This document shows positions 1-64,000 of a DNA stretch of 64,000 nt, in pieces. A program made the translations under genes and the position numbers. Source of the DNA: Candidatus Adlerbacteria bacterium (GTDB lineage Bacteria > Patescibacteriota > Minisyncoccia > Phycocordibacterales > SBAW01); assembly GCA_003135635.1 (NCBI GenBank), contig PLCJ01000002.1, forward strand, positions 109,451-173,450. Reading direction: 5' to 3'. Below the pieces are notes generated by a model. The model did not search any database and was not told the DNA's origin. It worked only from the letters and a program-made list of their open reading frames with translations. Position 1 is the stretch's first letter. Each line of letters begins with the position of its first letter.

Positions 1-39
1 TCACAACCTCCTTCAGTTAGTGCTGTATACTATCCATGT

Positions 40-351
40 ATGACCGAAATAATACACGCTGATATATTCTTTTTTATCACGGCGATAGCGGTTATTATTA
101 TTGGCATAGGGGGAGCAATCGCTTTGTACTATGCAATTTTTATTTTGCGCGATATGCGTGTAGTGGCAAAAAAAATACGCAAAGCAAGCGATGAGCTCGA
201 ACAAGACTTTGAAGATTTACGGGCCAACATAAAAACTGAAGGTGTACGCACTAGGACAATTTTTGAACTGGTGCTTGGATTTATCGCACGGCAAATCCCT
301 AAGCTGCGAGCTGAGAAAAAAGCAAAAGAAATGAGATCAAAAGGAGGGTAA
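40..351 (+). CDS. Small single-pass membrane protein with coiled-coil tail (DUF948-like)
   Basis: 103 aa; N-terminal hydrophobic helix then charged amphipathic helix; TATACT just upstream of ATG. Confidence 0.6.
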   Translation: MTEIIHADIFFFITAIAVIIIGIGGAIALYYAIFILRDMRVVAKKIRKASDELEQDFEDLRANIKTEGVRTRTIFELVLGFIARQIPKLRAEKKAKEMRSKGG

Positions 352-392
352 GTCAGGATGCTCGGGGGTAATTACTAGTTCATAAATTTTGT

Positions 393-803
393 ATGGCTAA
401 AGCAAAAAAACGAAATTCGACAAGCACCGCAAGAGCAGTTGGTATAAGCGCAGCAGCTGCCGTGGCCGCAGCGGCTGGGGCATATTGGTTTTATGGTTCC
501 AGGGGTGCTGCAAAGCATCGCAAAACTGCGCGCAGCTGGATGCTCAAAGCTCGCGGAGATGTGCTAGAGGCAGTTGAAACTGCAGTTAAGAAAGCGGGAG
601 AAGTTGACCAAAAAACGTACATGAACATTGTAAAGGGCGTACTTAAGCGTTATTCAAAGCGTGTTGGCGTAACACCAGCAGAAATGCTCCAGATGACCCG
701 CGATATGAAGGAAGCGTGGCAGCATATGCAAAAAGTAGGCAAGCATGTCGGCACTAAGAAGGTTAAAAAAGCGATAAAAAAGGTCAGTCGGAGAGTTCGG
801 TAA
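393..803 (+). CDS. Basic membrane-anchored hypothetical protein (YtxH-like)
   Basis: 136 aa; AAAAGAYWFYG anchor then Lys/Arg-rich helices; hairpin at about 823-859 downstream. Confidence 0.6.
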   Translation: MAKAKKRNSTSTARAVGISAAAAVAAAAGAYWFYGSRGAAKHRKTARSWMLKARGDVLEAVETAVKKAGEVDQKTYMNIVKGVLKRYSKRVGVTPAEMLQMTRDMKEAWQHMQKVGKHVGTKKVKKAIKKVSRRVR

Positions 804-957
804 TAACCTTGCACACGAGGGAACAAGACCCCGGTTAAAGTTCCAGGGCTTTGTCTTGTATACTGATGAGATATTGAGAATATATAACTTTTTGAAACGC
901 TCGCAACACCCCGCCATGGTAGTATGTGAGAAAGCATTTTAATAAAAGGAAACGTTC

Positions 958-2085
958 ATGCCCCAAGCCTCTAACCCTAAGCATAAAACTCCCGAGGTCA
1001 CCAAAACAGGCTCTTCCTCTATCATATATGGAGTTTGTATATGCATTGCATGCGCGATGCTTATTTATCTCATTGGTTATAGCAATCTATTCTCGACAGC
1101 GTACACTTCTATAGCCACAAATCCAAAAGGGAATACGCAAAACAAAAACTCTCCACCTGACCCAGCTCCTTTAAATATAGCTCTCTATGAGCAGAAATTA
1201 ATTGAACTTGCCAACAATGGCATCTCTACCTCTACGGCCACCTCTACAGCCTCAACAACCCCGAGTCTTTGGCCAGTACACACAGTCTATCCTAATGCTG
1301 GTGCAATTTTACCCTTTACGCGTATCGTCGCGTATTACGGGAATTTCTACTCCACCGCCATGGGTGTTTTGGGGCAGTATCCCGCTCCAGAAATGTTGCA
1401 AATGCTCAATGGAGAGGTAGAAAAATGGCAAGCAGCAGATCCCACCACCCCCGTTATTCCTGCCTTAGATTATATTGCTGTTGTTGCACAGGGAAGTCCT
1501 GGCCCAGATGGTAAATATAGACTCCGCATGCCCGCTAGTCAGATTGACTATACAATCCAATTGGCCAGCCAGATACACGGGCTAGTGTTTCTCGATGTAC
1601 AGGTGGGGCTAAGTAATCTGCAAGCGGAACTCCCTCCTCTTGAACCCTATCTAAAAATGCCCCAGGTTGAATTGTCCATTGATCCAGAATTTTCTATGAA
1701 GAATGGGGAAAGACCGGACACAGTAATCGGTACATTTGATGCAACAGATGTAAATTATGCAGCAAATTATCTGGCTACCTTAGTAAGAGAAAATAATTTG
1801 CCGCCGAAGATACTCGTCGTCCACCGGTTTACAGAAGATATGGTTACTAATTACCAGCAGATCAAACCGTTGCCTGAAGTTGAGATAGTAATGAATATGG
1901 ATGGATGGGGCTCTCCGGCGAAGAAAATGACCACCTACCGTAATGTTATATACAAGGAGCCAGTGCAATTTACTGGGTTCAAGGTGTTCTATAAAAATGA
2001 TCTTCTTCCACCAAGTACTCACTTACTTACACCCGCAGAAATACTCAAATTAAAACCCCAACCTATATACATACAATATCAATAA
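958..2085 (+). CDS. Membrane-anchored extracytoplasmic protein, probable glycoside-hydrolase-like fold
   Basis: 375 aa; TM, S/T linker, conserved-looking RIVAYYG, IDPEF and MDGWG motifs. Confidence 0.6.
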   Translation: MPQASNPKHKTPEVTKTGSSSIIYGVCICIACAMLIYLIGYSNLFSTAYTSIATNPKGNTQNKNSPPDPAPLNIALYEQKLIELANNGISTSTATSTASTTPSLWPVHTVYPNAGAILPFTRIVAYYGNFYSTAMGVLGQYPAPEMLQMLNGEVEKWQAADPTTPVIPALDYIAVVAQGSPGPDGKYRLRMPASQIDYTIQLASQIHGLVFLDVQVGLSNLQAELPPLEPYLKMPQVELSIDPEFSMKNGERPDTVIGTFDATDVNYAANYLATLVRENNLPPKILVVHRFTEDMVTNYQQIKPLPEVEIVMNMDGWGSPAKKMTTYRNVIYKEPVQFTGFKVFYKNDLLPPSTHLLTPAEILKLKPQPIYIQYQ

Positions 2086-2130
2086 CATGAGTGGACAAAA
2101 CCTCATGAATGCTATATTAAAAGGTTCACA

Positions 2131-3885
2131 ATGAAGGAAAAAAGTACCGAACATAAGGTAATAAAAGCGACAGGTACAAATCTTTTAAACCTCCTTAGAC
2201 CCTATATCCTTTTGGTCGGGCTTTTGATCCTGCTTACCATCGCAAGCAATGCGCTCAGCCTTGTCGTACCGAAAATTATTTCCAACGCCATTGATACCTA
2301 CACCCAAGGGAATTTTGTTCTTCAATCTGTGATTCTGGAATTTTTTCTCGTAGTGTTTTTTGTTTTTATATTGACGTATGTACAAAACATTATGCAAACC
2401 TATACCGCCGAGCGTGTGGCAAGGAATTTACGTACTGGCTTGATAGCAAAAATCTCTGTTCAAGATTATTCCTATATTCAGTATGCCACTCCTGCAAAAT
2501 TGCTCACCAATCTTACTTCGGACGTAGATGCGGTAAAGACGTTCGTATCTCAAGCTATCACCTCCATTATTTCCTCGGTTTTTCTTCTTGTTGGTGCCAG
2601 TGTTCTTTTGCTTCTCATAAACTGGAAACTCGCGCTTACGGTCCTTTCTATCGTACCGGTTGTCGGCCTGCTGTTTTATCTTGTGTTTTCACGAATACGA
2701 AAGTTGTTTAAAAAATCACAAGAAGTTATTGATTGGTTAAACAAAGTCATTACAGAAAGCATATTAGGTTCCGCCTTGATACGTCTCCTCTACGCCGAGC
2801 ACTACGAATATCAAAAATTCCGTGCGGCAAGCACCGAAGCAAAAAGTATTGGATTTAGCATCTTGAGATATTTTGCTACTCTTTTTCCGGTCATTATATT
2901 CACCGCCAACATGGCGATTCTTATTATTCTCGTGCTCGGCGGTCATTTCGTGGTGATTGGCAGTATGAGTCTCGGAAACTTTACTGCGTTTTATAGCTAC
3001 TTGGCAATTCTCATCTTTCCAATCTTTATTATTGGTTTTATGAGTAACGCCATTGCTCAAGCAGATGCATCCTATCAGCGCATTGGGGAGGTGCTCAATG
3101 CCGAAGAAAAAAAAGAAACTGGCGGTGTAGTATCTCAGCTACGCGGAGATATTGCCGTGAAAAATGTTTCAATAGCACTTGATAAACGGATAATACTTAC
3201 TGATGTCTCTTTTTCTATACAAGCAGGAACTAAGACAGCGATCATTGGCCCCACTGCAGCGGGGAAGACCCATCTCCTGTATCTTCTTATTGGTCTGCTG
3301 AAACCTGATTCTGGCGTCATAGAATATGATGGCAAAAATATCGATGCGTATGACAAGAAGTCACTCCACCAGCAAATCGGGTTTGTTTTTCAAGACAGCA
3401 TCATTTTTAACCTTACGGTGCGTGAAAATATTGCATTTAGCAATACGATGCACGATGAAGATCTTCATAAAGCTATCGCTACCGCAGAACTTACCGACTT
3501 TATTGAAGCACTGCCACAAAAGCTAGATACCGTAGTGTCAGAGCGCGGGACCAGTCTTTCGGGTGGGCAGAAGCAACGCATCATGCTGGCTCGCGCCTTG
3601 GCACTTAATCCAAAAATATTGCTCCTTGATGATTTTACTGCCCGTGTTGATACAAACACGGAAGAGAAAATTCTCAGCAATATTCAAAAAAATTATCCCC
3701 ATCTTACATTAGTATCCGTTACCCAAAAGATTGCCCCGATTGAGAAGTATGATCAAATCGTTCTTTTGATGGAGGGGGAAGTATTGGCGGTAGGAACGCA
3801 TCAAAAGCTGCTGGAAACCTCTCCAGAGTATGTACAAATTTTTGAATCGCAGCGCAGCACAAGCAATTATGAATTACAAACTTAA
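2131..3885 (+). CDS. ABC exporter TMD-NBD subunit (degenerate catalytic residues)
   Basis: Multi-TM domain; Walker A GPTAAGKT, LSGGQ, Walker B LLLDD (E to D), switch Q instead of H. Confidence 0.93.
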   Translation: MKEKSTEHKVIKATGTNLLNLLRPYILLVGLLILLTIASNALSLVVPKIISNAIDTYTQGNFVLQSVILEFFLVVFFVFILTYVQNIMQTYTAERVARNLRTGLIAKISVQDYSYIQYATPAKLLTNLTSDVDAVKTFVSQAITSIISSVFLLVGASVLLLLINWKLALTVLSIVPVVGLLFYLVFSRIRKLFKKSQEVIDWLNKVITESILGSALIRLLYAEHYEYQKFRAASTEAKSIGFSILRYFATLFPVIIFTANMAILIILVLGGHFVVIGSMSLGNFTAFYSYLAILIFPIFIIGFMSNAIAQADASYQRIGEVLNAEEKKETGGVVSQLRGDIAVKNVSIALDKRIILTDVSFSIQAGTKTAIIGPTAAGKTHLLYLLIGLLKPDSGVIEYDGKNIDAYDKKSLHQQIGFVFQDSIIFNLTVRENIAFSNTMHDEDLHKAIATAELTDFIEALPQKLDTVVSERGTSLSGGQKQRIMLARALALNPKILLLDDFTARVDTNTEEKILSNIQKNYPHLTLVSVTQKIAPIEKYDQIVLLMEGEVLAVGTHQKLLETSPEYVQIFESQRSTSNYELQT

Positions 3886-5626
3886 AGGTGCAACCAGTCA
3901 AGAGAAACAAGGAACGCTTGTCACAGCGCTCGGCAGGCTCATACCTCTTTTAAGGGGAGAAGAGAAAAATCTTCTTATTACTTTTATCGCGATCCTTTTC
4001 AGCGCCGGAGCAACACTTGCTGCTCCGGTCATTATCGCTCGGGCCGTTGATGTATATATACAAGCCAAAAATTATCACGGGATTTTAATACTTTCCGGAA
4101 TCCTTTTGGGTATTTATATAGTGGGCTCAATCACAAGCTACATACAAACCATCACTATGGGTAGGGTTGGCCAGAGGGTACTTTTCAATTTACGCAACAA
4201 CATTTTTATGAAACTTCAGGAGCTTCCTATTGCATTTTTTAACCAAAATAGAGCAGGCGACCTTATCTCTCGGATTAATAATGATACCAATATGTTGAAC
4301 CAGTTTTTTGCCCAATCTCTGGCGCAATTTATAGGGAGCTCGGTCACTATTTTTGGGATAGGAATCTTTATTTTAATTCTCAATATTCGCCTCGGTGCCG
4401 CCACCCTGGTGCCTGCCTTCATAGTTCTTGGCGTGACGCAAGTACTTTCCTCTTGGGTACAGAGGAAAAATCTTACTAGTCTGCGCTCTCTCGGAGGGAT
4501 GAGTGCTGAAATTCAAGAGAGTATTGAAAATTTCAAAGTTATGGTGGCGTTTAATCGTCTTGATTATTTCCGTGAGAAGTTTAATCAAGCCAACGTAATT
4601 AACTATCGTGCTTCGGTCGGGGCGGGAGTTGCAAATAACTTATTTGCTCCGCTCTACGATCTCTCCTATGACCTGGGGCAGCTCATCGTTCTTACGTATG
4701 GTATCTATCTTATTACAACAGGAAACTTTACGGTGGGACTACTTATCGGGTTTCTGCTGTATGCCAATAACTTTTATAACCCACTTCGACAATTTGCATC
4801 AGTGTGGTCATCGCTCCAACTAGCGCTCGCGGGCCTCAATCGTATTTCAGAAGTGCTCGCGCTTCACTCTGACATGCCGGTCGTGGCAGCAGAACCAAAC
4901 GCCTCACCCTTTATGTTGGAATTTAAAGATGTTTCTTTCCGCTATCCAGAGGGCAAAGAAGTTCTGCGGCATGTGAATTTACGTTTTGATAAAGGAAAAA
5001 CCTATGCGCTTGTGGGCCCAACCGGCGGGGGAAAGACCACTATCGCCTCTTTGATGGCTCGTTTGTATGATCCAACTGAAGGGATGGTACTGCTTGATGG
5101 GAGAGATATCCGTTCATACCAACCGCAGGAGCGGACCCAAAAGGTCGGTTTTATTCTGCAAGAACCTTTTTTATTCACTGGCAGCATAAAAGACAACATT
5201 CTTTACGGCAATCCGCAGTATCGAGACTACTCTACTGAGGAGCTCCATACGCTTTTGGAGAAAGAAAACCTCTCTGATTTGCTTGAGGGGTTTGAGCAGG
5301 GATTGGATACGCCCATAAGCTCAAGTGGAGATACAATAAGTTTGGGACAAAAACAACTCATTGCGTTTATGCGTGCGGTTCTCAGAAATCTCGAACTGCT
5401 TATCTTAGACGAAGCGACAGCAAATATTGATACCGTAACAGAGCAGTTGCTTGATAAAATACTTAATAAGTTGCCTGCATCTACGACAAAAATCGTGATT
5501 GCGCACCGGTTAAATACGATAAATGAAGCTGATGAAATTTACTTTGTGAATTCAGGAGAGGTAACGGCAGCAGGCTCCATGCAAAACGCCGTTGATATGT
5601 TGCTACATGGGAAGAGAGAAAGTTAA
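3869..5626 (+). CDS. ABC exporter TMD-NBD subunit (heterodimer partner)
   Basis: GPTGGGKT, ISLGQ, LILDEATA, AHRL; start taken at ATG 3869 overlapping upstream gene end. Confidence 0.93.
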   Translation: MNYKLKGATSQEKQGTLVTALGRLIPLLRGEEKNLLITFIAILFSAGATLAAPVIIARAVDVYIQAKNYHGILILSGILLGIYIVGSITSYIQTITMGRVGQRVLFNLRNNIFMKLQELPIAFFNQNRAGDLISRINNDTNMLNQFFAQSLAQFIGSSVTIFGIGIFILILNIRLGAATLVPAFIVLGVTQVLSSWVQRKNLTSLRSLGGMSAEIQESIENFKVMVAFNRLDYFREKFNQANVINYRASVGAGVANNLFAPLYDLSYDLGQLIVLTYGIYLITTGNFTVGLLIGFLLYANNFYNPLRQFASVWSSLQLALAGLNRISEVLALHSDMPVVAAEPNASPFMLEFKDVSFRYPEGKEVLRHVNLRFDKGKTYALVGPTGGGKTTIASLMARLYDPTEGMVLLDGRDIRSYQPQERTQKVGFILQEPFLFTGSIKDNILYGNPQYRDYSTEELHTLLEKENLSDLLEGFEQGLDTPISSSGDTISLGQKQLIAFMRAVLRNLELLILDEATANIDTVTEQLLDKILNKLPASTTKIVIAHRLNTINEADEIYFVNSGEVTAAGSMQNAVDMLLHGKRES

Positions 5627-5706
5627 TATTTAATCAAGAAAACTTTCCCTTTGGTGCGCAATGAGCTATAATAGAAACATATTCGTCTAGCTATAAAAAA
5701 AATAGT

Positions 5707-6159
5707 ATGAGTGCAGATATGAAAGGAAGGGGCAAGGATCTCACGGTGGAAGCACCCCGAAGTCCTCATGCAAATATGGGTGGTTTTGTCATTATTGCCC
5801 GCACGATTGATAAGTGTCGTGCGTTGCTGTGGGGCAATATCGGTGAATATCATTTTGATTGTCCTCTCGATAATATGCTCTTTGGTCTCAAGGGTATTAA
5901 GGGAGATGATTTTAAACAGTTTGTTGAAACCGGTGCAACAGATGAAGAAATAGTAGAGTGGGTTAAGAATAACGGGGTACCAAAGACTGAAGATGAGATC
6001 AAAGCCTGGTCAGAAAAAGTCTCCAATGATAATTATTCCACTCAAGCACCAGAGAAGAAGCAATGGCTATCAGAGAGCGCGGTAAAGCTCGGGTTAGATA
6101 AGGACGCCACACTCTTTGACTTCCTTGACGCTGATGATAAGGCGACGTTCTCAAAATAA
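5707..6159 (+). CDS. DUF5069-like protein
   Basis: PRSP...ARTIDKCRA...GEYHFDCPLD motif typical of this family. Confidence 0.7.
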   Translation: MSADMKGRGKDLTVEAPRSPHANMGGFVIIARTIDKCRALLWGNIGEYHFDCPLDNMLFGLKGIKGDDFKQFVETGATDEEIVEWVKNNGVPKTEDEIKAWSEKVSNDNYSTQAPEKKQWLSESAVKLGLDKDATLFDFLDADDKATFSK

Positions 6160-6218
6160 ATTAACTAAGGGTTGTAAGTAGCACAGGGGTTCTCATGAAT
6201 GTTTAGGGAAAGGCCCAT

Positions 6219-6929
6219 ATGAACATTATCTATTTAGGTACAGCCTTCATTGCAGGTGTCGTGAGTTTCTTATCCCCGTGCGTGCTTCCCATTATTCCCG
6301 GCTTCCTTGCGTACCTTGCCGGTTCAACCCAAGTTGCCTCAGTTACCAAACGTAGGGACATTTTTGTTAATGCGGTGTTCTTCGTGCTTGGTTTTTCAGT
6401 AGTTTTTGCGCTTCTGGGTATTCTTCTCCAGACGATACTTTTATCTGTCGGTTTTGAAGTACAAGCGTGGACTTCGCGCATCGGAGGCATTGTAATCATC
6501 TTCTTTGGTCTCTACTTGGTGGGGCTTATCAAAATAGGGTTTCTCGAGCGGGATCATAAAATCACCATTAAAAAAACGTTCAATTCGCGCTATCTTACTT
6601 CATTCGTCTTTGGTATTGCTTTTGCGGTTGGATGGACGCCTTGCGTTGGGGCAGTTCTCGGCGGAATACTTGCTCTTGCGACATCTGCTCCGCTTTCAGC
6701 TTTTTTGCTTCTTTTTATCTATGCGCTCGGACTCGGACTACCGTTTCTTCTCGTGGGACTTTTTACCGCCCAGGCGACGAGTCTCATCGCTCGAATAGGG
6801 GATCGTTTCAAATACGTCAATATGGCATTCGGTGTTATTCTCATTATCCTCGGGGTATTAGTTTTTACCGAAAATCTGAGTTTGCTGGGGAATTTCAATT
6901 TTATTAATAATCTCTTTCTTGCAAAATAA
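6219..6929 (+). CDS. ccdA: CcdA/DsbD-beta disulfide transporter
   Basis: SFLSPCVLP and WTPCVG motifs, about 6 TM. Confidence 0.92.
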   Translation: MNIIYLGTAFIAGVVSFLSPCVLPIIPGFLAYLAGSTQVASVTKRRDIFVNAVFFVLGFSVVFALLGILLQTILLSVGFEVQAWTSRIGGIVIIFFGLYLVGLIKIGFLERDHKITIKKTFNSRYLTSFVFGIAFAVGWTPCVGAVLGGILALATSAPLSAFLLLFIYALGLGLPFLLVGLFTAQATSLIARIGDRFKYVNMAFGVILIILGVLVFTENLSLLGNFNFINNLFLAK

Positions 6930-6930
6930 T

Positions 6931-8037
6931 ATGAAGCGCAACATCGCACTCATTGCTACACTGGTGCTTATTGTTGGTTCCATACTCTATCTTCAAAGCC
7001 AAAAAGCTGGGCCTACTTCAGTTGCGATAGGCGCCGACACCATCGCAACCAGTAGTGTCCACTCAGCTCAGTATGCTGCAAACTCACTCATATATCCCAT
7101 GGCCCGGGAGCTAGTCTCGCCTGACGGATACATTAATACTGGTGGGGAGCCCATAAAACTCAGTGATCTCGTCGGTAAAAAAGTAATATTGCTTGATTTC
7201 TGGACCTACAGCTGTATAAATTGTCAGCGCACGATTCCATATCTGGAGTCTTGGTATCAAAAATATCAAAACGATGGACTTGTTATTATTGGCATCCATA
7301 CGCCTGAGTTTAGTTTTGAAAAGCAACTGAGCAATGTTGCGACGGCAGTTGCAAACTTCGGTATTACGTACCCGGTGGTGCTCGATAGTAATTACGCAAC
7401 ATGGAATGCCTACAATAACAATTATTGGCCGGAAGAATACCTTATTGATATAGACGGTCTTGTACGCGAGCACAACATTGGCGAGGGGAATTATCAAGAA
7501 ACAGAGACAAATATACAGCAGCTTTTATCTCAACGCGCCCAAACGCTCGGACTCTCGCTCAATATTCCGACGAGCCTTACTACGGTGAATGGAGCGATAG
7601 AGACTAATAGTCCCGAGACATATTTTGATTCATCTCGTAATACGTACCTTGGTGATGGGCAGCAAAACACCCCCGGTGTGCAGATGTTCACTGCCCCCAC
7701 AACATTCGTGCTCAACACGCTGTACTTGGATAAAACCTGGAATATAGAGAGTGAGTACGCTGAAAATATTACCCCAGGCGCGCGCATTATCTACCAGTAT
7801 GATGCGAAAGATGTCTACTTTGTCGCAAGCTCTAAGCTTGGGGTAACTGTAACGGTGCTCATCGATGGCAAACCAATACAAGTGGATAAGGGTGCTGACG
7901 TTAATGCATTGGGTCAGGTATACATTCAAGCACCTCGGCTCTATAAGTTAGTCGAAGGTACAACGCAACAACAACACACGATGGAGCTTATCGTGCAACA
8001 GTCTGGTCTTGATGCATACACATTTACTTTTGGCTAA
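6931..8037 (+). CDS. Membrane-anchored thioredoxin with DipZ-like C-terminal domain
   Basis: DFWTYSCINC, GIHTPEF, SPETY motifs; directly follows ccdA. Confidence 0.88.
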   Translation: MKRNIALIATLVLIVGSILYLQSQKAGPTSVAIGADTIATSSVHSAQYAANSLIYPMARELVSPDGYINTGGEPIKLSDLVGKKVILLDFWTYSCINCQRTIPYLESWYQKYQNDGLVIIGIHTPEFSFEKQLSNVATAVANFGITYPVVLDSNYATWNAYNNNYWPEEYLIDIDGLVREHNIGEGNYQETETNIQQLLSQRAQTLGLSLNIPTSLTTVNGAIETNSPETYFDSSRNTYLGDGQQNTPGVQMFTAPTTFVLNTLYLDKTWNIESEYAENITPGARIIYQYDAKDVYFVASSKLGVTVTVLIDGKPIQVDKGADVNALGQVYIQAPRLYKLVEGTTQQQHTMELIVQQSGLDAYTFTFG

Positions 8038-8059
8038 TTCGCCGTTTCCTCTATTCTTC

Positions 8060-8243
8060 TTGACAAGAATTTGTTTTTAGGATACTCTACAAGGGTAACT
8101 ACATTCTCATTGGTTTTTCGCTTTGGGCACACGCTCTAGGCGCCAAAGCTTCAGCTTTATCTAAAAATCACGAGACTACCTAGCCGACTTTTTATTGTAA
8201 TGGCTGGAGAGGTTATAGGGAGAAGATCCCGTTAGATAAAAGT
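8060..8243 (+). promoter_or_regulatory. Sigma70 promoter and structured 5' leader of DEAD-box helicase
   Basis: TTGACA-17-TACTCT; TTTATCTAA 8156-8164 complementary to TTAGATAAA 8232-8240; further hairpins. Confidence 0.55.
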
Positions 8244-9485
8244 ATGTACCAAAAAAAGTTTAGTCCGAGAGGACAGCAAAAACCGTTCTCACGCAAACCT
8301 GGATTCCGTCGAGGGAAACCATCGTATTTTAGTAATGCAAGACCTACACACAGAGGATTCAGCAGAAAGAATCACAGCGGTTCCTATATCGACCCATCCA
8401 AATTCATCAATAAGGCAGTGATCACGGAGGAAATTGAGCGCTTTGTCCCAGAGCATCAATTTAAAGATTTTGCTATAGATGAGGAACTCAAACGTGCCGT
8501 AGTCGCAAAAGGCTATACACTCCCCACGCCCATTCAAGACCGCGCCATTCCGCATATTCTCCAAGGGTCCGACATGGTCGGGATTGCAAACACAGGAACC
8601 GGCAAAACGGCAGCCTTTCTTATTCCACTTATCAACAAAGTTCGCCATGATGCCAAGGAGCAAGTGCTTATCGTAGTACCCACGCGTGAGCTCGCACTTC
8701 AGATAGAACAAGAGCTTAAAGGTTTCACTCGAGGGATGAAGCTATTTTCAGTATGTTGTGTTGGCGGTGCATCCATCGGTCCACAAATTTCTGCTTTGCG
8801 CTACCGCAACCAATTTATCATTGGCACCCCAGGACGGCTTAAGGATCTCATTGAACGCGGCAAGATCAAACTTAGTGAATTCAGCACTATTGTTCTTGAC
8901 GAAGCTGACCGAATGCTTGACATGGGATTTGTCAATGATATGCGCTACGTGATGCAAGGAATGCCCAAAAACCACCATACTCTTTTCTTCTCTGCAACCA
9001 TATCAAAAGAAATCGAAGGGCTCATCCAGGAGTTTCTACACGAACCGGTGCGTATAAAAGTCTCAATCGTCGATACTCCGAAAAACGTCGAGCAGGACGT
9101 GGTTCGAGTAACGAACAGCGCATCGAAACTCGATGTTCTTCACGATCTACTTAACCAAAAAGAATTTAGCAAAGTTCTTGTTTTTGGCAAAACCAAACAT
9201 GGGGTAGAGAAACTATCCAAACTTCTCACGACACGAGGTTTTAAGGCAGAGTCTATTCATGGTAACAAAAGTAATTCACAAAGGCAGCGTTCACTCGCAC
9301 TTTTTAAAGATAGTAAAGTCCAGATTCTGGTAGCCACAGATGTGGCCGCCCGTGGGCTTGATATCGCCGATGTGAGCCACGTGATCAATTACGATATGCC
9401 CATGACCTACGACGATTACATACACCGCATCGGTCGTACCGGCCGCGGAGATAAGCGAGGTAAGGCGCTCACTTTTGTAGAATAA
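8244..9485 (+). CDS. DEAD-box RNA helicase (RhlE-like)
   Basis: Q motif, ANTGTGKT, PTRELA, DEAD, SAT, ARGLD, HRIGRTGR. Confidence 0.96.
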   Translation: MYQKKFSPRGQQKPFSRKPGFRRGKPSYFSNARPTHRGFSRKNHSGSYIDPSKFINKAVITEEIERFVPEHQFKDFAIDEELKRAVVAKGYTLPTPIQDRAIPHILQGSDMVGIANTGTGKTAAFLIPLINKVRHDAKEQVLIVVPTRELALQIEQELKGFTRGMKLFSVCCVGGASIGPQISALRYRNQFIIGTPGRLKDLIERGKIKLSEFSTIVLDEADRMLDMGFVNDMRYVMQGMPKNHHTLFFSATISKEIEGLIQEFLHEPVRIKVSIVDTPKNVEQDVVRVTNSASKLDVLHDLLNQKEFSKVLVFGKTKHGVEKLSKLLTTRGFKAESIHGNKSNSQRQRSLALFKDSKVQILVATDVAARGLDIADVSHVINYDMPMTYDDYIHRIGRTGRGDKRGKALTFVE

Positions 9486-9511
9486 TTATGAATCAAATTC
9501 GTAGAATAATT

Positions 9512-9676
9512 ATGGACCAAAAACCAAAGCCTTATATTTCTAAAACATTCCAGCAAGAGGGCAAATGGATCGAAAAACCTATCCCTGCCACAGTACTGGT
9601 GTGCGCGTGTAATAATAAATATCTCAAAACACGAGAGGGGCAAACGTGTTGTATCAAGTGCATGCAAAGGAGGTAA
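9512..9676 (+). CDS. Small Cys-rich (putative zinc-binding) protein
   Basis: 54 aa with CAC...CCIKC; alternative start 9488. Confidence 0.55.
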   Translation: MDQKPKPYISKTFQQEGKWIEKPIPATVLVCACNNKYLKTREGQTCCIKCMQRR

Positions 9677-9716
9677 AGGCCTATAGACCTAGATACTCCG
9701 AGTATACTTTAACTGT

Positions 9717-10187
9717 ATGTCTGACAAGGAGTGTGATCATACAAGCGTAGGTATGCTTGTGGAGAAGGATGAGGGTATTTTATTGATTGAAAGAGTGAAA
9801 AAGCCTTTTGGCTTTGCACTTCCAGCAGGACACGTAGATGAAGATAAGGAGTACGATAAAGCGGCTGCGCGGGAGTTAAAAGAGGAGGTTGGTTTAGATG
9901 CAAAACATCTAGAACTTATTGCTGAGGGGCGCAAGGAAAATCCCTGTCGACGAGAAGGTGGATCTTGGCATTATTGGAAAATCTACAGGGTTTTGACGCA
10001 AGGAGAACTCCTTCCCAATACCGATGAGGCTAAAGAAGCCCGCTGGTATCCTCGGAATGCAATCAAAAAACTTGCCAAGATAACTGAAGCATATATCGCA
10101 GGCACTATTTCCGAGGAGCAGTGGAAAGCTAGCCCAGGGTTAGAACCAGTTATGTACGAATGGTTTAAAAAGCTTGCTATAATCTGA
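9717..10187 (+). CDS. NUDIX hydrolase
   Basis: Nudix box AGHVDEDKEYDKAAARELKEEVG. Confidence 0.92.
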   Translation: MSDKECDHTSVGMLVEKDEGILLIERVKKPFGFALPAGHVDEDKEYDKAAARELKEEVGLDAKHLELIAEGRKENPCRREGGSWHYWKIYRVLTQGELLPNTDEAKEARWYPRNAIKKLAKITEAYIAGTISEEQWKASPGLEPVMYEWFKKLAII

Positions 10188-10189
10188 GC

Positions 10190-10597
10190 ATGACCATCAC
10201 TATGTGTGGCTCTGTGAAGTTTTTTGATGAGATGGTTGAGCTTCAAAAAAAACTTGAAGAAAATGGCCACACTGTCCTCATGCCCATTAAGGTTTCGGGC
10301 GTAGATTACTGGTCTGATGACGCCACAAGTAGGATTGAAGCAAAGAGGAGGCTCGGGCTTCTGGAAAAACATATGGATAAAATTGAAAGATCAGATGCAA
10401 TTCTGGTAGCAAATTATACCAAGGGCGATATCAAAAATTATATAGGCGCCAATACTTTTCTTGAAATGGGATTTGCACGATATCGTAACAAGAAGATTTT
10501 TTTACTGAATCCAATACCAGACCAGAAATACATTAGCGATGAGCTTCTCTCGTGGGAGCCTATAGTTATTGAAGATAATTTAGAAAAAATACAGTAA
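10190..10597 (+). CDS. Nucleoside 2-deoxyribosyltransferase-like protein
   Basis: ITMCGS...IERSDAILVAN...IGANTFLEMGFA pattern. Confidence 0.7.
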   Translation: MTITMCGSVKFFDEMVELQKKLEENGHTVLMPIKVSGVDYWSDDATSRIEAKRRLGLLEKHMDKIERSDAILVANYTKGDIKNYIGANTFLEMGFARYRNKKIFLLNPIPDQKYISDELLSWEPIVIEDNLEKIQ

Positions 10598-10654
10598 CAG
10601 AGATTATGTCTCTGTTATTTAAGAATTGAAGTAGAAATGTTATACTGTCTCTCT

Positions 10655-11857
10655 ATGGGGACTATTTCTCGTACCTTGTATTTTTTTACCTCGGCAGTGT
10701 TACTTGCGCTGGTGGTTATGTTCCCTCACGCTGCTTACGCAGCAACAAAACTTCAAGTTTCAGGTTGGATACCATACTGGAGGACGGCCACTGGTACCCA
10801 AGATGCGCTTCTTCATCTAAATGAGCTTAACCAAATAGACCCGTTTGGCTATATTGTCCAAAACGACGGTACTCTCTATGATGCGATGAACATAACGCAG
10901 CCATCATGGTCAACTCTTATAGCTGCTGCCAAAGCACAAAAAGTCCGTGTGATTCCTACGGTGATGTGGAGTAATGGCCAAGCCATTGATACCATATTGC
11001 GTAATCCCACAACGCGCGCTGCTCAAGAGAATGCGATTGTTGCCATGGTCAAACAAAATAATTTCGATGGTGTTGATATTGATTATGAAGGGAAACTTGC
11101 CCAAACAAAACCATACTTCTCCCTCTTTCTTAAGGAGCTTTATAAGAAAATGGGAAATAAATGGGTGGACTGTACCATTGAAGCACGCACACCAGCCTCA
11201 TCGGAATTTGCAATTATAACGCCTCAGGATTTTCAATATGCCAATGATTACAGCGCTATTAATAAATACTGTGATCAGGTTAACCTCATGACCTATGACC
11301 AGGGAACGATTGATATCAAACTCAATGCTGTAGCGGCAGGCCCATATATTCCAGTTGCCGATCCGCAATGGGTGAAGAAAGTGGTGTTACTCGCGGAGCA
11401 AACCATTTCAAAAAAGAAACTGGTGATCGGTGTTGCTACCTATGGCTACGAATTTTCAGTTACCTCCCTTACACAGGGGTATCGGTATGACATACAATGG
11501 GCTTTTAATCCAAGATATGCTCTTGAGCTAGCGGCGCAACTTGGAATCACTCCTGTGCGCAATGGTGCCGGGGAGTTGAGTTTCAGCTATGTGCCTTCTG
11601 AATTGCCTCTGCAAACATCTACCGCTACCTCAAGTGCGACAAGCACTACGGGGGAAGTACCTACCACGACTACTTCATACTCTCCACTTGCAGTCGCTGT
11701 CATAGGTCAACCATTTAATATTGTCTGGTGGAGCGACGCGCAGGCGGTTAAGGATAAAATAGCACTCGCTCAAAGCCTTGGAATCCGCGGCATTGCGATA
11801 TTTAAGATTGACGGAGGCGAAGATCCAAATCTCTGGAATATTTTGCCCCAAAAATAG
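10655..11857 (+). CDS. Secreted glycoside hydrolase family 18
   Basis: Signal peptide; FDGVDIDYE catalytic motif; LMTYD. Confidence 0.9.
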   Translation: MGTISRTLYFFTSAVLLALVVMFPHAAYAATKLQVSGWIPYWRTATGTQDALLHLNELNQIDPFGYIVQNDGTLYDAMNITQPSWSTLIAAAKAQKVRVIPTVMWSNGQAIDTILRNPTTRAAQENAIVAMVKQNNFDGVDIDYEGKLAQTKPYFSLFLKELYKKMGNKWVDCTIEARTPASSEFAIITPQDFQYANDYSAINKYCDQVNLMTYDQGTIDIKLNAVAAGPYIPVADPQWVKKVVLLAEQTISKKKLVIGVATYGYEFSVTSLTQGYRYDIQWAFNPRYALELAAQLGITPVRNGAGELSFSYVPSELPLQTSTATSSATSTTGEVPTTTTSYSPLAVAVIGQPFNIVWWSDAQAVKDKIALAQSLGIRGIAIFKIDGGEDPNLWNILPQK

Positions 11858-12013
11858 TGATACATTAGGTCCGGTAAATCGGTACCTCCATTGGGGGATG
11901 TGCAGATCTATTTAAGTGGGGGAGTGATAGAAGAATCCACACGCATTTGCTATACTGCCTAGAAATACAGTAACTTGTTTTTACTTTCTTCTGCACATTC
12001 GCCGATGTCCGAC

Positions 12014-12760
12014 TCATTTATCTGACTGAATAAACTTCAGTGCCTCGCGTACGGTGCTCATAAATTGAGCCGGAAAGATAATAGTCGAATTTTTTTCTGT
12101 GCTTATTTCTGCCATTGTCTGAAGGGTGCGTAGTTGAAGAGCTACTGGATGTTTGCTGATAATATCTGCCGCATCTGCAAGCTTTTGTGCAGCTTGCATT
12201 TCTCCTTGCGCAGCAACGATTTTCGCACGACGTTCGCGCTCGGCTTCGGCTTCCTTTGCCATTGCTCGCTGCATATTTTCTGGCATAACGATGTCTTTGA
12301 TCTCCACTGCGGTAACTTGTGCCCCCCATGGTTCGGTGTGCGTATCAATCACATTCTTGATCTGTGTATTTATATCCGCTGTTTGTGAAAGCAGCTGATC
12401 GAGCATGAATTGGCCGATAACATTTCGGACCGTTGTTTGGCTTATTTGATTGACTGCGTCATGAACATTTTCAACAGCAATTACTGATTTCATTGGATCG
12501 ATGATGTGATAGTACGCCACTGCGGCAATATCAATAGAAACATTGTCTTTCGTAATTATTTTTTGAGATGGTATAGCCATAGTGATCGTACGCAAGGTCA
12601 CCTTAGCCATCACTTCAATTAATGGAATAAGAAAGATTAATCCAGGACCGCGTACGCCTATAGCTCGACCAAGACGAAAAATAACGCCACGATTATATTC
12701 CTTGATAATGCGAACGGAGAACAATATCAGAACAATTATGACAGAAATTATGTAGATCAT
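12014..12760 (-). CDS. SPFH/stomatin-like (slipin) protein
   Basis: TM, ITKDNVSI, AEAERERRAK, ALQLRTLQT. Confidence 0.93.
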   Translation of the reverse strand: MIYIISVIIVLILFSVRIIKEYNRGVIFRLGRAIGVRGPGLIFLIPLIEVMAKVTLRTITMAIPSQKIITKDNVSIDIAAVAYYHIIDPMKSVIAVENVHDAVNQISQTTVRNVIGQFMLDQLLSQTADINTQIKNVIDTHTEPWGAQVTAVEIKDIVMPENMQRAMAKEAEAERERRAKIVAAQGEMQAAQKLADAADIISKHPVALQLRTLQTMAEISTEKNSTIIFPAQFMSTVREALKFIQSDK

Positions 12761-12893
12761 ATGCAGTTAAGTATATACCAACAGCCCAGTAGTAGCAGTA
12801 ACCTTGAAAATCTTTTCATTTTGGAGTTTGTGTTCTCAAAACTCTCCCTAGCGCCTCTCATGATGAAGGATGTTCGAACCTGTTTAATTATAT

Positions 12894-12936
12894 AAAAAGA
12901 AAATCGCCCATCCATAGGCGATATTCTGGATGGGCG
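12894..12936 (-). terminator. Intrinsic terminator of ORFan 12953-13225
   Basis: CGCCCATCCA/TGGATGGGCG stem followed by U-rich tract on minus strand. Confidence 0.75.
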
Positions 12937-12952
12937 GTCGGCGTTGGTTTCG

Positions 12953-13225
12953 TCACTGTGCGTTGCTGGCCACGCTCGCTTCGCACTCTTCAAGATAGCG
13001 AGCTGTGAACTCATGAAGAGAGAAGTTCGATCGAAAGCACTCAAGGAACTCCACAAGAGTCAGGCGGTGGCCGAAGTCACGGAGTATCCCCAACATTCTT
13101 ATGAACGACAGGTCAATGCAGATTTTCTCGGCAATCTGTCGGTCGAAGCGAAAATTAATGACTTCTTTGAGAAGATCTGCCCTTGACTTGGGGTGGTTGG
13201 TGCCTGCAGGATTGCTGTCTGGCAT
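12953..13225 (-). CDS. ORFan with own promoter, SD and terminator
   Basis: TAGACA-17-TATAAA (13289-13261), SD TAAGGAGGT, terminator downstream. Confidence 0.65.
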   Translation of the reverse strand: MPDSNPAGTNHPKSRADLLKEVINFRFDRQIAEKICIDLSFIRMLGILRDFGHRLTLVEFLECFRSNFSLHEFTARYLEECEASVASNAQ

Positions 13226-13337
13226 GGGAAACCTCCTTATGGGTGCCAGTATCTGTTATCTTTATACTATATAATTTTGGTTTTGTCTATTTTTTCGTTT
13301 GCCCCACACCTTGGAAGATGTTAGAACCTATTGTATA

Positions 13338-13374
13338 TAAAAAAGATGAGCCTCGGACATGTCTGCCGAGGCTC
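13338..13374 (-). terminator. Intrinsic terminator after P-type ATPase
   Basis: GAGCCTCGG/CCGAGGCTC stem plus U tract on minus strand. Confidence 0.75.
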
Positions 13375-13391
13375 GAGAAGGATGTTGGTAA

Positions 13392-15911
13392 CTAATTCTT
13401 AACTAATGCCTTAAAGTACCATACTTTAATAACATCGACTATAAAGAAGTATATAAGTGTCAAAATAGCGAGTATCGCTAGCGTCACTAATGATAGGGGA
13501 GCAAAAGAAAACCATATTTGAAACTGTGGAATATAAATAATGCACAAAGAAAATAGGAATGCTAACGCGAATGAGATATTTAATACTGTAGATGGTTTTT
13601 TTGCGTTCCAAAATGATCTTTCACTGCGAACGCTATAAAATACAATCAACGCGATAAAGGTTAAAAATATATAGAGACTTGTCTCAACATAGCGTTGCGG
13701 TTCCAAACGAATGAGTAAAAAATAAAAAATTTCAAATAGTGCAGTTGGAATACCAAGAAGTATAGAAAGAAACATAAGTCTACGCACGTTATGTTTTTCG
13801 GGTCGTACCACCTCCTCGTCCGTAGTGCTATCAGTAGAAATCATAATCATGGGAATATCAGTAATAAGGCTGGTGAGCAAAATCTGTATAGGCAGAAGCG
13901 GCAAATCTGTTGAAAAGAGATAAAACATTGATAGGGCAATGAAATTACCGAAATTACTCACCATGGTGTGCTTGATATATTTATTTATGTTGACGAAAAT
14001 TGAACGTCCATATTTAATCCCGTTGATAATAACCTCAAGGCTGCTTTTTAGCAGAACAATATCAGCATTCTCTTTTGCAATGTCTGTTGCCGAATTTACT
14101 GCTATTGCTACATCTGCTAATTTTAGTGCAGGCGCATCGTTGATCCCATCACCCTGATAGGCAACGACATACTGCTTTTTGAGTATTTTAATAATGTTAT
14201 ATTTTTGCGTGGAGGTAACCCTGGCAAAAATATTACTTGTGGTAATTGCCGCTTCAAGCTGGCTCGGGGACATTTTTTCAAGTTCATTCCCAAGATACAC
14301 CTGCCCGCCTTCTTTCATTAACCCAATTTGCTCTCCAATATATTGAGCTACCTCTCTGCTATCTCCGGTGAGAATTTTAATGCGTATGCCTAATTTTTCT
14401 GCTCGCTGAAGAGTATTTTTTACACCCGGGCGTAATGGATCGTCCATAGAGACATACCCCAAGAAAGTAAGTCCTTCCTCGTGTTTGAGAATATCGAAAT
14501 CATCACTATAGGAAACCTCACGGTAGGCAAGAGCTAAATGGTGTAATCCTGTTTTACCTTCCTTGGTAATGTTCTCTAGATATGCTGCGGTATGGACATG
14601 CTTGGTTATCTGAAGCAATACTTCTGGGGCGCCGATAACAACCAGAAAATATTTTTTAGTATGCGTATCCTCCAAAACCATCCTGCTTCTTCGGTCATTG
14701 GGGTCAAACGGTAATTCTTTAATAATCCGTAGTGCTGCTGCCTTCTTTTTGAGTGACTCTGACACATAGTTGAAAAATGCATCATCGTAGGAATTTTGTG
14801 TTCTATGTTTTCTTGTTTTTAGTGGTGCAATAGCAGCAAATGCAAGGATTTGAAACAACTCAACATCGCTTGAGACAACACTGCGTATTTGCATCTTATT
14901 CTCTGTAATAGTCCCCGTTTTATCGGTACACAAGAGATTTACGTTTCCAAGATCCTCCAGTGCCGACAGCCTCTTCACCACAACGTGCTTTTGAGCCAGT
15001 GCGAGAGCTCCACGGGAAAGAGAAATGGTGGCAATGACTGGCAATACCTCCGGTACCACCGCAACGGCCATTGCAATAATAAATAACAAAAGACCACTAA
15101 TGTTGGATAATCCTCCGTTGAGAATGAGCTTTGAAATGAAGAGTGCCGCCAAGCCTATGAAAACAAACTTAACAAGAAATGTGCTAAATGATTGCAGCGA
15201 CTGCTCATAGGGTGTTTCTTTTTTTGTGGAGAGCGATAACTCTGCAATGGCTCCGAGCTCAGTGTTTTTTCCAGTCGCATACACGACACCTACCGCAACG
15301 CCCCTCTCAATGATGCTCCCAGTAAAAACTAAGTTTTTCTCTGAAAGAGCATGCTCTTTTGAGACTTGTTTTATCACGGGCAATGATTCTCCGGTAAGTT
15401 GTGATTCATTGACCTCTAAATCTGTTACCTGAAGTAATCGCATATCTGCGGGTACAATATCTCCCTCGCGAATCATGAGTACATCGCCTGGAACTATTTG
15501 TGTAGTATCAAGGAGCATCTCCTTGTCATCACGTCTGAGCCTCACCTGCGTCGTAATGAATTGCTCGAGTTTTTCTATAATTTTTTCAGATCTATATTCT
15601 TGAAAAAAACTTAGCGTTATATTGATAAGTAGGATAACCGCAATAATAGTGCCATCTGAATAGTCCCCGATACTATAGGAAATAAGTGTTGCCGCGAGCA
15701 GGAGATATACAAGAGAACTGCGCAACTGACGAATTAAAATGGTGCGCGCATGGTCATGGTGTCTTACGAATACGTTTTTACCGTAGCGAAGAAGTCGTGC
15801 GTGCGCATCGCTTTGGCTAAGACCCCCTATTGATGTCTCAAGCCTACCGAGAAATTCCTCTGTACTTAACGTAAGAACTTCTTTTTTATCCATACCAGAA
15901 TAGTCCATCAT
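13392..15911 (-). CDS. Cation-transporting P-type ATPase (MgtA-like)
   Basis: TGES, PEVLP, DKTGT, TGD, GDGINDAPAL. Confidence 0.93.
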   Translation of the reverse strand: MMDYSGMDKKEVLTLSTEEFLGRLETSIGGLSQSDAHARLLRYGKNVFVRHHDHARTILIRQLRSSLVYLLLAATLISYSIGDYSDGTIIAVILLINITLSFFQEYRSEKIIEKLEQFITTQVRLRRDDKEMLLDTTQIVPGDVLMIREGDIVPADMRLLQVTDLEVNESQLTGESLPVIKQVSKEHALSEKNLVFTGSIIERGVAVGVVYATGKNTELGAIAELSLSTKKETPYEQSLQSFSTFLVKFVFIGLAALFISKLILNGGLSNISGLLLFIIAMAVAVVPEVLPVIATISLSRGALALAQKHVVVKRLSALEDLGNVNLLCTDKTGTITENKMQIRSVVSSDVELFQILAFAAIAPLKTRKHRTQNSYDDAFFNYVSESLKKKAAALRIIKELPFDPNDRRSRMVLEDTHTKKYFLVVIGAPEVLLQITKHVHTAAYLENITKEGKTGLHHLALAYREVSYSDDFDILKHEEGLTFLGYVSMDDPLRPGVKNTLQRAEKLGIRIKILTGDSREVAQYIGEQIGLMKEGGQVYLGNELEKMSPSQLEAAITTSNIFARVTSTQKYNIIKILKKQYVVAYQGDGINDAPALKLADVAIAVNSATDIAKENADIVLLKSSLEVIINGIKYGRSIFVNINKYIKHTMVSNFGNFIALSMFYLFSTDLPLLPIQILLTSLITDIPMIMISTDSTTDEEVVRPEKHNVRRLMFLSILLGIPTALFEIFYFLLIRLEPQRYVETSLYIFLTFIALIVFYSVRSERSFWNAKKPSTVLNISFALAFLFSLCIIYIPQFQIWFSFAPLSLVTLAILAILTLIYFFIVDVIKVWYFKALVKN

Positions 15912-15948
15912 GAGTTGGAGTGTATGTCACAGTGATATTGTATACTGA

Positions 15949-17646
15949 ATGGAGCGTATGTCCTTAACGGATGAATTGAGGGAGGTAGTACGAGGTGAAG
16001 TGGAAGATTCGCCGGAGGTACTTCAGCAATACTCGCGCGACGCGAGCCTTTTTGTTATACAACCACAAGTAGTTGTGCGTCCTATGGATGCACAAGATGT
16101 ATGCACGGTGGTACATCTTGTAAGCACAAAAAAACAGGCACCAAAGTCTCATATTTCAATTACCGCTCGCTCTGCAGGCACGGATATGTCAGGCGGTCCT
16201 CTTAATGATTCGATCATTCTTGACATGACTCGGCATTTCAATCGCTTGATTGAGCTTGGTGACAATTACACCATCGTAGAGCCAGGCATGTATTTCAGGG
16301 ACTTTGACCGTCAGACGCAAACAAAACACCTCGAGCTTCCGAGCTATACTGCTTCCCGCGAGATCAACACGGTGGGAGGTATGGTTGCCAATAATTCAGG
16401 GGGCGAAAAAAACCTTAAATATGGGAAAACTGCGCGCTATGTAGAGGAGCTTGAAGTGGTGCTTGCAGACGGACAAGTGCATACCCTCAAATGCCTACGG
16501 GGTGAAGCACTACGTGCCAAATGTCTCGAGCGAAGCTTTGAGGGAGAGGTATATCGTGCCCTCTCTTCGCTCATTTCGACTAATCGGGATGTCATTGAGG
16601 CAGCCAAGCCCGGGGTAGAGAAAAATTCTTCTGGATATGCGCTTTGGGAGATGGGAGATGGCACCGAGTCACTTGATCTTGCTCGTCTTATGGTGGGGGC
16701 TCAGGGAACGCTTGGCATTATTACCAAAATTCGATTTTCACTCATTAACCCCAAGCCCTATGCGGCTATGGTCATAATTTTTTTGCACAGTCTTTCTGAG
16801 CTGGGCAGTATCGTGTCGCCAGTTCTTGTGCATGAGCCGGATAGTTTTGAATCCTATGACGACCACACCTTTACTCTTGGAGTGCGATATTTCCCAGAGT
16901 TTGCAAAACAATTAAAAATGAACTTTATTTCACTTGTGCTTTCTTTTCTACCTGAGATGTGGATGGTAATAACGGGTGGGGTGCCGAAGTTGGTTCTCAT
17001 GGTGGAGTTTCGTGCTCGCTCTCAGGAAGAGGCGCTTAATAAGGCAGAAGATTTGGCAGAAGAAATTGAACATACAAATCCTCGTGTTTCACTGCGTGTG
17101 GCTTCTTCTGAGCGTGCAACACGGAAATATTGGCTTTTGAGGCGGGAGAGTTTTAATCTTCTGCGCAAAAAAGTTCGGGGCTTGCGCACCGCTCCTTTTA
17201 TCGATGATTTTGTGGTTCCGCCCCAGAAGCTTTCGGAATTTCTCCCTAAACTTGATGCAATCCTATCAACGTATAATCTCACGTACACCATTACGGGCCA
17301 TGTGGGTGACGGAAACTTCCACATCATCCCTCTGATAAACCCCAAGGAGACACGCCTCCCGCATCTTATCGATGAACTGTCACACAAAGTGTACGATCTC
17401 GTTCTTTCTTATCACGGTTCAATTACCGGGGAGCATAATGATGGAATTGCTCGGACACCCTATGTAGAAAAAATGTTTGGTCCTGCCATGTACGCACTTT
17501 TCCACGAGGTAAAAAGCATACTCGATCCGCACAATATTTTTAATCCGGGGAAAAAGGTAGGACTTACTTTCTCCGAGGCCCTTACGTATCTTGATCTTCC
17601 GCCCCAAGTGGTGGTTACGCAAACCCAGGAAAGAAATCAGTCTTAA
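15949..17646 (+). CDS. FAD-linked oxidoreductase (GlcD/D-lactate dehydrogenase family)
   Basis: RSAGTDMSGG, GAQGTLGII, GHVGDGNFH, GEHNDG, FNPGK. Confidence 0.9.
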   Translation: MERMSLTDELREVVRGEVEDSPEVLQQYSRDASLFVIQPQVVVRPMDAQDVCTVVHLVSTKKQAPKSHISITARSAGTDMSGGPLNDSIILDMTRHFNRLIELGDNYTIVEPGMYFRDFDRQTQTKHLELPSYTASREINTVGGMVANNSGGEKNLKYGKTARYVEELEVVLADGQVHTLKCLRGEALRAKCLERSFEGEVYRALSSLISTNRDVIEAAKPGVEKNSSGYALWEMGDGTESLDLARLMVGAQGTLGIITKIRFSLINPKPYAAMVIIFLHSLSELGSIVSPVLVHEPDSFESYDDHTFTLGVRYFPEFAKQLKMNFISLVLSFLPEMWMVITGGVPKLVLMVEFRARSQEEALNKAEDLAEEIEHTNPRVSLRVASSERATRKYWLLRRESFNLLRKKVRGLRTAPFIDDFVVPPQKLSEFLPKLDAILSTYNLTYTITGHVGDGNFHIIPLINPKETRLPHLIDELSHKVYDLVLSYHGSITGEHNDGIARTPYVEKMFGPAMYALFHEVKSILDPHNIFNPGKKVGLTFSEALTYLDLPPQVVVTQTQERNQS

Positions 17647-19126
17647 TGTGTCTGCCGGGAATCCCGAGATCTGCAAGCGTTTTTTTAAAACCTTCCACCA
17701 TACTATTTGGTCCTGATATATAGAATATGCGCTCAGAGTAATCAGGTACTTCCCGCGCAATAAGCTCCTTAGTGATCATGCCGGTGTGGAAACCCTCAAT
17801 AGGCGCTTCATCTGTTATGGCATACATTACCCTGAGCCCAAGCACAACGCGGGCTTTGTCAAAGATTTCCTTGTACGCAATATCACCACGCGTTCTATTT
17901 GAGTAAAAAAGTACAATATCTCGCTTTTCCCGCTTCCCCAGCAAATACGTTATCATGCTGCGAAAAGGAGTAATACCAATGCCGCCTGCAATAAAGACGA
18001 GTTTGCGTTTTGGATTTGAGGGCAACGTAAAATCACCTCCCACGCGCAGTGCGCTTAATGATTGCCCCGGCCGCATTGCGGCAAGGGCATCCTTGAAAGA
18101 ACTAGCAGGTTCAGTGAATTTAACACCAAGACGAATGTTTGATTCAGTAGGGGAGGAAGCAATAGTGAAATAACGTCGGTTACCCCGGCTGTCGGGCTTT
18201 TCATGCGGAAATGTCCACTCCATGTATTGCCCGGGGCGAAACGTCAGCATACGATCGGAGGAAAAAACAAAATCAGAACTGCTTTGACTCGTTCTCTCTA
18301 TAGCGTTGAGCGTGAGGATCATTCTGCCTTTGGGATTAATAAAACTGGAAAAGAAATTACCAACAATAAGCGCCAACTCCGGTGTCGAATATAAGGAGCC
18401 GATATGAATTGCGGGAGCAAATAAGGCTCCCACAAGTGCGCCGTACCCAAGCCGTATAGGGCGCCGTGAGGGTGTAGTTATAGGTTCGGTAAGCATCACA
18501 AATCCCAAAAAAAGAAGCGGGGAGCCAACGAAAACTTTCTGCAACAAATCAAGCAGGTTGTAAGAAGGAGCAGTAATCCACACGCTTAGAAGTGCTGCTA
18601 TGGTGAATGTGCATACGAGATCAAAACGTTGCATTTTGCGCAGCAATAACAAACCACCGATGAGCACAAAAGGTAAAAGGGGAACATTGCCCCCCACCCA
18701 CCAACTGGCTCCTTGACCAAACACAAGCCCCATAACTACCACAGCAAGAGCGGCGGGGTTAAATATTGGACTCTTGTTCAAGGTAAGAAGATATTTTGAG
18801 GTGATGGCAATAGCTGAGAGTAAAACAAGATAAAATACCCCCAACATATTCAAAGGACTAACGGGGCTTACAATGAGCGCGAGGATGAGCGCCGTGATAT
18901 ATGTCGACTCAACGTTTGTTGGGGCAGAGAAAAGAAATGCGCAGAGCTTATTTATAAGCAAGCAGGAGAAAGTAATAAGAAGCGCTGAAAAGAGAATAGC
19001 AACCGGTGTAAAGGGCAGAAGCGCAAAAAATCCAAATACTATGGCCGCCGCAAGCAGCGCCAAGAGATAATAGAGCGTGAGGCGATACATCGTAATGCCG
19101 TTAAGCACACGATCAATGGGGTTCAT
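17615..19126 (-). CDS. RnfD/NqrB-like membrane domain fused to FNR-type NAD(P)H:flavin oxidoreductase
   Basis: FNPAA and MLTEPITTP in multi-TM N-half; RYFTIASSP, AGGIGITPF, YISGP, DFFPGF in C-half. Confidence 0.88.
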   Translation of the reverse strand: MNPIDRVLNGITMYRLTLYYLLALLAAAIVFGFFALLPFTPVAILFSALLITFSCLLINKLCAFLFSAPTNVESTYITALILALIVSPVSPLNMLGVFYLVLLSAIAITSKYLLTLNKSPIFNPAALAVVVMGLVFGQGASWWVGGNVPLLPFVLIGGLLLLRKMQRFDLVCTFTIAALLSVWITAPSYNLLDLLQKVFVGSPLLFLGFVMLTEPITTPSRRPIRLGYGALVGALFAPAIHIGSLYSTPELALIVGNFFSSFINPKGRMILTLNAIERTSQSSSDFVFSSDRMLTFRPGQYMEWTFPHEKPDSRGNRRYFTIASSPTESNIRLGVKFTEPASSFKDALAAMRPGQSLSALRVGGDFTLPSNPKRKLVFIAGGIGITPFRSMITYLLGKREKRDIVLFYSNRTRGDIAYKEIFDKARVVLGLRVMYAITDEAPIEGFHTGMITKELIAREVPDYSERIFYISGPNSMVEGFKKTLADLGIPGRHIKTDFFPGFA

Positions 19127-19872
19127 AGTGTTGTGTATGCTTCAAAGCCGCTAGTCATAGTTGCGATGCCTTCCGTATCAATACTGTATCCTTCAAAACC
19201 TTTTAATGATTCGATAAACATCATACCTTGTTTTCCCATAGCAAAAGCACCCGTTGCAAAACGATCTGCTTCGCACACGTCGGGGCCAATGATGGTGAGG
19301 CTCACCGGATCAAGTATTGCCTCTGTGGGCGCATGTGGATTATAAATGTGCTGTCCACGCACGTAGGTGCCTGAAGTGGCTACTCCGTGGCCTCGTGGAT
19401 AGAGTACTTTTACTATTTCCTCTGTTTGAAATGGATTACGGATTCCCACGCTCCACGGATTTTCTTGGTTATTGTGTCCTGAAGATTGAATATCTCCGCC
19501 AGCATCAATGAAGAAGTCCCGGTATCCTAAGTTGCGCAGCAGGTCTGCAGCATTTCGTATTGCCCAGCCCTTGACGACTCCTGATGGATCTATGGATCCA
19601 TCGGGTCTTTGTATATTAAAGTAACCCCCTGTCTCTTGGTGCGTTTTTTGCGCAAGAGAGAATACTTCTTGCATTTCTTTGCTCCACTGCTGCTTTTGGA
19701 TCTCCTTGCGGTTTATTTGCATCACTTCGCTAGTGTATTTGTACGTGCTAAAACGTTCATCTACCGCAGTAAAATATTTAAATACTTTATTAATGGCATC
19801 TTCTGCTCGGGAACTGTCAGATACCACCTCGACAGTAATGGGCATTCCCATAATAAGTCGGCTCTGGCGCAT
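19123..19872 (-). CDS. apbE: FAD:protein FMN transferase
   Basis: IMGMPI, DPSGVVKGWA, DAGGD, ATSG, HIYNP, ADRFAT. Confidence 0.92.
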   Translation of the reverse strand: MRQSRLIMGMPITVEVVSDSSRAEDAINKVFKYFTAVDERFSTYKYTSEVMQINRKEIQKQQWSKEMQEVFSLAQKTHQETGGYFNIQRPDGSIDPSGVVKGWAIRNAADLLRNLGYRDFFIDAGGDIQSSGHNNQENPWSVGIRNPFQTEEIVKVLYPRGHGVATSGTYVRGQHIYNPHAPTEAILDPVSLTIIGPDVCEADRFATGAFAMGKQGMMFIESLKGFEGYSIDTEGIATMTSGFEAYTTL

Positions 19873-19881
19873 ACCCGGGTC

Positions 19882-20343
19882 CTATGACGCTTGTGTAAGC
19901 GCGGAGGAGAGAGATTGTACAAATGCCCCACTTGATTGGGTTGCCCCTGAAACGGTGTTGACTTGTGCACTTTGAGCGGCAATCGCTTCACTTCTAAGAA
20001 TAGGCAGGGCATAGCTACTTACTTCCTGAGAGTGCGCCTGATCACTTGGATACTGGAGGAACGTCACATCCGTAAGTCTGCCACCTTGTATAAGAATTTG
20101 TACTTGCAGAGGACCATAAAATGCGTCTGCCGTAGAACCAGTATACGTGCCATCTTTATATGTGCCCGCTGTTGTAGCAACGACAGGAGTGGGACTATTT
20201 GTACTCGTGCTTTGAGTGGTGGGGGTGGGAGTTGAGGGAAAAGGACTCAGGGCTATGATCTTTGAAGAAGATACACTATTCCACCAGGCGTAGGCGCCGA
20301 GTGCTATGAGTAGTAGTGCTGCAAGTATAATTTTTTTCATCAT
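19882..20343 (-). CDS. Membrane-anchored FMN-binding (FMN_bind) protein
   Basis: YKDGTYTG and flavinylation motif VSGAT. Confidence 0.9.
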   Translation of the reverse strand: MMKKIILAALLLIALGAYAWWNSVSSSKIIALSPFPSTPTPTTQSTSTNSPTPVVATTAGTYKDGTYTGSTADAFYGPLQVQILIQGGRLTDVTFLQYPSDQAHSQEVSSYALPILRSEAIAAQSAQVNTVSGATQSSGAFVQSLSSALTQAS

Positions 20344-20345
20344 TA

Positions 20346-20750
20346 TTACTGAGTTGAAGTTGGAGGGAGAGGGCTTCCCACAGGACGGATTTGGACTGAC
20401 TGGGCAGTTACGCTGCCGTCGGCATTTGTAGAGCCCGTCACCACGACGTTGGTTCCAACAGCTAAATCATTAAGCGTGCCACTGGCAGATTTCATCACTT
20501 GTGTTGCACTGCTGACCAGCACGATTCTGGTGCTGCCACTTGACATCTTTACCGTAACACTGCCGGAGCCCTCAGTAATGATTTGCCCCGAGGTAAAGTT
20601 AGCACCAGCGCGCGCGCCAGTCCCTGGAGTGAACTGGCCACCGGTAAACTGACTGCGTGCGGCTGGGTGTGCTTTTTGATAGGCCGTCCCGCCCCAAAAT
20701 GAGCCCCCGGCAATGATAATGACTCCTATGATTAGCAAAAATGTTTTCAT
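20346..20750 (-). CDS. Membrane-anchored OB-fold protein (DUF5666-like)
   Basis: TM then LAVGTNVVVTGSTNADGSVTAQSVQI. Confidence 0.65.
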   Translation of the reverse strand: MKTFLLIIGVIIIAGGSFWGGTAYQKAHPAARSQFTGGQFTPGTGARAGANFTSGQIITEGSGSVTVKMSSGSTRIVLVSSATQVMKSASGTLNDLAVGTNVVVTGSTNADGSVTAQSVQIRPVGSPLPPTSTQ

Positions 20751-20778
20751 ATCTAATGTGTGTTAGCAGATATTAAAT

Positions 20779-20805
20779 CATACGTGGTAGTAAGACATTT
20801 GGTGC
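20779..20805 (-). promoter_or_regulatory. Putative ECF sigma promoter
   Basis: GCACCAAAT-N12-CGTATG; second copy at 25472-25499. Confidence 0.65.
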
Positions 20806-20839
20806 ACAAAAGAGATCACTCATCTTAATTATTGCTTTT

Positions 20840-22066
20840 CTATTCATATCGCAGTGCTTCGATGGGATTAAGTGAAGCAGCACGACGAGCGGGATAATAA
20901 CCAAATATAATACCAATTATTGCTGAAACTCCGAAAGCCAATACTATAGCTATCCACGATACGGTAGTATGGATTACTCCTGAATAGGAAACACCGAGAG
21001 AAATCGCCACACCAAGAATAATACCGATTGTCCCTCCCACAAGCGTTAACGCTACTGCTTCGGTTAGGAACTGAAGGCTAATGTCACCTTGTTTTGCGCC
21101 GATTGCCTTACGAAGACCGATTTCACGGGTACGTTCTGTTACTGTGGTAAGCATCATATTCATAATACCAATTCCTCCTACAATAAGAGAAATACCAGCC
21201 ACGGCAGCAAGTAATATGGTAAAAGTTTGGGTAATACTGTTGGCAGTGGCAAGGAGGGTACTTTCGTTGAGGACACTAAAATCAGCCTGCGCGGGGTTGC
21301 TAATATTGTGGCGCGTTAAGAGAAGGTCCGTGATATCATTTTGCACTTGTGTCATCACACTGGCGTCTGTGGCTTGGACATCTATCGTGGAGAGGTATTG
21401 ATTGCCCGCGAGATACTGCTCGGCACTTGTTGCAGGAATATATATCATATCGTCTTGATTATTAAATCCACTGCTACCCTTGCTCACGGTTATGCCGATG
21501 ACAGTAAATTCAAGGTTCTTGATGCGAATTATTTGCCCCACAACCCCCACCGCACCAACTCCAAAAAGGTCATCTCGAGCGGTAGGACCTAGCACCGCGA
21601 CTTTCGCCAGTGAAGTATTTTCCTGGTCGGTAATGAAAGAACCTTCTGCAATCTGGATGTTACGGATTTGTGGATACGCAGACGTTACTCCATCAACTGA
21701 GGTGTTGGTGTTAGTCCCCCTTGCGGTTATTTGGTAGCGACCGGATACTTCTGAGGCTACTGCTGCAATATTTGTTACTTGGGAGGCGATAGCATCTGCA
21801 TCTCCCTGCGTAAGACTGCGTGCCGTTCCACGACCACTTGATACCTGAGAGCCTGGCCCCCCCTGGGCTCCAGGAGTTATTTCTATGAGATTTGATCCAA
21901 GTGATTGGATACTACTTTGTATAGAACTTTGTGCACCTTGCCCTATGGAAACCATAGCAATGACAGATGAAATACCGATGACAATGCCAAGTACGGTGAG
22001 CCCGGAGCGTATTTTGTTTGCCGAAAGGGCAGTGTATGTTTCTTGTAGAATATCGCCAAACTTCAT
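20840..22066 (-). CDS. MacB/FtsX-type ABC permease
   Basis: RSGLTVLGIVIGI; GGIGIMNMML...ERTREIGLRKAIGA; NPIEALRYE. Confidence 0.95.
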   Translation of the reverse strand: MKFGDILQETYTALSANKIRSGLTVLGIVIGISSVIAMVSIGQGAQSSIQSSIQSLGSNLIEITPGAQGGPGSQVSSGRGTARSLTQGDADAIASQVTNIAAVASEVSGRYQITARGTNTNTSVDGVTSAYPQIRNIQIAEGSFITDQENTSLAKVAVLGPTARDDLFGVGAVGVVGQIIRIKNLEFTVIGITVSKGSSGFNNQDDMIYIPATSAEQYLAGNQYLSTIDVQATDASVMTQVQNDITDLLLTRHNISNPAQADFSVLNESTLLATANSITQTFTILLAAVAGISLIVGGIGIMNMMLTTVTERTREIGLRKAIGAKQGDISLQFLTEAVALTLVGGTIGIILGVAISLGVSYSGVIHTTVSWIAIVLAFGVSAIIGIIFGYYPARRAASLNPIEALRYE

Positions 22067-22070
22067 AACA

Positions 22071-22769
22071 TTATGTGGTCTGCCCTGGGCGATTGCGGTG
22101 GTCAGAGAGGATCACCCCATCTCGAAGGGTAATGATGCGTCTGGCATGGGCTGCGACATGCTGCTCGTGGGTGATGAGCACTACGGTACAGCCCTGTTTT
22201 TCGTTGAGCTCTTGAAAGGTACTCAGTACGATTTCTCCGGTCTTGCTATCAAGGTTACCAGTTGGTTCATCGGCAAGTATCAGCGAGGGATCGTTTACCA
22301 GCGCTCGGGCTATCGCCACACGTTGTATCTGACCGCCGGAGAGTTCATTGCTGAGATGAGAAAAATGGGTCTTTGTGAGACCCGCAGCCAGAAGTGAAGT
22401 AGACGCACGCTCTTCGCGGTTTTCTTCATCAACTCCCGCATATATAAGCGGCAGCATCACGTTGCGCAAAACAGTTGTACGAGGTAAAAGATTAAAGGAC
22501 TGAAAAACAAAACCAATTTTATCTTTTCGTATTTCGGCAAGCTCGTCATCTTCCATTTTCGAAACATCCTTTCCGTCAAGGAAGTACGTTCCTGATGTTG
22601 GGATATCAAGGCACCCCAAAATATGCATCAGGGTAGATTTTCCTGAGCCGGACGGTCCCATGATAGCGACAAACTCGCCGTCATTAATAGTAAACGATAC
22701 TCCCTTGAGTGCTTGGAGCGCCATTTCTCCAGAGCCGTAGGTCTTAGTGATATCTTTTATTTCAATCAT
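22071..22769 (-). CDS. ABC ATP-binding protein (LolD/MacB type)
   Basis: [22 protein letters not shown]. Confidence 0.95.
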
Positions 22770-22792
22770 TACTCTTGCCGTCCATAGTCTCG

Positions 22793-24565
22793 TTATAATC
22801 CGATGGTCCTGGCACCACCTCCACCAAAACCAGTGCGGCTGGTGCTGACCGCAGCTGCTGAGGCAGTCGTTTGTCCCGTAGTGGTGCGTACAACAATTTG
22901 CTCTCCTGCTGTTAACCCGGAGACTATCTCGGTATTCGTGTTATCGGTGAGTCCCGCTACAACAGGGACTTGCTGGGGCGCTACGCTGGAGAGTACTCCT
23001 TGAGTGCTCCCAGTATTTGCCAGCGGGGGAGTAAACACCAGAACATATGTTGCAGCAGCTTGTGTCGTTTTGACGGCACCTGAAGGGACGGTGAGTACAT
23101 TTTGATGCGCGGCAGTAATGATTGCTGCACTGGTTGTCATGCCTGCTTTTATGCGTGGGTCTTGGGAATCAAATCCCACCTGCACATCGTACGTCACCAC
23201 TCCTTGGCTTACGGTGCCAGTCGGATTTATTTGTGCCACCACTCCGGTGAGTGTGAGACCACTGATAGCATCAAAAGTGAGAGTAGTTTCGTCACCCAAC
23301 TGTATCTTTGCTGCATCGACTTCATTGACCTGAAGATCAACATACTGCTTTGTCGTGATGAGGGTTGCTAGGGTCGTACCGGAGCCAGCCTGGTCGTACA
23401 CGTGAACGGGCACGGAGCCAATGACACCAGAAAAAGGTGCAGTGATATAATATTCTGCAAGGGTATTTTCTGCCTGCTGAAGCGCTTCTTGTGCTTTCGT
23501 TATGCTCAATTGACTGGACTCCACATCGATAGGATCAGCTCCCGCTTGTGTTTGCTGTAGGGTTTGCTGTGTTACGGTGATGTTATTTTTATCGGTCACG
23601 AGAGTATTGCTATCGGAAAGGAGAGTCGTGAGATGCGACTGCGCTTTGCTTTGATAACTATTAAGGCTAGCTATCTGAGTTGCGGAAACGGGCTTTGGCG
23701 TTGCACCATTTTTGGTGAGTTGATCAGTGTAAAATCCAAGAAGGTTGTTTGAGCTGGTGACCGCCGTCGCCAGAAGTCCTGTTGTTACGTCCGTCTCTTT
23801 GAGCAAGTTCTCAATTGTCTGCGGGTCGGGAGTCGAACTTACTGCCTTGAAATCAGAAAGCGTCTGGTCATAGGATTGCCGCGCAGCCAGATAGTCGTTG
23901 TATGCGATCGTACGATAGGAGGATGCCTGCGGGCTGTATTGAGAGGCCTGCGTGGTGTAATAATCCATATTCCATTGGCTTGCGCCTCCTGCTTCGCTGC
24001 CGAGATTGATGTCTTGAAGACCAGCGATGATGGTAGGAAGATCAAGAAAAGTATTGGTGATGTCGCCAAATGTACTTTGATACAAGCTCGCCAGAGCTTG
24101 TTGGGCCTGAGTGATTGAGTCTTGTTGCTGGGTGAGCGTGAGGGCGGTTGAGGGCTCCTGTAGTTTTTGAAGTGCCAACTGCGCACTTTGTAAATTTTCT
24201 TTGGCGCTTTGCACTGCTTGTTGTGCGGTGGTTGAGTTTAACTGCGCAATAACCTGTCCTGCTCTCACTTGTTCTCCCGGTTTGACCGCGATGTAGGTGA
24301 TTTGTCCGGAGACTTGAGGTTGGATATTGAGCGTGTCAGTTGAGGTGATCTGTCCGCTCTCTGACACGGACGCAACGATAGTGCCTGTCGCCACACCACC
24401 CAGCACGTAGCGTGTCTGGTTGTTCGTGTTTGTGGCTAAGGCAGATGTTGCCCACCATCCTGCCCCCACGAGGCCGAGCACTATGATAGCGCTCCATACC
24501 TTATGTCGCACGATGAAGTTTTTTATCGCTCCAATATATCCTTTTATTTTTGTTCGTACGGCCAT
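22793..24565 (-). CDS. Efflux periplasmic adaptor (MacA/HlyD-like) with long coiled coil
   Basis: Lipoyl-like halves (VSGQI, APFSG), IKAGMT, GLTAGEQIV. Confidence 0.88.
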   Translation of the reverse strand: MAVRTKIKGYIGAIKNFIVRHKVWSAIIVLGLVGAGWWATSALATNTNNQTRYVLGGVATGTIVASVSESGQITSTDTLNIQPQVSGQITYIAVKPGEQVRAGQVIAQLNSTTAQQAVQSAKENLQSAQLALQKLQEPSTALTLTQQQDSITQAQQALASLYQSTFGDITNTFLDLPTIIAGLQDINLGSEAGGASQWNMDYYTTQASQYSPQASSYRTIAYNDYLAARQSYDQTLSDFKAVSSTPDPQTIENLLKETDVTTGLLATAVTSSNNLLGFYTDQLTKNGATPKPVSATQIASLNSYQSKAQSHLTTLLSDSNTLVTDKNNITVTQQTLQQTQAGADPIDVESSQLSITKAQEALQQAENTLAEYYITAPFSGVIGSVPVHVYDQAGSGTTLATLITTKQYVDLQVNEVDAAKIQLGDETTLTFDAISGLTLTGVVAQINPTGTVSQGVVTYDVQVGFDSQDPRIKAGMTTSAAIITAAHQNVLTVPSGAVKTTQAAATYVLVFTPPLANTGSTQGVLSSVAPQQVPVVAGLTDNTNTEIVSGLTAGEQIVVRTTTGQTTASAAAVSTSRTGFGGGGARTIGL

Positions 24566-24591
24566 ATGTGCAGATTTTTTTGTATAAAATT

Positions 24592-25056
24592 TTACTGTTG
24601 TCTAGGGGGAAGTGGCATGGGCGGCAGTATGCGGATAAGTTGCGCTTCAATATACCCTTGCGTGTCGGGCTCTCCCAACACAATTACTGCCTCTCCTTGG
24701 CTGAGTGTGGTACTTGTTGCCTCACCATGAATGATCGTTGAGGTGCTAACAAGAATAGTCTCGCTACTACCGGTACGAGTCTGCAGAGTAAGCAGTGGCA
24801 ACGCGACGTTTGTTAGGGTGCCCACCGCTCCATGACCGTCTTCTATAAATTCGTGTGGGAGAGGAAACATACCAAATGGTGTGGCAAAGGATCCAGGACC
24901 GTGATTAAACGGAGGAACACGCTCAAAGCCATGCCGCTCAGCCTCAAATAGCATACCGAGATTGAAAATAAGTATGACAACAATGCAGCCACCGAGGATA
25001 CCAAGCCCCATACGCGTGCGCCGCGACTCCCAGATTTTTTTTACCTCATCAGACAT
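24592..25056 (-). CDS. Membrane-anchored OB-fold protein (DUF5666-like)
   Basis: TM plus LSQGEAVIVLGEPDTQGYIEAQLIRI. Confidence 0.6.
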   Translation of the reverse strand: MSDEVKKIWESRRTRMGLGILGGCIVVILIFNLGMLFEAERHGFERVPPFNHGPGSFATPFGMFPLPHEFIEDGHGAVGTLTNVALPLLTLQTRTGSSETILVSTSTIIHGEATSTTLSQGEAVIVLGEPDTQGYIEAQLIRILPPMPLPPRQQ

Positions 25057-25065
25057 AGCAACGCC

Positions 25066-25464
25066 TTATGCGCCTACTGGAGTAAATGCATATCGAACAT
25101 TGCGTGGTATGCGTGAAAGTGACCACCCAAATACTCCTGCGCATACAAGTACGCCTGCTATTGCAAAGGAAGGCAATGATTCAAGAAGCAGGTAGCTGAA
25201 GGTTTGCCAAAAAGAGAAAATTACGTTGTGATCGGAAACCATAAGAGAAAGATAATCATAAAATCCCGAAGCATAAAATTCCTGAACCGCGTAGGAAAGT
25301 GCGGAAATAAGAGCAACACCAGAAAAAAGTGCCACTGTGGCGGTTATGCCTATTTGGATACGGGCAGCACGACGCCGCACAGCAGCAACGTGCTGAAGTA
25401 CGACTCCACAAAGAGCCTGAGGAGGCACAACTTCTTTTAGAAACGTGTACAGATAATCCTGCAT
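25066..25464 (-). CDS. Putative anti-sigma membrane protein
   Basis: Downstream of ECF sigma; short cytoplasmic N-terminus plus 2 TM. Confidence 0.55.
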   Translation of the reverse strand: MQDYLYTFLKEVVPPQALCGVVLQHVAAVRRRAARIQIGITATVALFSGVALISALSYAVQEFYASGFYDYLSLMVSDHNVIFSFWQTFSYLLLESLPSFAIAGVLVCAGVFGWSLSRIPRNVRYAFTPVGA

Positions 25465-25471
25465 GCCAATA

Positions 25472-25499
25472 CATACGAACACCAGGCTCTATTTGGTGC
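25472..25499 (-). promoter_or_regulatory. Putative ECF sigma promoter
   Basis: GCACCAAAT-N13-CGTATG, 7 nt before ATG 25464. Confidence 0.65.
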
Positions 25500-25548
25500 G
25501 CCCAGCCTCCCGATACATAGAGGGGGAAGTATGGGGCTATCCAGGCAA

Positions 25549-26115
25549 TCAAGGTGATGCATCCAGGAGTTTGCGCAAAATTATAAGGGCTCGGTAGTGT
25601 CGACTTTTAACGGTGTTCGTAGGTTGCTTGAGGATTTTGCCTATTTCTTCAAAAGTCAGTCGGTTCGTGTAATGGAGTAGCAGCACATCACGTTGAGAGG
25701 GAGGGAGAGTGGTTATTGCTTCTTGCAGATCCTTTTCGTCCTCGCCTCGTATCATCATTTCTTCTGCAAGGAGCTCAGTATCGGATACCGTCTCTTCGAG
25801 AATATTTTTCCCTTGGGCGGTTTCAAATGTCGAAAACGGAATTTGTTTTTTCTTGCGTATCTTGTCAACAGCGGTGTTGCGTGCGATACGCATAAGCCAT
25901 GTGGTAAATTTTCCTGCGCTTACCTTGTATCGATGTATATTCCGCCATACTTTCACAAATGTCTCTTGAGTGATATCTTCTGCATCATATTCGCTTCCCG
26001 TGAATCGCAGAGCAAAGGAATATACCATAGTGAGATTGCGTCGCGTGAGTTCCTCAAAAGCGTTTTCATTTCCGCGCACGTATAAGGCGATAAGCTCTTC
26101 ATTGGATTGCTCCAT
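25549..26115 (-). CDS. ECF RNA polymerase sigma factor
   Basis: AEDITQETFVKVW, FTTWLMRIARN, LTFEEIG...TVKSR; start set at MEQS. Confidence 0.93.
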   Translation of the reverse strand: MEQSNEELIALYVRGNENAFEELTRRNLTMVYSFALRFTGSEYDAEDITQETFVKVWRNIHRYKVSAGKFTTWLMRIARNTAVDKIRKKKQIPFSTFETAQGKNILEETVSDTELLAEEMMIRGEDEKDLQEAITTLPPSQRDVLLLHYTNRLTFEEIGKILKQPTNTVKSRHYRALIILRKLLDASP

Positions 26116-26123
26116 GATGCGTA

Positions 26124-26131
26124 AGTATACT
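26124..26131. promoter_or_regulatory. Palindromic bidirectional -10 element
   Basis: AGTATACT gives TATACT on both strands, 6 nt before msrA ATG and 8 nt before sigma ATG. Confidence 0.65.
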
Positions 26132-26137
26132 GTACCC

Positions 26138-26680
26138 ATGCAACAAGAAACTATTGTGCTTGGGGGAGGGTGTTTTTGGTGCACCGAAGCAGTTTTTAGA
26201 CGACTGAGGGGGGTTACTTCAGTTCAATCTGGCTACACGGGAGGACACATAAAACATCCCACGTACGAAGCGGTCTTGGGGGGCAACACGGGTCACGTGG
26301 AAGTTATAAAGATCGAGTATGATCCCGACCAGATCGCTTTTGAAGAAATTTTGCACATCTTTTTTACCAGTCATGACCCGACGACACTCAACCGGCAGGG
26401 GAATGATGTTGGAGTGCAATATCGCTCGGCGATTTTTTATACAACCCCACGCCAACAAGCCAAAGCACAACACTACATCGATGTTCTTAATCATCATGGA
26501 TATACAAAGCCAATTGTCACTACCGTGGAACCGCTTGAGGTGTTTTATCCGGCCGAAGAGTATCATAAAAATTATTACGAGACTCACGCAAATGCACCTT
26601 ACTGTGAATTGGTAATTGCGCCTAAAGTAAAAAAAGTCCAAGAAAAATTTCCGACGTTAATTAAAAAAGATGAGTCCTGA
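26138..26680 (+). CDS. msrA: Peptide-methionine (S)-S-oxide reductase
   Basis: GGGCFWC, HDPT...RQGND.G.QYRS, AEEYH..YY. Confidence 0.96.
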   Translation: MQQETIVLGGGCFWCTEAVFRRLRGVTSVQSGYTGGHIKHPTYEAVLGGNTGHVEVIKIEYDPDQIAFEEILHIFFTSHDPTTLNRQGNDVGVQYRSAIFYTTPRQQAKAQHYIDVLNHHGYTKPIVTTVEPLEVFYPAEEYHKNYYETHANAPYCELVIAPKVKKVQEKFPTLIKKDES

Positions 26681-27086
26681 TGCATTTCACGCAATAGTTG
26701 CTGAGGAATTTCCCCGTGCAATACCGGAGCGATTTGTAAGCCAGATACACAACGTTGCCTTTCTCGTTGAGGATGAACCTACGCAAGAAGTTCGCACTCA
26801 AGAAGGATTGTCGATAAACGAGACATTGCTCGGGTATTATCGGGGAATTCCTGCGACTCTGCGCGGGGATGTGTATGGAGTCGGCGCCACTCTACCCGAC
26901 AGCATTGTTTTGTACCGGCTGCCGATCATACAAGAAGCGCAGTATCTCTGCGGCGATGTCTCCGCTTTATTTGAAGAAAGGGTGCGACAAGTAGTGCGCG
27001 AGACTATTTGGCATGAGGTTGCACACCATTTTGGTATGGGCGAACATGAAGTACGCAGGCGAGAGAAAGAACGTAATAAAAAATGA
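26670..27086 (+). CDS. Zincin-like metallopeptidase (Zincin_1)
   Basis: LLGYYRG, PDSIVLYR, HEVAHHFG. Confidence 0.85.
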   Translation: MSPDAFHAIVAEEFPRAIPERFVSQIHNVAFLVEDEPTQEVRTQEGLSINETLLGYYRGIPATLRGDVYGVGATLPDSIVLYRLPIIQEAQYLCGDVSALFEERVRQVVRETIWHEVAHHFGMGEHEVRRREKERNKK

Positions 27087-27098
27087 TACACTGGAGGT

Positions 27099-27539
27099 AT
27101 GGAGAAAAAAGTGCTGCTTGCTCCTTTTTATTTGATCGCCGCGGCATGTATTGGTCTTGGTGATACACTCTATCTTTCCTATTACGAACACCTGGGTCTC
27201 ACTCCAACGTGCGCTTTGCATGGCTGTGAACAGGTGCTGACGAGCGTGTATGCCAAATTTAATGGTGTACCGCTGGCATACATCGGTCTTGTCTTTTACG
27301 TCTATATGCTTGCTCTTGCGTTGCTTCTTGCCTATGATCCGCACTCAAAGGGGCTTCGCTTGGGAGTACTTCTCTACACGGCTGCGGGGCTCCTTCTTTC
27401 TATTGGATTTGAATCGGTCCAGATTCTCATCATCGGCGCCATATGTATGTACTGCGCTATCTCAGCAATTACTACGCTTCTGTTGTGTGCTCTGGCAGTG
27501 TGGCATTTTTTTTCAACTCGTGCTGCTTCCGCGACCTAG
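27099..27539 (+). CDS. Vitamin K epoxide reductase (VKOR) family protein
   Basis: C-x4-CEQVLTS and CMYC; 4 TM. Confidence 0.92.
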   Translation: MEKKVLLAPFYLIAAACIGLGDTLYLSYYEHLGLTPTCALHGCEQVLTSVYAKFNGVPLAYIGLVFYVYMLALALLLAYDPHSKGLRLGVLLYTAAGLLLSIGFESVQILIIGAICMYCAISAITTLLLCALAVWHFFSTRAASAT

Positions 27540-28318
27540 TATCTCCTTCTTTGCAGGCCGCGAAACATTCTCCAGAGCACAAAGAAGAAAAGTATTACAA
27601 CGATAGGGTAGAAGAAACCAATATTGCCAACAACGTAACGCAAGATGGAAAGTACATATAGCGCTATCACCGCTCCGGTAAGACCCGCGGTGTGCGCGAT
27701 TGTGCCCGTGGTAGTGGTAGCCACCTGTTTTTGCGTTTCAGCGCTGAGGACCACCCCGGAGCTATCGGTCCCTTTTGCTTGCACTATTTGCGCTTGTGCC
27801 CAAATTATTCCGCTATCAAGGGCTTTTGCGGCGCTTGTTCGGCCCGAGTCTATGGCGCTTAGGGTGGGTACAACAGCTTGAGCAACGGTGGGAGAAACGT
27901 TGGCGATTGCAGTATCAATGGGTTGAGAAGACTCTATAGAGGAACTGGGGGTGCTTGAGGGAGGGGTAGCAACAAGAAAGGTTGCTTGTTGCTCGGCTAA
28001 AAATAGTTGATTTGAATCATATAAATCTGCAGTAATTGTATGGGATCCTGCAGTCGGTTTCCATGAAATGGAAGCGACCTGTGCTTCTTTGGAAGATAGG
28101 GAGAGAGATATTGATCCGAGAGAATCCTTTCCATCAAGAAACTTAAGACTACCGGTGAAAGAACTGTCGGCAGTATTTGAAATGACCGCATGAATGAGGA
28201 CAGAATCGCCCTGGGTAACTGAATCCTGAGAAAGGAAGATAGATTGTTTGGCAAAATCTGCCGCGGACACGAGGGTAGGCAAAAGAAAAAGTATTATTGC
28301 TACAAAAACTTTTTTCAT
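27536..28318 (-). CDS. Exported protein with CARDB/Ig-like domain and C-terminal TM
   Basis: Signal peptide, W.PTAGSHTITA, C-terminal hydrophobic helices. Confidence 0.6.
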   Translation of the reverse strand: MKKVFVAIILFLLPTLVSAADFAKQSIFLSQDSVTQGDSVLIHAVISNTADSSFTGSLKFLDGKDSLGSISLSLSSKEAQVASISWKPTAGSHTITADLYDSNQLFLAEQQATFLVATPPSSTPSSSIESSQPIDTAIANVSPTVAQAVVPTLSAIDSGRTSAAKALDSGIIWAQAQIVQAKGTDSSGVVLSAETQKQVATTTTGTIAHTAGLTGAVIALYVLSILRYVVGNIGFFYPIVVILFFFVLWRMFRGLQRRRY

Positions 28319-28417
28319 GCTACAAAAAGTATAGCACGAGAGATTTTACCTTTTTACGGGCGACGATCTAAAAAGAGGCTCTTACCGAGCCTCTTTTCTA
28401 TGTGGTACCATTTTCTC

Positions 28418-29539
28418 ATGGGGGATTTTTTCAAAAACTTCTGGCATCACATTGTTCCTTCTGAACACAACTCATATCGACCACATCTCCTTCGGCCCTC
28501 TTGGCTCGGTTTTTTCCTCGCAATCATTCTAGCCGCAGAGGGATTTTTAGTAACCAATCTAGTTGTGCGTCAATCCAGCGAGAATTTTCTTGCTGCAGTT
28601 GTACCGGGAGAGATCATTGCTCTTATCAACGTCCAGCGTGGACAAAACGATGTTGGAGCATTGCAAGAAAATAGTTATCTTGACGCTGCTGCGCAAGCGA
28701 AGGCGGAAGATATGGCGGCTCAGGGATATTTTTCCCACATTGGACCGAATGGCAAAACACCATGGGCCTGGATAGAGGGCGCGGGCTATACCTATCAATA
28801 CGCTGGAGAAAATCTCGCTGTGCGTTTCGTTGACTCCACTGATGTAATAAACGCATGGATGGCCTCACCCACTCATCGCGCTAATATTGTAAAGGGCGTG
28901 TATACCGACACCGGTGTCGGGGTAGCACAAGGTATCTATCAAGGTCAGCCCGCGACATTTGTGGTGCAATATTTTGGCTCTCCTGCTTCTGTCGCAGCGG
29001 TAGCACAAGCTCCTCCAGAATCAACTACCGCAGTTAACACTAGTGTTGCCCAAAAAGCCTCCAAAGCGGTAGGGCAAACCACTACGTCGGCATCAAGTAC
29101 CCTCGCAAGCAACAGCGTGCCAAACGGAGTGCCGCCAGCATCCCAGGTATTGGGGGCGCAAACTACTCCAGGACCAAATACCGCAGCAGGCGTCAGTGCG
29201 CCAATCAAAGCACAGTCGCTGTCTCAGATGGTAGTGAGGGCATTTGCTCATATCCAGGCGGAGCCGCTTCTGGTAACTGAATGGGTATTGGGTACGATCG
29301 CCGCTATTCTTGGTATTCTCCTCTTTCTTGTTTTTTTCGTACACATTCAAATTCAACCCACCCAGATGCTTATGACCGGTACGACCCTGGTAGTTTTCAC
29401 CCTTTTTCTCATGTACTGCAACAGCAGTTTTCTTACGGGGGCCGCCTCAAACAGCAACCAATCTGCCAGCGTCTCTCAAGGGATAGATGGTGCTCGGGGC
29501 GTCGTGATAGATCCCGTAGCGGCTGCAACCCAGCACTGA
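28418..29539 (+). CDS. CAP (SCP) domain membrane protein
   Basis: AKAEDM...YFSH, AGENLA, AWMASPTHRANI; start after TACCAT. Confidence 0.9.
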   Translation: MGDFFKNFWHHIVPSEHNSYRPHLLRPSWLGFFLAIILAAEGFLVTNLVVRQSSENFLAAVVPGEIIALINVQRGQNDVGALQENSYLDAAAQAKAEDMAAQGYFSHIGPNGKTPWAWIEGAGYTYQYAGENLAVRFVDSTDVINAWMASPTHRANIVKGVYTDTGVGVAQGIYQGQPATFVVQYFGSPASVAAVAQAPPESTTAVNTSVAQKASKAVGQTTTSASSTLASNSVPNGVPPASQVLGAQTTPGPNTAAGVSAPIKAQSLSQMVVRAFAHIQAEPLLVTEWVLGTIAAILGILLFLVFFVHIQIQPTQMLMTGTTLVVFTLFLMYCNSSFLTGAASNSNQSASVSQGIDGARGVVIDPVAAATQH

Positions 29540-29595
29540 GTGGTTCTGGGAATAATGCGCTTGCGAGTAGTACAAGCGAGGATTATGCTGGTGGT

Positions 29596-30111
29596 ATGTC
29601 TAAAACATTAACTGTGGGCATTGTTGTGGTCATTGCCATTGTAGTCGTCGCCTTTTTCTTTTTATCCAGTTTTATTAATCCTTTTAATATGAATTCACAA
29701 AACCAGCAGCCAATTACTGCAACTACCACTCCCGCGGGGAGTGCAACCGGCCTGGTAGTACAAGATGAAGTGGTGGGTACGGGTGCTACTACTGCGCAAT
29801 TGGGCGATGTGCTTACGGTTAACTACACGGGAAAACTCCAAAACGGTACAATTTTTGATACTTCAATCGGCAAAGCGCCAATTCAATTTACTCTTGGCGC
29901 AGGGCAAGTTATCCCCGGATGGGATCAGGGTCTGCAAGGAATGCGAGTGGGTGGCACGCGCCTACTTATTATTCCCCCGGGTCTGGCCTACGGCTCTCAG
30001 GGGGTAGGATCTATTCCCCCTAACTCTACGCTCGTCTTTGAGGTTCAGCTTCTTGGTGTCCAGGCACCCTCTCCAGCTGCTTCCACGTCAGGATCTCCTA
30101 CAGCGCAATAA
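29596..30111 (+). CDS. FKBP-type peptidyl-prolyl isomerase, membrane anchored
   Basis: VNYTG...FDTS, VIPGWDQG, LAYG, IPPNSTLVFEV. Confidence 0.95.
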   Translation: MSKTLTVGIVVVIAIVVVAFFFLSSFINPFNMNSQNQQPITATTTPAGSATGLVVQDEVVGTGATTAQLGDVLTVNYTGKLQNGTIFDTSIGKAPIQFTLGAGQVIPGWDQGLQGMRVGGTRLLIIPPGLAYGSQGVGSIPPNSTLVFEVQLLGVQAPSPAASTSGSPTAQ

Positions 30112-30147
30112 ATCAGGTAAAACTTTTTCCGGACGCTTGACCTACCC

Positions 30148-31365
30148 ATGCGCCCCACACGTTTCTTCCTAGAGAAAAAAGCTCCTCATTCTCTTGCTCG
30201 TGCGGGAGTGCTCCACACCCCACATGGCACGATTGCTACACCGGCTTTTATTGCGGTAGCGACCAAAGCAACACTCAAGGGCGTGCCGGTTAGTTACTTT
30301 CCTGAACTTAAAGTACAAGGGATCATCGCAAATACCTATCATTTATATCTCTCAGGGGAAAAAGCAATTGTTGCGGCCGGGGGTGTAGGCAAATTTATGG
30401 GCTTTTCGGGACCAACCATGACAGACTCTGGTGGTTTTCAGGTGTTTTCCCTTGGTGTGGGGTTTGGTAAAAAACTATCGAAGTTTCTGCCCAGGGAAGT
30501 GATAGCGCAGGAGGCAGTAGCGCTTTTTGATGAGGAACTTGCAACCTCTCACGGCAAGCTTGCTATTGTCGATGAAGAAGGAGTTTCTTTTACTTCTCAT
30601 CTGGATGGTTCTCTACATCGCTTTACTCCAGAGCGATCAATTGAAATTCAGCACGCCCTCGGGGCAGATATTCTTTTTGCTTTTGATGAGTGTACGGCAC
30701 CCACTGCGAAGTATGCCTATCAAGAAGAAGCGATGGAGCGTACCCATAGATGGGCGAGACGTAGTCTTGCTGCCCACCGCAGGAACATTGAGAAGGAACG
30801 TATTCAGGGGATCTGGGGCATCGTGCAAGGGGGCCGTTTTGAAGATTTGCGCATACACAGTGCGCGAGAACTTGCCGGTATGGATTTTGATGGATACGGC
30901 ATCGGGGGTTCTTTTAGTAAATATGACATCCTTGGCATTCTTAATACAGTGAATCAAGAACTGCCCCAGGAAAAACCACGGCATCTCCTCGGGATTGGAG
31001 AACCTGAAGATTTATTTATCGGCGTGGCGGCAGGCATTGATACGTTTGATTGTGTACTCCCCACACGAAACGGTCGCACCGGTGGTATTTATACTGAGGG
31101 GGGAAAAATTCAAATCCCCAACGCGCAGTATAGAAATGATTTCGGTCCTCTTGCTTTGGGCTGTGCGTGCCCGGTGTGTCGCATTCATACCCGCGCGTAC
31201 CTCAACCATCTCTTCGCCACGCGTGAGATGCTGGGGCCGGTCCTTGCGTCGATGCACAATCTCTACTTTTTCTCCCAGCTCATGGAGCGCATACGAGTTT
31301 CAATTCTTGAGGGAACATTTGAAGCGTTTCAAGAAGCATTTTTGTCTCAATACAAAGTGCGCTAA
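30148..31365 (+). CDS. tgt: tRNA-guanine transglycosylase
   Basis: NTYHL, TDSGGFQVFS, FDEC, VQGG, DTFDCV, CACPVC zinc site. Confidence 0.95.
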   Translation: MRPTRFFLEKKAPHSLARAGVLHTPHGTIATPAFIAVATKATLKGVPVSYFPELKVQGIIANTYHLYLSGEKAIVAAGGVGKFMGFSGPTMTDSGGFQVFSLGVGFGKKLSKFLPREVIAQEAVALFDEELATSHGKLAIVDEEGVSFTSHLDGSLHRFTPERSIEIQHALGADILFAFDECTAPTAKYAYQEEAMERTHRWARRSLAAHRRNIEKERIQGIWGIVQGGRFEDLRIHSARELAGMDFDGYGIGGSFSKYDILGILNTVNQELPQEKPRHLLGIGEPEDLFIGVAAGIDTFDCVLPTRNGRTGGIYTEGGKIQIPNAQYRNDFGPLALGCACPVCRIHTRAYLNHLFATREMLGPVLASMHNLYFFSQLMERIRVSILEGTFEAFQEAFLSQYKVR

Positions 31366-31374
31366 AGTGTCGAA

Positions 31375-33414
31375 ATGGCACGTTTTGCTATTACGGCTCC
31401 GTATACGCCGGCGGGAGATCAACCCAAAGCGATTGACGCGCTTTTTGAAGGGCTCAAAAAAGGTTCCCCGCATCAAACACTTTTAGGGGTGACCGGTTCT
31501 GGAAAAACCTTCACTATCGCAAATGTTATTGATCGCTTGCAGAAACCAACGCTCGTCATTGCACACAACAAAACGCTAGCCGCTCAGCTTACTCAAGAAT
31601 ATCGGGAGTTTTTTCCCAACAACGCCGTCCACTATTTTGTCTCTTACTATGACTATTATCAACCGGAGGCGTATCTCCCTACGAGCGATACCTATATAGA
31701 AAAAGAGGCCCAAATTAATAAAGAAATTGATCGACTACGCCACGCTTCAACGCAAGCACTCCTCACTCGCCCAGATGTCATTATCGTTGCATCCGTTTCT
31801 TGTATTTATGCTCTCGGTAGCCCTGAGGAGTATCGTCGGGTACATATGGAGTTGCGCGCGGGCATGAAAAAAAATCGTGCTGAGCTTATTCGGGAACTCG
31901 TCGGTTTATATTTTGAGCGTACCACCGCCGATCTCATGCCTGGTATGTTTCGCGCGCTTGGCAACAGCATTGAAATTATGCCGACCGGCGAGCAAATCTT
32001 ATACCGGATTGAATTTCAACAAGACACCATCGAGCGGGTACGCATTATTGATGCCATAACCCGCACAGAAAAAGAACCACTGCCGTTTTTATTTCTTTTT
32101 CCTGCCAAACATTACGTTACTCCCGAGCATGAGCGCGACCGTGCGATCAAAGATATTGAGCGTGAGCTCACCCAGCAGCTTCAGAAATTTGAGCGCTCCG
32201 GAAAAATTCTTGAGGCCGAACGGCTCAAGCGCCGTACGAATCATGATCTCGCCCTTATTCGCGAGATGGGGTATTGCAATGGAATAGAAAATTACTCCCG
32301 CCACTTCGACGGGCGTGCTCCCGGAGAGCCTCCGTATACGCTTCTTGATTATTTTCCACACACTCCACAGGGCAAAGCTGATTTTCTTACGATTATCGAT
32401 GAGTCTCATGTCACTGTGCCGCAAATTGGCGGTATGTATGCGGGGGACCGGTCGCGCAAAGAGACACTGGTGGAGCACGGGTTTCGGCTTCCTTCCGCTA
32501 TCGATAACCGGCCGCTTCAATTTGAGGAGTTTGAGAGTGCCATTGGTCAGGTGATTTATACCTCTGCGACCCCAGGACCCTATGAGCGGGAAACCTCAAA
32601 AAAAACTATGGTCGAGCAAATTATTCGCCCCACCGGTCTTATTGATCCGGAAGTGATCGTGCGACCGATAACCGGGGTGCTGGGTGCAGTGCAGGGACAA
32701 GTGGAAGACCTTCTTAAGGAGGCTGAGGGGGTTATTTCCAAAGGCGCTCGGGTACTGATTACCACGCTTACCAAAAAAATGGCGGAGGATCTCTCAGATT
32801 TTCTTAAAGATCGAGGTTTAAAAACGGCATACCTACACAGCGACGTGCAAACTCTTGACCGCATCACTACGCTCACAGGTCTGCGCAAGGGAGAGTTTGA
32901 TGTATTGGTGGGTGTTAACCTGCTTCGCGAGGGACTGGACCTGCCGGAGGTTGAGTTGGTCGCTATCTTGGACGCCGATAAGCAAGGATTCTTACGCTCG
33001 GAGACTTCACTTATTCAAACCATTGGGCGAGCAGCGCGAAACGTCAACGGGCGTGTTATTTTATATGCCGATCAAATGACTGGCTCGCTCACAAGGGCAA
33101 TTGATGAAACGAACCGACGCCGTGCATTGCAACACGCATACAATGAAGAGCACGGTATTACACCGCAGACGATTCGAAAAAATATCAAAGATATCACCGA
33201 AGAGTTGCGAAGCGATCACGCCAAAGCGGTAGGGGTCATGTTTACGATAGATAAGGATCTCTATGCAAAAAATCCTAAAAAATTTATTGTCGAAAAACGT
33301 CGCCAGATGATTGATGCGGTCAAAGAGCTCGACTTTGAAACTGCAGCACTTCTGCGTGATGAAATCTATGCTCTGACAGGAGAGGGAAGAGTAAAAAAGA
33401 AAGTAGGTGCCTAA
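31375..33414 (+). CDS. uvrB: Excinuclease ABC subunit B
   Basis: GVTGSGKT, YYDYYQPEAY, DESH, GRAARN, C-terminal UVR. Confidence 0.98.
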   Translation: MARFAITAPYTPAGDQPKAIDALFEGLKKGSPHQTLLGVTGSGKTFTIANVIDRLQKPTLVIAHNKTLAAQLTQEYREFFPNNAVHYFVSYYDYYQPEAYLPTSDTYIEKEAQINKEIDRLRHASTQALLTRPDVIIVASVSCIYALGSPEEYRRVHMELRAGMKKNRAELIRELVGLYFERTTADLMPGMFRALGNSIEIMPTGEQILYRIEFQQDTIERVRIIDAITRTEKEPLPFLFLFPAKHYVTPEHERDRAIKDIERELTQQLQKFERSGKILEAERLKRRTNHDLALIREMGYCNGIENYSRHFDGRAPGEPPYTLLDYFPHTPQGKADFLTIIDESHVTVPQIGGMYAGDRSRKETLVEHGFRLPSAIDNRPLQFEEFESAIGQVIYTSATPGPYERETSKKTMVEQIIRPTGLIDPEVIVRPITGVLGAVQGQVEDLLKEAEGVISKGARVLITTLTKKMAEDLSDFLKDRGLKTAYLHSDVQTLDRITTLTGLRKGEFDVLVGVNLLREGLDLPEVELVAILDADKQGFLRSETSLIQTIGRAARNVNGRVILYADQMTGSLTRAIDETNRRRALQHAYNEEHGITPQTIRKNIKDITEELRSDHAKAVGVMFTIDKDLYAKNPKKFIVEKRRQMIDAVKELDFETAALLRDEIYALTGEGRVKKKVGA

Positions 33415-33475
33415 GAGCAATATGTCCTTTTGGTGTCTAACGTAGTATTCTCTTGTTGGAAAGGAGGGAGTCGCT

Positions 33476-33994
33476 ATGGCCCTCATAATTGGCGGCAAAC
33501 CCAAACGCCAGCTTCTGCGGGAATTAAAAGAAGGCGGTTTCCTGGTGGCTGATGAAGCTCGAGACATTATCATTAACCATGCGTTCACGACGCTTCCTGA
33601 AACCGAACTAATCGACGACCTCGGAATTGTCATCGTGCGAGATCTGGGTAGTTTTCCTGAGAGAGAGCCAACGACAGGTCAACTATGGGCTCGCATACGT
33701 GAATCGGGATATGGTCTCTGTCCAGCGGAAACCGCTCTCCACCTGCGTCTTCAAGGAGATCAGGGACACGGCAACTACTGCTGGATGGCGATGGAGCGGG
33801 TCGCTGGTTCCAAGGGTAATCTGTACGTATTCACTCTCCGGCGTGGTAACGATGGCAAGCTTTGGCTTGATGTCGAGCGTGCCAATCCGGGTGATCCGTG
33901 GCGTATTAACAGCTGTCTCATCGTCCGTCTGCAGTCCCATGACCGAAGGCCAGCAACATGGGGTTCTTCCGATCTCATGTCAGTTCCCGTATGA
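33476..33994 (+). CDS. Hypothetical protein resembling CPR DGR-target (CLec-like) family
   Basis: SD AAGGAGG; LCPAE..LHLRLQ...WMAME...VF...LWL...P...W C-terminus; terminator 34014-34041. Confidence 0.6.
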   Translation: MALIIGGKPKRQLLRELKEGGFLVADEARDIIINHAFTTLPETELIDDLGIVIVRDLGSFPEREPTTGQLWARIRESGYGLCPAETALHLRLQGDQGHGNYCWMAMERVAGSKGNLYVFTLRRGNDGKLWLDVERANPGDPWRINSCLIVRLQSHDRRPATWGSSDLMSVPV

Positions 33995-34013
33995 ACTTCG
34001 GTTCACAAGCACC

Positions 34014-34052
34014 AGGTCCTGTCGCATCGCGCACAGGACCTACTTTGTTTTT
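34014..34052 (+). terminator. Intrinsic terminator
   Basis: AGGTCCTGT/ACAGGACCT stem plus U-rich tail. Confidence 0.7.
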
Positions 34053-34151
34053 ATATATACGTTTATTAATAAAATCGATGGAAGATCGAAAGATTACACT
34101 TTCCCTAGTGGATGATGTTAGAAACTATTGGAAAAAGAGAAGTAACTATAT

Positions 34152-34180
34152 AAAAAAGAAGCGTCGACAAAAGCCGACGC
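34152..34180 (-). terminator. Terminator after tRNA-like element
   Basis: GCGTCGGC-TTTT-GTCGACGC then TTCTTTTTT on minus strand. Confidence 0.75.
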
Positions 34181-34189
34181 TGTGTAACT

Positions 34190-34266
34190 CTCCGGTGAAG
34201 GGAATCGAACCCTCGACGGCTGGTTTTTTTAATCATCCGGCCACTCTACCACTGAGCTACACCGGA
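34190..34266 (-). ncRNA. tRNA-Asn-like element with aberrant 13-nt anticodon loop (pseudo-tRNA or tRNA mimic)
   Basis: TCCGGTG/CACCGGA acceptor, G73, intact D arm and TTCGATT T loop; anticodon arm GCCGG-ATGATTAAAAAAA-CCAGC. Confidence 0.8.
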
Positions 34267-34274
34267 ACGTTTAT

Positions 34275-34376
34275 GGCGGTCAGGGACAGTTGAGTTTTCA
34301 GCTCTCAGTGAATGCGAGAAAAGCGCCCGCTTCGGGGTCCACCTTACTATCTACGCTCACACTGTCCCTGACCTGC
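34275..34376 (-). ncRNA. Candidate structured ncRNA (about 100 nt)
   Basis: Perfect 13-bp terminal stem 34278-34290/34361-34373; TTGACA-17-CATCAT places +1 at stem start. Confidence 0.55.
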
Positions 34377-34551
34377 ATCGTATGATGCTTGGCACACTGG
34401 CTCTTGTCAATCAAAAGTATCCGCATCCATCTCTAAACAGCGTTTTCATTGAGTTGCAACATGTTTTAGGAAAGTTAATGTGCTATACTACCTTCTTACA
34501 TACCCCCTCGGAGCAACCGTGGGGCGTATTCCGTGTTTAAAACACCTCACT

Positions 34552-37149
34552 ATGGAAGACTACATACATATAAAAGGAGCAAAAACGCACAATCTCAAGA
34601 ATATCTCTCTTACCATTCCACGCAACAAAATGGTGGTATTTACGGGACTTTCTGGCTCGGGTAAATCCTCCTTAGCTTTTGATACTATTTTTGCCGAGGG
34701 GCAGCGCCGGTATATCGAATCGCTTTCTGCCTATGCCAGGCAGTTTTTGCGCCAAATGCAAAAGCCCGATGTGGAAGAAATCACCGGACTTTCGCCAGCC
34801 ATTTCTATCGATCAGAAAAGTCGATCCAATAATCCCCGTTCAACCGTGGCAACGATCACGGAAATCTATGACTACCTACGTATTCTTTTCGCGCGCGTGG
34901 GCAAGCCACACTGCCTTATATGTGGGAGAGAAATTAAGAAACATTCCAATGAAGAAATAGTACAAAGTGTGGTGGAGGGTGTCATGAAATCTACACCTAA
35001 AAAAACTCGCAAGATAATGAACATAGATGTTGTCGAAGACACTGTCAAGATTTTTTCCCCGGTGGTTGTTGGTCGAAAGGGGGAATATTATCAGATGCTT
35101 TATGATCTTCTTAATAAAGGGTTTGAAAAAGTGACTATTGATGGAAAATTCATGAGTTTGCGTGAACGAGTAGTACTTGAAAAAAATAAGAAACACGATA
35201 TTGATGTTCTTATTGATGAAATACTTGTCACTGAATTTACAAGAAATCACCAAGCTGCTTTGGAGCGTCTCTCAGAAGCAGTCGAACGGGCGCTTCACGA
35301 AAGCGGGGGACTGGTAAAAATCGAAGACATGCACGGTACGCGTTTAGTCTCAGCAAAGTTCATGTGCGCTTACGATGGTTTCTCATTTCCTGAAGTTGAA
35401 CCGAGACTATTCTCTTTCAATTCTCCCTATGGGGCATGTCCGGAGTGCAACGGTCTCGGGACAAAGCATTTTTGGACTGACGAGGAGTGCCCGGTGTGCC
35501 ATGGCCTGCGTCTGCGGCCTGAGGCACTGAGTGTCTTTATCGGAGAGAAGACTGGGGCAACGCATGGAAAAAATATTGTTGACATAACGCAACTTGCTAT
35601 TGGGGATGCCTTTGCTTTTTTTAATGCCCTTGAACTTTCAAAAAAAGACAAGGAAATTTCAAAAACAGTTGTCAAAGAGATCTCTGCTCGGTTGAAATTT
35701 ATGCTTGATGTGGGGCTTGATTACCTCACTTTGGACCGCAAAGCAAACACGCTCTCCGGTGGAGAAGCGCAGCGCATCCGTCTTGCCTCTCAACTAGGCT
35801 CTGGGCTCGTAGGAGCGCTCTACGTACTTGATGAACCCACCATCGGACTTCATCAGCGCGATAACGAACGCCTTATCAAAACACTGCTTAACCTGCGGGA
35901 CCTCGGTAATACCATTATTGTTGTTGAGCACGATGAAGATACCATCTACTCGGCGGATTACTTGGTTGATATAGGCCCTGGTGCGGGGGTACACGGCGGC
36001 CAGATTGTCGTTTCCGATTATTTAGAGAAACTGCTGACTGCGAAGAAAAACGATAGCGGTTCTGTGACACTTGCATATTTGCGCGGAGAAAAGATGCTGC
36101 CGGTTCCAGAAAAGCGACGCAGTGGCGATAAGGGAGCGATAAAAATCCGCGGTGGATCGGCATTCAATATCAATAATCTTTCCGTTGACATCCCGCTTGG
36201 CAGGCTTATTGCCGTTACCGGGGTATCTGGTTCAGGGAAATCAACATTTCTCTACGAGATAGTGCACGAAAATCTAAAAGCACGCTTTGACAAGCGCTAT
36301 CGCAGCAACAAAGTGCATAATGCTTCCCGGGTGGAAGGGTTGGAATATCTTTCCCGAGCGATCCTTATTGATCAATCAGCAATCGGGCGCACTCCGCGCT
36401 CAAATCCAGCGACCTATACCGGCACGTTTACTTTCATTCGTGACTTATTTGCTTCAACTCATGAGGCGCGTGCACGTGGCTGGAAGGCAGGTCGGTTTTC
36501 TTTCAATGTGCCACAAGCGCGCGGTGGCGGTCGGTGCGAAGCATGCGAAGGGAACGGTACGCTCGCCATTGAGATGCACTTTCTTCCGACGGTGTATGTC
36601 ACCTGTGACATATGCGGGGGCAAGCGGTTTATGAAAGAGACGCTTGAGGTGAAGTATAAAAAGAAAAATATTTATGATGTGCTCAAAATGACTGCGGAAG
36701 ACGCACTGCAGTTTTTTAATGATATCCCGCCGATTTATGATCGGCTTAAGGCTCTGGAGGAAGTGGGACTTGGCTATCTGGAGTTAGGACAAAGCGCCAC
36801 AACTCTCTCCGGTGGGGAAGCACAGCGGGTAAAAATTGCTTCTGAGCTCTACCGTCCACATCTGCAAAAAACGATCTATCTTCTTGATGAACCTACGGTG
36901 GGTCTTCATTATGAGGATGTGGCAAAACTTATCGATATACTCAACCGTCTCGTTTCGGCAGGTAATACCGTCATGCTCATTGAGCACAACATGGACATTA
37001 TCAAAAGCGCCGACTGGGTGCTCGATTTTGGGCCCGATGGGGGAGCTCAGGGTGGCAGACTCATTGCAAAAGGAACACCGGAAGATATTGCCAACACCAA
37101 AGACTCCCACACTGGGTACTATCTTAAAAAGGCGCTCAGGGGAACATGA
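34552..37149 (+). CDS. uvrA: Excinuclease ABC subunit A (short form)
   Basis: Two ABC modules [21 protein letters not shown] twice, zinc fingers. Confidence 0.98.
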
Positions 37150-37162
37150 AGCAGATTTTGCT

Positions 37163-38437
37163 ATGACACTTCAAGAGTTTAAAAAGAAAAGCAGTCGCAT
37201 GCCCGATACGCCGGGGGTGTATTTTTTTCTTGGCAGCCGTAAAGAAACGCTCTATATCGGCAAAGCAACCAGTCTGCGAAGCCGTACGCGCAGTTATTTT
37301 TCAGGTGATCTCGCGCATACCCGTGGCGTTTTTGTCGCCTCGATGGTCGCGCGGGCGCGAGGACTTGATTGGAGAGAAACCGATTCGGTCCTCGAAGCCC
37401 TTATCCTTGAGGCAAACCTTATCAAGCACTACAAACCGCACTACAACACACTCGCCAAAGATGATAAGAGTTTTAATTACGTGGTTATTACCAAAGAGGC
37501 TTTCCCGCGCGTGCTTTTGGTGCGTGGAAAGAATCTCGAGACAGAATTTCCTGCGCACTCTCGCGGGTATCTCTTTGGTCCCTTTCCCCATGGGCTTCAG
37601 TTGCGCGAGGTCCTCAAACTTATTCGGAAGATTTTTCCGTACCGCGACAGCTGTACGCCTGCCCCCGATGCACTCTTGCAAGGCAAAAACCCCAAAGCAT
37701 GCTTTAACCGGCATATCGGGCTGTGCCCCGGTGTGTGCTCAGGGGAAATAGCATCTATGGAATATCGCCGCATCGTGCGGCATATCGTGCTCCTTTTTCA
37801 AGGAAAAAAGAAAGAACTTTTGAGAATGCTACAGCGGGAAATGAAACTCGCGGTGAAAAATGAAGCGTTTGAACGCGCAGGGGTGCTGCATAGGCAGATT
37901 TTTGCCCTCACGCATATCCAAGATGTCTCCCTCATTAAAGAGGAATATCATCGACCGCCGACCAGCAGCATCCGTCGCATTGAAGCCTATGACATCGCGC
38001 ACCTACAGGGCTCGGCTAACGTGGGCGTCATGGTGGTGGTTGAAGACGGTTTGGCGCAGAAAGGGGAGTACCGCAAATTCCGGATTCGCTCTGCAAAGTC
38101 GGGCGATGATATTGGGGCTTTGAAGGAAGTGCTTACGCGACGCTTGGAGCACAATGAGTGGCCGCTTCCACAGCTCATTGTTGTTGATGGCGCTATGGCG
38201 CACATTAAAGCTGCACGCAGTGTACTTACCCACTACGGCGTAGGTATACCCGTTATTAGTGTGGTGAAAGATGAAAAACATCGTCCGCGGGGGATTACGG
38301 GTCTGCGCGATCAAGCTCTCGGGGGCCTCAGTATCAAAATAGATGAGCGAGAGATTCTTTTGGCAAATGCAGAAGCGCATCGCTTTGCGATTGGCTATCA
38401 TCGCAGAGTAAGTCGCCAGGAAAAAGGTATATACTAA
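37163..38437 (+). CDS. uvrC: Excinuclease ABC subunit C (no HhH tail)
   Basis: GIY-YIG (GVY...YIGKA), UVR, RIEAYDIAH, PQLIVVDG. Confidence 0.92.
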   Translation: MTLQEFKKKSSRMPDTPGVYFFLGSRKETLYIGKATSLRSRTRSYFSGDLAHTRGVFVASMVARARGLDWRETDSVLEALILEANLIKHYKPHYNTLAKDDKSFNYVVITKEAFPRVLLVRGKNLETEFPAHSRGYLFGPFPHGLQLREVLKLIRKIFPYRDSCTPAPDALLQGKNPKACFNRHIGLCPGVCSGEIASMEYRRIVRHIVLLFQGKKKELLRMLQREMKLAVKNEAFERAGVLHRQIFALTHIQDVSLIKEEYHRPPTSSIRRIEAYDIAHLQGSANVGVMVVVEDGLAQKGEYRKFRIRSAKSGDDIGALKEVLTRRLEHNEWPLPQLIVVDGAMAHIKAARSVLTHYGVGIPVISVVKDEKHRPRGITGLRDQALGGLSIKIDEREILLANAEAHRFAIGYHRRVSRQEKGIY

Positions 38438-38441
38438 AGCA

Positions 38442-39422
38442 ATGCGAGAAGTCGTTGGCGTACTGCGCGGCGGCCCATCAAGCGAGTACGAGGTGTCCCT
38501 GAGAAGTGGCGCCACAGTGCTTGAGGCCCTTGATCGAGAAAAATACGATCCGCGCGACATTTTTATCGATCGCTTGGGCGTGTGGCATACAGCCGGCATT
38601 CCTGGTACCCCCGAGCGTGTGTTGCGGGGGGTGGATGTAGTATTTAATGCGCTTCACGGCGAATACGGAGAAGACGGAAAAGTGCAGCGTACGCTTGATG
38701 CGCTTGCTATCCCCTATACCGGGTCAGGTGCCGCTCAATCAGCTGTTGCTTTCAATAAGCAGCGCACCAAAGAAGCGCTCAAAACGTTTGGAATCAAAAT
38801 GCCCCATAGCATCCTTGTGCGACCCGAGGGGGATAGCGAAGCGCTTGCTCTTAAAATATTTCGCTCGTTTCCACATCCGGCAATCGTAAAGCCCGGCAGC
38901 GGAGGTTCTTCCGTGGGAATAACCATTGCAGATAATTTTCATGCGCTTCAACGGGGACTTGAGTATGCCGCTCGCGTATCACCCCAGGTGCTGGTCGAGG
39001 AATTTATCAAGGGGAGGGAAGCAACGGTAGGAGTAATCGATTCATTCCGCAATGAACACACGTATGCGCTCATGCCTGTTGAAATTATTCCGGCCTCGCA
39101 CCGACCGTTTTTTGATTATGAAGCAAAGTATGGCGGAGAGACGACTGAACGGGTACCCGCTCACTTTACGTCTCACGAAAAACAAGAGCTTACAAACCTC
39201 GCGCGTCAAGTGCATGAAGGATTAGAGCTTTCCCACTACTCTCGCTCAGATTTTATGGTAAGTAAGCGGGGCATTTATTTTTTGGAAGTAAATACACTGC
39301 CTGGTCTTACCAAAGAATCCCTTCTTCCGAAAGCCTTGCATGCCGTGGGAGCAAAACTTTCAGATTTTTTTGATCATGTTATTTCCCTTGCGCGTGGCAG
39401 GAGAAGAACCCAGCAAGCTTGA
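38442..39422 (+). CDS. ddl: D-alanine--D-alanine ligase
   Basis: GGPSSEYEVSL, LHGEYGEDG, DYEAKY, EVNTLPG. Confidence 0.96.
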   Translation: MREVVGVLRGGPSSEYEVSLRSGATVLEALDREKYDPRDIFIDRLGVWHTAGIPGTPERVLRGVDVVFNALHGEYGEDGKVQRTLDALAIPYTGSGAAQSAVAFNKQRTKEALKTFGIKMPHSILVRPEGDSEALALKIFRSFPHPAIVKPGSGGSSVGITIADNFHALQRGLEYAARVSPQVLVEEFIKGREATVGVIDSFRNEHTYALMPVEIIPASHRPFFDYEAKYGGETTERVPAHFTSHEKQELTNLARQVHEGLELSHYSRSDFMVSKRGIYFLEVNTLPGLTKESLLPKALHAVGAKLSDFFDHVISLARGRRRTQQA

Positions 39423-39451
39423 TACAAATAACTCGAATCCTATTGTTTAGA

Positions 39452-39494
39452 GAAATAAAGAAGCCCCGCCGAAGCAAGACTACTTCAAGCGGGA
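39452..39494 (-). repeat. 43-nt terminator-like repeat, copy 1
   Basis: Reverse complement matches 56571-56613 at 42/43 positions. Confidence 0.92.
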
Positions 39495-39495
39495 C

Positions 39496-39714
39496 TCAAT
39501 ACAGAACTGGTGTCGTATTGCGGTTCGACGGGTCATTGGCCTGAACGATGCCAGCGATGTGCCTGATGCGACAAGGCTCGCTGTCACCGTTATCGAGACG
39601 CTCAACGATGAAAAATTCGCTCTGAGAACCGACCAACGTGATTCTCGCCTGAAACGGCTTTTCGTCGCTCAAAGGTCGTTCGATCAGGACGATGTCACCG
39701 AAATCATAGAACAT
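39496..39714 (-). CDS. ORFan (72 aa, beta-rich)
   Basis: TTGACA-16-TACAAT promoter, TGATCTTTTAACA, SD GAAAGGAG, terminator right after stop. Confidence 0.7.
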   Translation of the reverse strand: MFYDFGDIVLIERPLSDEKPFQARITLVGSQSEFFIVERLDNGDSEPCRIRHIAGIVQANDPSNRNTTPVLY

Positions 39715-39916
39715 TTTTTGTCTCCTTTCGTGGAAAACGGTATGTTAAAAGATCATGCGCCCCTATTGTACCATATACAATATACTTGTCAAGTAATACA
39801 AAAAGCCCATAGATAGGGCCATTTAATCAGAACCAAACGATCTTCTACCCCTGCGATGCGGGACTCGGATTTAAACCATACATAAGGTTTTGATACTAAA
39901 TAATGTTCTGAAATTG

Positions 39917-39989
39917 TGGACCCGAGGAGATTCGAACTCCTGACCTCCTCGTTGCAAACGAGGCGCTCTACCAACTAAGCTACGGGCCC
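39917..39989 (-). tRNA. tRNA-Ala(TGC)
   Basis: Cloverleaf, G3-U70, anticodon loop TT-TGC-AA. Confidence 0.96.
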
Positions 39990-40056
39990 TCTGGTATACT
40001 GTAGTAAATTATCCACACATTGCAATTCTCTCTAAAATTTTTATACTGAATTTCAT

Positions 40057-40494
40057 ATGTCTTTTTCTGGAAATCGATCAGCGAGTGCGTCTTTCGTATC
40101 CCCGGTCTCTTTTGAAGAGAAGGAGGATCATTTTGTGATACGAAACGGAGTGCGATGTGCGGGCGTGCACCTCATTGTTGATCTATATGAAGCTGAGCGA
40201 CTTGATGACATTAATCATATAGAAAAAACGCTTCGGCAGTGTGTTTTAAAATCTGGTGCTACACTCCTGCATCTACATGTACATCCGTTTGAAATAAACA
40301 ATGGAATCTCAGGGGTCGCTGTTCTCGCCGAAAGTCATATTTCAATTCACACGTGGCCGGAACGGGGCTATGTCGCGCTTGATATCTTCATGTGCGGTAA
40401 TGCAAATCCCGATGCGTGCATTCCTGTGTTGCGTGAGGCATTCAACCCAAAGCGTGTTGAAGTTAAAGAACTACTTCGTGGAAGCACCACATAG
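40057..40494 (+). CDS. speD: S-adenosylmethionine decarboxylase proenzyme
   Basis: HLIVDL, LAESHISIHTWPE, DIFMCG. Confidence 0.93.
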   Translation: MSFSGNRSASASFVSPVSFEEKEDHFVIRNGVRCAGVHLIVDLYEAERLDDINHIEKTLRQCVLKSGATLLHLHVHPFEINNGISGVAVLAESHISIHTWPERGYVALDIFMCGNANPDACIPVLREAFNPKRVEVKELLRGSTT

Positions 40495-40521
40495 GCGATC
40501 TGAGTTTTTTAGCGCTGTCTC

Positions 40522-40594
40522 GCACCCTTAGCTCAGTTGGTAGAGCACACCCCTCACACGGGTGGGGTCGTAGGTTCGAGTCCTACAGGGTGCA
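40522..40594 (+). tRNA. tRNA-Val(CAC)
   Basis: Cloverleaf GCACCCT...AGGGTGC-A, loop CT-CAC-AC. Confidence 0.96.
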
Positions 40595-40789
40595 CCCCCA
40601 CTTGCCCCACAGGCAACATTTCACCCCGCACAATAAGCTCTTTGAATAAGGCTTTTTTCGATTCATAATCAGCCTTTCTAATTCTGTCCTACTGACACGT
40701 TATAGGACTCGAACTTTTTTCTATGCAGAGAGCAAAAAACACCTTTCCCCTTACAGGTAATCAGTGTTCTTTGAGACTACACGACACAG

Positions 40790-41491
40790 CTATTCTATAA
40801 AGAGCCCATCTTGCCGGAGTTCATCTTTCATTAGGCGTTCTATTTCTATTTGTTTACTGGCTATGTCCCGTAATCTTGCTAGCGACTGGTCAGTGCAGAT
40901 GTCTTTTATAGATAGGAGGAAAGATGTGAAATTCGGTTGCCCCAGGATTAGGTTTTTTAATCCTCCCCAAATTGACGAATCCTTGATCACAAAAGTTTTC
41001 CATCTTGCGGGTAGTTCTCCACGAAAGACCAGATACTTGTAATCTTCAAGCTTTTTGTGAAGTCCGGAAGAAGCTAGTAGGGTTGCCCTTGCCAGTTGGA
41101 CATTCAGGTTCTTAAGCTTGGTGTTGCTGTTTAGATCATTTCCAACCGCAGATAGATCACCAAAGGCAAAGGTACCCTCCCCACCCGACTTGACCTTCCG
41201 GCATTCATCCCCAGAGATGACACCTTTCGGCAGCACATACATCTCGCCCAGGAGTCTGCCATACGTTTCGCCTTTCCAGTCTCTTATGGTTGCCCAGTCA
41301 GAGGCGTTATTTTGGAGATGAAACCCTAGATAGACAACGAGGATCGAGACTGCGGGAGATAGACACGCCGAGAGAAGTATAGCCAGAGTCGACAGTTTAC
41401 GGAAATTATGCAATGAACTGCTCCCCTCTGGCGAAATAGTAAAGCTATGTGGAAAATTGTCAAAGCTTGAGATTGCTCGGGCGGTAGTCAA
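40790..41491 (-). CDS. Hypothetical membrane-anchored protein
   Basis: 233-aa ORF with one TM; start uncertain. Confidence 0.5.
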   Translation of the reverse strand: MTTARAISSFDNFPHSFTISPEGSSSLHNFRKLSTLAILLSACLSPAVSILVVYLGFHLQNNASDWATIRDWKGETYGRLLGEMYVLPKGVISGDECRKVKSGGEGTFAFGDLSAVGNDLNSNTKLKNLNVQLARATLLASSGLHKKLEDYKYLVFRGELPARWKTFVIKDSSIWGGLKNLILGQPNFTSFLLSIKDICTDQSLARLRDIASKQIEIERLMKDELRQDGLFIE

Positions 41492-41515
41492 TTAAAAGAT
41501 GTCACGATATAGCTC

Positions 41516-41725
41516 ATGTCTATCGATAAAAAAAGCCTCGCCGAGTTTCGAAAGCTGTACCAGGAAGAGTTCGGAAAGTATTTGTCTGAGGATGATGCGC
41601 GTGAGATGATTACGCGTCTCATCAACCTCTATAAGATTATCTACAGTCCCTTCCCCGGCGAGCACGGCAACAAGCCTACGCCGTTTTCGGAAGATCGGCT
41701 TGATCCCAGTGTTTCTTTGGAATGA
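41516..41725 (+). CDS. Small helical hypothetical protein typical of CPR islands
   Basis: EFRKLYQEEFGKYLSEDDARE...LINLYKIIY pattern. Confidence 0.6.
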   Translation: MSIDKKSLAEFRKLYQEEFGKYLSEDDAREMITRLINLYKIIYSPFPGEHGNKPTPFSEDRLDPSVSLE

Positions 41726-41782
41726 GACCGTATTCCATGATGGGGTAACGAACGAAGATAATCGTGGTATAATCTCTCCTCA

Positions 41783-42403
41783 ATGAGGAGATACGCTTTC
41801 ATTGATGTTCATAATACTGCCAGCACCGCTCAGCAAATGTTGGGAATTGTTATAGATTGGGCTAAATTGTGTGATTATCTAAAAAACAAAAGGTCTTGTA
41901 CTGAAGTTTTCTTCTACACTGGGATTGATCAAGGGGACGCGGAAACTGCTAACGAATTTGAAGCACTCTCTAAAATCAGCTGCTGTATGGTTAGAAGTAA
42001 AGCCGTTTTCGCCTATAAGAATAAGGATAAAGTCGTCGCTCTTAAGTGCGTGAAGTGTGGTAACGAGAACGTCCATATTGTAAATATGGGTTATACAAAA
42101 AAATCCAATTGCGATGTGGAGTTATCTGTAGACGCAATTGAAAAATCAGGCCCAGAAGTCGAGCTAATGATATTTACTGCGGACGGTGATTTTGAATATC
42201 TTATACGCAAAGCCTTAGACAAGGGTGTAATCAAGGTTGAGGTCGTTTCTTATGCAGGTAAAGATATACAAGCTGGGATGACCATATCCAGGTTCTCTAC
42301 AAAGCTAAGAAACTTATTCACTGAAAAACCAAATAAGGTCATTTATACTTCCCTTAGGGACATAAAGGATATAATTAAGAAGACAGTGCCCATTGCTGCT
42401 TAA
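41783..42403 (+). CDS. NYN/LabA (PIN-fold) domain protein with CxxC insert
   Basis: AFIDVHN, KSNCDVEL, TADGDF; TGGTATAAT shortly before ATG. Confidence 0.85.
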   Translation: MRRYAFIDVHNTASTAQQMLGIVIDWAKLCDYLKNKRSCTEVFFYTGIDQGDAETANEFEALSKISCCMVRSKAVFAYKNKDKVVALKCVKCGNENVHIVNMGYTKKSNCDVELSVDAIEKSGPEVELMIFTADGDFEYLIRKALDKGVIKVEVVSYAGKDIQAGMTISRFSTKLRNLFTEKPNKVIYTSLRDIKDIIKKTVPIAA

Positions 42404-42446
42404 AATGAAAACGCCCCCGCTTGCGCGTGGACGCTCTCGAATGACT
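42402..42446 (-). ncRNA. Candidate about 45-nt sRNA convergent on NYN gene
   Basis: TTGCTA-17-TATACT (42480-42452); GCAA-capped GC hairpin plus UUUU. Confidence 0.55.
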
Positions 42447-42815
42447 TTTCTAGTATACACGCGTCAAGCGAAGATAGCAAACGATTGGGGACAGCCAAAA
42501 TAGACTTTAAAATATGACTAAAAAAGACCTCCTCGTCCTCTTACACCGGATAGCAGATTACCGAGCAACGTTCCGAACTGCTCCTTGTCCGGCGAGAGCG
42601 GTGAAAAGGCTACGCCGCCTTCGGGAGATCATCGCGACCCCAATGCTTCTTTTCCAAATGCCGAATAATTGCTAATGTTTGGAGAAACTCGGGGTCGCGA
42701 GCGTTGTAAAGAGTTCTAATTCTGTCCAAAGCTCTGCACCGTTAATAAGTCAGCTTTAAATTAAGCCACAAATGCTCTACAATTTTCCTATGGTTTTGAA
42801 TCAACTGTCTGATGT

Positions 42816-43343
42816 ATGGTAACCAAACAACTCCTCGATTACATCCACCAAAATCTTGCTGCCGGACTTACGAGGGCGGATATTGAAAAGGAATTACTTA
42901 CCGCAGGGTGGCAAGCGCAAGATGTTAGTGAGGGGTTTACTGCGATAGTGGTGCCCCCTCCGGTAGCATCCGCTCCAATCCAGCAGGCTCAAGTCTCTCC
43001 CACAGATGACAACGCTGCAGAAGTGGCCCGCATACAGCATGAACTTGAGACGGAGACAAGGCAGCAAAAATATCGCTCTTTGTACCACGGCGCAACCGCA
43101 AAGACTCCCGTAGTTGGAGGTATCATCGGATGGTTAGTTAAGAAAAAAATAGTCGAAGGAGAATCACAAGCCAACATCGCTTTGCTCGGAGTTGCGATTA
43201 TTGCAGTCGTATTGGCAGTTGGTATTTTTATATGGGGCAATAGTAGCGGCTCAAGCAGCACCGTCCTAACCCCGCAGCAGTTACAGGAAATGCAGCATCC
43301 ACCTGACTTAACTACTCCAAGCATTTCAAACACAGCCCCATAA
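42816..43343 (+). CDS. Hypothetical membrane protein upstream of pilin
   Basis: LLDYI...L..AGW N-terminal helical domain common in CPR; one TM. Confidence 0.65.
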   Translation: MVTKQLLDYIHQNLAAGLTRADIEKELLTAGWQAQDVSEGFTAIVVPPPVASAPIQQAQVSPTDDNAAEVARIQHELETETRQQKYRSLYHGATAKTPVVGGIIGWLVKKKIVEGESQANIALLGVAIIAVVLAVGIFIWGNSSGSSSTVLTPQQLQEMQHPPDLTTPSISNTAP

Positions 43344-43348
43344 CGATC

Positions 43349-43843
43349 ATGCAAATCACAAAACGCGGATTCACACTTATCGAACTACTTGTCGTCATTG
43401 CTATCATCGGGCTTTTGGCGAGCATTGTACTTGTGTCACTCAGCGGTGCCAGAGCAAAAGCCTACGATGTAAGTCGTAAAAGCGAATTGAAAGAACTCCA
43501 AGCTGCGCTTGAACTCTATTACAACGATCACAACAGCTACCCCTCTACCAACGGGCAATGGTGGGGTAATAGTCCGAATGGAGGAAATCAGATCAATTGG
43601 ATTCCAGGACTTACGCCTACGTACATCAGCGTATTACCGCAAGACCCGGTGTATACCCCGAGTGCCTGTGGTGGATGGGGAGGAGCGTATCTTTATAATT
43701 CAAACGGTATTGATTACAAGCTGCTTTCACACTGTCCACAGAACTCGAGCGTGGCAAACACACTAACAACCGATCCATTCTACGATCTCGTCCGCCCGAC
43801 TTGGGCGTGGCAAGTAGAGACGCCCGGCGGGGTAAATTGGTAA
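43349..43843 (+). CDS. Type IV pilin / GspG-like pseudopilin
   Basis: RG-FTLIELLVVIAIIG prepilin motif; ALELYYND..YP; LPQDP. Confidence 0.93.
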   Translation: MQITKRGFTLIELLVVIAIIGLLASIVLVSLSGARAKAYDVSRKSELKELQAALELYYNDHNSYPSTNGQWWGNSPNGGNQINWIPGLTPTYISVLPQDPVYTPSACGGWGGAYLYNSNGIDYKLLSHCPQNSSVANTLTTDPFYDLVRPTWAWQVETPGGVNW

Positions 43844-43955
43844 ATTTGAGAGTTGTTAGAAGCTTTCTTATAGAACTATTTGTGTTGCCTCACCTGGGCC
43901 GGTGCGCTACCGTAAGAAAACACCCGCGTGCACCAAAAACAGACAGTTTGATAAA

Positions 43956-44029
43956 CGGAGTGTGGTATAGTGGCATTACGTACGCTTCGGGTGCGTAAAA
44001 CCCGAGTTCGATTCTCGGCACTCCGACCA
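43956..44029 (+). tRNA. tRNA-Pro(CGG)
   Basis: CGGAGTG/CACTCCG, loop TT-CGG-GT, encoded CCA. Confidence 0.95.
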
Positions 44030-44099
44030 ATTATGCGGAAAGAATGAATGTTTACTCTTGGTTCGTGCTTTATTTGGCGCTATATTACAGACGCAGAAG

Positions 44100-44170
44100 G
44101 GGCCCGTAGTTAAGTGGTAAAACGCTGCATTCGCATTGCAGAGGCGCGAGTTCGATTCTCGCCGGGTCCA
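44100..44170 (+). tRNA. tRNA-Ala(CGC)
   Basis: GGGCCCG/CGGGTCC, G3-U70, loop TT-CGC-AT. Confidence 0.94.
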
Positions 44171-44288
44171 CTTAGTATAGCTTTTATGAAATGGAAAAGG
44201 GCGCCATGTGAAGTGTTCCGAAGAACTATATCCACTAATGGCACCCAATTTTTTGCTGCGTCTCAACAGGAAGCATCGAGCTAACTGC

Positions 44289-44741
44289 CTACCAGCCACT
44301 GGATGAATGGAAGGGCCACGGTTTTCTTTTTTCAAGTTTCTTTTGTCTCTCTGCCTCGCAAGCCGGCACAAAGACAATTACTGCGAGAACTACGCAGACA
44401 ATAAAGGTCTCCCACCGATCAACTTTCAACCAAAAATACAATGGCCAAGATAGGAATACTCCTGCGAAGAAGAAGCCCACGCTTCCACAAAGTAGACTCT
44501 CGCTTGCGCGCGAGTTATTTGCTGTTTTTCTGGGCCAGAAATCTTTTGCACCCACGAAGCTGTAACCGCCGGCACATACAAAAGTAATTCCTCCCAACAC
44601 CAGCAATATGATAGCTAGCAACGGAAAGAACCACCCCATTCGTAGTAGCACAAGGGGAATGAGAACGAGAAATCCGATGGTCACCCAGAACGACTGAGAC
44701 TTGTAGAAAACCTCTTCTGAGGGTTTTCCCGGTTGGTCCAT
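44289..44741 (-). CDS. ORFan membrane protein (4 TM)
   Basis: TTGAAA-17-TATTCC, SD GAAAGGAG, hairpin terminator at about 44195-44246. Confidence 0.65.
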   Translation of the reverse strand: MDQPGKPSEEVFYKSQSFWVTIGFLVLIPLVLLRMGWFFPLLAIILLVLGGITFVCAGGYSFVGAKDFWPRKTANNSRASESLLCGSVGFFFAGVFLSWPLYFWLKVDRWETFIVCVVLAVIVFVPACEAERQKKLEKRKPWPFHSSSGW

Positions 44742-44905
44742 TTGCCACTCCTTTCGGGTAGGCTGGTTGTAGCATCCACAACTGGAATAGCATGGTTAGC
44801 CTTATTTTTCAAGTTTTTTGAGTGATCACAATTGACAAGAGGTAAAAATAATTTTCGTACGCGTGAAATGCTTGACGCTATATCTCTGGGCATATATTCT
44901 GTCTT

Positions 44906-45267
44906 GCAGATGACCGGGCGGGTAAGTTTTGTGCATGTGTCTTAAAACTTGTTTGACCCTTAAAAAAGGTCGACCAAGTAAGTGCACGAAATAAAAATCG
45001 TGATCAGCGTATGAACTACCAAACAGATGGCAACATCTGCAACGTAGGCTCTACGTAGAAAATGATTTAGAAAGTTGACGTGTCACTTCGGTGCCATTGA
45101 CAACAATCCTTATTCGAACGTAGGTGAAGAAACGGGAACAATGATTCCGTCGAGCAATCGATAGAGATCGTTTTCACACTTCGCCGCAGCTTAGAGAGCC
45201 CATCGGTTCACGTCTTTGGGACATCTTGGGAGGATTCGACACAGACATGTCGGATCCTTTTTATTTT
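44906..45267 (+). ncRNA. Candidate large structured ncRNA (about 320-360 nt)
   Basis: TTGACG-17-TATTCT (44872-44900), long-range 5'/3' pairing, GCAA/UUCG hairpins, terminator 45231-45267, no long ORF. Confidence 0.6.
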
Positions 45268-45288
45268 CATCGTGATAATATTATCTAC

Positions 45289-46029
45289 ATGAGTGGTGGC
45301 TTGCATATATCCCTCGCTGCAGAGCGAGTAGGAAGCCTTTTTGGCCTTCCGATAACCAATACGCTTGTTACAGAATGGGTGGTAATCGTTTTTCTTCTTA
45401 TTGTTGGCATAGTGGTGGGTCGCAACCCACAGCTCATACCCGGCAAGATACAGAATTTTTTTGAGATGCTGTTTGAATTCGTGCTTAATTATATGGAAGA
45501 GACGTTCGGGAGCCGCGATCTGGCAGAGCGGTTTTTCCCTCTTATTATAACGATTTTTCTGTTTGTTCTCACTTCAAATTTTTTTGACTTTCTTCCCATT
45601 GTGGGGAGCATAGGCTTTACTCAGCAGGGACAATTTGTACCACTCTTCCGACCAGTCAATACCGATCTCAATGTGACGCTTGCGCTCGCGATCGTTGCGT
45701 ATCTGGTGATTGAAATCACTGGCATTGTGATGCTCGGTTTCTTGAAATACGGCTCAAAGTTTGTTAACTTTAAGACAGGCGTCATCGGATTTTTCATCGG
45801 TCTCATGGAGCTCATCAGCAATACCGCGCGCCTCATCTCGTTCTCGTTCCGGTTGTTCGGTAATATCTTTGCAGGCACCGTGCTTATTGCGGTTATAAGT
45901 TTATTCATACCGCTTATTCTTCCCGTACCGCTTCTAATTTTTGAAACATTCGTTGCGGTGGTGCAGGCGGTTGTGTTCGCACTTCTCACCCTTGTTTTTG
46001 TGAAGGTTGCCATTAGTGAACCCCATTAA
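45289..46029 (+). CDS. atpB: ATP synthase Fo subunit a
   Basis: PITNT, SFSFRLFGNIFAG, VQAVVF. Confidence 0.96.
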   Translation: MSGGLHISLAAERVGSLFGLPITNTLVTEWVVIVFLLIVGIVVGRNPQLIPGKIQNFFEMLFEFVLNYMEETFGSRDLAERFFPLIITIFLFVLTSNFFDFLPIVGSIGFTQQGQFVPLFRPVNTDLNVTLALAIVAYLVIEITGIVMLGFLKYGSKFVNFKTGVIGFFIGLMELISNTARLISFSFRLFGNIFAGTVLIAVISLFIPLILPVPLLIFETFVAVVQAVVFALLTLVFVKVAISEPH

Positions 46030-46041
46030 TGTAAGAATTAA

Positions 46042-46293
<252 letters not shown>

Positions 46294-46310
46294 GCCCCGC
46301 GAACTTTTTC

Positions 46311-46757
46311 ATGTCCGCAGTCCTTGGCGTATTTGGCATTGATTGGCGATTGCTCGTCATAAATTTGATCAACTTCGGGCTCTTGCTTGGAGTCTTGTGG
46401 TATTTTCTCTACAAGCCCCTCACGCGCATGCTTGACCTGCGGAGAGAAAAAGTAGCGCAAGGGGTACACAATGCCGATCTAGCAGAACGACGCCTACGGG
46501 AGATTGAAGGTGCAGAAACCGCTCGTCTTGCCCAGGCAGCAACGCAAGCGGATACGCTTCTCTCTGAAGCACGCGCTAGCGCGACTCAAAAAGAACGCGA
46601 TATCCTGGCGCGTGGAGAAGCGGCCGCGGCATCGCTTCTTAGTGAAGCGCAGCGTCAGGCTGAGCAAACAAAACGTGAAGCGATAGCGAAAAGCAAAGAA
46701 GAAGTAGCAAAGTTGGTGGTGCTTGGCATGGAGAAGCTTTCTCACACGAGAAAATAA
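46311..46757 (+). CDS. atpF: ATP synthase Fo subunit b
   Basis: INF..L...L...LYKPL..MLD.R; coiled coil. Confidence 0.93.
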   Translation: MSAVLGVFGIDWRLLVINLINFGLLLGVLWYFLYKPLTRMLDLRREKVAQGVHNADLAERRLREIEGAETARLAQAATQADTLLSEARASATQKERDILARGEAAAASLLSEAQRQAEQTKREAIAKSKEEVAKLVVLGMEKLSHTRK

Positions 46758-46761
46758 TTGT

Positions 46762-47022
46762 ATGACCACTTCCGCTACCTATGCACAAGCGCTCTATGAA
46801 CTTACTGAGAATGCTCCGAGGAAGGGGACAAAGTACCTCAAGAATCTGCGCGGGGTACTTACTCGCCGCGGACACGAAAAGCTTTTTCCGAAGATTTTTT
46901 CTGACTACCAGAAACTTATGCTTAAGGAAAAACGTGCCAAAGCACATATCAAGACAACTCCAACCCTTGAACGTACGCGGCTCTTGCTTGAGCTGTATCG
47001 CCGGTTAATTACCACCCCATGA
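46762..47022 (+). CDS. atpH: ATP synthase delta subunit, short
   Basis: Position between atpF and atpA; YAQALYEL; only 86 aa. Confidence 0.7.
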   Translation: MTTSATYAQALYELTENAPRKGTKYLKNLRGVLTRRGHEKLFPKIFSDYQKLMLKEKRAKAHIKTTPTLERTRLLLELYRRLITTP

Positions 47023-48584
47023 ACACATTTATTGAGCAATTTAAAAAAGAAATAGAAGAATTTGTCCCAAGCGCGGGCACCAAGGACGCGGGGTTTGTGA
47101 CGCGGGTAGGCGACGGGGTCGCGGAGGCAGAAGGCTTGGGACACGCGGTTATGGCTGAAATGGTACGTTTTGATACTGCCCACGGTAAGTCGCTTACGGA
47201 GGCGGTTGAAGCGCCAGCAGAAGTCTACGGCTTGGTGCTTAACTTGGAGGAGGAATCGGTGCGCCTGGTTATTCTTGGCGATGCGGGGGCGGTGCGCGAA
47301 GGGATGCCGGTTATTGCAACGGGACAGATACTTTCTATTCCTGTTGGAGAGAGTCTTTTGGGGCGGGTTGTAAGCGCGCTTGGAGAGCCTCTGGACGGAC
47401 AGGGTCCCATCAAAGCGGCGAAGCGCAATTTTATTGAGAGGGAAGCTTATGGCGTCATGGATCGACAACCGGTCAACACGCCACTTCAAACGGGCATCAA
47501 GGCTATTGATTCTATGATTCCGATTGGCCGCGGACAGCGCGAGCTTATCATCGGCGACCGATATACCGGCAAGACCACGATTGCTATTGATACTATTTTG
47601 AGTCAGCTCAACGAACCCGCAGACACGCGTCCCGTGTGCATCTACGTTTCTGTGGGACAAAAAGAATCCAAGACCGCGCGTTTAGTAGCGCAGCTGCGCG
47701 AGCGCGGCGCGATGGAATACACAATCGTTGTTGATGCGGGTGCATCGGTCTCTGCGGCAGTACAATATCTGGCTCCCTTTGCGGGCGCTGCGATCGGGGA
47801 ATATTTTATGGAGCAAGGACGCGATGCCTTGGTTATTTACGATGATCTCTCTAAACACGCCATCGCGTACCGGCAGATTTCTCTTTTGCTGCGCCGACCG
47901 CCAGGGCGCGAGGCCTATCCCGGCGACATCTTTTATCTCCACTCACGACTCCTGGAGCGCGCCGCAAAACTCTCCGAAGAGAAAGGCGGAGGATCGTTAA
48001 CCGCACTTCCCATTATCGAGACGCAGGAGAACGATGTCTCTGCGTACATTCCCACAAATGTTATTTCTATCACCGACGGACAGATCTTTCTTGAGGCGGA
48101 CCTTTTTAATAAAGGTCTGCGTCCTGCAATTAATGCCGGTATATCGGTTTCGCGTGTTGGTTCTGCGGCACAAACAAAGGCGATGAAAAAAGTCTCTGGC
48201 AAGATTCGTCTTGAACTTGCGCAGTTCCGTGACCTTGAGGCATTCATGCAATTCTCCCAAGATCTCGATCCCGAGACAAAAAAACACATCGACTTTGGAG
48301 AGCGTTTGACCGCCATACTCAAGCAAAAAAATGGAGCACCAATGCCTTTTGAGAAACAAGCGGTGGTTATTTATGCAGCAATTAATGGGTATTTTGCACC
48401 CGTTGCGGTTGCTCGGATTCCTGAAGTAGAAGAGAAGTTTCTTGATTTTCTTGACCTGGAAGCAAAAGAGCTTCTTCCCGCTATCAAGAAAGAGCGTGAT
48501 CTGACCGCGGAGCTTGAAGGAAAACTTAAAGAAGCACTTCAGAAGTTTGTAAAGATGCATCCGAATCTTTTTGCAGGCACATAA
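47019..48584 (+). CDS. atpA: ATP synthase F1 alpha
   Basis: GRGQRELIIGDRYTGKT, PPGREAYPGD. Confidence 0.98.
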   Translation: MNTFIEQFKKEIEEFVPSAGTKDAGFVTRVGDGVAEAEGLGHAVMAEMVRFDTAHGKSLTEAVEAPAEVYGLVLNLEEESVRLVILGDAGAVREGMPVIATGQILSIPVGESLLGRVVSALGEPLDGQGPIKAAKRNFIEREAYGVMDRQPVNTPLQTGIKAIDSMIPIGRGQRELIIGDRYTGKTTIAIDTILSQLNEPADTRPVCIYVSVGQKESKTARLVAQLRERGAMEYTIVVDAGASVSAAVQYLAPFAGAAIGEYFMEQGRDALVIYDDLSKHAIAYRQISLLLRRPPGREAYPGDIFYLHSRLLERAAKLSEEKGGGSLTALPIIETQENDVSAYIPTNVISITDGQIFLEADLFNKGLRPAINAGISVSRVGSAAQTKAMKKVSGKIRLELAQFRDLEAFMQFSQDLDPETKKHIDFGERLTAILKQKNGAPMPFEKQAVVIYAAINGYFAPVAVARIPEVEEKFLDFLDLEAKELLPAIKKERDLTAELEGKLKEALQKFVKMHPNLFAGT

Positions 48585-48586
48585 AT

Positions 48587-50880
<2,294 letters not shown>

Positions 50881-50881
50881 T

Positions 50882-51121
50882 ATGCACGTTATCATCGCAA
50901 AAGTGGATGAAGTTTTTTTTGAGGGTGAAGCAGGCTCAGTGACTGCCCCTGGTGCAGAAGGGGAGATGACCCTCCTTCCCAGACATATGCCGCTCATTAC
51001 CACTCTTAAGAAAGGAATTATTACTGTACGGGACGTCAAGCCGTCTGAAGGGGTGCACAAATTTCCTGTTACCGGCGGGATTTTGGAAGTTGATCGCTAC
51101 GGGGTGACCGTAATTCTCTAG
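50882..51121 (+). CDS. atpC: ATP synthase epsilon, beta-sandwich only
   Basis: PGAEGEMTLLPRHMPLIT...GGILEV; 79 aa. Confidence 0.92.
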   Translation: MHVIIAKVDEVFFEGEAGSVTAPGAEGEMTLLPRHMPLITTLKKGIITVRDVKPSEGVHKFPVTGGILEVDRYGVTVIL

Positions 51122-51158
51122 CTGCCGCTCATTCTTTACGGTAGAGTAGAAAAATAAG

Positions 51159-51231
51159 GGGCCCATAGCTCATTTGGTAGAGCGCATCCATGGCATGGAT
51201 GAGGCGAGGGGTTCGAATCCCCTTGGGTCCA
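51159..51231 (+). tRNA. tRNA-Ala(GGC)
   Basis: GGGCCCA/TGGGTCC, loop AT-GGC-AT. Confidence 0.96.
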
Positions 51232-51397
51232 CAAAGTATACACATTTTTGAAATATTTAATCTTGGTTTGCCCTTTATTTTCTGCGAACGTGCACGCTCG
51301 ACCATTTGTACAACTCTTTACACATTGAAAACACGTGTTATTATGTCAATAGAGTACTTGTACCAACAATTCTCTAGCCAATCGAAAGGAATAGTGG

Positions 51398-52087
51398 GTG
51401 AAAGAGAGAGCAAAAGGAAAAGCGATTTTCATCGACGGTGCATCTGCACACGTTACGAAAAGCGCCCTCGGAATAGGGACATATAATTTTCACGGTCTCT
51501 ATGATGTATTGCGGAATGAGGTCGGCACGTGCCGCAGGATTGTCGGCATTCCAATCGTAACGGTGGGCCCCGATGCGTATGAAAGGGGATATGGACTTGT
51601 AAAAGATCTGGCAGGCGCCGGATTTAATGTCGTTCCAGCTCGAAGTGATAATGGGGAGGATGACGAGTTTATCAAGACGCGCATTCGAGGCCTTGATCCT
51701 CGGGAAGTCGAGGAGATTGTCATTTTTACTTCCGACAAGGACTTCATCCCGGTTCTTAGAGAAAAGGCCAATGTGGGGGTTAGGATTTATTGGGTCTCAA
51801 CCAAGCATCATGAGCCAGGTCTCAACCGTCACTGTCTTTCCCAGGATGTCATCCAATTGTGCATGACAACACCAGGTTTCAGTTTCGTCGAGATCGCCGA
51901 GTTCAAAGGGGCAATCACTGGCAAACGACCATGGTCAACCGCCACCGCCACTTCCTATAAAAAGGAGGACGTCACGATTGTTACGATCCGGCTTCAAAAT
52001 ATGTATAAAGAAGAACATGGGCGACTTATTCGCAGTATCCAGTCGCTTACTTCTGAGTTCGCCGGACTAACTTTCATCGTCGAGTAG
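51398..52087 (+). CDS. NYN/LabA-like domain protein
   Basis: IFIDGAS, GEDD, FTSDKDF; SD GAAAGGA; terminator 52126-52165. Confidence 0.78.
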   Translation: MKERAKGKAIFIDGASAHVTKSALGIGTYNFHGLYDVLRNEVGTCRRIVGIPIVTVGPDAYERGYGLVKDLAGAGFNVVPARSDNGEDDEFIKTRIRGLDPREVEEIVIFTSDKDFIPVLREKANVGVRIYWVSTKHHEPGLNRHCLSQDVIQLCMTTPGFSFVEIAEFKGAITGKRPWSTATATSYKKEDVTIVTIRLQNMYKEEHGRLIRSIQSLTSEFAGLTFIVE

Positions 52088-52274
52088 TAGTTCAACGGGG
52101 CCAAAGAGTTCCCAGTACTCTTCTTGAGGGCAGCATCACAATGTGACCTGCCCTTTTTCTTTTTAATATAATGAATCACCTGGTAAGGTAAAACGGCTCT
52201 AACATCGTCCGAGATGCGGTTACTTTGACTCATTTTTATATTTGAAGTAAGTTTGAAACGGAAAGGAGTCTCAT

Positions 52275-52703
52275 ATGGCCCAGTTGACCCTGGGAATGTA
52301 CAAGAAATTTCACGCTAAAAGGGGCTTGTTCGGTCTCCGCTGCGATCAAGTTCGCACTAGAGGAAGGATGGCTTCAGATGGAAGCGGCTGGTACAACAAG
52401 GAAGGTGAACGGCTCGGCGGTGGCAGCCTCTCGAAGTCTGACCTCCGTAAGATCGCACGCGGATTGGAGGAAGGTGAATTATTCATCATCCTTGATGCGT
52501 ACGAAGCCATGAAAGGAGGCGAACAACCTGGCGTCGGCTACGTCGCAAACAATGCTCGTTTGGTCATCGGCCGGAACCAGTGGTATTTCATCATCCCTCA
52601 CTTTTCCCGAGAGAAGAAAACACGGAAGGTGAAAGGATTGCAGTGCCAGGTTCTGACCCAGGATGTTTTAAAGACGCTTATGCTCAGTGGAGCCACCGTC
52701 TGA
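52275..52703 (+). CDS. Hypothetical protein
   Basis: SD GAAAGGAG; GWYNKEGE.LG.G.L...GELFIIL; terminator 52758-52787. Confidence 0.7.
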   Translation: MAQLTLGMYKKFHAKRGLFGLRCDQVRTRGRMASDGSGWYNKEGERLGGGSLSKSDLRKIARGLEEGELFIILDAYEAMKGGEQPGVGYVANNARLVIGRNQWYFIIPHFSREKKTRKVKGLQCQVLTQDVLKTLMLSGATV

Positions 52704-52895
52704 CCTTCCCGGGCGAAATCAAACCAACAGTGCAATGCTTCCCAGCACTTCTGTGATGAGCCCCTATGCACGGATGCATAGGGGCTCTCAGTTTTATATG
52801 TACACAATGGTGAATCACGTAGTGGGGGGTAGAGGGTCAAAACGGTTCTAGTGTCATCCACAACCTTTAGCACGTAAATTTGCTAAAATTACAGT

Positions 52896-53069
52896 ATGAA
52901 ATCGCTCAGATATATTGCGCTCATAGGAAATGCAATGTATATCCTCTGGATCTTGTATAATGGTATTGATGAAGGATCTCGTAGTGTTGGCAGTGTTGAG
53001 ATAGTCTCACTTATCGGTCTATTTTTTCTGTTGTTTCTAAATATTGTCCTCTTGTGGAGGCAAAAATAG
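52896..53069 (+). CDS. Small 2-TM protein (below ORF-track cutoff)
   Basis: 57 aa MKSLRYIALIGNAMYILWILYNGIDEG...; TGCTAAAAT 6 nt before ATG. Confidence 0.6.
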   Translation: MKSLRYIALIGNAMYILWILYNGIDEGSRSVGSVEIVSLIGLFFLLFLNIVLLWRQK

Positions 53070-53143
53070 TTCTGACGTCGTCCACAGGCTGCAGCTATTG
53101 ACAGTGGCGTATACTTAACTATATATCCATCCAATAATTAAAT

Positions 53144-53557
53144 ATGAAAAGTATTCATACTTTTGTGCATCGATTTAATAATCCAGATTTTGGCATTTTG
53201 CTTATTCGCCTTGCATTTGGCCTTGTGTTTATTAATGCTGGGTGGATGAAAATAACTTCGATGGACACTACTATCCAATCCTTTGGCACACTCGGCTTTT
53301 CTCCATTTCTTGCGTATTTCGTCGCATGGGCAGAACTTATCGGCGGTGTTGCTTTTATAGTCGGTATCTTTAGTCGCTACGCCGGGATTATACTTACCAT
53401 TATTATGGTGGTTGCGGTTAAAATTCTTTTTGTAAAAGGATTTTCTTTGGCGCATGGTGGTTATGAATTTCCTCTGGTGGCTATGCTTGGTTCGCTCGCG
53501 ATTGTGACATTTGGCTCTGGTGCGTATTCTCTTGCACGAATGCTCAAACGCCGATAA
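53144..53557 (+). CDS. DoxX family membrane protein
   Basis: LLIRL..G..F...GWMK, AELIGG, GYEF, GSGAYSL. Confidence 0.92.
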   Translation: MKSIHTFVHRFNNPDFGILLIRLAFGLVFINAGWMKITSMDTTIQSFGTLGFSPFLAYFVAWAELIGGVAFIVGIFSRYAGIILTIIMVVAVKILFVKGFSLAHGGYEFPLVAMLGSLAIVTFGSGAYSLARMLKRR

Positions 53558-53748
53558 AAATTCCTCGACCTGTTTGTAGAAGCAGTAGAGCAATCTACTA
53601 ATATAGTTCTAACGTTATACGCGACCTGCAGCATTGATAAAATTAAGATTGGTTTCATCATTAAAGCTTTCTATACCTGTTAAAGAGTAGTTAGTTGGAC
53701 AAACTCTCATTTTTCATGTAAAAGTAGATTCAGAAGGAGGGGTTCCCA

Positions 53749-54051
53749 GTGACAAAATCTCTTTGCCACGTGCTTCATATGGACGATACCAATTGCTTCT
53801 TGATTGTGGCATGGATGCCGATGCATGAGTGGAAATCTGTCCCCATCTCAGGAGCAAGTGAGCTTCAAAAACGCTACGACTACAGTCTTGACCTTTTTCC
53901 TGATGAAATATTCGGCTTGTTCATGTGGTATAGAGTGGCAAAAAATCCACCACTTCCAATCCGAAAGCTTAAAAGGGCTTTTGCTCTAGATCTGCAGCGT
54001 TACCTTGAACTTGACACTCGGCCTGAGATTGTTCCTACTCGATCTCAGTAG
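53749..54051 (+). CDS. ORFan
   Basis: TGGACA-17-TAAAAG, SD AAGGAGG, GTG start, terminator 54051-54074. Confidence 0.6.
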   Translation: MTKSLCHVLHMDDTNCFLIVAWMPMHEWKSVPISGASELQKRYDYSLDLFPDEIFGLFMWYRVAKNPPLPIRKLKRAFALDLQRYLELDTRPEIVPTRSQ

Positions 54052-54239
54052 ACCTCGCAATACCATGCGAGGTCTTTCTTTTCTAGTACTCCTTGACAGA
54101 TAGCATATGTATCAGCTAAATATGTCTAGTTCTTTGAGAAGGGGAGGTTGCCCCAACCTTAGGTCACTCAATTTCTAGGCGACTTTAGGCTACGACGACA
54201 CCTTCGCCCGACTAACGCACTAAGTATAAGGAGTAACCA

Positions 54240-54749
54240 GTGATAACAATTTCAGAAGCCAAACAGCGAGGGCCGCTCAGAGGCCACTTGCGTACAGTGC
54301 TTCCGATGGCCGAGCGATTTTCGGTCGGCAATGAAATACGTGTTGGAGCTGTCATCGGAAAACACCCGGTCACGCACGTTGGTCGCAACTTCCTGCAATG
54401 GTTCGGTTTCCTAATGGAAAACGTTCCGTCCGCCGAGATTAAAAGCTGGGGACTCGCCCCCACATCCACGGTTTCTCTCTCGAATCAATCGATCATAGAG
54501 TCGTTGGGAGGTGAGAAAACGGCAGTAACGTCCGTCGTCCGGATGGTCCAGGTGATAAAGCTCGGGGACTTAGGTCCCGGTCATTTTCACGGCTGGGACA
54601 ATCTGCACTACATCAGGCGGTTCGGAACAAACGAGATCTGCGTTGTTGCTTGGTCCCTCGCCGACAGAGGGCTGCGCTTCTACGCGTTTTCCATTTCGGA
54701 TTCCGATGGGGATGTGTGGCGCCCGGGCCACCGCGTCTTTAGCGGCTGA
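54240..54749 (+). CDS. Hypothetical protein resembling CPR DGR-target family
   Basis: TTGACA promoter, SD TAAGGAG, C-terminus W...W..G.RVFS with many C-ending codons; terminator 54771-54803. Confidence 0.65.
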   Translation: MITISEAKQRGPLRGHLRTVLPMAERFSVGNEIRVGAVIGKHPVTHVGRNFLQWFGFLMENVPSAEIKSWGLAPTSTVSLSNQSIIESLGGEKTAVTSVVRMVQVIKLGDLGPGHFHGWDNLHYIRRFGTNEICVVAWSLADRGLRFYAFSISDSDGDVWRPGHRVFSG

Positions 54750-54943
54750 TCTTTTACAACGCACAAATGCAAAGGGTATCGGAATAATCTGGTGCCCTTT
54801 TTTGTTTTATCTCTAAACAATGGTGATCCACTAAGGTAGTGTAGACGCACAATACTATCTCTATTGCTTTTGGTAACTTTCCCAAGCATAATTCCAAAAG
54901 ACCTGTCCTTATACTAAATACTAAAGATAGAAAGAGAGGCCAT

Positions 54944-55207
54944 ATGCGTACCATGCATGGAGCAAAGGCTAGGGTAGCGGCTCAACAGCGTGCCGCAAAG
55001 CACCTCTCCAGAGAATCTGTTGTCTTTCTTGGACACAGGAAAAACGATCAAGGAGAGACGGTTGGAGATTTCGAGTTTCAAGGTACTGAAACACGACTGG
55101 TCTCGCTCAATGAGGCTGGGTGGAGGCGGCGATTGCAATTCCTTAAGAAATCTGGATACCCTCATGACATAACCAAGCAGGTTCTTAAGGAATGGCCAGA
55201 TGAATGA
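54944..55207 (+). CDS. ORFan
   Basis: TATACT and purine-rich SD upstream; terminator 55237-55268. Confidence 0.55.
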   Translation: MRTMHGAKARVAAQQRAAKHLSRESVVFLGHRKNDQGETVGDFEFQGTETRLVSLNEAGWRRRLQFLKKSGYPHDITKQVLKEWPDE

Positions 55208-55310
55208 CATTCCCTGGCGTTCTTAAGTTTCGCGAAGGCATCGGATTACTCCGGTGCCTCTTGCTTTTACATATAGTTCCCAACCAAAAAACACCTTAAT
55301 ATAAGGTTGT

Positions 55311-55340
55311 TTTATAGATTAACATATGTTAATCTATAAA
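55311..55340. promoter_or_regulatory. Perfect 30-bp palindrome, probable autoregulatory operator
   Basis: TTTATAGATTAACATATGTTAATCTATAAA immediately before ATG 55342. Confidence 0.75.
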
Positions 55341-55341
55341 T

Positions 55342-55617
55342 ATGGCTATAAATAAGGATATTAATTACCAAACCTATATTTCAGCCCCAGAGTTGGCTAA
55401 GCTTATGGGCGTCAGTAGAATAACCATTTTTAAGAAAATAAAGGCAGGGAAAATACACGCACAGAAAGTTGGTAGAAACTACATCATACCCGCCGAGGAA
55501 ATAGCCATTGCAGTAGGAGAACTTGTCTCTCCTAAAAAGAAAGAAGAGATTGAGAAGGTAGTAAAAAGGGCGGTCAAAGAATACCGAGAGGCTTTTCAGT
55601 TGCTTGGGCGAGAATAA
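55342..55617 (+). CDS. Excisionase-type HTH protein, putative antitoxin
   Basis: ISAPELAKLMGVSRITIFKKIKAGKI.A.KVGRNYII; tail EYREAFQLL. Confidence 0.75.
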   Translation: MAINKDINYQTYISAPELAKLMGVSRITIFKKIKAGKIHAQKVGRNYIIPAEEIAIAVGELVSPKKKEEIEKVVKRAVKEYREAFQLLGRE

Positions 55618-55620
55618 ATT

Positions 55621-56088
55621 ATGGCAAGGAGACCGATAAAAAAATTGTCGGTTCTCGAAGTGGAATATGTAGCTCATCGGCTTGCGCAAGAGTTGATGGA
55701 ATATGGCGAGCCTATCCCTCCTTTCGATACTCGTTCTCCCCATCGCCTTGAAAGTTGTCTGGAAACACCATTTCAGAAATACCTCAATAAAAGTCTTTAC
55801 GACGGTATCATTCGCAAAGCAGCGATGCTTTTTTATTTGATGATAAAAAATCATCCGTTCCAAAATGGAAATAAACGAGTAGCAATTTTAACCACTCTCG
55901 TATTTCTTAGTCAAAATGGACGTTGGATTCAAGTAGACAATCTCCCTTTGTATGAATTTGCAAAAGAAGTAGCGAAGAGCGACTCATCCAAAAGTAAAGA
56001 AGAGGTAGAAAAGATAGTTGCTTTTATGACCACCAATATGATTCTTCTTCCTTTGGAAGATGAAATTATAGAGGATGAAACCATCTAG
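55621..56088 (+). CDS. Fic/Doc family (death-on-curing) toxin
   Basis: HPFQNGNKR motif. Confidence 0.88.
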   Translation: MARRPIKKLSVLEVEYVAHRLAQELMEYGEPIPPFDTRSPHRLESCLETPFQKYLNKSLYDGIIRKAAMLFYLMIKNHPFQNGNKRVAILTTLVFLSQNGRWIQVDNLPLYEFAKEVAKSDSSKSKEEVEKIVAFMTTNMILLPLEDEIIEDETI

Positions 56089-56188
56089 GGTAATTAAGTA
56101 TATAGTTCCCAATTGTTGTTACTTGACAGATACTTTGTACATGTTATCGTGTTAACAACTGATCTTTGTTTCTCAGAAAGGAACCCTA

Positions 56189-56551
56189 ATGCACTATAAT
56201 CGGCTACTTGCCTTGATAGGCATATTCTATGTCCTCTTCGGGCTTGCTCAGCTCCATCCATCTTGGATCACGGGTCATCTCAGCCGGAGTCTCGAGACCG
56301 GATTAACTGGTGGGATTCTTATCGTCGGGGCAGTCATAATGGGGATAATCATTTACGGCATGAGGCCGCACCTCACTCTCTTCCTTGTGTCGTTTGGAGC
56401 TCTGTTTCTTGAGCTTTGGATCGGTGTGAGGCAGCTCTTCGCAGGAGATTCTAGCGGATTTCCTCAACCGTGGCTGATCGTGCTTCCGCTTTTTAACGGT
56501 CTGATTATTATTCTCTACGCCCGTGATAAGTCCCCAAAGAGAGCGGGTTAA
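56189..56551 (+). CDS. ORFan membrane protein (4 TM)
   Basis: TTGACA-16-TATCGT, TGATCTTTG, SD GAAAGGA, repeat terminator downstream. Confidence 0.7.
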   Translation: MHYNRLLALIGIFYVLFGLAQLHPSWITGHLSRSLETGLTGGILIVGAVIMGIIIYGMRPHLTLFLVSFGALFLELWIGVRQLFAGDSSGFPQPWLIVLPLFNGLIIILYARDKSPKRAG

Positions 56552-56570
56552 GTGACCGTTGTTCAACTCT

Positions 56571-56613
56571 TCCCGCTTGAAGTAGTCTTGCTTCGGCGGG
56601 ACTTCTTTATTTC
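56571..56613 (+). repeat. 43-nt terminator-like repeat, copy 2
   Basis: TCCCGCTTGAAGTAGTCTTGCTTCGGCGGGACTTCTTTATTTC; 42/43 identical to reverse complement of 39452-39494. Confidence 0.92.
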
Positions 56614-56714
56614 CATACACCATCATAGTGAGCTGCGGGGTAGGGGATGTTAGAATCAGTCCAATTCCCATTACGGGGGTTTTGATTCATGAGTTCTAAA
56701 TTCATTTAAGCAGT

Positions 56715-57305
56715 ATGCTTGCACTTCTTATTACCTATAAATACGCAGTTCTTGTTCCTTTCACCATGATTGATGGCATGCTTGCTGCACTTTTGTGTGG
56801 GATTTTGGTTGCGCTTGGATACATTAATCCTTTTATTGCATATACACTGCTCGTCACATTCAATATCATTCCTGATGTTATCTACTATGCTCTTGGACGC
56901 TTTGGAATAAAGTCTGCAATAGTGAGGAGGCTATTTTCGCGCACAACTATATTTAATGAAAGTGTGAAAATAATGGATCGACTTTGGAAAAAACAAGGTT
57001 TCCTTACTATGCTTAATATAAAACTTGCCTATGGTCTGAGCGTTCCTTTTATCATCAGTGCGGGCGCGGTAAAAATGCGCTTCTCCGTATTTGTGCTCTA
57101 TTCACTCCTGACCTCTATGTTTATATGTGTGGTCTTAATTGTATTTGGATACGCGATCGGATCTTCCTACGCACTTCTGGAGGGTTTTAATCGCTATAGA
57201 AATCTTGTTTTCGCGGCAATGACCCTTATTGCATGTGGCATTCTCTTTCTCTCTGCAAGGCATTTCCGCTCCTACCCAGAGGAGGCCTCGCACACCACGT
57301 CATGA
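56715..57305 (+). CDS. DedA/VTT family membrane protein
   Basis: DVIYYALGR, KLAYGL, ISAGAVKM.F..F. Confidence 0.85.
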   Translation: MLALLITYKYAVLVPFTMIDGMLAALLCGILVALGYINPFIAYTLLVTFNIIPDVIYYALGRFGIKSAIVRRLFSRTTIFNESVKIMDRLWKKQGFLTMLNIKLAYGLSVPFIISAGAVKMRFSVFVLYSLLTSMFICVVLIVFGYAIGSSYALLEGFNRYRNLVFAAMTLIACGILFLSARHFRSYPEEASHTTS

Positions 57306-57362
57306 ACTATAGACGTTATATAAAAAAGTGTGGTATAAGATAACACCTCTACAAATGAGGCA

Positions 57363-58646
57363 ATGTGTATGAAACTAAGGGTATTAGCTGTTGCCAATCC
57401 ATGGTTTGATAGCAACTTCTTCTCTGCAAGCTCGATCATCTTTGCAGGCTCGTTTGTCGTCAATGTACTCAATTACCTGTTCACCCTCCTCATGAGTCAT
57501 CTGCTGGGGATTGAGGCGTTTGGTGAGGTTGCCGCAATGATCAGCCTTTTAACCATCGTCTCTGTGCCCTCAACTGCGCTTGCCATGCTTATGACGCGTG
57601 AAGTCGCGTTTCGCGGCGCTACCGATGGGGGGGACGTGCGCAATTTGTTTCTTTTCTTGCGTAAGCACGTACTTCTTGCTGCTTTAGGGTTTTGGATTCT
57701 TTTTCTTGCTGTTACGCCGCTACTTTCCCGTTTTCTCCACATACCCTACACACTCTTTCTTGTTTTTAGTATCTTGCTTCCATTCTCCGCCGCAAGCGCT
57801 CTTCAAAGCGGTACTCTGCAAGGCTTGCAGGAATTTTTTGCACTCTCAAAGCAAAATATTCTTGGCGCACTCATCAAACTTACAATTGCCATACTTCTGG
57901 TGTTTGCGGGATTCTCTGTGCTTGGAGTCATTGTGGCTCTGGTGTGTGCGCAGGGGGCGGCCTGGCTATTCGGGTTTCTTGTTACAAGGAGCGCTCTTAA
58001 TCTGAAAGAAAGGACACCTCTCCAAGCGGTCGATTCACGACCGCTGCAGTTATTTTTCTCCGTCACACTCCTCACCACGCTTCTGCTTGCACTTCTCTCA
58101 AACACCGATTTGCTCCTTGCCAAACACTTTCTGCCCAGCGCCTTGGCAGGGGAGTATGGCGCACTTTCAACGTTGGGGAACATCATTATTTATGGTGTTG
58201 GTGCATTTACGACGGTGCTGCTGCCGATGGTATCCGCCGCAAAAGCGCGAGGGGAAGGAGGGGAGAGGCGCATCCTTCGGCTATCGCTCAGCGTCATTGC
58301 GGGCGCTGCACTTAGTGCATGGGCCCTGTTTTCTCTTTTTCCGACAGTCTTTGTCTCGCTTCTTTTTGGAGCGCGGTACTTGCCTATTGCCCCCACCTTA
58401 GGGCACTATGCCATTGCCGATGGATGCATTGCGCTTTCCATCGCGCTCATTAACTATTTCGTGGCTGTGCGTAACACCTCGTTTCTGTACCTGCTGGGGC
58501 TTGGGATCGCGCTGGAAGTGGGGCTTATCTATTTCAACCACGCGTCAATCGCCACGATCGCTGTGATGTTTATTATCTCGTCAACTCTGCTCCTCGGGCT
58601 CATGTCCGCCAATTACTTTCTTACGCAGAGGATTCGTATCGCATGA
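57363..58646 (+). CDS. Oligosaccharide flippase (Wzx-like)
   Basis: About 12 TM; LNYLF...LG...FG; TDLLLAKHF...AGEY. Confidence 0.85.
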   Translation: MCMKLRVLAVANPWFDSNFFSASSIIFAGSFVVNVLNYLFTLLMSHLLGIEAFGEVAAMISLLTIVSVPSTALAMLMTREVAFRGATDGGDVRNLFLFLRKHVLLAALGFWILFLAVTPLLSRFLHIPYTLFLVFSILLPFSAASALQSGTLQGLQEFFALSKQNILGALIKLTIAILLVFAGFSVLGVIVALVCAQGAAWLFGFLVTRSALNLKERTPLQAVDSRPLQLFFSVTLLTTLLLALLSNTDLLLAKHFLPSALAGEYGALSTLGNIIIYGVGAFTTVLLPMVSAAKARGEGGERRILRLSLSVIAGAALSAWALFSLFPTVFVSLLFGARYLPIAPTLGHYAIADGCIALSIALINYFVAVRNTSFLYLLGLGIALEVGLIYFNHASIATIAVMFIISSTLLLGLMSANYFLTQRIRIA

Positions 58647-59590
58647 AAAAGAAACTTATCTCTATTGTTATCCCGGTGTATAACGAGGCAGAAAATGTTT
58701 TGCCTCTCTATGGCGCCTTGCGGGATGTGTGGTCACAGCTCTCCGACTATGACTATGAGCTTATTTTTGTAAATGATGGGAGTAATGATACGAGTGGCAA
58801 AGCCGTTCAGTCTCTTGTTTTGGCTGACAAGGGGGTGAAATACATAGAGTTCAGTCGCAACTTCGGCAAGGAGATGGCGACGACCGCGGGCATCGAGGCA
58901 TCTACGGGCGACGCGGTTATTATGCTTGACGCTGATTTGCAGCATCCACCGCAATTAATTCCCGAACTTATTGTACGCTGGGAGAGAGGTGCTGAGGTGG
59001 TTGTTGGTCTGCGCACGCGCAACCACGGCGAGGGCCTAACGAAGAGGGGCGGGTCTTGGCTCTTCTATCACATCATGGCAGCGATATCGGAGACCGATAT
59101 GCTTGCGGGGGAGACCGATTTTCGTCTTATCGATCGCACGGTTGCCACTGCATTCAATAATCTCTCCGAGCAGAAGCGCATGACTCGTTCACTCATCAAT
59201 TGGCTCGGATTCAAAAAAGAGTATGTGACCTTTGAAGCTCCAGCGCGATTGCACGGAGAGACTAAATATTCCACAAATAAACTTACTCGTTTGGCACTCT
59301 ACTCGTTTATCTCCAATTCGCTTTTGCCATTGCGTATGGCGGGATACCTCGGCATGACCGTCACGTTTTTTTCAGGAATTGTCGGTATCACAGTCTTTTT
59401 TGAACGGTATGTGTTTAATGATGCGCTCCATTGGCACGTCTCTGGTTCGGCGCAGCTTGCCATCATCGACGTCTTTCTTATCGGTATTGTACTTATGGCG
59501 CTTGGTATTGTCGCCTTATACATAGAGAATATACATACTGAGACATCAGGTCGGCCGCTCTATGTGGTGCGCAAGCGGGAGAACTTTTAG
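58643..59590 (+). CDS. GT2 glycosyltransferase (GtrB/ArnC-like)
   Basis: PVYNE, DGSND, SRNFGKE, DADLQHPP, 2 C-terminal TM, RPLY. Confidence 0.93.
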   Translation: MKKKLISIVIPVYNEAENVLPLYGALRDVWSQLSDYDYELIFVNDGSNDTSGKAVQSLVLADKGVKYIEFSRNFGKEMATTAGIEASTGDAVIMLDADLQHPPQLIPELIVRWERGAEVVVGLRTRNHGEGLTKRGGSWLFYHIMAAISETDMLAGETDFRLIDRTVATAFNNLSEQKRMTRSLINWLGFKKEYVTFEAPARLHGETKYSTNKLTRLALYSFISNSLLPLRMAGYLGMTVTFFSGIVGITVFFERYVFNDALHWHVSGSAQLAIIDVFLIGIVLMALGIVALYIENIHTETSGRPLYVVRKRENF

Positions 59591-59611
59591 TATTACAATG
59601 ATACTCAATCC

Positions 59612-60469
59612 ATGGAAAAAGAAAAAATAGGATTTATAGGTCAAGGATGGATAGGCAAAAACTACGCTGACGATTTTGAGCGGCGCGGGTTTGAGGTAGT
59701 GCGCTATAGTCTTGAGCCAGAATACCTCAGCAACAAGAGTGCAATCGGTCTGTGCGATATTGTCTTTATTGCAGTGCCAACACTAACCACTCCTGCGGGA
59801 TTTGATTACAGCATAGTCAAGGAGGTGGTGGGTCTTGTGGGCAAAGGAAAAACCGCTGTTATCAAATCAACCATACTTCCGGGGACAACGGAAAAACTGC
59901 AAGAAACATATCCTGAGATATATGTGTTTCATAGTCCAGAATTTCTTGCAGAAAAAACAGCCTCTTATGACGCAGCTCACCCGATTCGCAACATCATAGG
60001 TATGCCAATTGATACCGATGCCTATAGGGCGCGGGCGCAACGGGTGCTTGATATTCTGCCGGATGCGCCGTTTAAGAGTATATGTACTGCTAGTGAGGCA
60101 GAACTTATAAAGTACTCCAGCAACGCTTTTCTTTTTACGAAGGTGGTATTTGTAAATCTTATGTATGATCTTGCGCAGTATCTTGGTGCAGATTGGGAAG
60201 TGGTGAGGGCTGGCCTAAGTGCTGATCCACGTATCGGAACTTCTCACATGCAACCACAAGACAATAGTGGGCACTCAAAAAATATAGGCAGGGGAGCGGG
60301 TGGCCATTGTTTTATCAAAGATTTTGCTGCACTCGTCGATTTGTATGAGGAGCTACTACCTGAGGACAATGAGGGCATCAAGGTTCTTAAAGCGTTGGAG
60401 AAGAAAAATGCAAAGTTACTTCTAAAATCTGGAAAGGACATTGATATGCTTGAATCTGTTTATGGGTAG
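59612..60469 (+). CDS. UDP-glucose/GDP-mannose dehydrogenase family, short form
   Basis: GQGWIG, AVPT, KST..PGT, PEFL, DPRIG, GGHCF.KD. Confidence 0.85.
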   Translation: MEKEKIGFIGQGWIGKNYADDFERRGFEVVRYSLEPEYLSNKSAIGLCDIVFIAVPTLTTPAGFDYSIVKEVVGLVGKGKTAVIKSTILPGTTEKLQETYPEIYVFHSPEFLAEKTASYDAAHPIRNIIGMPIDTDAYRARAQRVLDILPDAPFKSICTASEAELIKYSSNAFLFTKVVFVNLMYDLAQYLGADWEVVRAGLSADPRIGTSHMQPQDNSGHSKNIGRGAGGHCFIKDFAALVDLYEELLPEDNEGIKVLKALEKKNAKLLLKSGKDIDMLESVYG

Positions 60470-60483
60470 ATCACGGAAAAAAG

Positions 60484-61581
60484 ATGAATATCCTCTGGCT
60501 GAATTGGAAGGATAGAGGTCATCCTTTGGCTGGTGGAGCTGAAGTCGTCAATGAAGCATTGGCGAAACGACTCGCTCAGGATGGGCACACGGTTATGTTC
60601 CTGGTCGGCGGTTTTTCCGGTGCTTTGGAGAAGGAGGAACGCGATGGTTTTTCTATTGTTCGTGTCGGAGGTCGGTGGGGTGTCTATTGGCAAGCTTACC
60701 GCTATTACCAAAAGCATTTACGAGATTGGCCGGATTTGGTCATAGATGAAGTGAACACAGTTCCGTTTTTTGCAAAATTCTATGTACGACAGAAAAATAT
60801 TCTATTTGTGCATCAGCTTTGCCGTGAGATATGGTTCTATCAAATGTTTTTTCCGCTCAATGTACTCGGGTATCTTTTGGAACCCTTATATCTCTGGCTC
60901 CTGAGCGGTAGTGAGGTTATTACCGTATCTAAAAGCACGAAACAGGATTTGATGCGCTTTGGTTTTGACCAGGCCAAGATACATATTATTTCCGAGGGCA
61001 TTGATATTGAACCTCTGTCAGAGCTTGCGCCAAAAAATCTTGAGAACCCGATGATTCTCGCACTCGGCCGTTGTGACCCCACGAAGCGCACGGTGGACGT
61101 GATGAAAGCATTTGAATTGGTGAAAGAGAAAATACCGACTGCACAGTTGGTAATTGCTGGTCTATGCGAAGGAGGCTATGGAGAAAAGATTAGAGGTATG
61201 CGCGAAGTGTCTCGTTACAAAGACAGCATTACGATTACGGGGTCTATAAGCCAAGGGCAAAAGGTGGCGCTCATGCAAGAGGCTGCCGTGCTTTGCATGG
61301 CCTCGGTCAAGGAGGGGTGGGGACTGGTGGTTACGGAAGCGAATAGCCAGGGTACGCCTGCGGTGGTGTATAACGTTGACGGATTGAGAGACAGTGTACG
61401 CAATACAGAGACTGGCCTAGTCTGCAGTGCCAATACTCCAGCTGATTTAGCCTTTCAAATAAAGAGGCTTTTCGGAGATACCAAATTTTATGAACGCTTG
61501 CGAAGAAACACTTGGAAGTTGAGCAAAGAAATAACCTTCGACAATAGCTATCGGCAGTTTATAAATATTCTTAAACAATAA
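60484..61581 (+). CDS. GT4 glycosyltransferase
   Basis: HPLAGGAE, EGWGLVVTEA. Confidence 0.92.
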   Translation: MNILWLNWKDRGHPLAGGAEVVNEALAKRLAQDGHTVMFLVGGFSGALEKEERDGFSIVRVGGRWGVYWQAYRYYQKHLRDWPDLVIDEVNTVPFFAKFYVRQKNILFVHQLCREIWFYQMFFPLNVLGYLLEPLYLWLLSGSEVITVSKSTKQDLMRFGFDQAKIHIISEGIDIEPLSELAPKNLENPMILALGRCDPTKRTVDVMKAFELVKEKIPTAQLVIAGLCEGGYGEKIRGMREVSRYKDSITITGSISQGQKVALMQEAAVLCMASVKEGWGLVVTEANSQGTPAVVYNVDGLRDSVRNTETGLVCSANTPADLAFQIKRLFGDTKFYERLRRNTWKLSKEITFDNSYRQFINILKQ

Positions 61582-61583
61582 AT

Positions 61584-62279
61584 ATGAAAAAATTTCTTGC
61601 CGGAATGTATGAGAGAGCAAGGCTTTTAAATGATGACTATGTTTCTAAATCAATTAAGGTAAACGGTGAAATAGATTCAATTTTAGATGTTGGGTGTTGG
61701 AATGGTGAACTAACAATGTACTACGCTCAGGCAGGTAACGCTAAAAAAATCTACGGCATCGAAGTTGTCAAGGAGATGTCTGATAAGGCAACGGAAAAAG
61801 GGATACAATGCTATGCACTCAGAGCCGACCAAGATATTTGGCCATTTAATGACAACAGCATTGACTGTGTCGTTTCAAACCAAGTTGTTGAACATCTCTC
61901 GGACCTCGACCATTATTTTAAAGAGGCGGCGCGAGTGCTCAAGCCAGGGGGTATTTTGGTTACAAGCACAAATAATTTAGGGAGTTGGCACAATATTTTT
62001 GCGCTTCTGTGGGGTTGGGCACCTTTTGATCTCACTAATAGTTCAAAAATAACTGCTGGTATTGGAAACCCTCTGTCGGTCCATAGATCGGAAAAGGTAG
62101 AACTTTCAACCTGGACTCATAAATGTATCTATACCCCCCGCTGGTTATTTGAATGGCAAAAACTCTATGGATTAAAATTTTCAAATCAAATGGCGACAGG
62201 CTTTTATCCCTTCCCGGCATCGTGGGGAAATATATTTAAAAATCACGCTGCTTTCATGATAATTACTACAAAAAAATAA
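61584..62279 (+). CDS. Class I SAM-dependent methyltransferase
   Basis: LDVGCWNG, VVEHL, RVLKPGG. Confidence 0.92.
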   Translation: MKKFLAGMYERARLLNDDYVSKSIKVNGEIDSILDVGCWNGELTMYYAQAGNAKKIYGIEVVKEMSDKATEKGIQCYALRADQDIWPFNDNSIDCVVSNQVVEHLSDLDHYFKEAARVLKPGGILVTSTNNLGSWHNIFALLWGWAPFDLTNSSKITAGIGNPLSVHRSEKVELSTWTHKCIYTPRWLFEWQKLYGLKFSNQMATGFYPFPASWGNIFKNHAAFMIITTKK

Positions 62280-63223
62280 TGAATCAGCCACTTATCTCAT
62301 ACATCATTCCGACTTTGAATGCCGAGCAGTATCTGAAGCGCTGTCTCGACAGTATTTTTATGCAGGATTACCCTCGCGACAGGTATGAGGTTATTATTGC
62401 TGATGGAGGATCTAAGGACAGGACTATCGAGATTTTGAAATCGTATCCAGTTACCTATGTCCACAATGAAAAACATGACGCGGAAAGCGGAAAATACGTT
62501 GCGATACAAAAAGCGAAAGGGGATATCTACGTCCTACTCGATTCCGACAACATTATTGCGTCGAAAGATTGGCTTACCTCACTTATTCAACCTCTAAAAG
62601 AAAACCCGGATATTGTCGGAGTCGAGTCGAATTATTTAATTGCCAACGATTTCACTTCTCTTAATACTTACACAAACCTTCTTGTAATAGTCGATCCGTT
62701 AGCACGTATGCTCGCGGCGCGACCCTCCAAAATTGACAAGAAGGGCACTTACATCCTTAAAACGTTCGCTCAAAACTCTACTCCAATATCAGGCGCAAAC
62801 GGTTTTTTGTGGCGCAAAAGTGTTGTTGAAGAATATTTACGGACGAATGGTAAAGAGTTTCCGGAGGCAAAAGTGCTTGCTGACGTTGCTATTAGCGGTA
62901 AAGTAGTCTACGCCAACGTGCCAGGCAAAGGGGTTTATCATTATTACTGTGTTTCGCTGAACGATTACTTAAAGAAGCGAAGAAAAGTCGCCAAGAACAT
63001 TCTCGCAAGAAAATCCAGACGTGAGGACATTTGGATTGAAAAAGGCGGGAAGCTGCGTTTTTATTCTAGCGCTCTTTACCTCACTTCTTTCGTCGGGCCT
63101 CTTTTTGAAGCGACTTATAACTTTCTTAAAACAGGAAGAAAAGAATGGTTTTGGCATCCGATTGTCTGTTTTCTGACAGTGTGGGTGTACAGCTTATTTT
63201 TCATGAGCAGTCATTATGAATAA
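62279..63223 (+). CDS. GT2 glycosyltransferase
   Basis: IIPTLN, DGGSKD, LDSD. Confidence 0.9.
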   Translation: MNQPLISYIIPTLNAEQYLKRCLDSIFMQDYPRDRYEVIIADGGSKDRTIEILKSYPVTYVHNEKHDAESGKYVAIQKAKGDIYVLLDSDNIIASKDWLTSLIQPLKENPDIVGVESNYLIANDFTSLNTYTNLLVIVDPLARMLAARPSKIDKKGTYILKTFAQNSTPISGANGFLWRKSVVEEYLRTNGKEFPEAKVLADVAISGKVVYANVPGKGVYHYYCVSLNDYLKKRRKVAKNILARKSRREDIWIEKGGKLRFYSSALYLTSFVGPLFEATYNFLKTGRKEWFWHPIVCFLTVWVYSLFFMSSHYE

Positions 63224-64000
63224 AATTTCGGTGATAATAGTTAACTATAATGGTAAGAAATGGCTACAAAAATGCCTCGATTCTTTGCTTACGCAACAGT
63301 ATAAGAATTTTGAAGTTATAGTTGTCGATAATAATTCAAGCGACGATAGTATCCAATATATTGAGAAGAATTACCCCACAGTAATTGTTATCAAAAGTGA
63401 TAAAAACCTAGGATTTGCCGGTGGAAATAATCTAGGTATAGAAAAAGCTAAAGGAGAGTATATATTACTACTGAACAATGACACATGGGTGGAAAATAGT
63501 TTTTTGGAAAAGCTTTATACATTTTATATAAATCACGATTTTGATGTAGTAGGACCTTACCAAAAAGACTATCATGATGAAAGTGAATTTAAACAATACT
63601 TAATCACAATAGATTTGTTTGGTCATCCAATATATATATCAAAAGGAATCAAAAGAACTGGCTTTTATCTGTCTGGAGTTTGCGTACTTTTTTCTAAGAA
63701 ACTTTACGCAGAGACTCTTGGTCTCGATAGTAATTTCTTTATGTATTTTGAAGAAATTGACTGGTTTTGGCGATTGAATTTATTGAAGAAAACGTTTTCC
63801 TATGTTGACAACTTGTTTGTTTACCATGCCGGTGCTGGATCAACCGGAAGTGGCATTAAATATCAGAGTTTTTTATGGAGAAACCAAAATACTTTACAAA
63901 TGTTATTAAAAAATTACAGCCGGTATAATTTATTTTGGGTATTACCAATTTATTTTCTTCAGAATATTGTTGAAATAGCATTTTTTCTCTTAATATTTAA
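63216..64000 (+). CDS. GT2 glycosyltransferase (runs off window end)
   Basis: MNKISVIIVNYNG...DNNSSD...NLGFAGGNN...LLNND...FMYFEEID; low GC. Confidence 0.88.
   Translation, partial: MNKISVIIVNYNGKKWLQKCLDSLLTQQYKNFEVIVVDNNSSDDSIQYIEKNYPTVIVIKSDKNLGFAGGNNLGIEKAKGEYILLLNNDTWVENSFLEKLYTFYINHDFDVVGPYQKDYHDESEFKQYLITIDLFGHPIYISKGIKRTGFYLSGVCVLFSKKLYAETLGLDSNFFMYFEEIDWFWRLNLLKKTFSYVDNLFVYHAGAGSTGSGIKYQSFLWRNQNTLQMLLKNYSRYNLFWVLPIYFLQNIVEIAFFLLIF

Follow-up and report, generated by a model that had tools for sequence, protein, structure and literature searches.

A possible orphan non-coding transcription unit, confined to a single species, upstream of atpB in Candidatus Adlerbacteria

Stand-alone bacterial small RNAs are transcribed from their own promoters to Rho-independent terminators, and they include species-restricted, or 'orphan', sRNAs. 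Among the longer and better-known RNAs of bacteria, tmRNA is encoded by the ssrA gene, which is normally present in single copy, and carries a tag frame that joins a resume codon to a hydrophobic C-terminal degron. 6S RNA adopts a rod-like fold with a central bubble and is about 180-200 nt long. Rfam also contains large ncRNAs of unknown function, such as OLE, ROOL, GOLLD, HEARO and the raiA motif. Here we describe a spacer upstream of atpB in a Candidatus Adlerbacteria genome. We tentatively favour the reading that this spacer is a species-specific orphan non-coding unit, running from promoter to terminator and predicted to give a stand-alone RNA of ~355 nt.

The window, by which we mean the whole stretch of 64,000 nucleotides that was analysed, corresponds to G000:C2:109451-173450 in an assembly of 602,608 bases that comprises 3 contigs and is 95% complete. 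Positions 44742-45288 of the window (~550 bases) are free of genes and lie between an ORF for a 150-aa membrane protein on the minus strand and atpB. On a crude map of ORFs of at least 70 aa, this spacer is the 14th longest of 513 gaps, and 24 gaps in the genome reach 400 nt or more. The opposite-strand ORF (44292-44741) is the sole upstream neighbour of the spacer. This ORF has AAGGAG 7 nt before its ATG, and it is itself an orphan: none of 87 family genomes has a relative, no Pfam family scores above the cut-off, and the ESM Atlas gives no usable lead. Its dicodon coding score is weak, being mostly below the 5th percentile (0.21) of the genome's coding windows, and these scores mark its codon usage as atypical. 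Because both the spacer and this ORF are absent from relatives, the ~1.1 kb from the tRNA-Ala gene (end at 44171) to atpB is, judged by sequence comparison, species-specific. In an independent peat sample from another study (DNA run X3), we found fragments identical to the spacer DNA with zero variants. No RNA data set is listed as containing this DNA, and an RNA run from the source study (X4) yielded no contig over it, a result that weighs neither for nor against transcription.

The tRNA genes next to this segment are arranged differently in the closest species, G018, in which the tRNA/speD block runs in the opposite direction to that seen here. The block made up of tRNA-Ala(tgc), a 148-aa gene, tRNA-Val, tRNA-Pro and tRNA-Ala(cgc) occupies 39900-44171 in the window and is inverted and compacted in G018 (L052 6900-7800). 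Compared with G018, there are extra genes here between tRNA-Val and tRNA-Pro, for example a type IV pilin-like ORF at 43349-43843 (PF07963). The sequence TTGACGCTATAT matches the region upstream of tRNA-Ala(cgc) at 11 of 12 positions, which by our estimate is within chance. We also considered a replication origin and rejected it, the spacer having 2 DnaA-box-like sites where 1.8 are expected.

The spacer ends in an intrinsic terminator on the + strand (45228-45267), which bears out the preliminary description of a terminator with a U tract at 45231-45267. Its hairpin (45228-45261) has 14 pairs, 11 of them strong, and a 6-nt loop; the core is AGGAUUCGACA/UGUCGGAUCCU, the arms AGGATTCGAC/GTCGGATCCT sit within the hairpin, and the T tract TTTTTATTTT follows it and ends at 45267. 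The hairpin alone gave a z of -5.6 and a mean pair probability of 0.91. Of the terminator-like sites in 20 kb, 34 were found where 22.9 are expected by chance, and this terminator is the fourth listed among them. The distance from the terminator to the atpB start is 22 nt. Since no co-oriented gene precedes it, + strand transcription reaching this terminator would arise in or upstream of the spacer.

A candidate for the start of such transcription is a sigma-70-like promoter on the + strand at 44872-44900, where TTGACG (44872-44877) and TATTCT (44895-44900) are separated by 17 nt. This candidate matches at 9 of 12 positions and has a predicted +1 near 44905-44908. The hexamers that had been proposed as the RNA's own promoter are thus present, but the quality of the match is at the level of chance: there are 4 such 9/12 matches in 2 kb compared with 3.1 expected and 34 in 20 kb compared with 24.7 expected, and a PWM trained on the upstream regions of the genome's tRNAs did not single out this site. 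A better -10 hexamer, TATATT (44893-44898), is found at a 15-nt spacing from the same TTGACG. In the unit that we propose, transcription would proceed from this weak promoter, with a start near 44906, to the strong terminator, and the predicted product would be a stand-alone non-coding RNA of ~355 nt. On this reading the candidate promoter would fire, the predicted transcript would be a discrete one and the RNA body may act beyond being terminated.

We examined the fold of the predicted RNA body (44906-45227, + strand) with the MFE structure and base-pair probabilities. The MFE structure is multi-branched with five hairpins. Hairpins H1 (44927-44991) and H2 (44995-45068) are well defined in the prediction, and there are smaller hairpins at 45074-45104, with a UUCG loop, and at 45123-45185, with a GCAA loop. 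The preliminary description had listed four small hairpins enclosed by a long interrupted helix between the 5' and 3' ends. Three of these hairpins are predicted with P 0.95-1.0, namely CAGAUG-GCAA-CAUCUG (45024-45039, contained in H2), CAC-UUCG-GUG (45084-45093) and UCGA-GCAA-UCGA (45150-45161), whereas ACGUAG/CUACGU has a P of 0. The long helix is retained only in its outer part, AGAUG/CAUCU (44908-12 with 45222-26), at P about 0.85; for the inner helices GACCG/CGGUU, GGGC/GCCC and UAAGUU/AGCUUA, P does not exceed 0.013, and a fold made to contain all four long-range helices is 8 kcal/mol less stable.

When compared with shuffled sequences, the + strand of 44906-45267 had z values of -4.09 and -3.8 in two runs and the - strand -1.7, values that are inflated because the limits of the region were those chosen in the preliminary description. 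Without the terminator, the body had a z of -3.2 on the + strand versus -0.8 on the - strand. The 5' half (~155-160 nt) had a z of -3.5, located in H1 and H2, and the 3' half (45060-45225) had a z of +0.6, that is, no excess structure. The central 362 nt of the gap gave -0.9. As a comparison, 41 coding windows of 362 nt had a mean z of -0.44 (sd 1.04) with a minimum of -2.95, so that none reached -3, while the genome's RNase P RNA and tmRNA had z values of -4.1 and -5.8. Among the long gaps of the genome, 6 of the 26 scored (from 45 gaps of at least 300 nt) had a z <= -4 on at least one strand. These predictions point to a moderate, strand-specific fold signal in the 5' half of the RNA, in addition to a clear terminator.

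The spacer is non-coding and ORF-free. Its + strand ORFs reach 29 codons at most and all lack a Shine-Dalgarno sequence, and over 44740-45130 every one of the six frames has a negative dicodon score, compared with 0.5-0.8 for atpB. Pfam families were found in none of the 19 stop-free frames of the spacer. We searched the spacer by tblastn with every ORF of at least 50 aa found upstream of atpB among 29 relatives, and the matches were all short and weak; the best spans 31 aa at 29% identity to an opposite-strand ORF of G018, and we rejected them all as chance. A full HMMER search with a 53-aa + strand frame returned one match, to a tandem-repeat protein, and this was rejected as an artefact, its 55 bits being summed over 8 copies of a weak match of 24 residues with at most 26.6 bits each. 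The preliminary description had also drawn attention to AGUAAGU-GCA as the opening of a 24-codon frame. Such a frame is present from the GCA onward, but its length is chance-like, a frame of 24 codons being open by chance about 1 time in 3 by simple arithmetic, and it ends in ...NVGST. A search of both strands of the rest of the genome for targets in trans gave 6 matches of 13-14 nt, where about 6 are expected.

Relatives of the spacer were sought at several distances. BLAST with 44860-45290 against 87 family genomes, 79 of them from the same genus, gave one 19-nt match (E 0.006), and BLAST with 44742-45290 against 400 phylum genomes gave only scattered matches of 22-39 nt in 10 genomes. We then built a covariance model from 44927-45068 (142 nt), with 47 pairs drawn from the MFE structure; its reach is limited because a single sequence and a predicted fold underlie it. 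This model recovered only itself, there being no other match among the 87 family genomes or 150 class genomes, and a search of 39 loci surrounding atpB yielded a single match at E 1. There is no other copy of the spacer in the genome, and blastn with 44172-45288 against phages and plasmids gave no match. Metagenomes yielded nine loci with AtpB relatives at up to 70% identity, none of them closer than G018 (79%), and the covariance model found nothing in these. No homologue having been found in these genomes and collections, and the X3 DNA being identical, there is neither an alignment in which base pairs could covary nor a class to which the RNA could belong. The suggestion of a new large ncRNA class, which had been tied to finding homologues and covariation among Patescibacteria, is therefore not upheld. 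In the portion of the full-text literature on structured RNAs in the Candidate Phyla Radiation that could be searched, we found no paper on such units.

We also compared the region with known RNA families. Results from cmscan of 44700-45400 against Rfam 15 showed no match at gathering thresholds and none at E <= 10, in agreement with the earlier view that the RNA is unrecognised. Within the window as a whole, ARAGORN found six tRNAs but no tmRNA. In the spacer, ARAGORN and cmscan revealed no tRNA-like domain and cmscan no RNase P match, again as previously described. A check for ssrA and rnpB elsewhere in the genome, which had been recommended, located both: the tmRNA is at G000:C3:39374-39753 (full-length RF00023, 90.9 bits) and the RNase P RNA at G000:C2:48783-49092 (RF00010, 111.7 bits). 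Two other candidates were tried and rejected. 6S RNA (RF00013) is unmatched in the region and in the genome, and the MFE structure of the spacer RNA is multi-branched; SRP RNA (RF00169/RF01854) is likewise unmatched in both, and SRP is absent from the lineage. Pfam models for SRP54_N, the SRP54 GTPase domain and the Ffh M domain detected nothing in the genome, and a search of it for SRP-GTPase motifs gave none. The Ffh M domain was found in 0 of 88 family genomes, and the SRP54 GTPase domain gave two 24-bit matches only among 121 class genomes. The loss of ffh and ffs in Parcubacteria has already been published (PMC4508563). Because the tmRNA and RNase P RNA are located elsewhere and SRP is known to be lost, the spacer is no missing housekeeping RNA. 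With no relative and no kinship to tmRNA or RNase P RNA, it is possibly a small RNA of one species, at most.

Some observations from these searches concern the genome at large. SRP RNA, Ffh and FtsY all went undetected in it. The tmRNA option of ARAGORN reported no tmRNA in the genome, despite the RF00023 match at G000:C3:39374-39753. ARAGORN also reported a 'tRNA-Stop(tta)' at G000:C3:117592-117665 (L064:993-1066), which is a program artefact and not a suppressor tRNA. An Infernal alignment gave this tRNA the anticodon loop CUUUUAA, making it an ordinary tRNA-Lys(UUU), and all 88 family genomes conserve it. Among stop codons, TAA is the most frequent, ending 199 of 367 ORFs.

The gene downstream of the spacer, atpB (ATP synthase subunit a, 45289-46029, + strand), begins at a conserved start, ATG 45289, with the N-terminus MSGGLHISLAAE compared with MHNGLEISLAAQ in G018. 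A -10 element, GATAAT (45274-45279, + strand), lies 9 nt before this ATG and downstream of the terminator. A hexamer with at least 5 of 6 matches to a -10 was found directly before the atpB start in 22 of 29 family loci, compared with 0-5 of 29 at control offsets; 29 of 30 loci were scored, our own included, with start positions inferred from tblastn, and L036 was dropped for having 232 nt of upstream sequence only. These data support the separate -10-like element that had been noted for atpB. The position of GATAAT implies a leaderless or near-leaderless atpB mRNA, and since atpB has its own -10 downstream of the terminator, its transcription would be independent of the spacer. The terminator would block any + strand transcription right before this near-leaderless promoter, and this halting of transcription would be the only function apparent from the sequence. 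Immediately upstream of the atpB -10, a hairpin and T tract are also visible in L014, L021, L030 and L042. The genes found upstream of atpB vary across the family. In G018, whose AtpB is 79% identical, a 211-aa orphan ORF that ends in a terminator occupies this place. A conserved membrane ORF of 168-195 aa is found there in 6 of 29 relatives; it is absent here and has left no trace in the spacer.

Other features of the atpB junction were seen in passing. In this family (loci L014-L042), the start codon of atpB is preceded at 6-15 nt by an extended -10-like box, often TGTGTTATAGT, which points to leaderless or near-leaderless mRNAs; in L017, L019 and L022, the upstream ORF has its stop codon within this box. 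In our genome, a 26-bp imperfect palindrome (45267-45292; arms TCATCGTGATAAT/ATTATCTACATGA, 10 of 13 positions complementary) spans the -10 and the start codon of atpB. It could be an operator or due to chance, and nothing like it was seen at that position in G018.

A terminator without a co-oriented gene before it, together with a strand-specific fold, makes a stand-alone non-coding unit the best single reading of the spacer. It is nearly as likely that the spacer is a non-functional remnant, DNA left beside a tRNA cluster by a decayed gene or by an insertion specific to the lineage. The promoter and fold would then be incidental, and the hairpin would be an old terminator that has survived or that is kept only to shield atpB. 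The fact that the whole tRNA-Ala-atpB segment is unique to the species is consistent with a remnant, as are the turnover of genes upstream of atpB among relatives, with the 168-195-aa ORF of 6/29 missing here, the chance-level promoter match, the unstructured 3' half and the atypical codon usage of the adjoining orphan ORF. However, neither tblastn nor Pfam detected a protein relic, the match of the 53-aa frame being an artefact, and the terminator stem is intact with its 11 strong pairs. The body is also more structured on the + strand (z -3.2) than on the - strand (-0.8). Moreover, no integration scar was found: the tRNA 3' end is not repeated in direct orientation, and the segment is not flanked by an att-like direct repeat. 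We regard it as rather unlikely that the spacer is a real, newly born structured RNA of ~355 nt in one species, one among several orphan promoter-to-terminator units of this 0.6-Mb Adlerbacteria genome.

The remaining explanations are much less probable. The closeness of the terminator to the atpB start, at 22 nt, could suggest that the spacer serves the atp operon as a long 5' leader, an attenuator or riboswitch that allows read-through into atpB when the terminator is prevented, all the more so as the hairpin contains GGAGG (45229-45233) and an ATG (45247) in frame with atpB. Yet the extension that this ATG would add to the N-terminus of atpB is non-conserved, atpB has a -10 of its own downstream of the terminator and ahead of its start codon, in a place common to 22 of 29 family loci, and the ensemble gives the terminator a P of 0.91 and shows no antiterminator that would compete with it. 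No riboswitch, leader or cis-regulatory family was matched and no relative has the element, so that a leader is very improbable. A role as mRNA for one or more tiny proteins seems more doubtful still. ATG 44910, which opens an 11-codon frame, is only 4-5 nt past the predicted transcription start and would be near-leaderless, and there are other frames of 19-29 codons, but these frames lack a Shine-Dalgarno sequence, do not exceed 29 codons, have no homologues and score negative for dicodons throughout. Least probable of all is that the RNA is a highly diverged relative of tmRNA or the founder of a new and widespread class of large, structured RNAs. Its size, the lack of an Rfam match and the open 24-codon frame after AGUAAGU might be taken to favour this, but the genome has its tmRNA and RNase P RNA elsewhere, the spacer has no tRNA-like domain, the frame is of chance length and ends in ...NVGST, and searches of 87 genomes of the family, 150 of the class and 400 of the phylum found no homologue. 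We therefore set aside the tmRNA-like identity that was proposed in the preliminary description.

If the spacer is transcribed, it would add one more lineage-restricted small RNA in the CPR/Patescibacteria, where RNA biology is almost unstudied, and would indicate that orphan non-coding genes still find a place in such genomes. If it were a newly born RNA of one species, this would mean that ultra-small CPR genomes quickly gain and lose large ncRNA genes in variable segments next to tRNAs. The spacer as it stands opens no long-standing question.

The spacer can be compared with several known systems. It resembles tmRNA (SsrA, RF00023) in length and in having an open frame after a purine-rich stretch, but it lacks the tRNA-like domain and is matched by neither Rfam nor ARAGORN. 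It is similar to RNase P RNA (RF00010) in length and in fold z (-3.8 compared with -4.1) but has no RF00010 match. Like OLE, ROOL, GOLLD, HEARO and the raiA motif, the predicted RNA is large, non-coding and multi-hairpin; however, those classes show conservation and covariation over many genomes, whereas the spacer is in one species and matches none of them. At its 3' end, the arrangement of a hairpin and T tract immediately before a proximal -10 is like that at the atpB junctions of L014, L021, L030 and L042, with the difference that the terminator in these relatives ends a protein-coding gene and here no ORF precedes it. Compared with typical sRNAs, the RNA, as predicted from sequence alone, is long at ~355 nt and unconserved, and its complementarity to targets is not above chance. 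By contrast, it shares with stand-alone sRNAs a spacer that is free of ORFs, a + strand terminator, a suitably spaced promoter-like site and stable hairpins.
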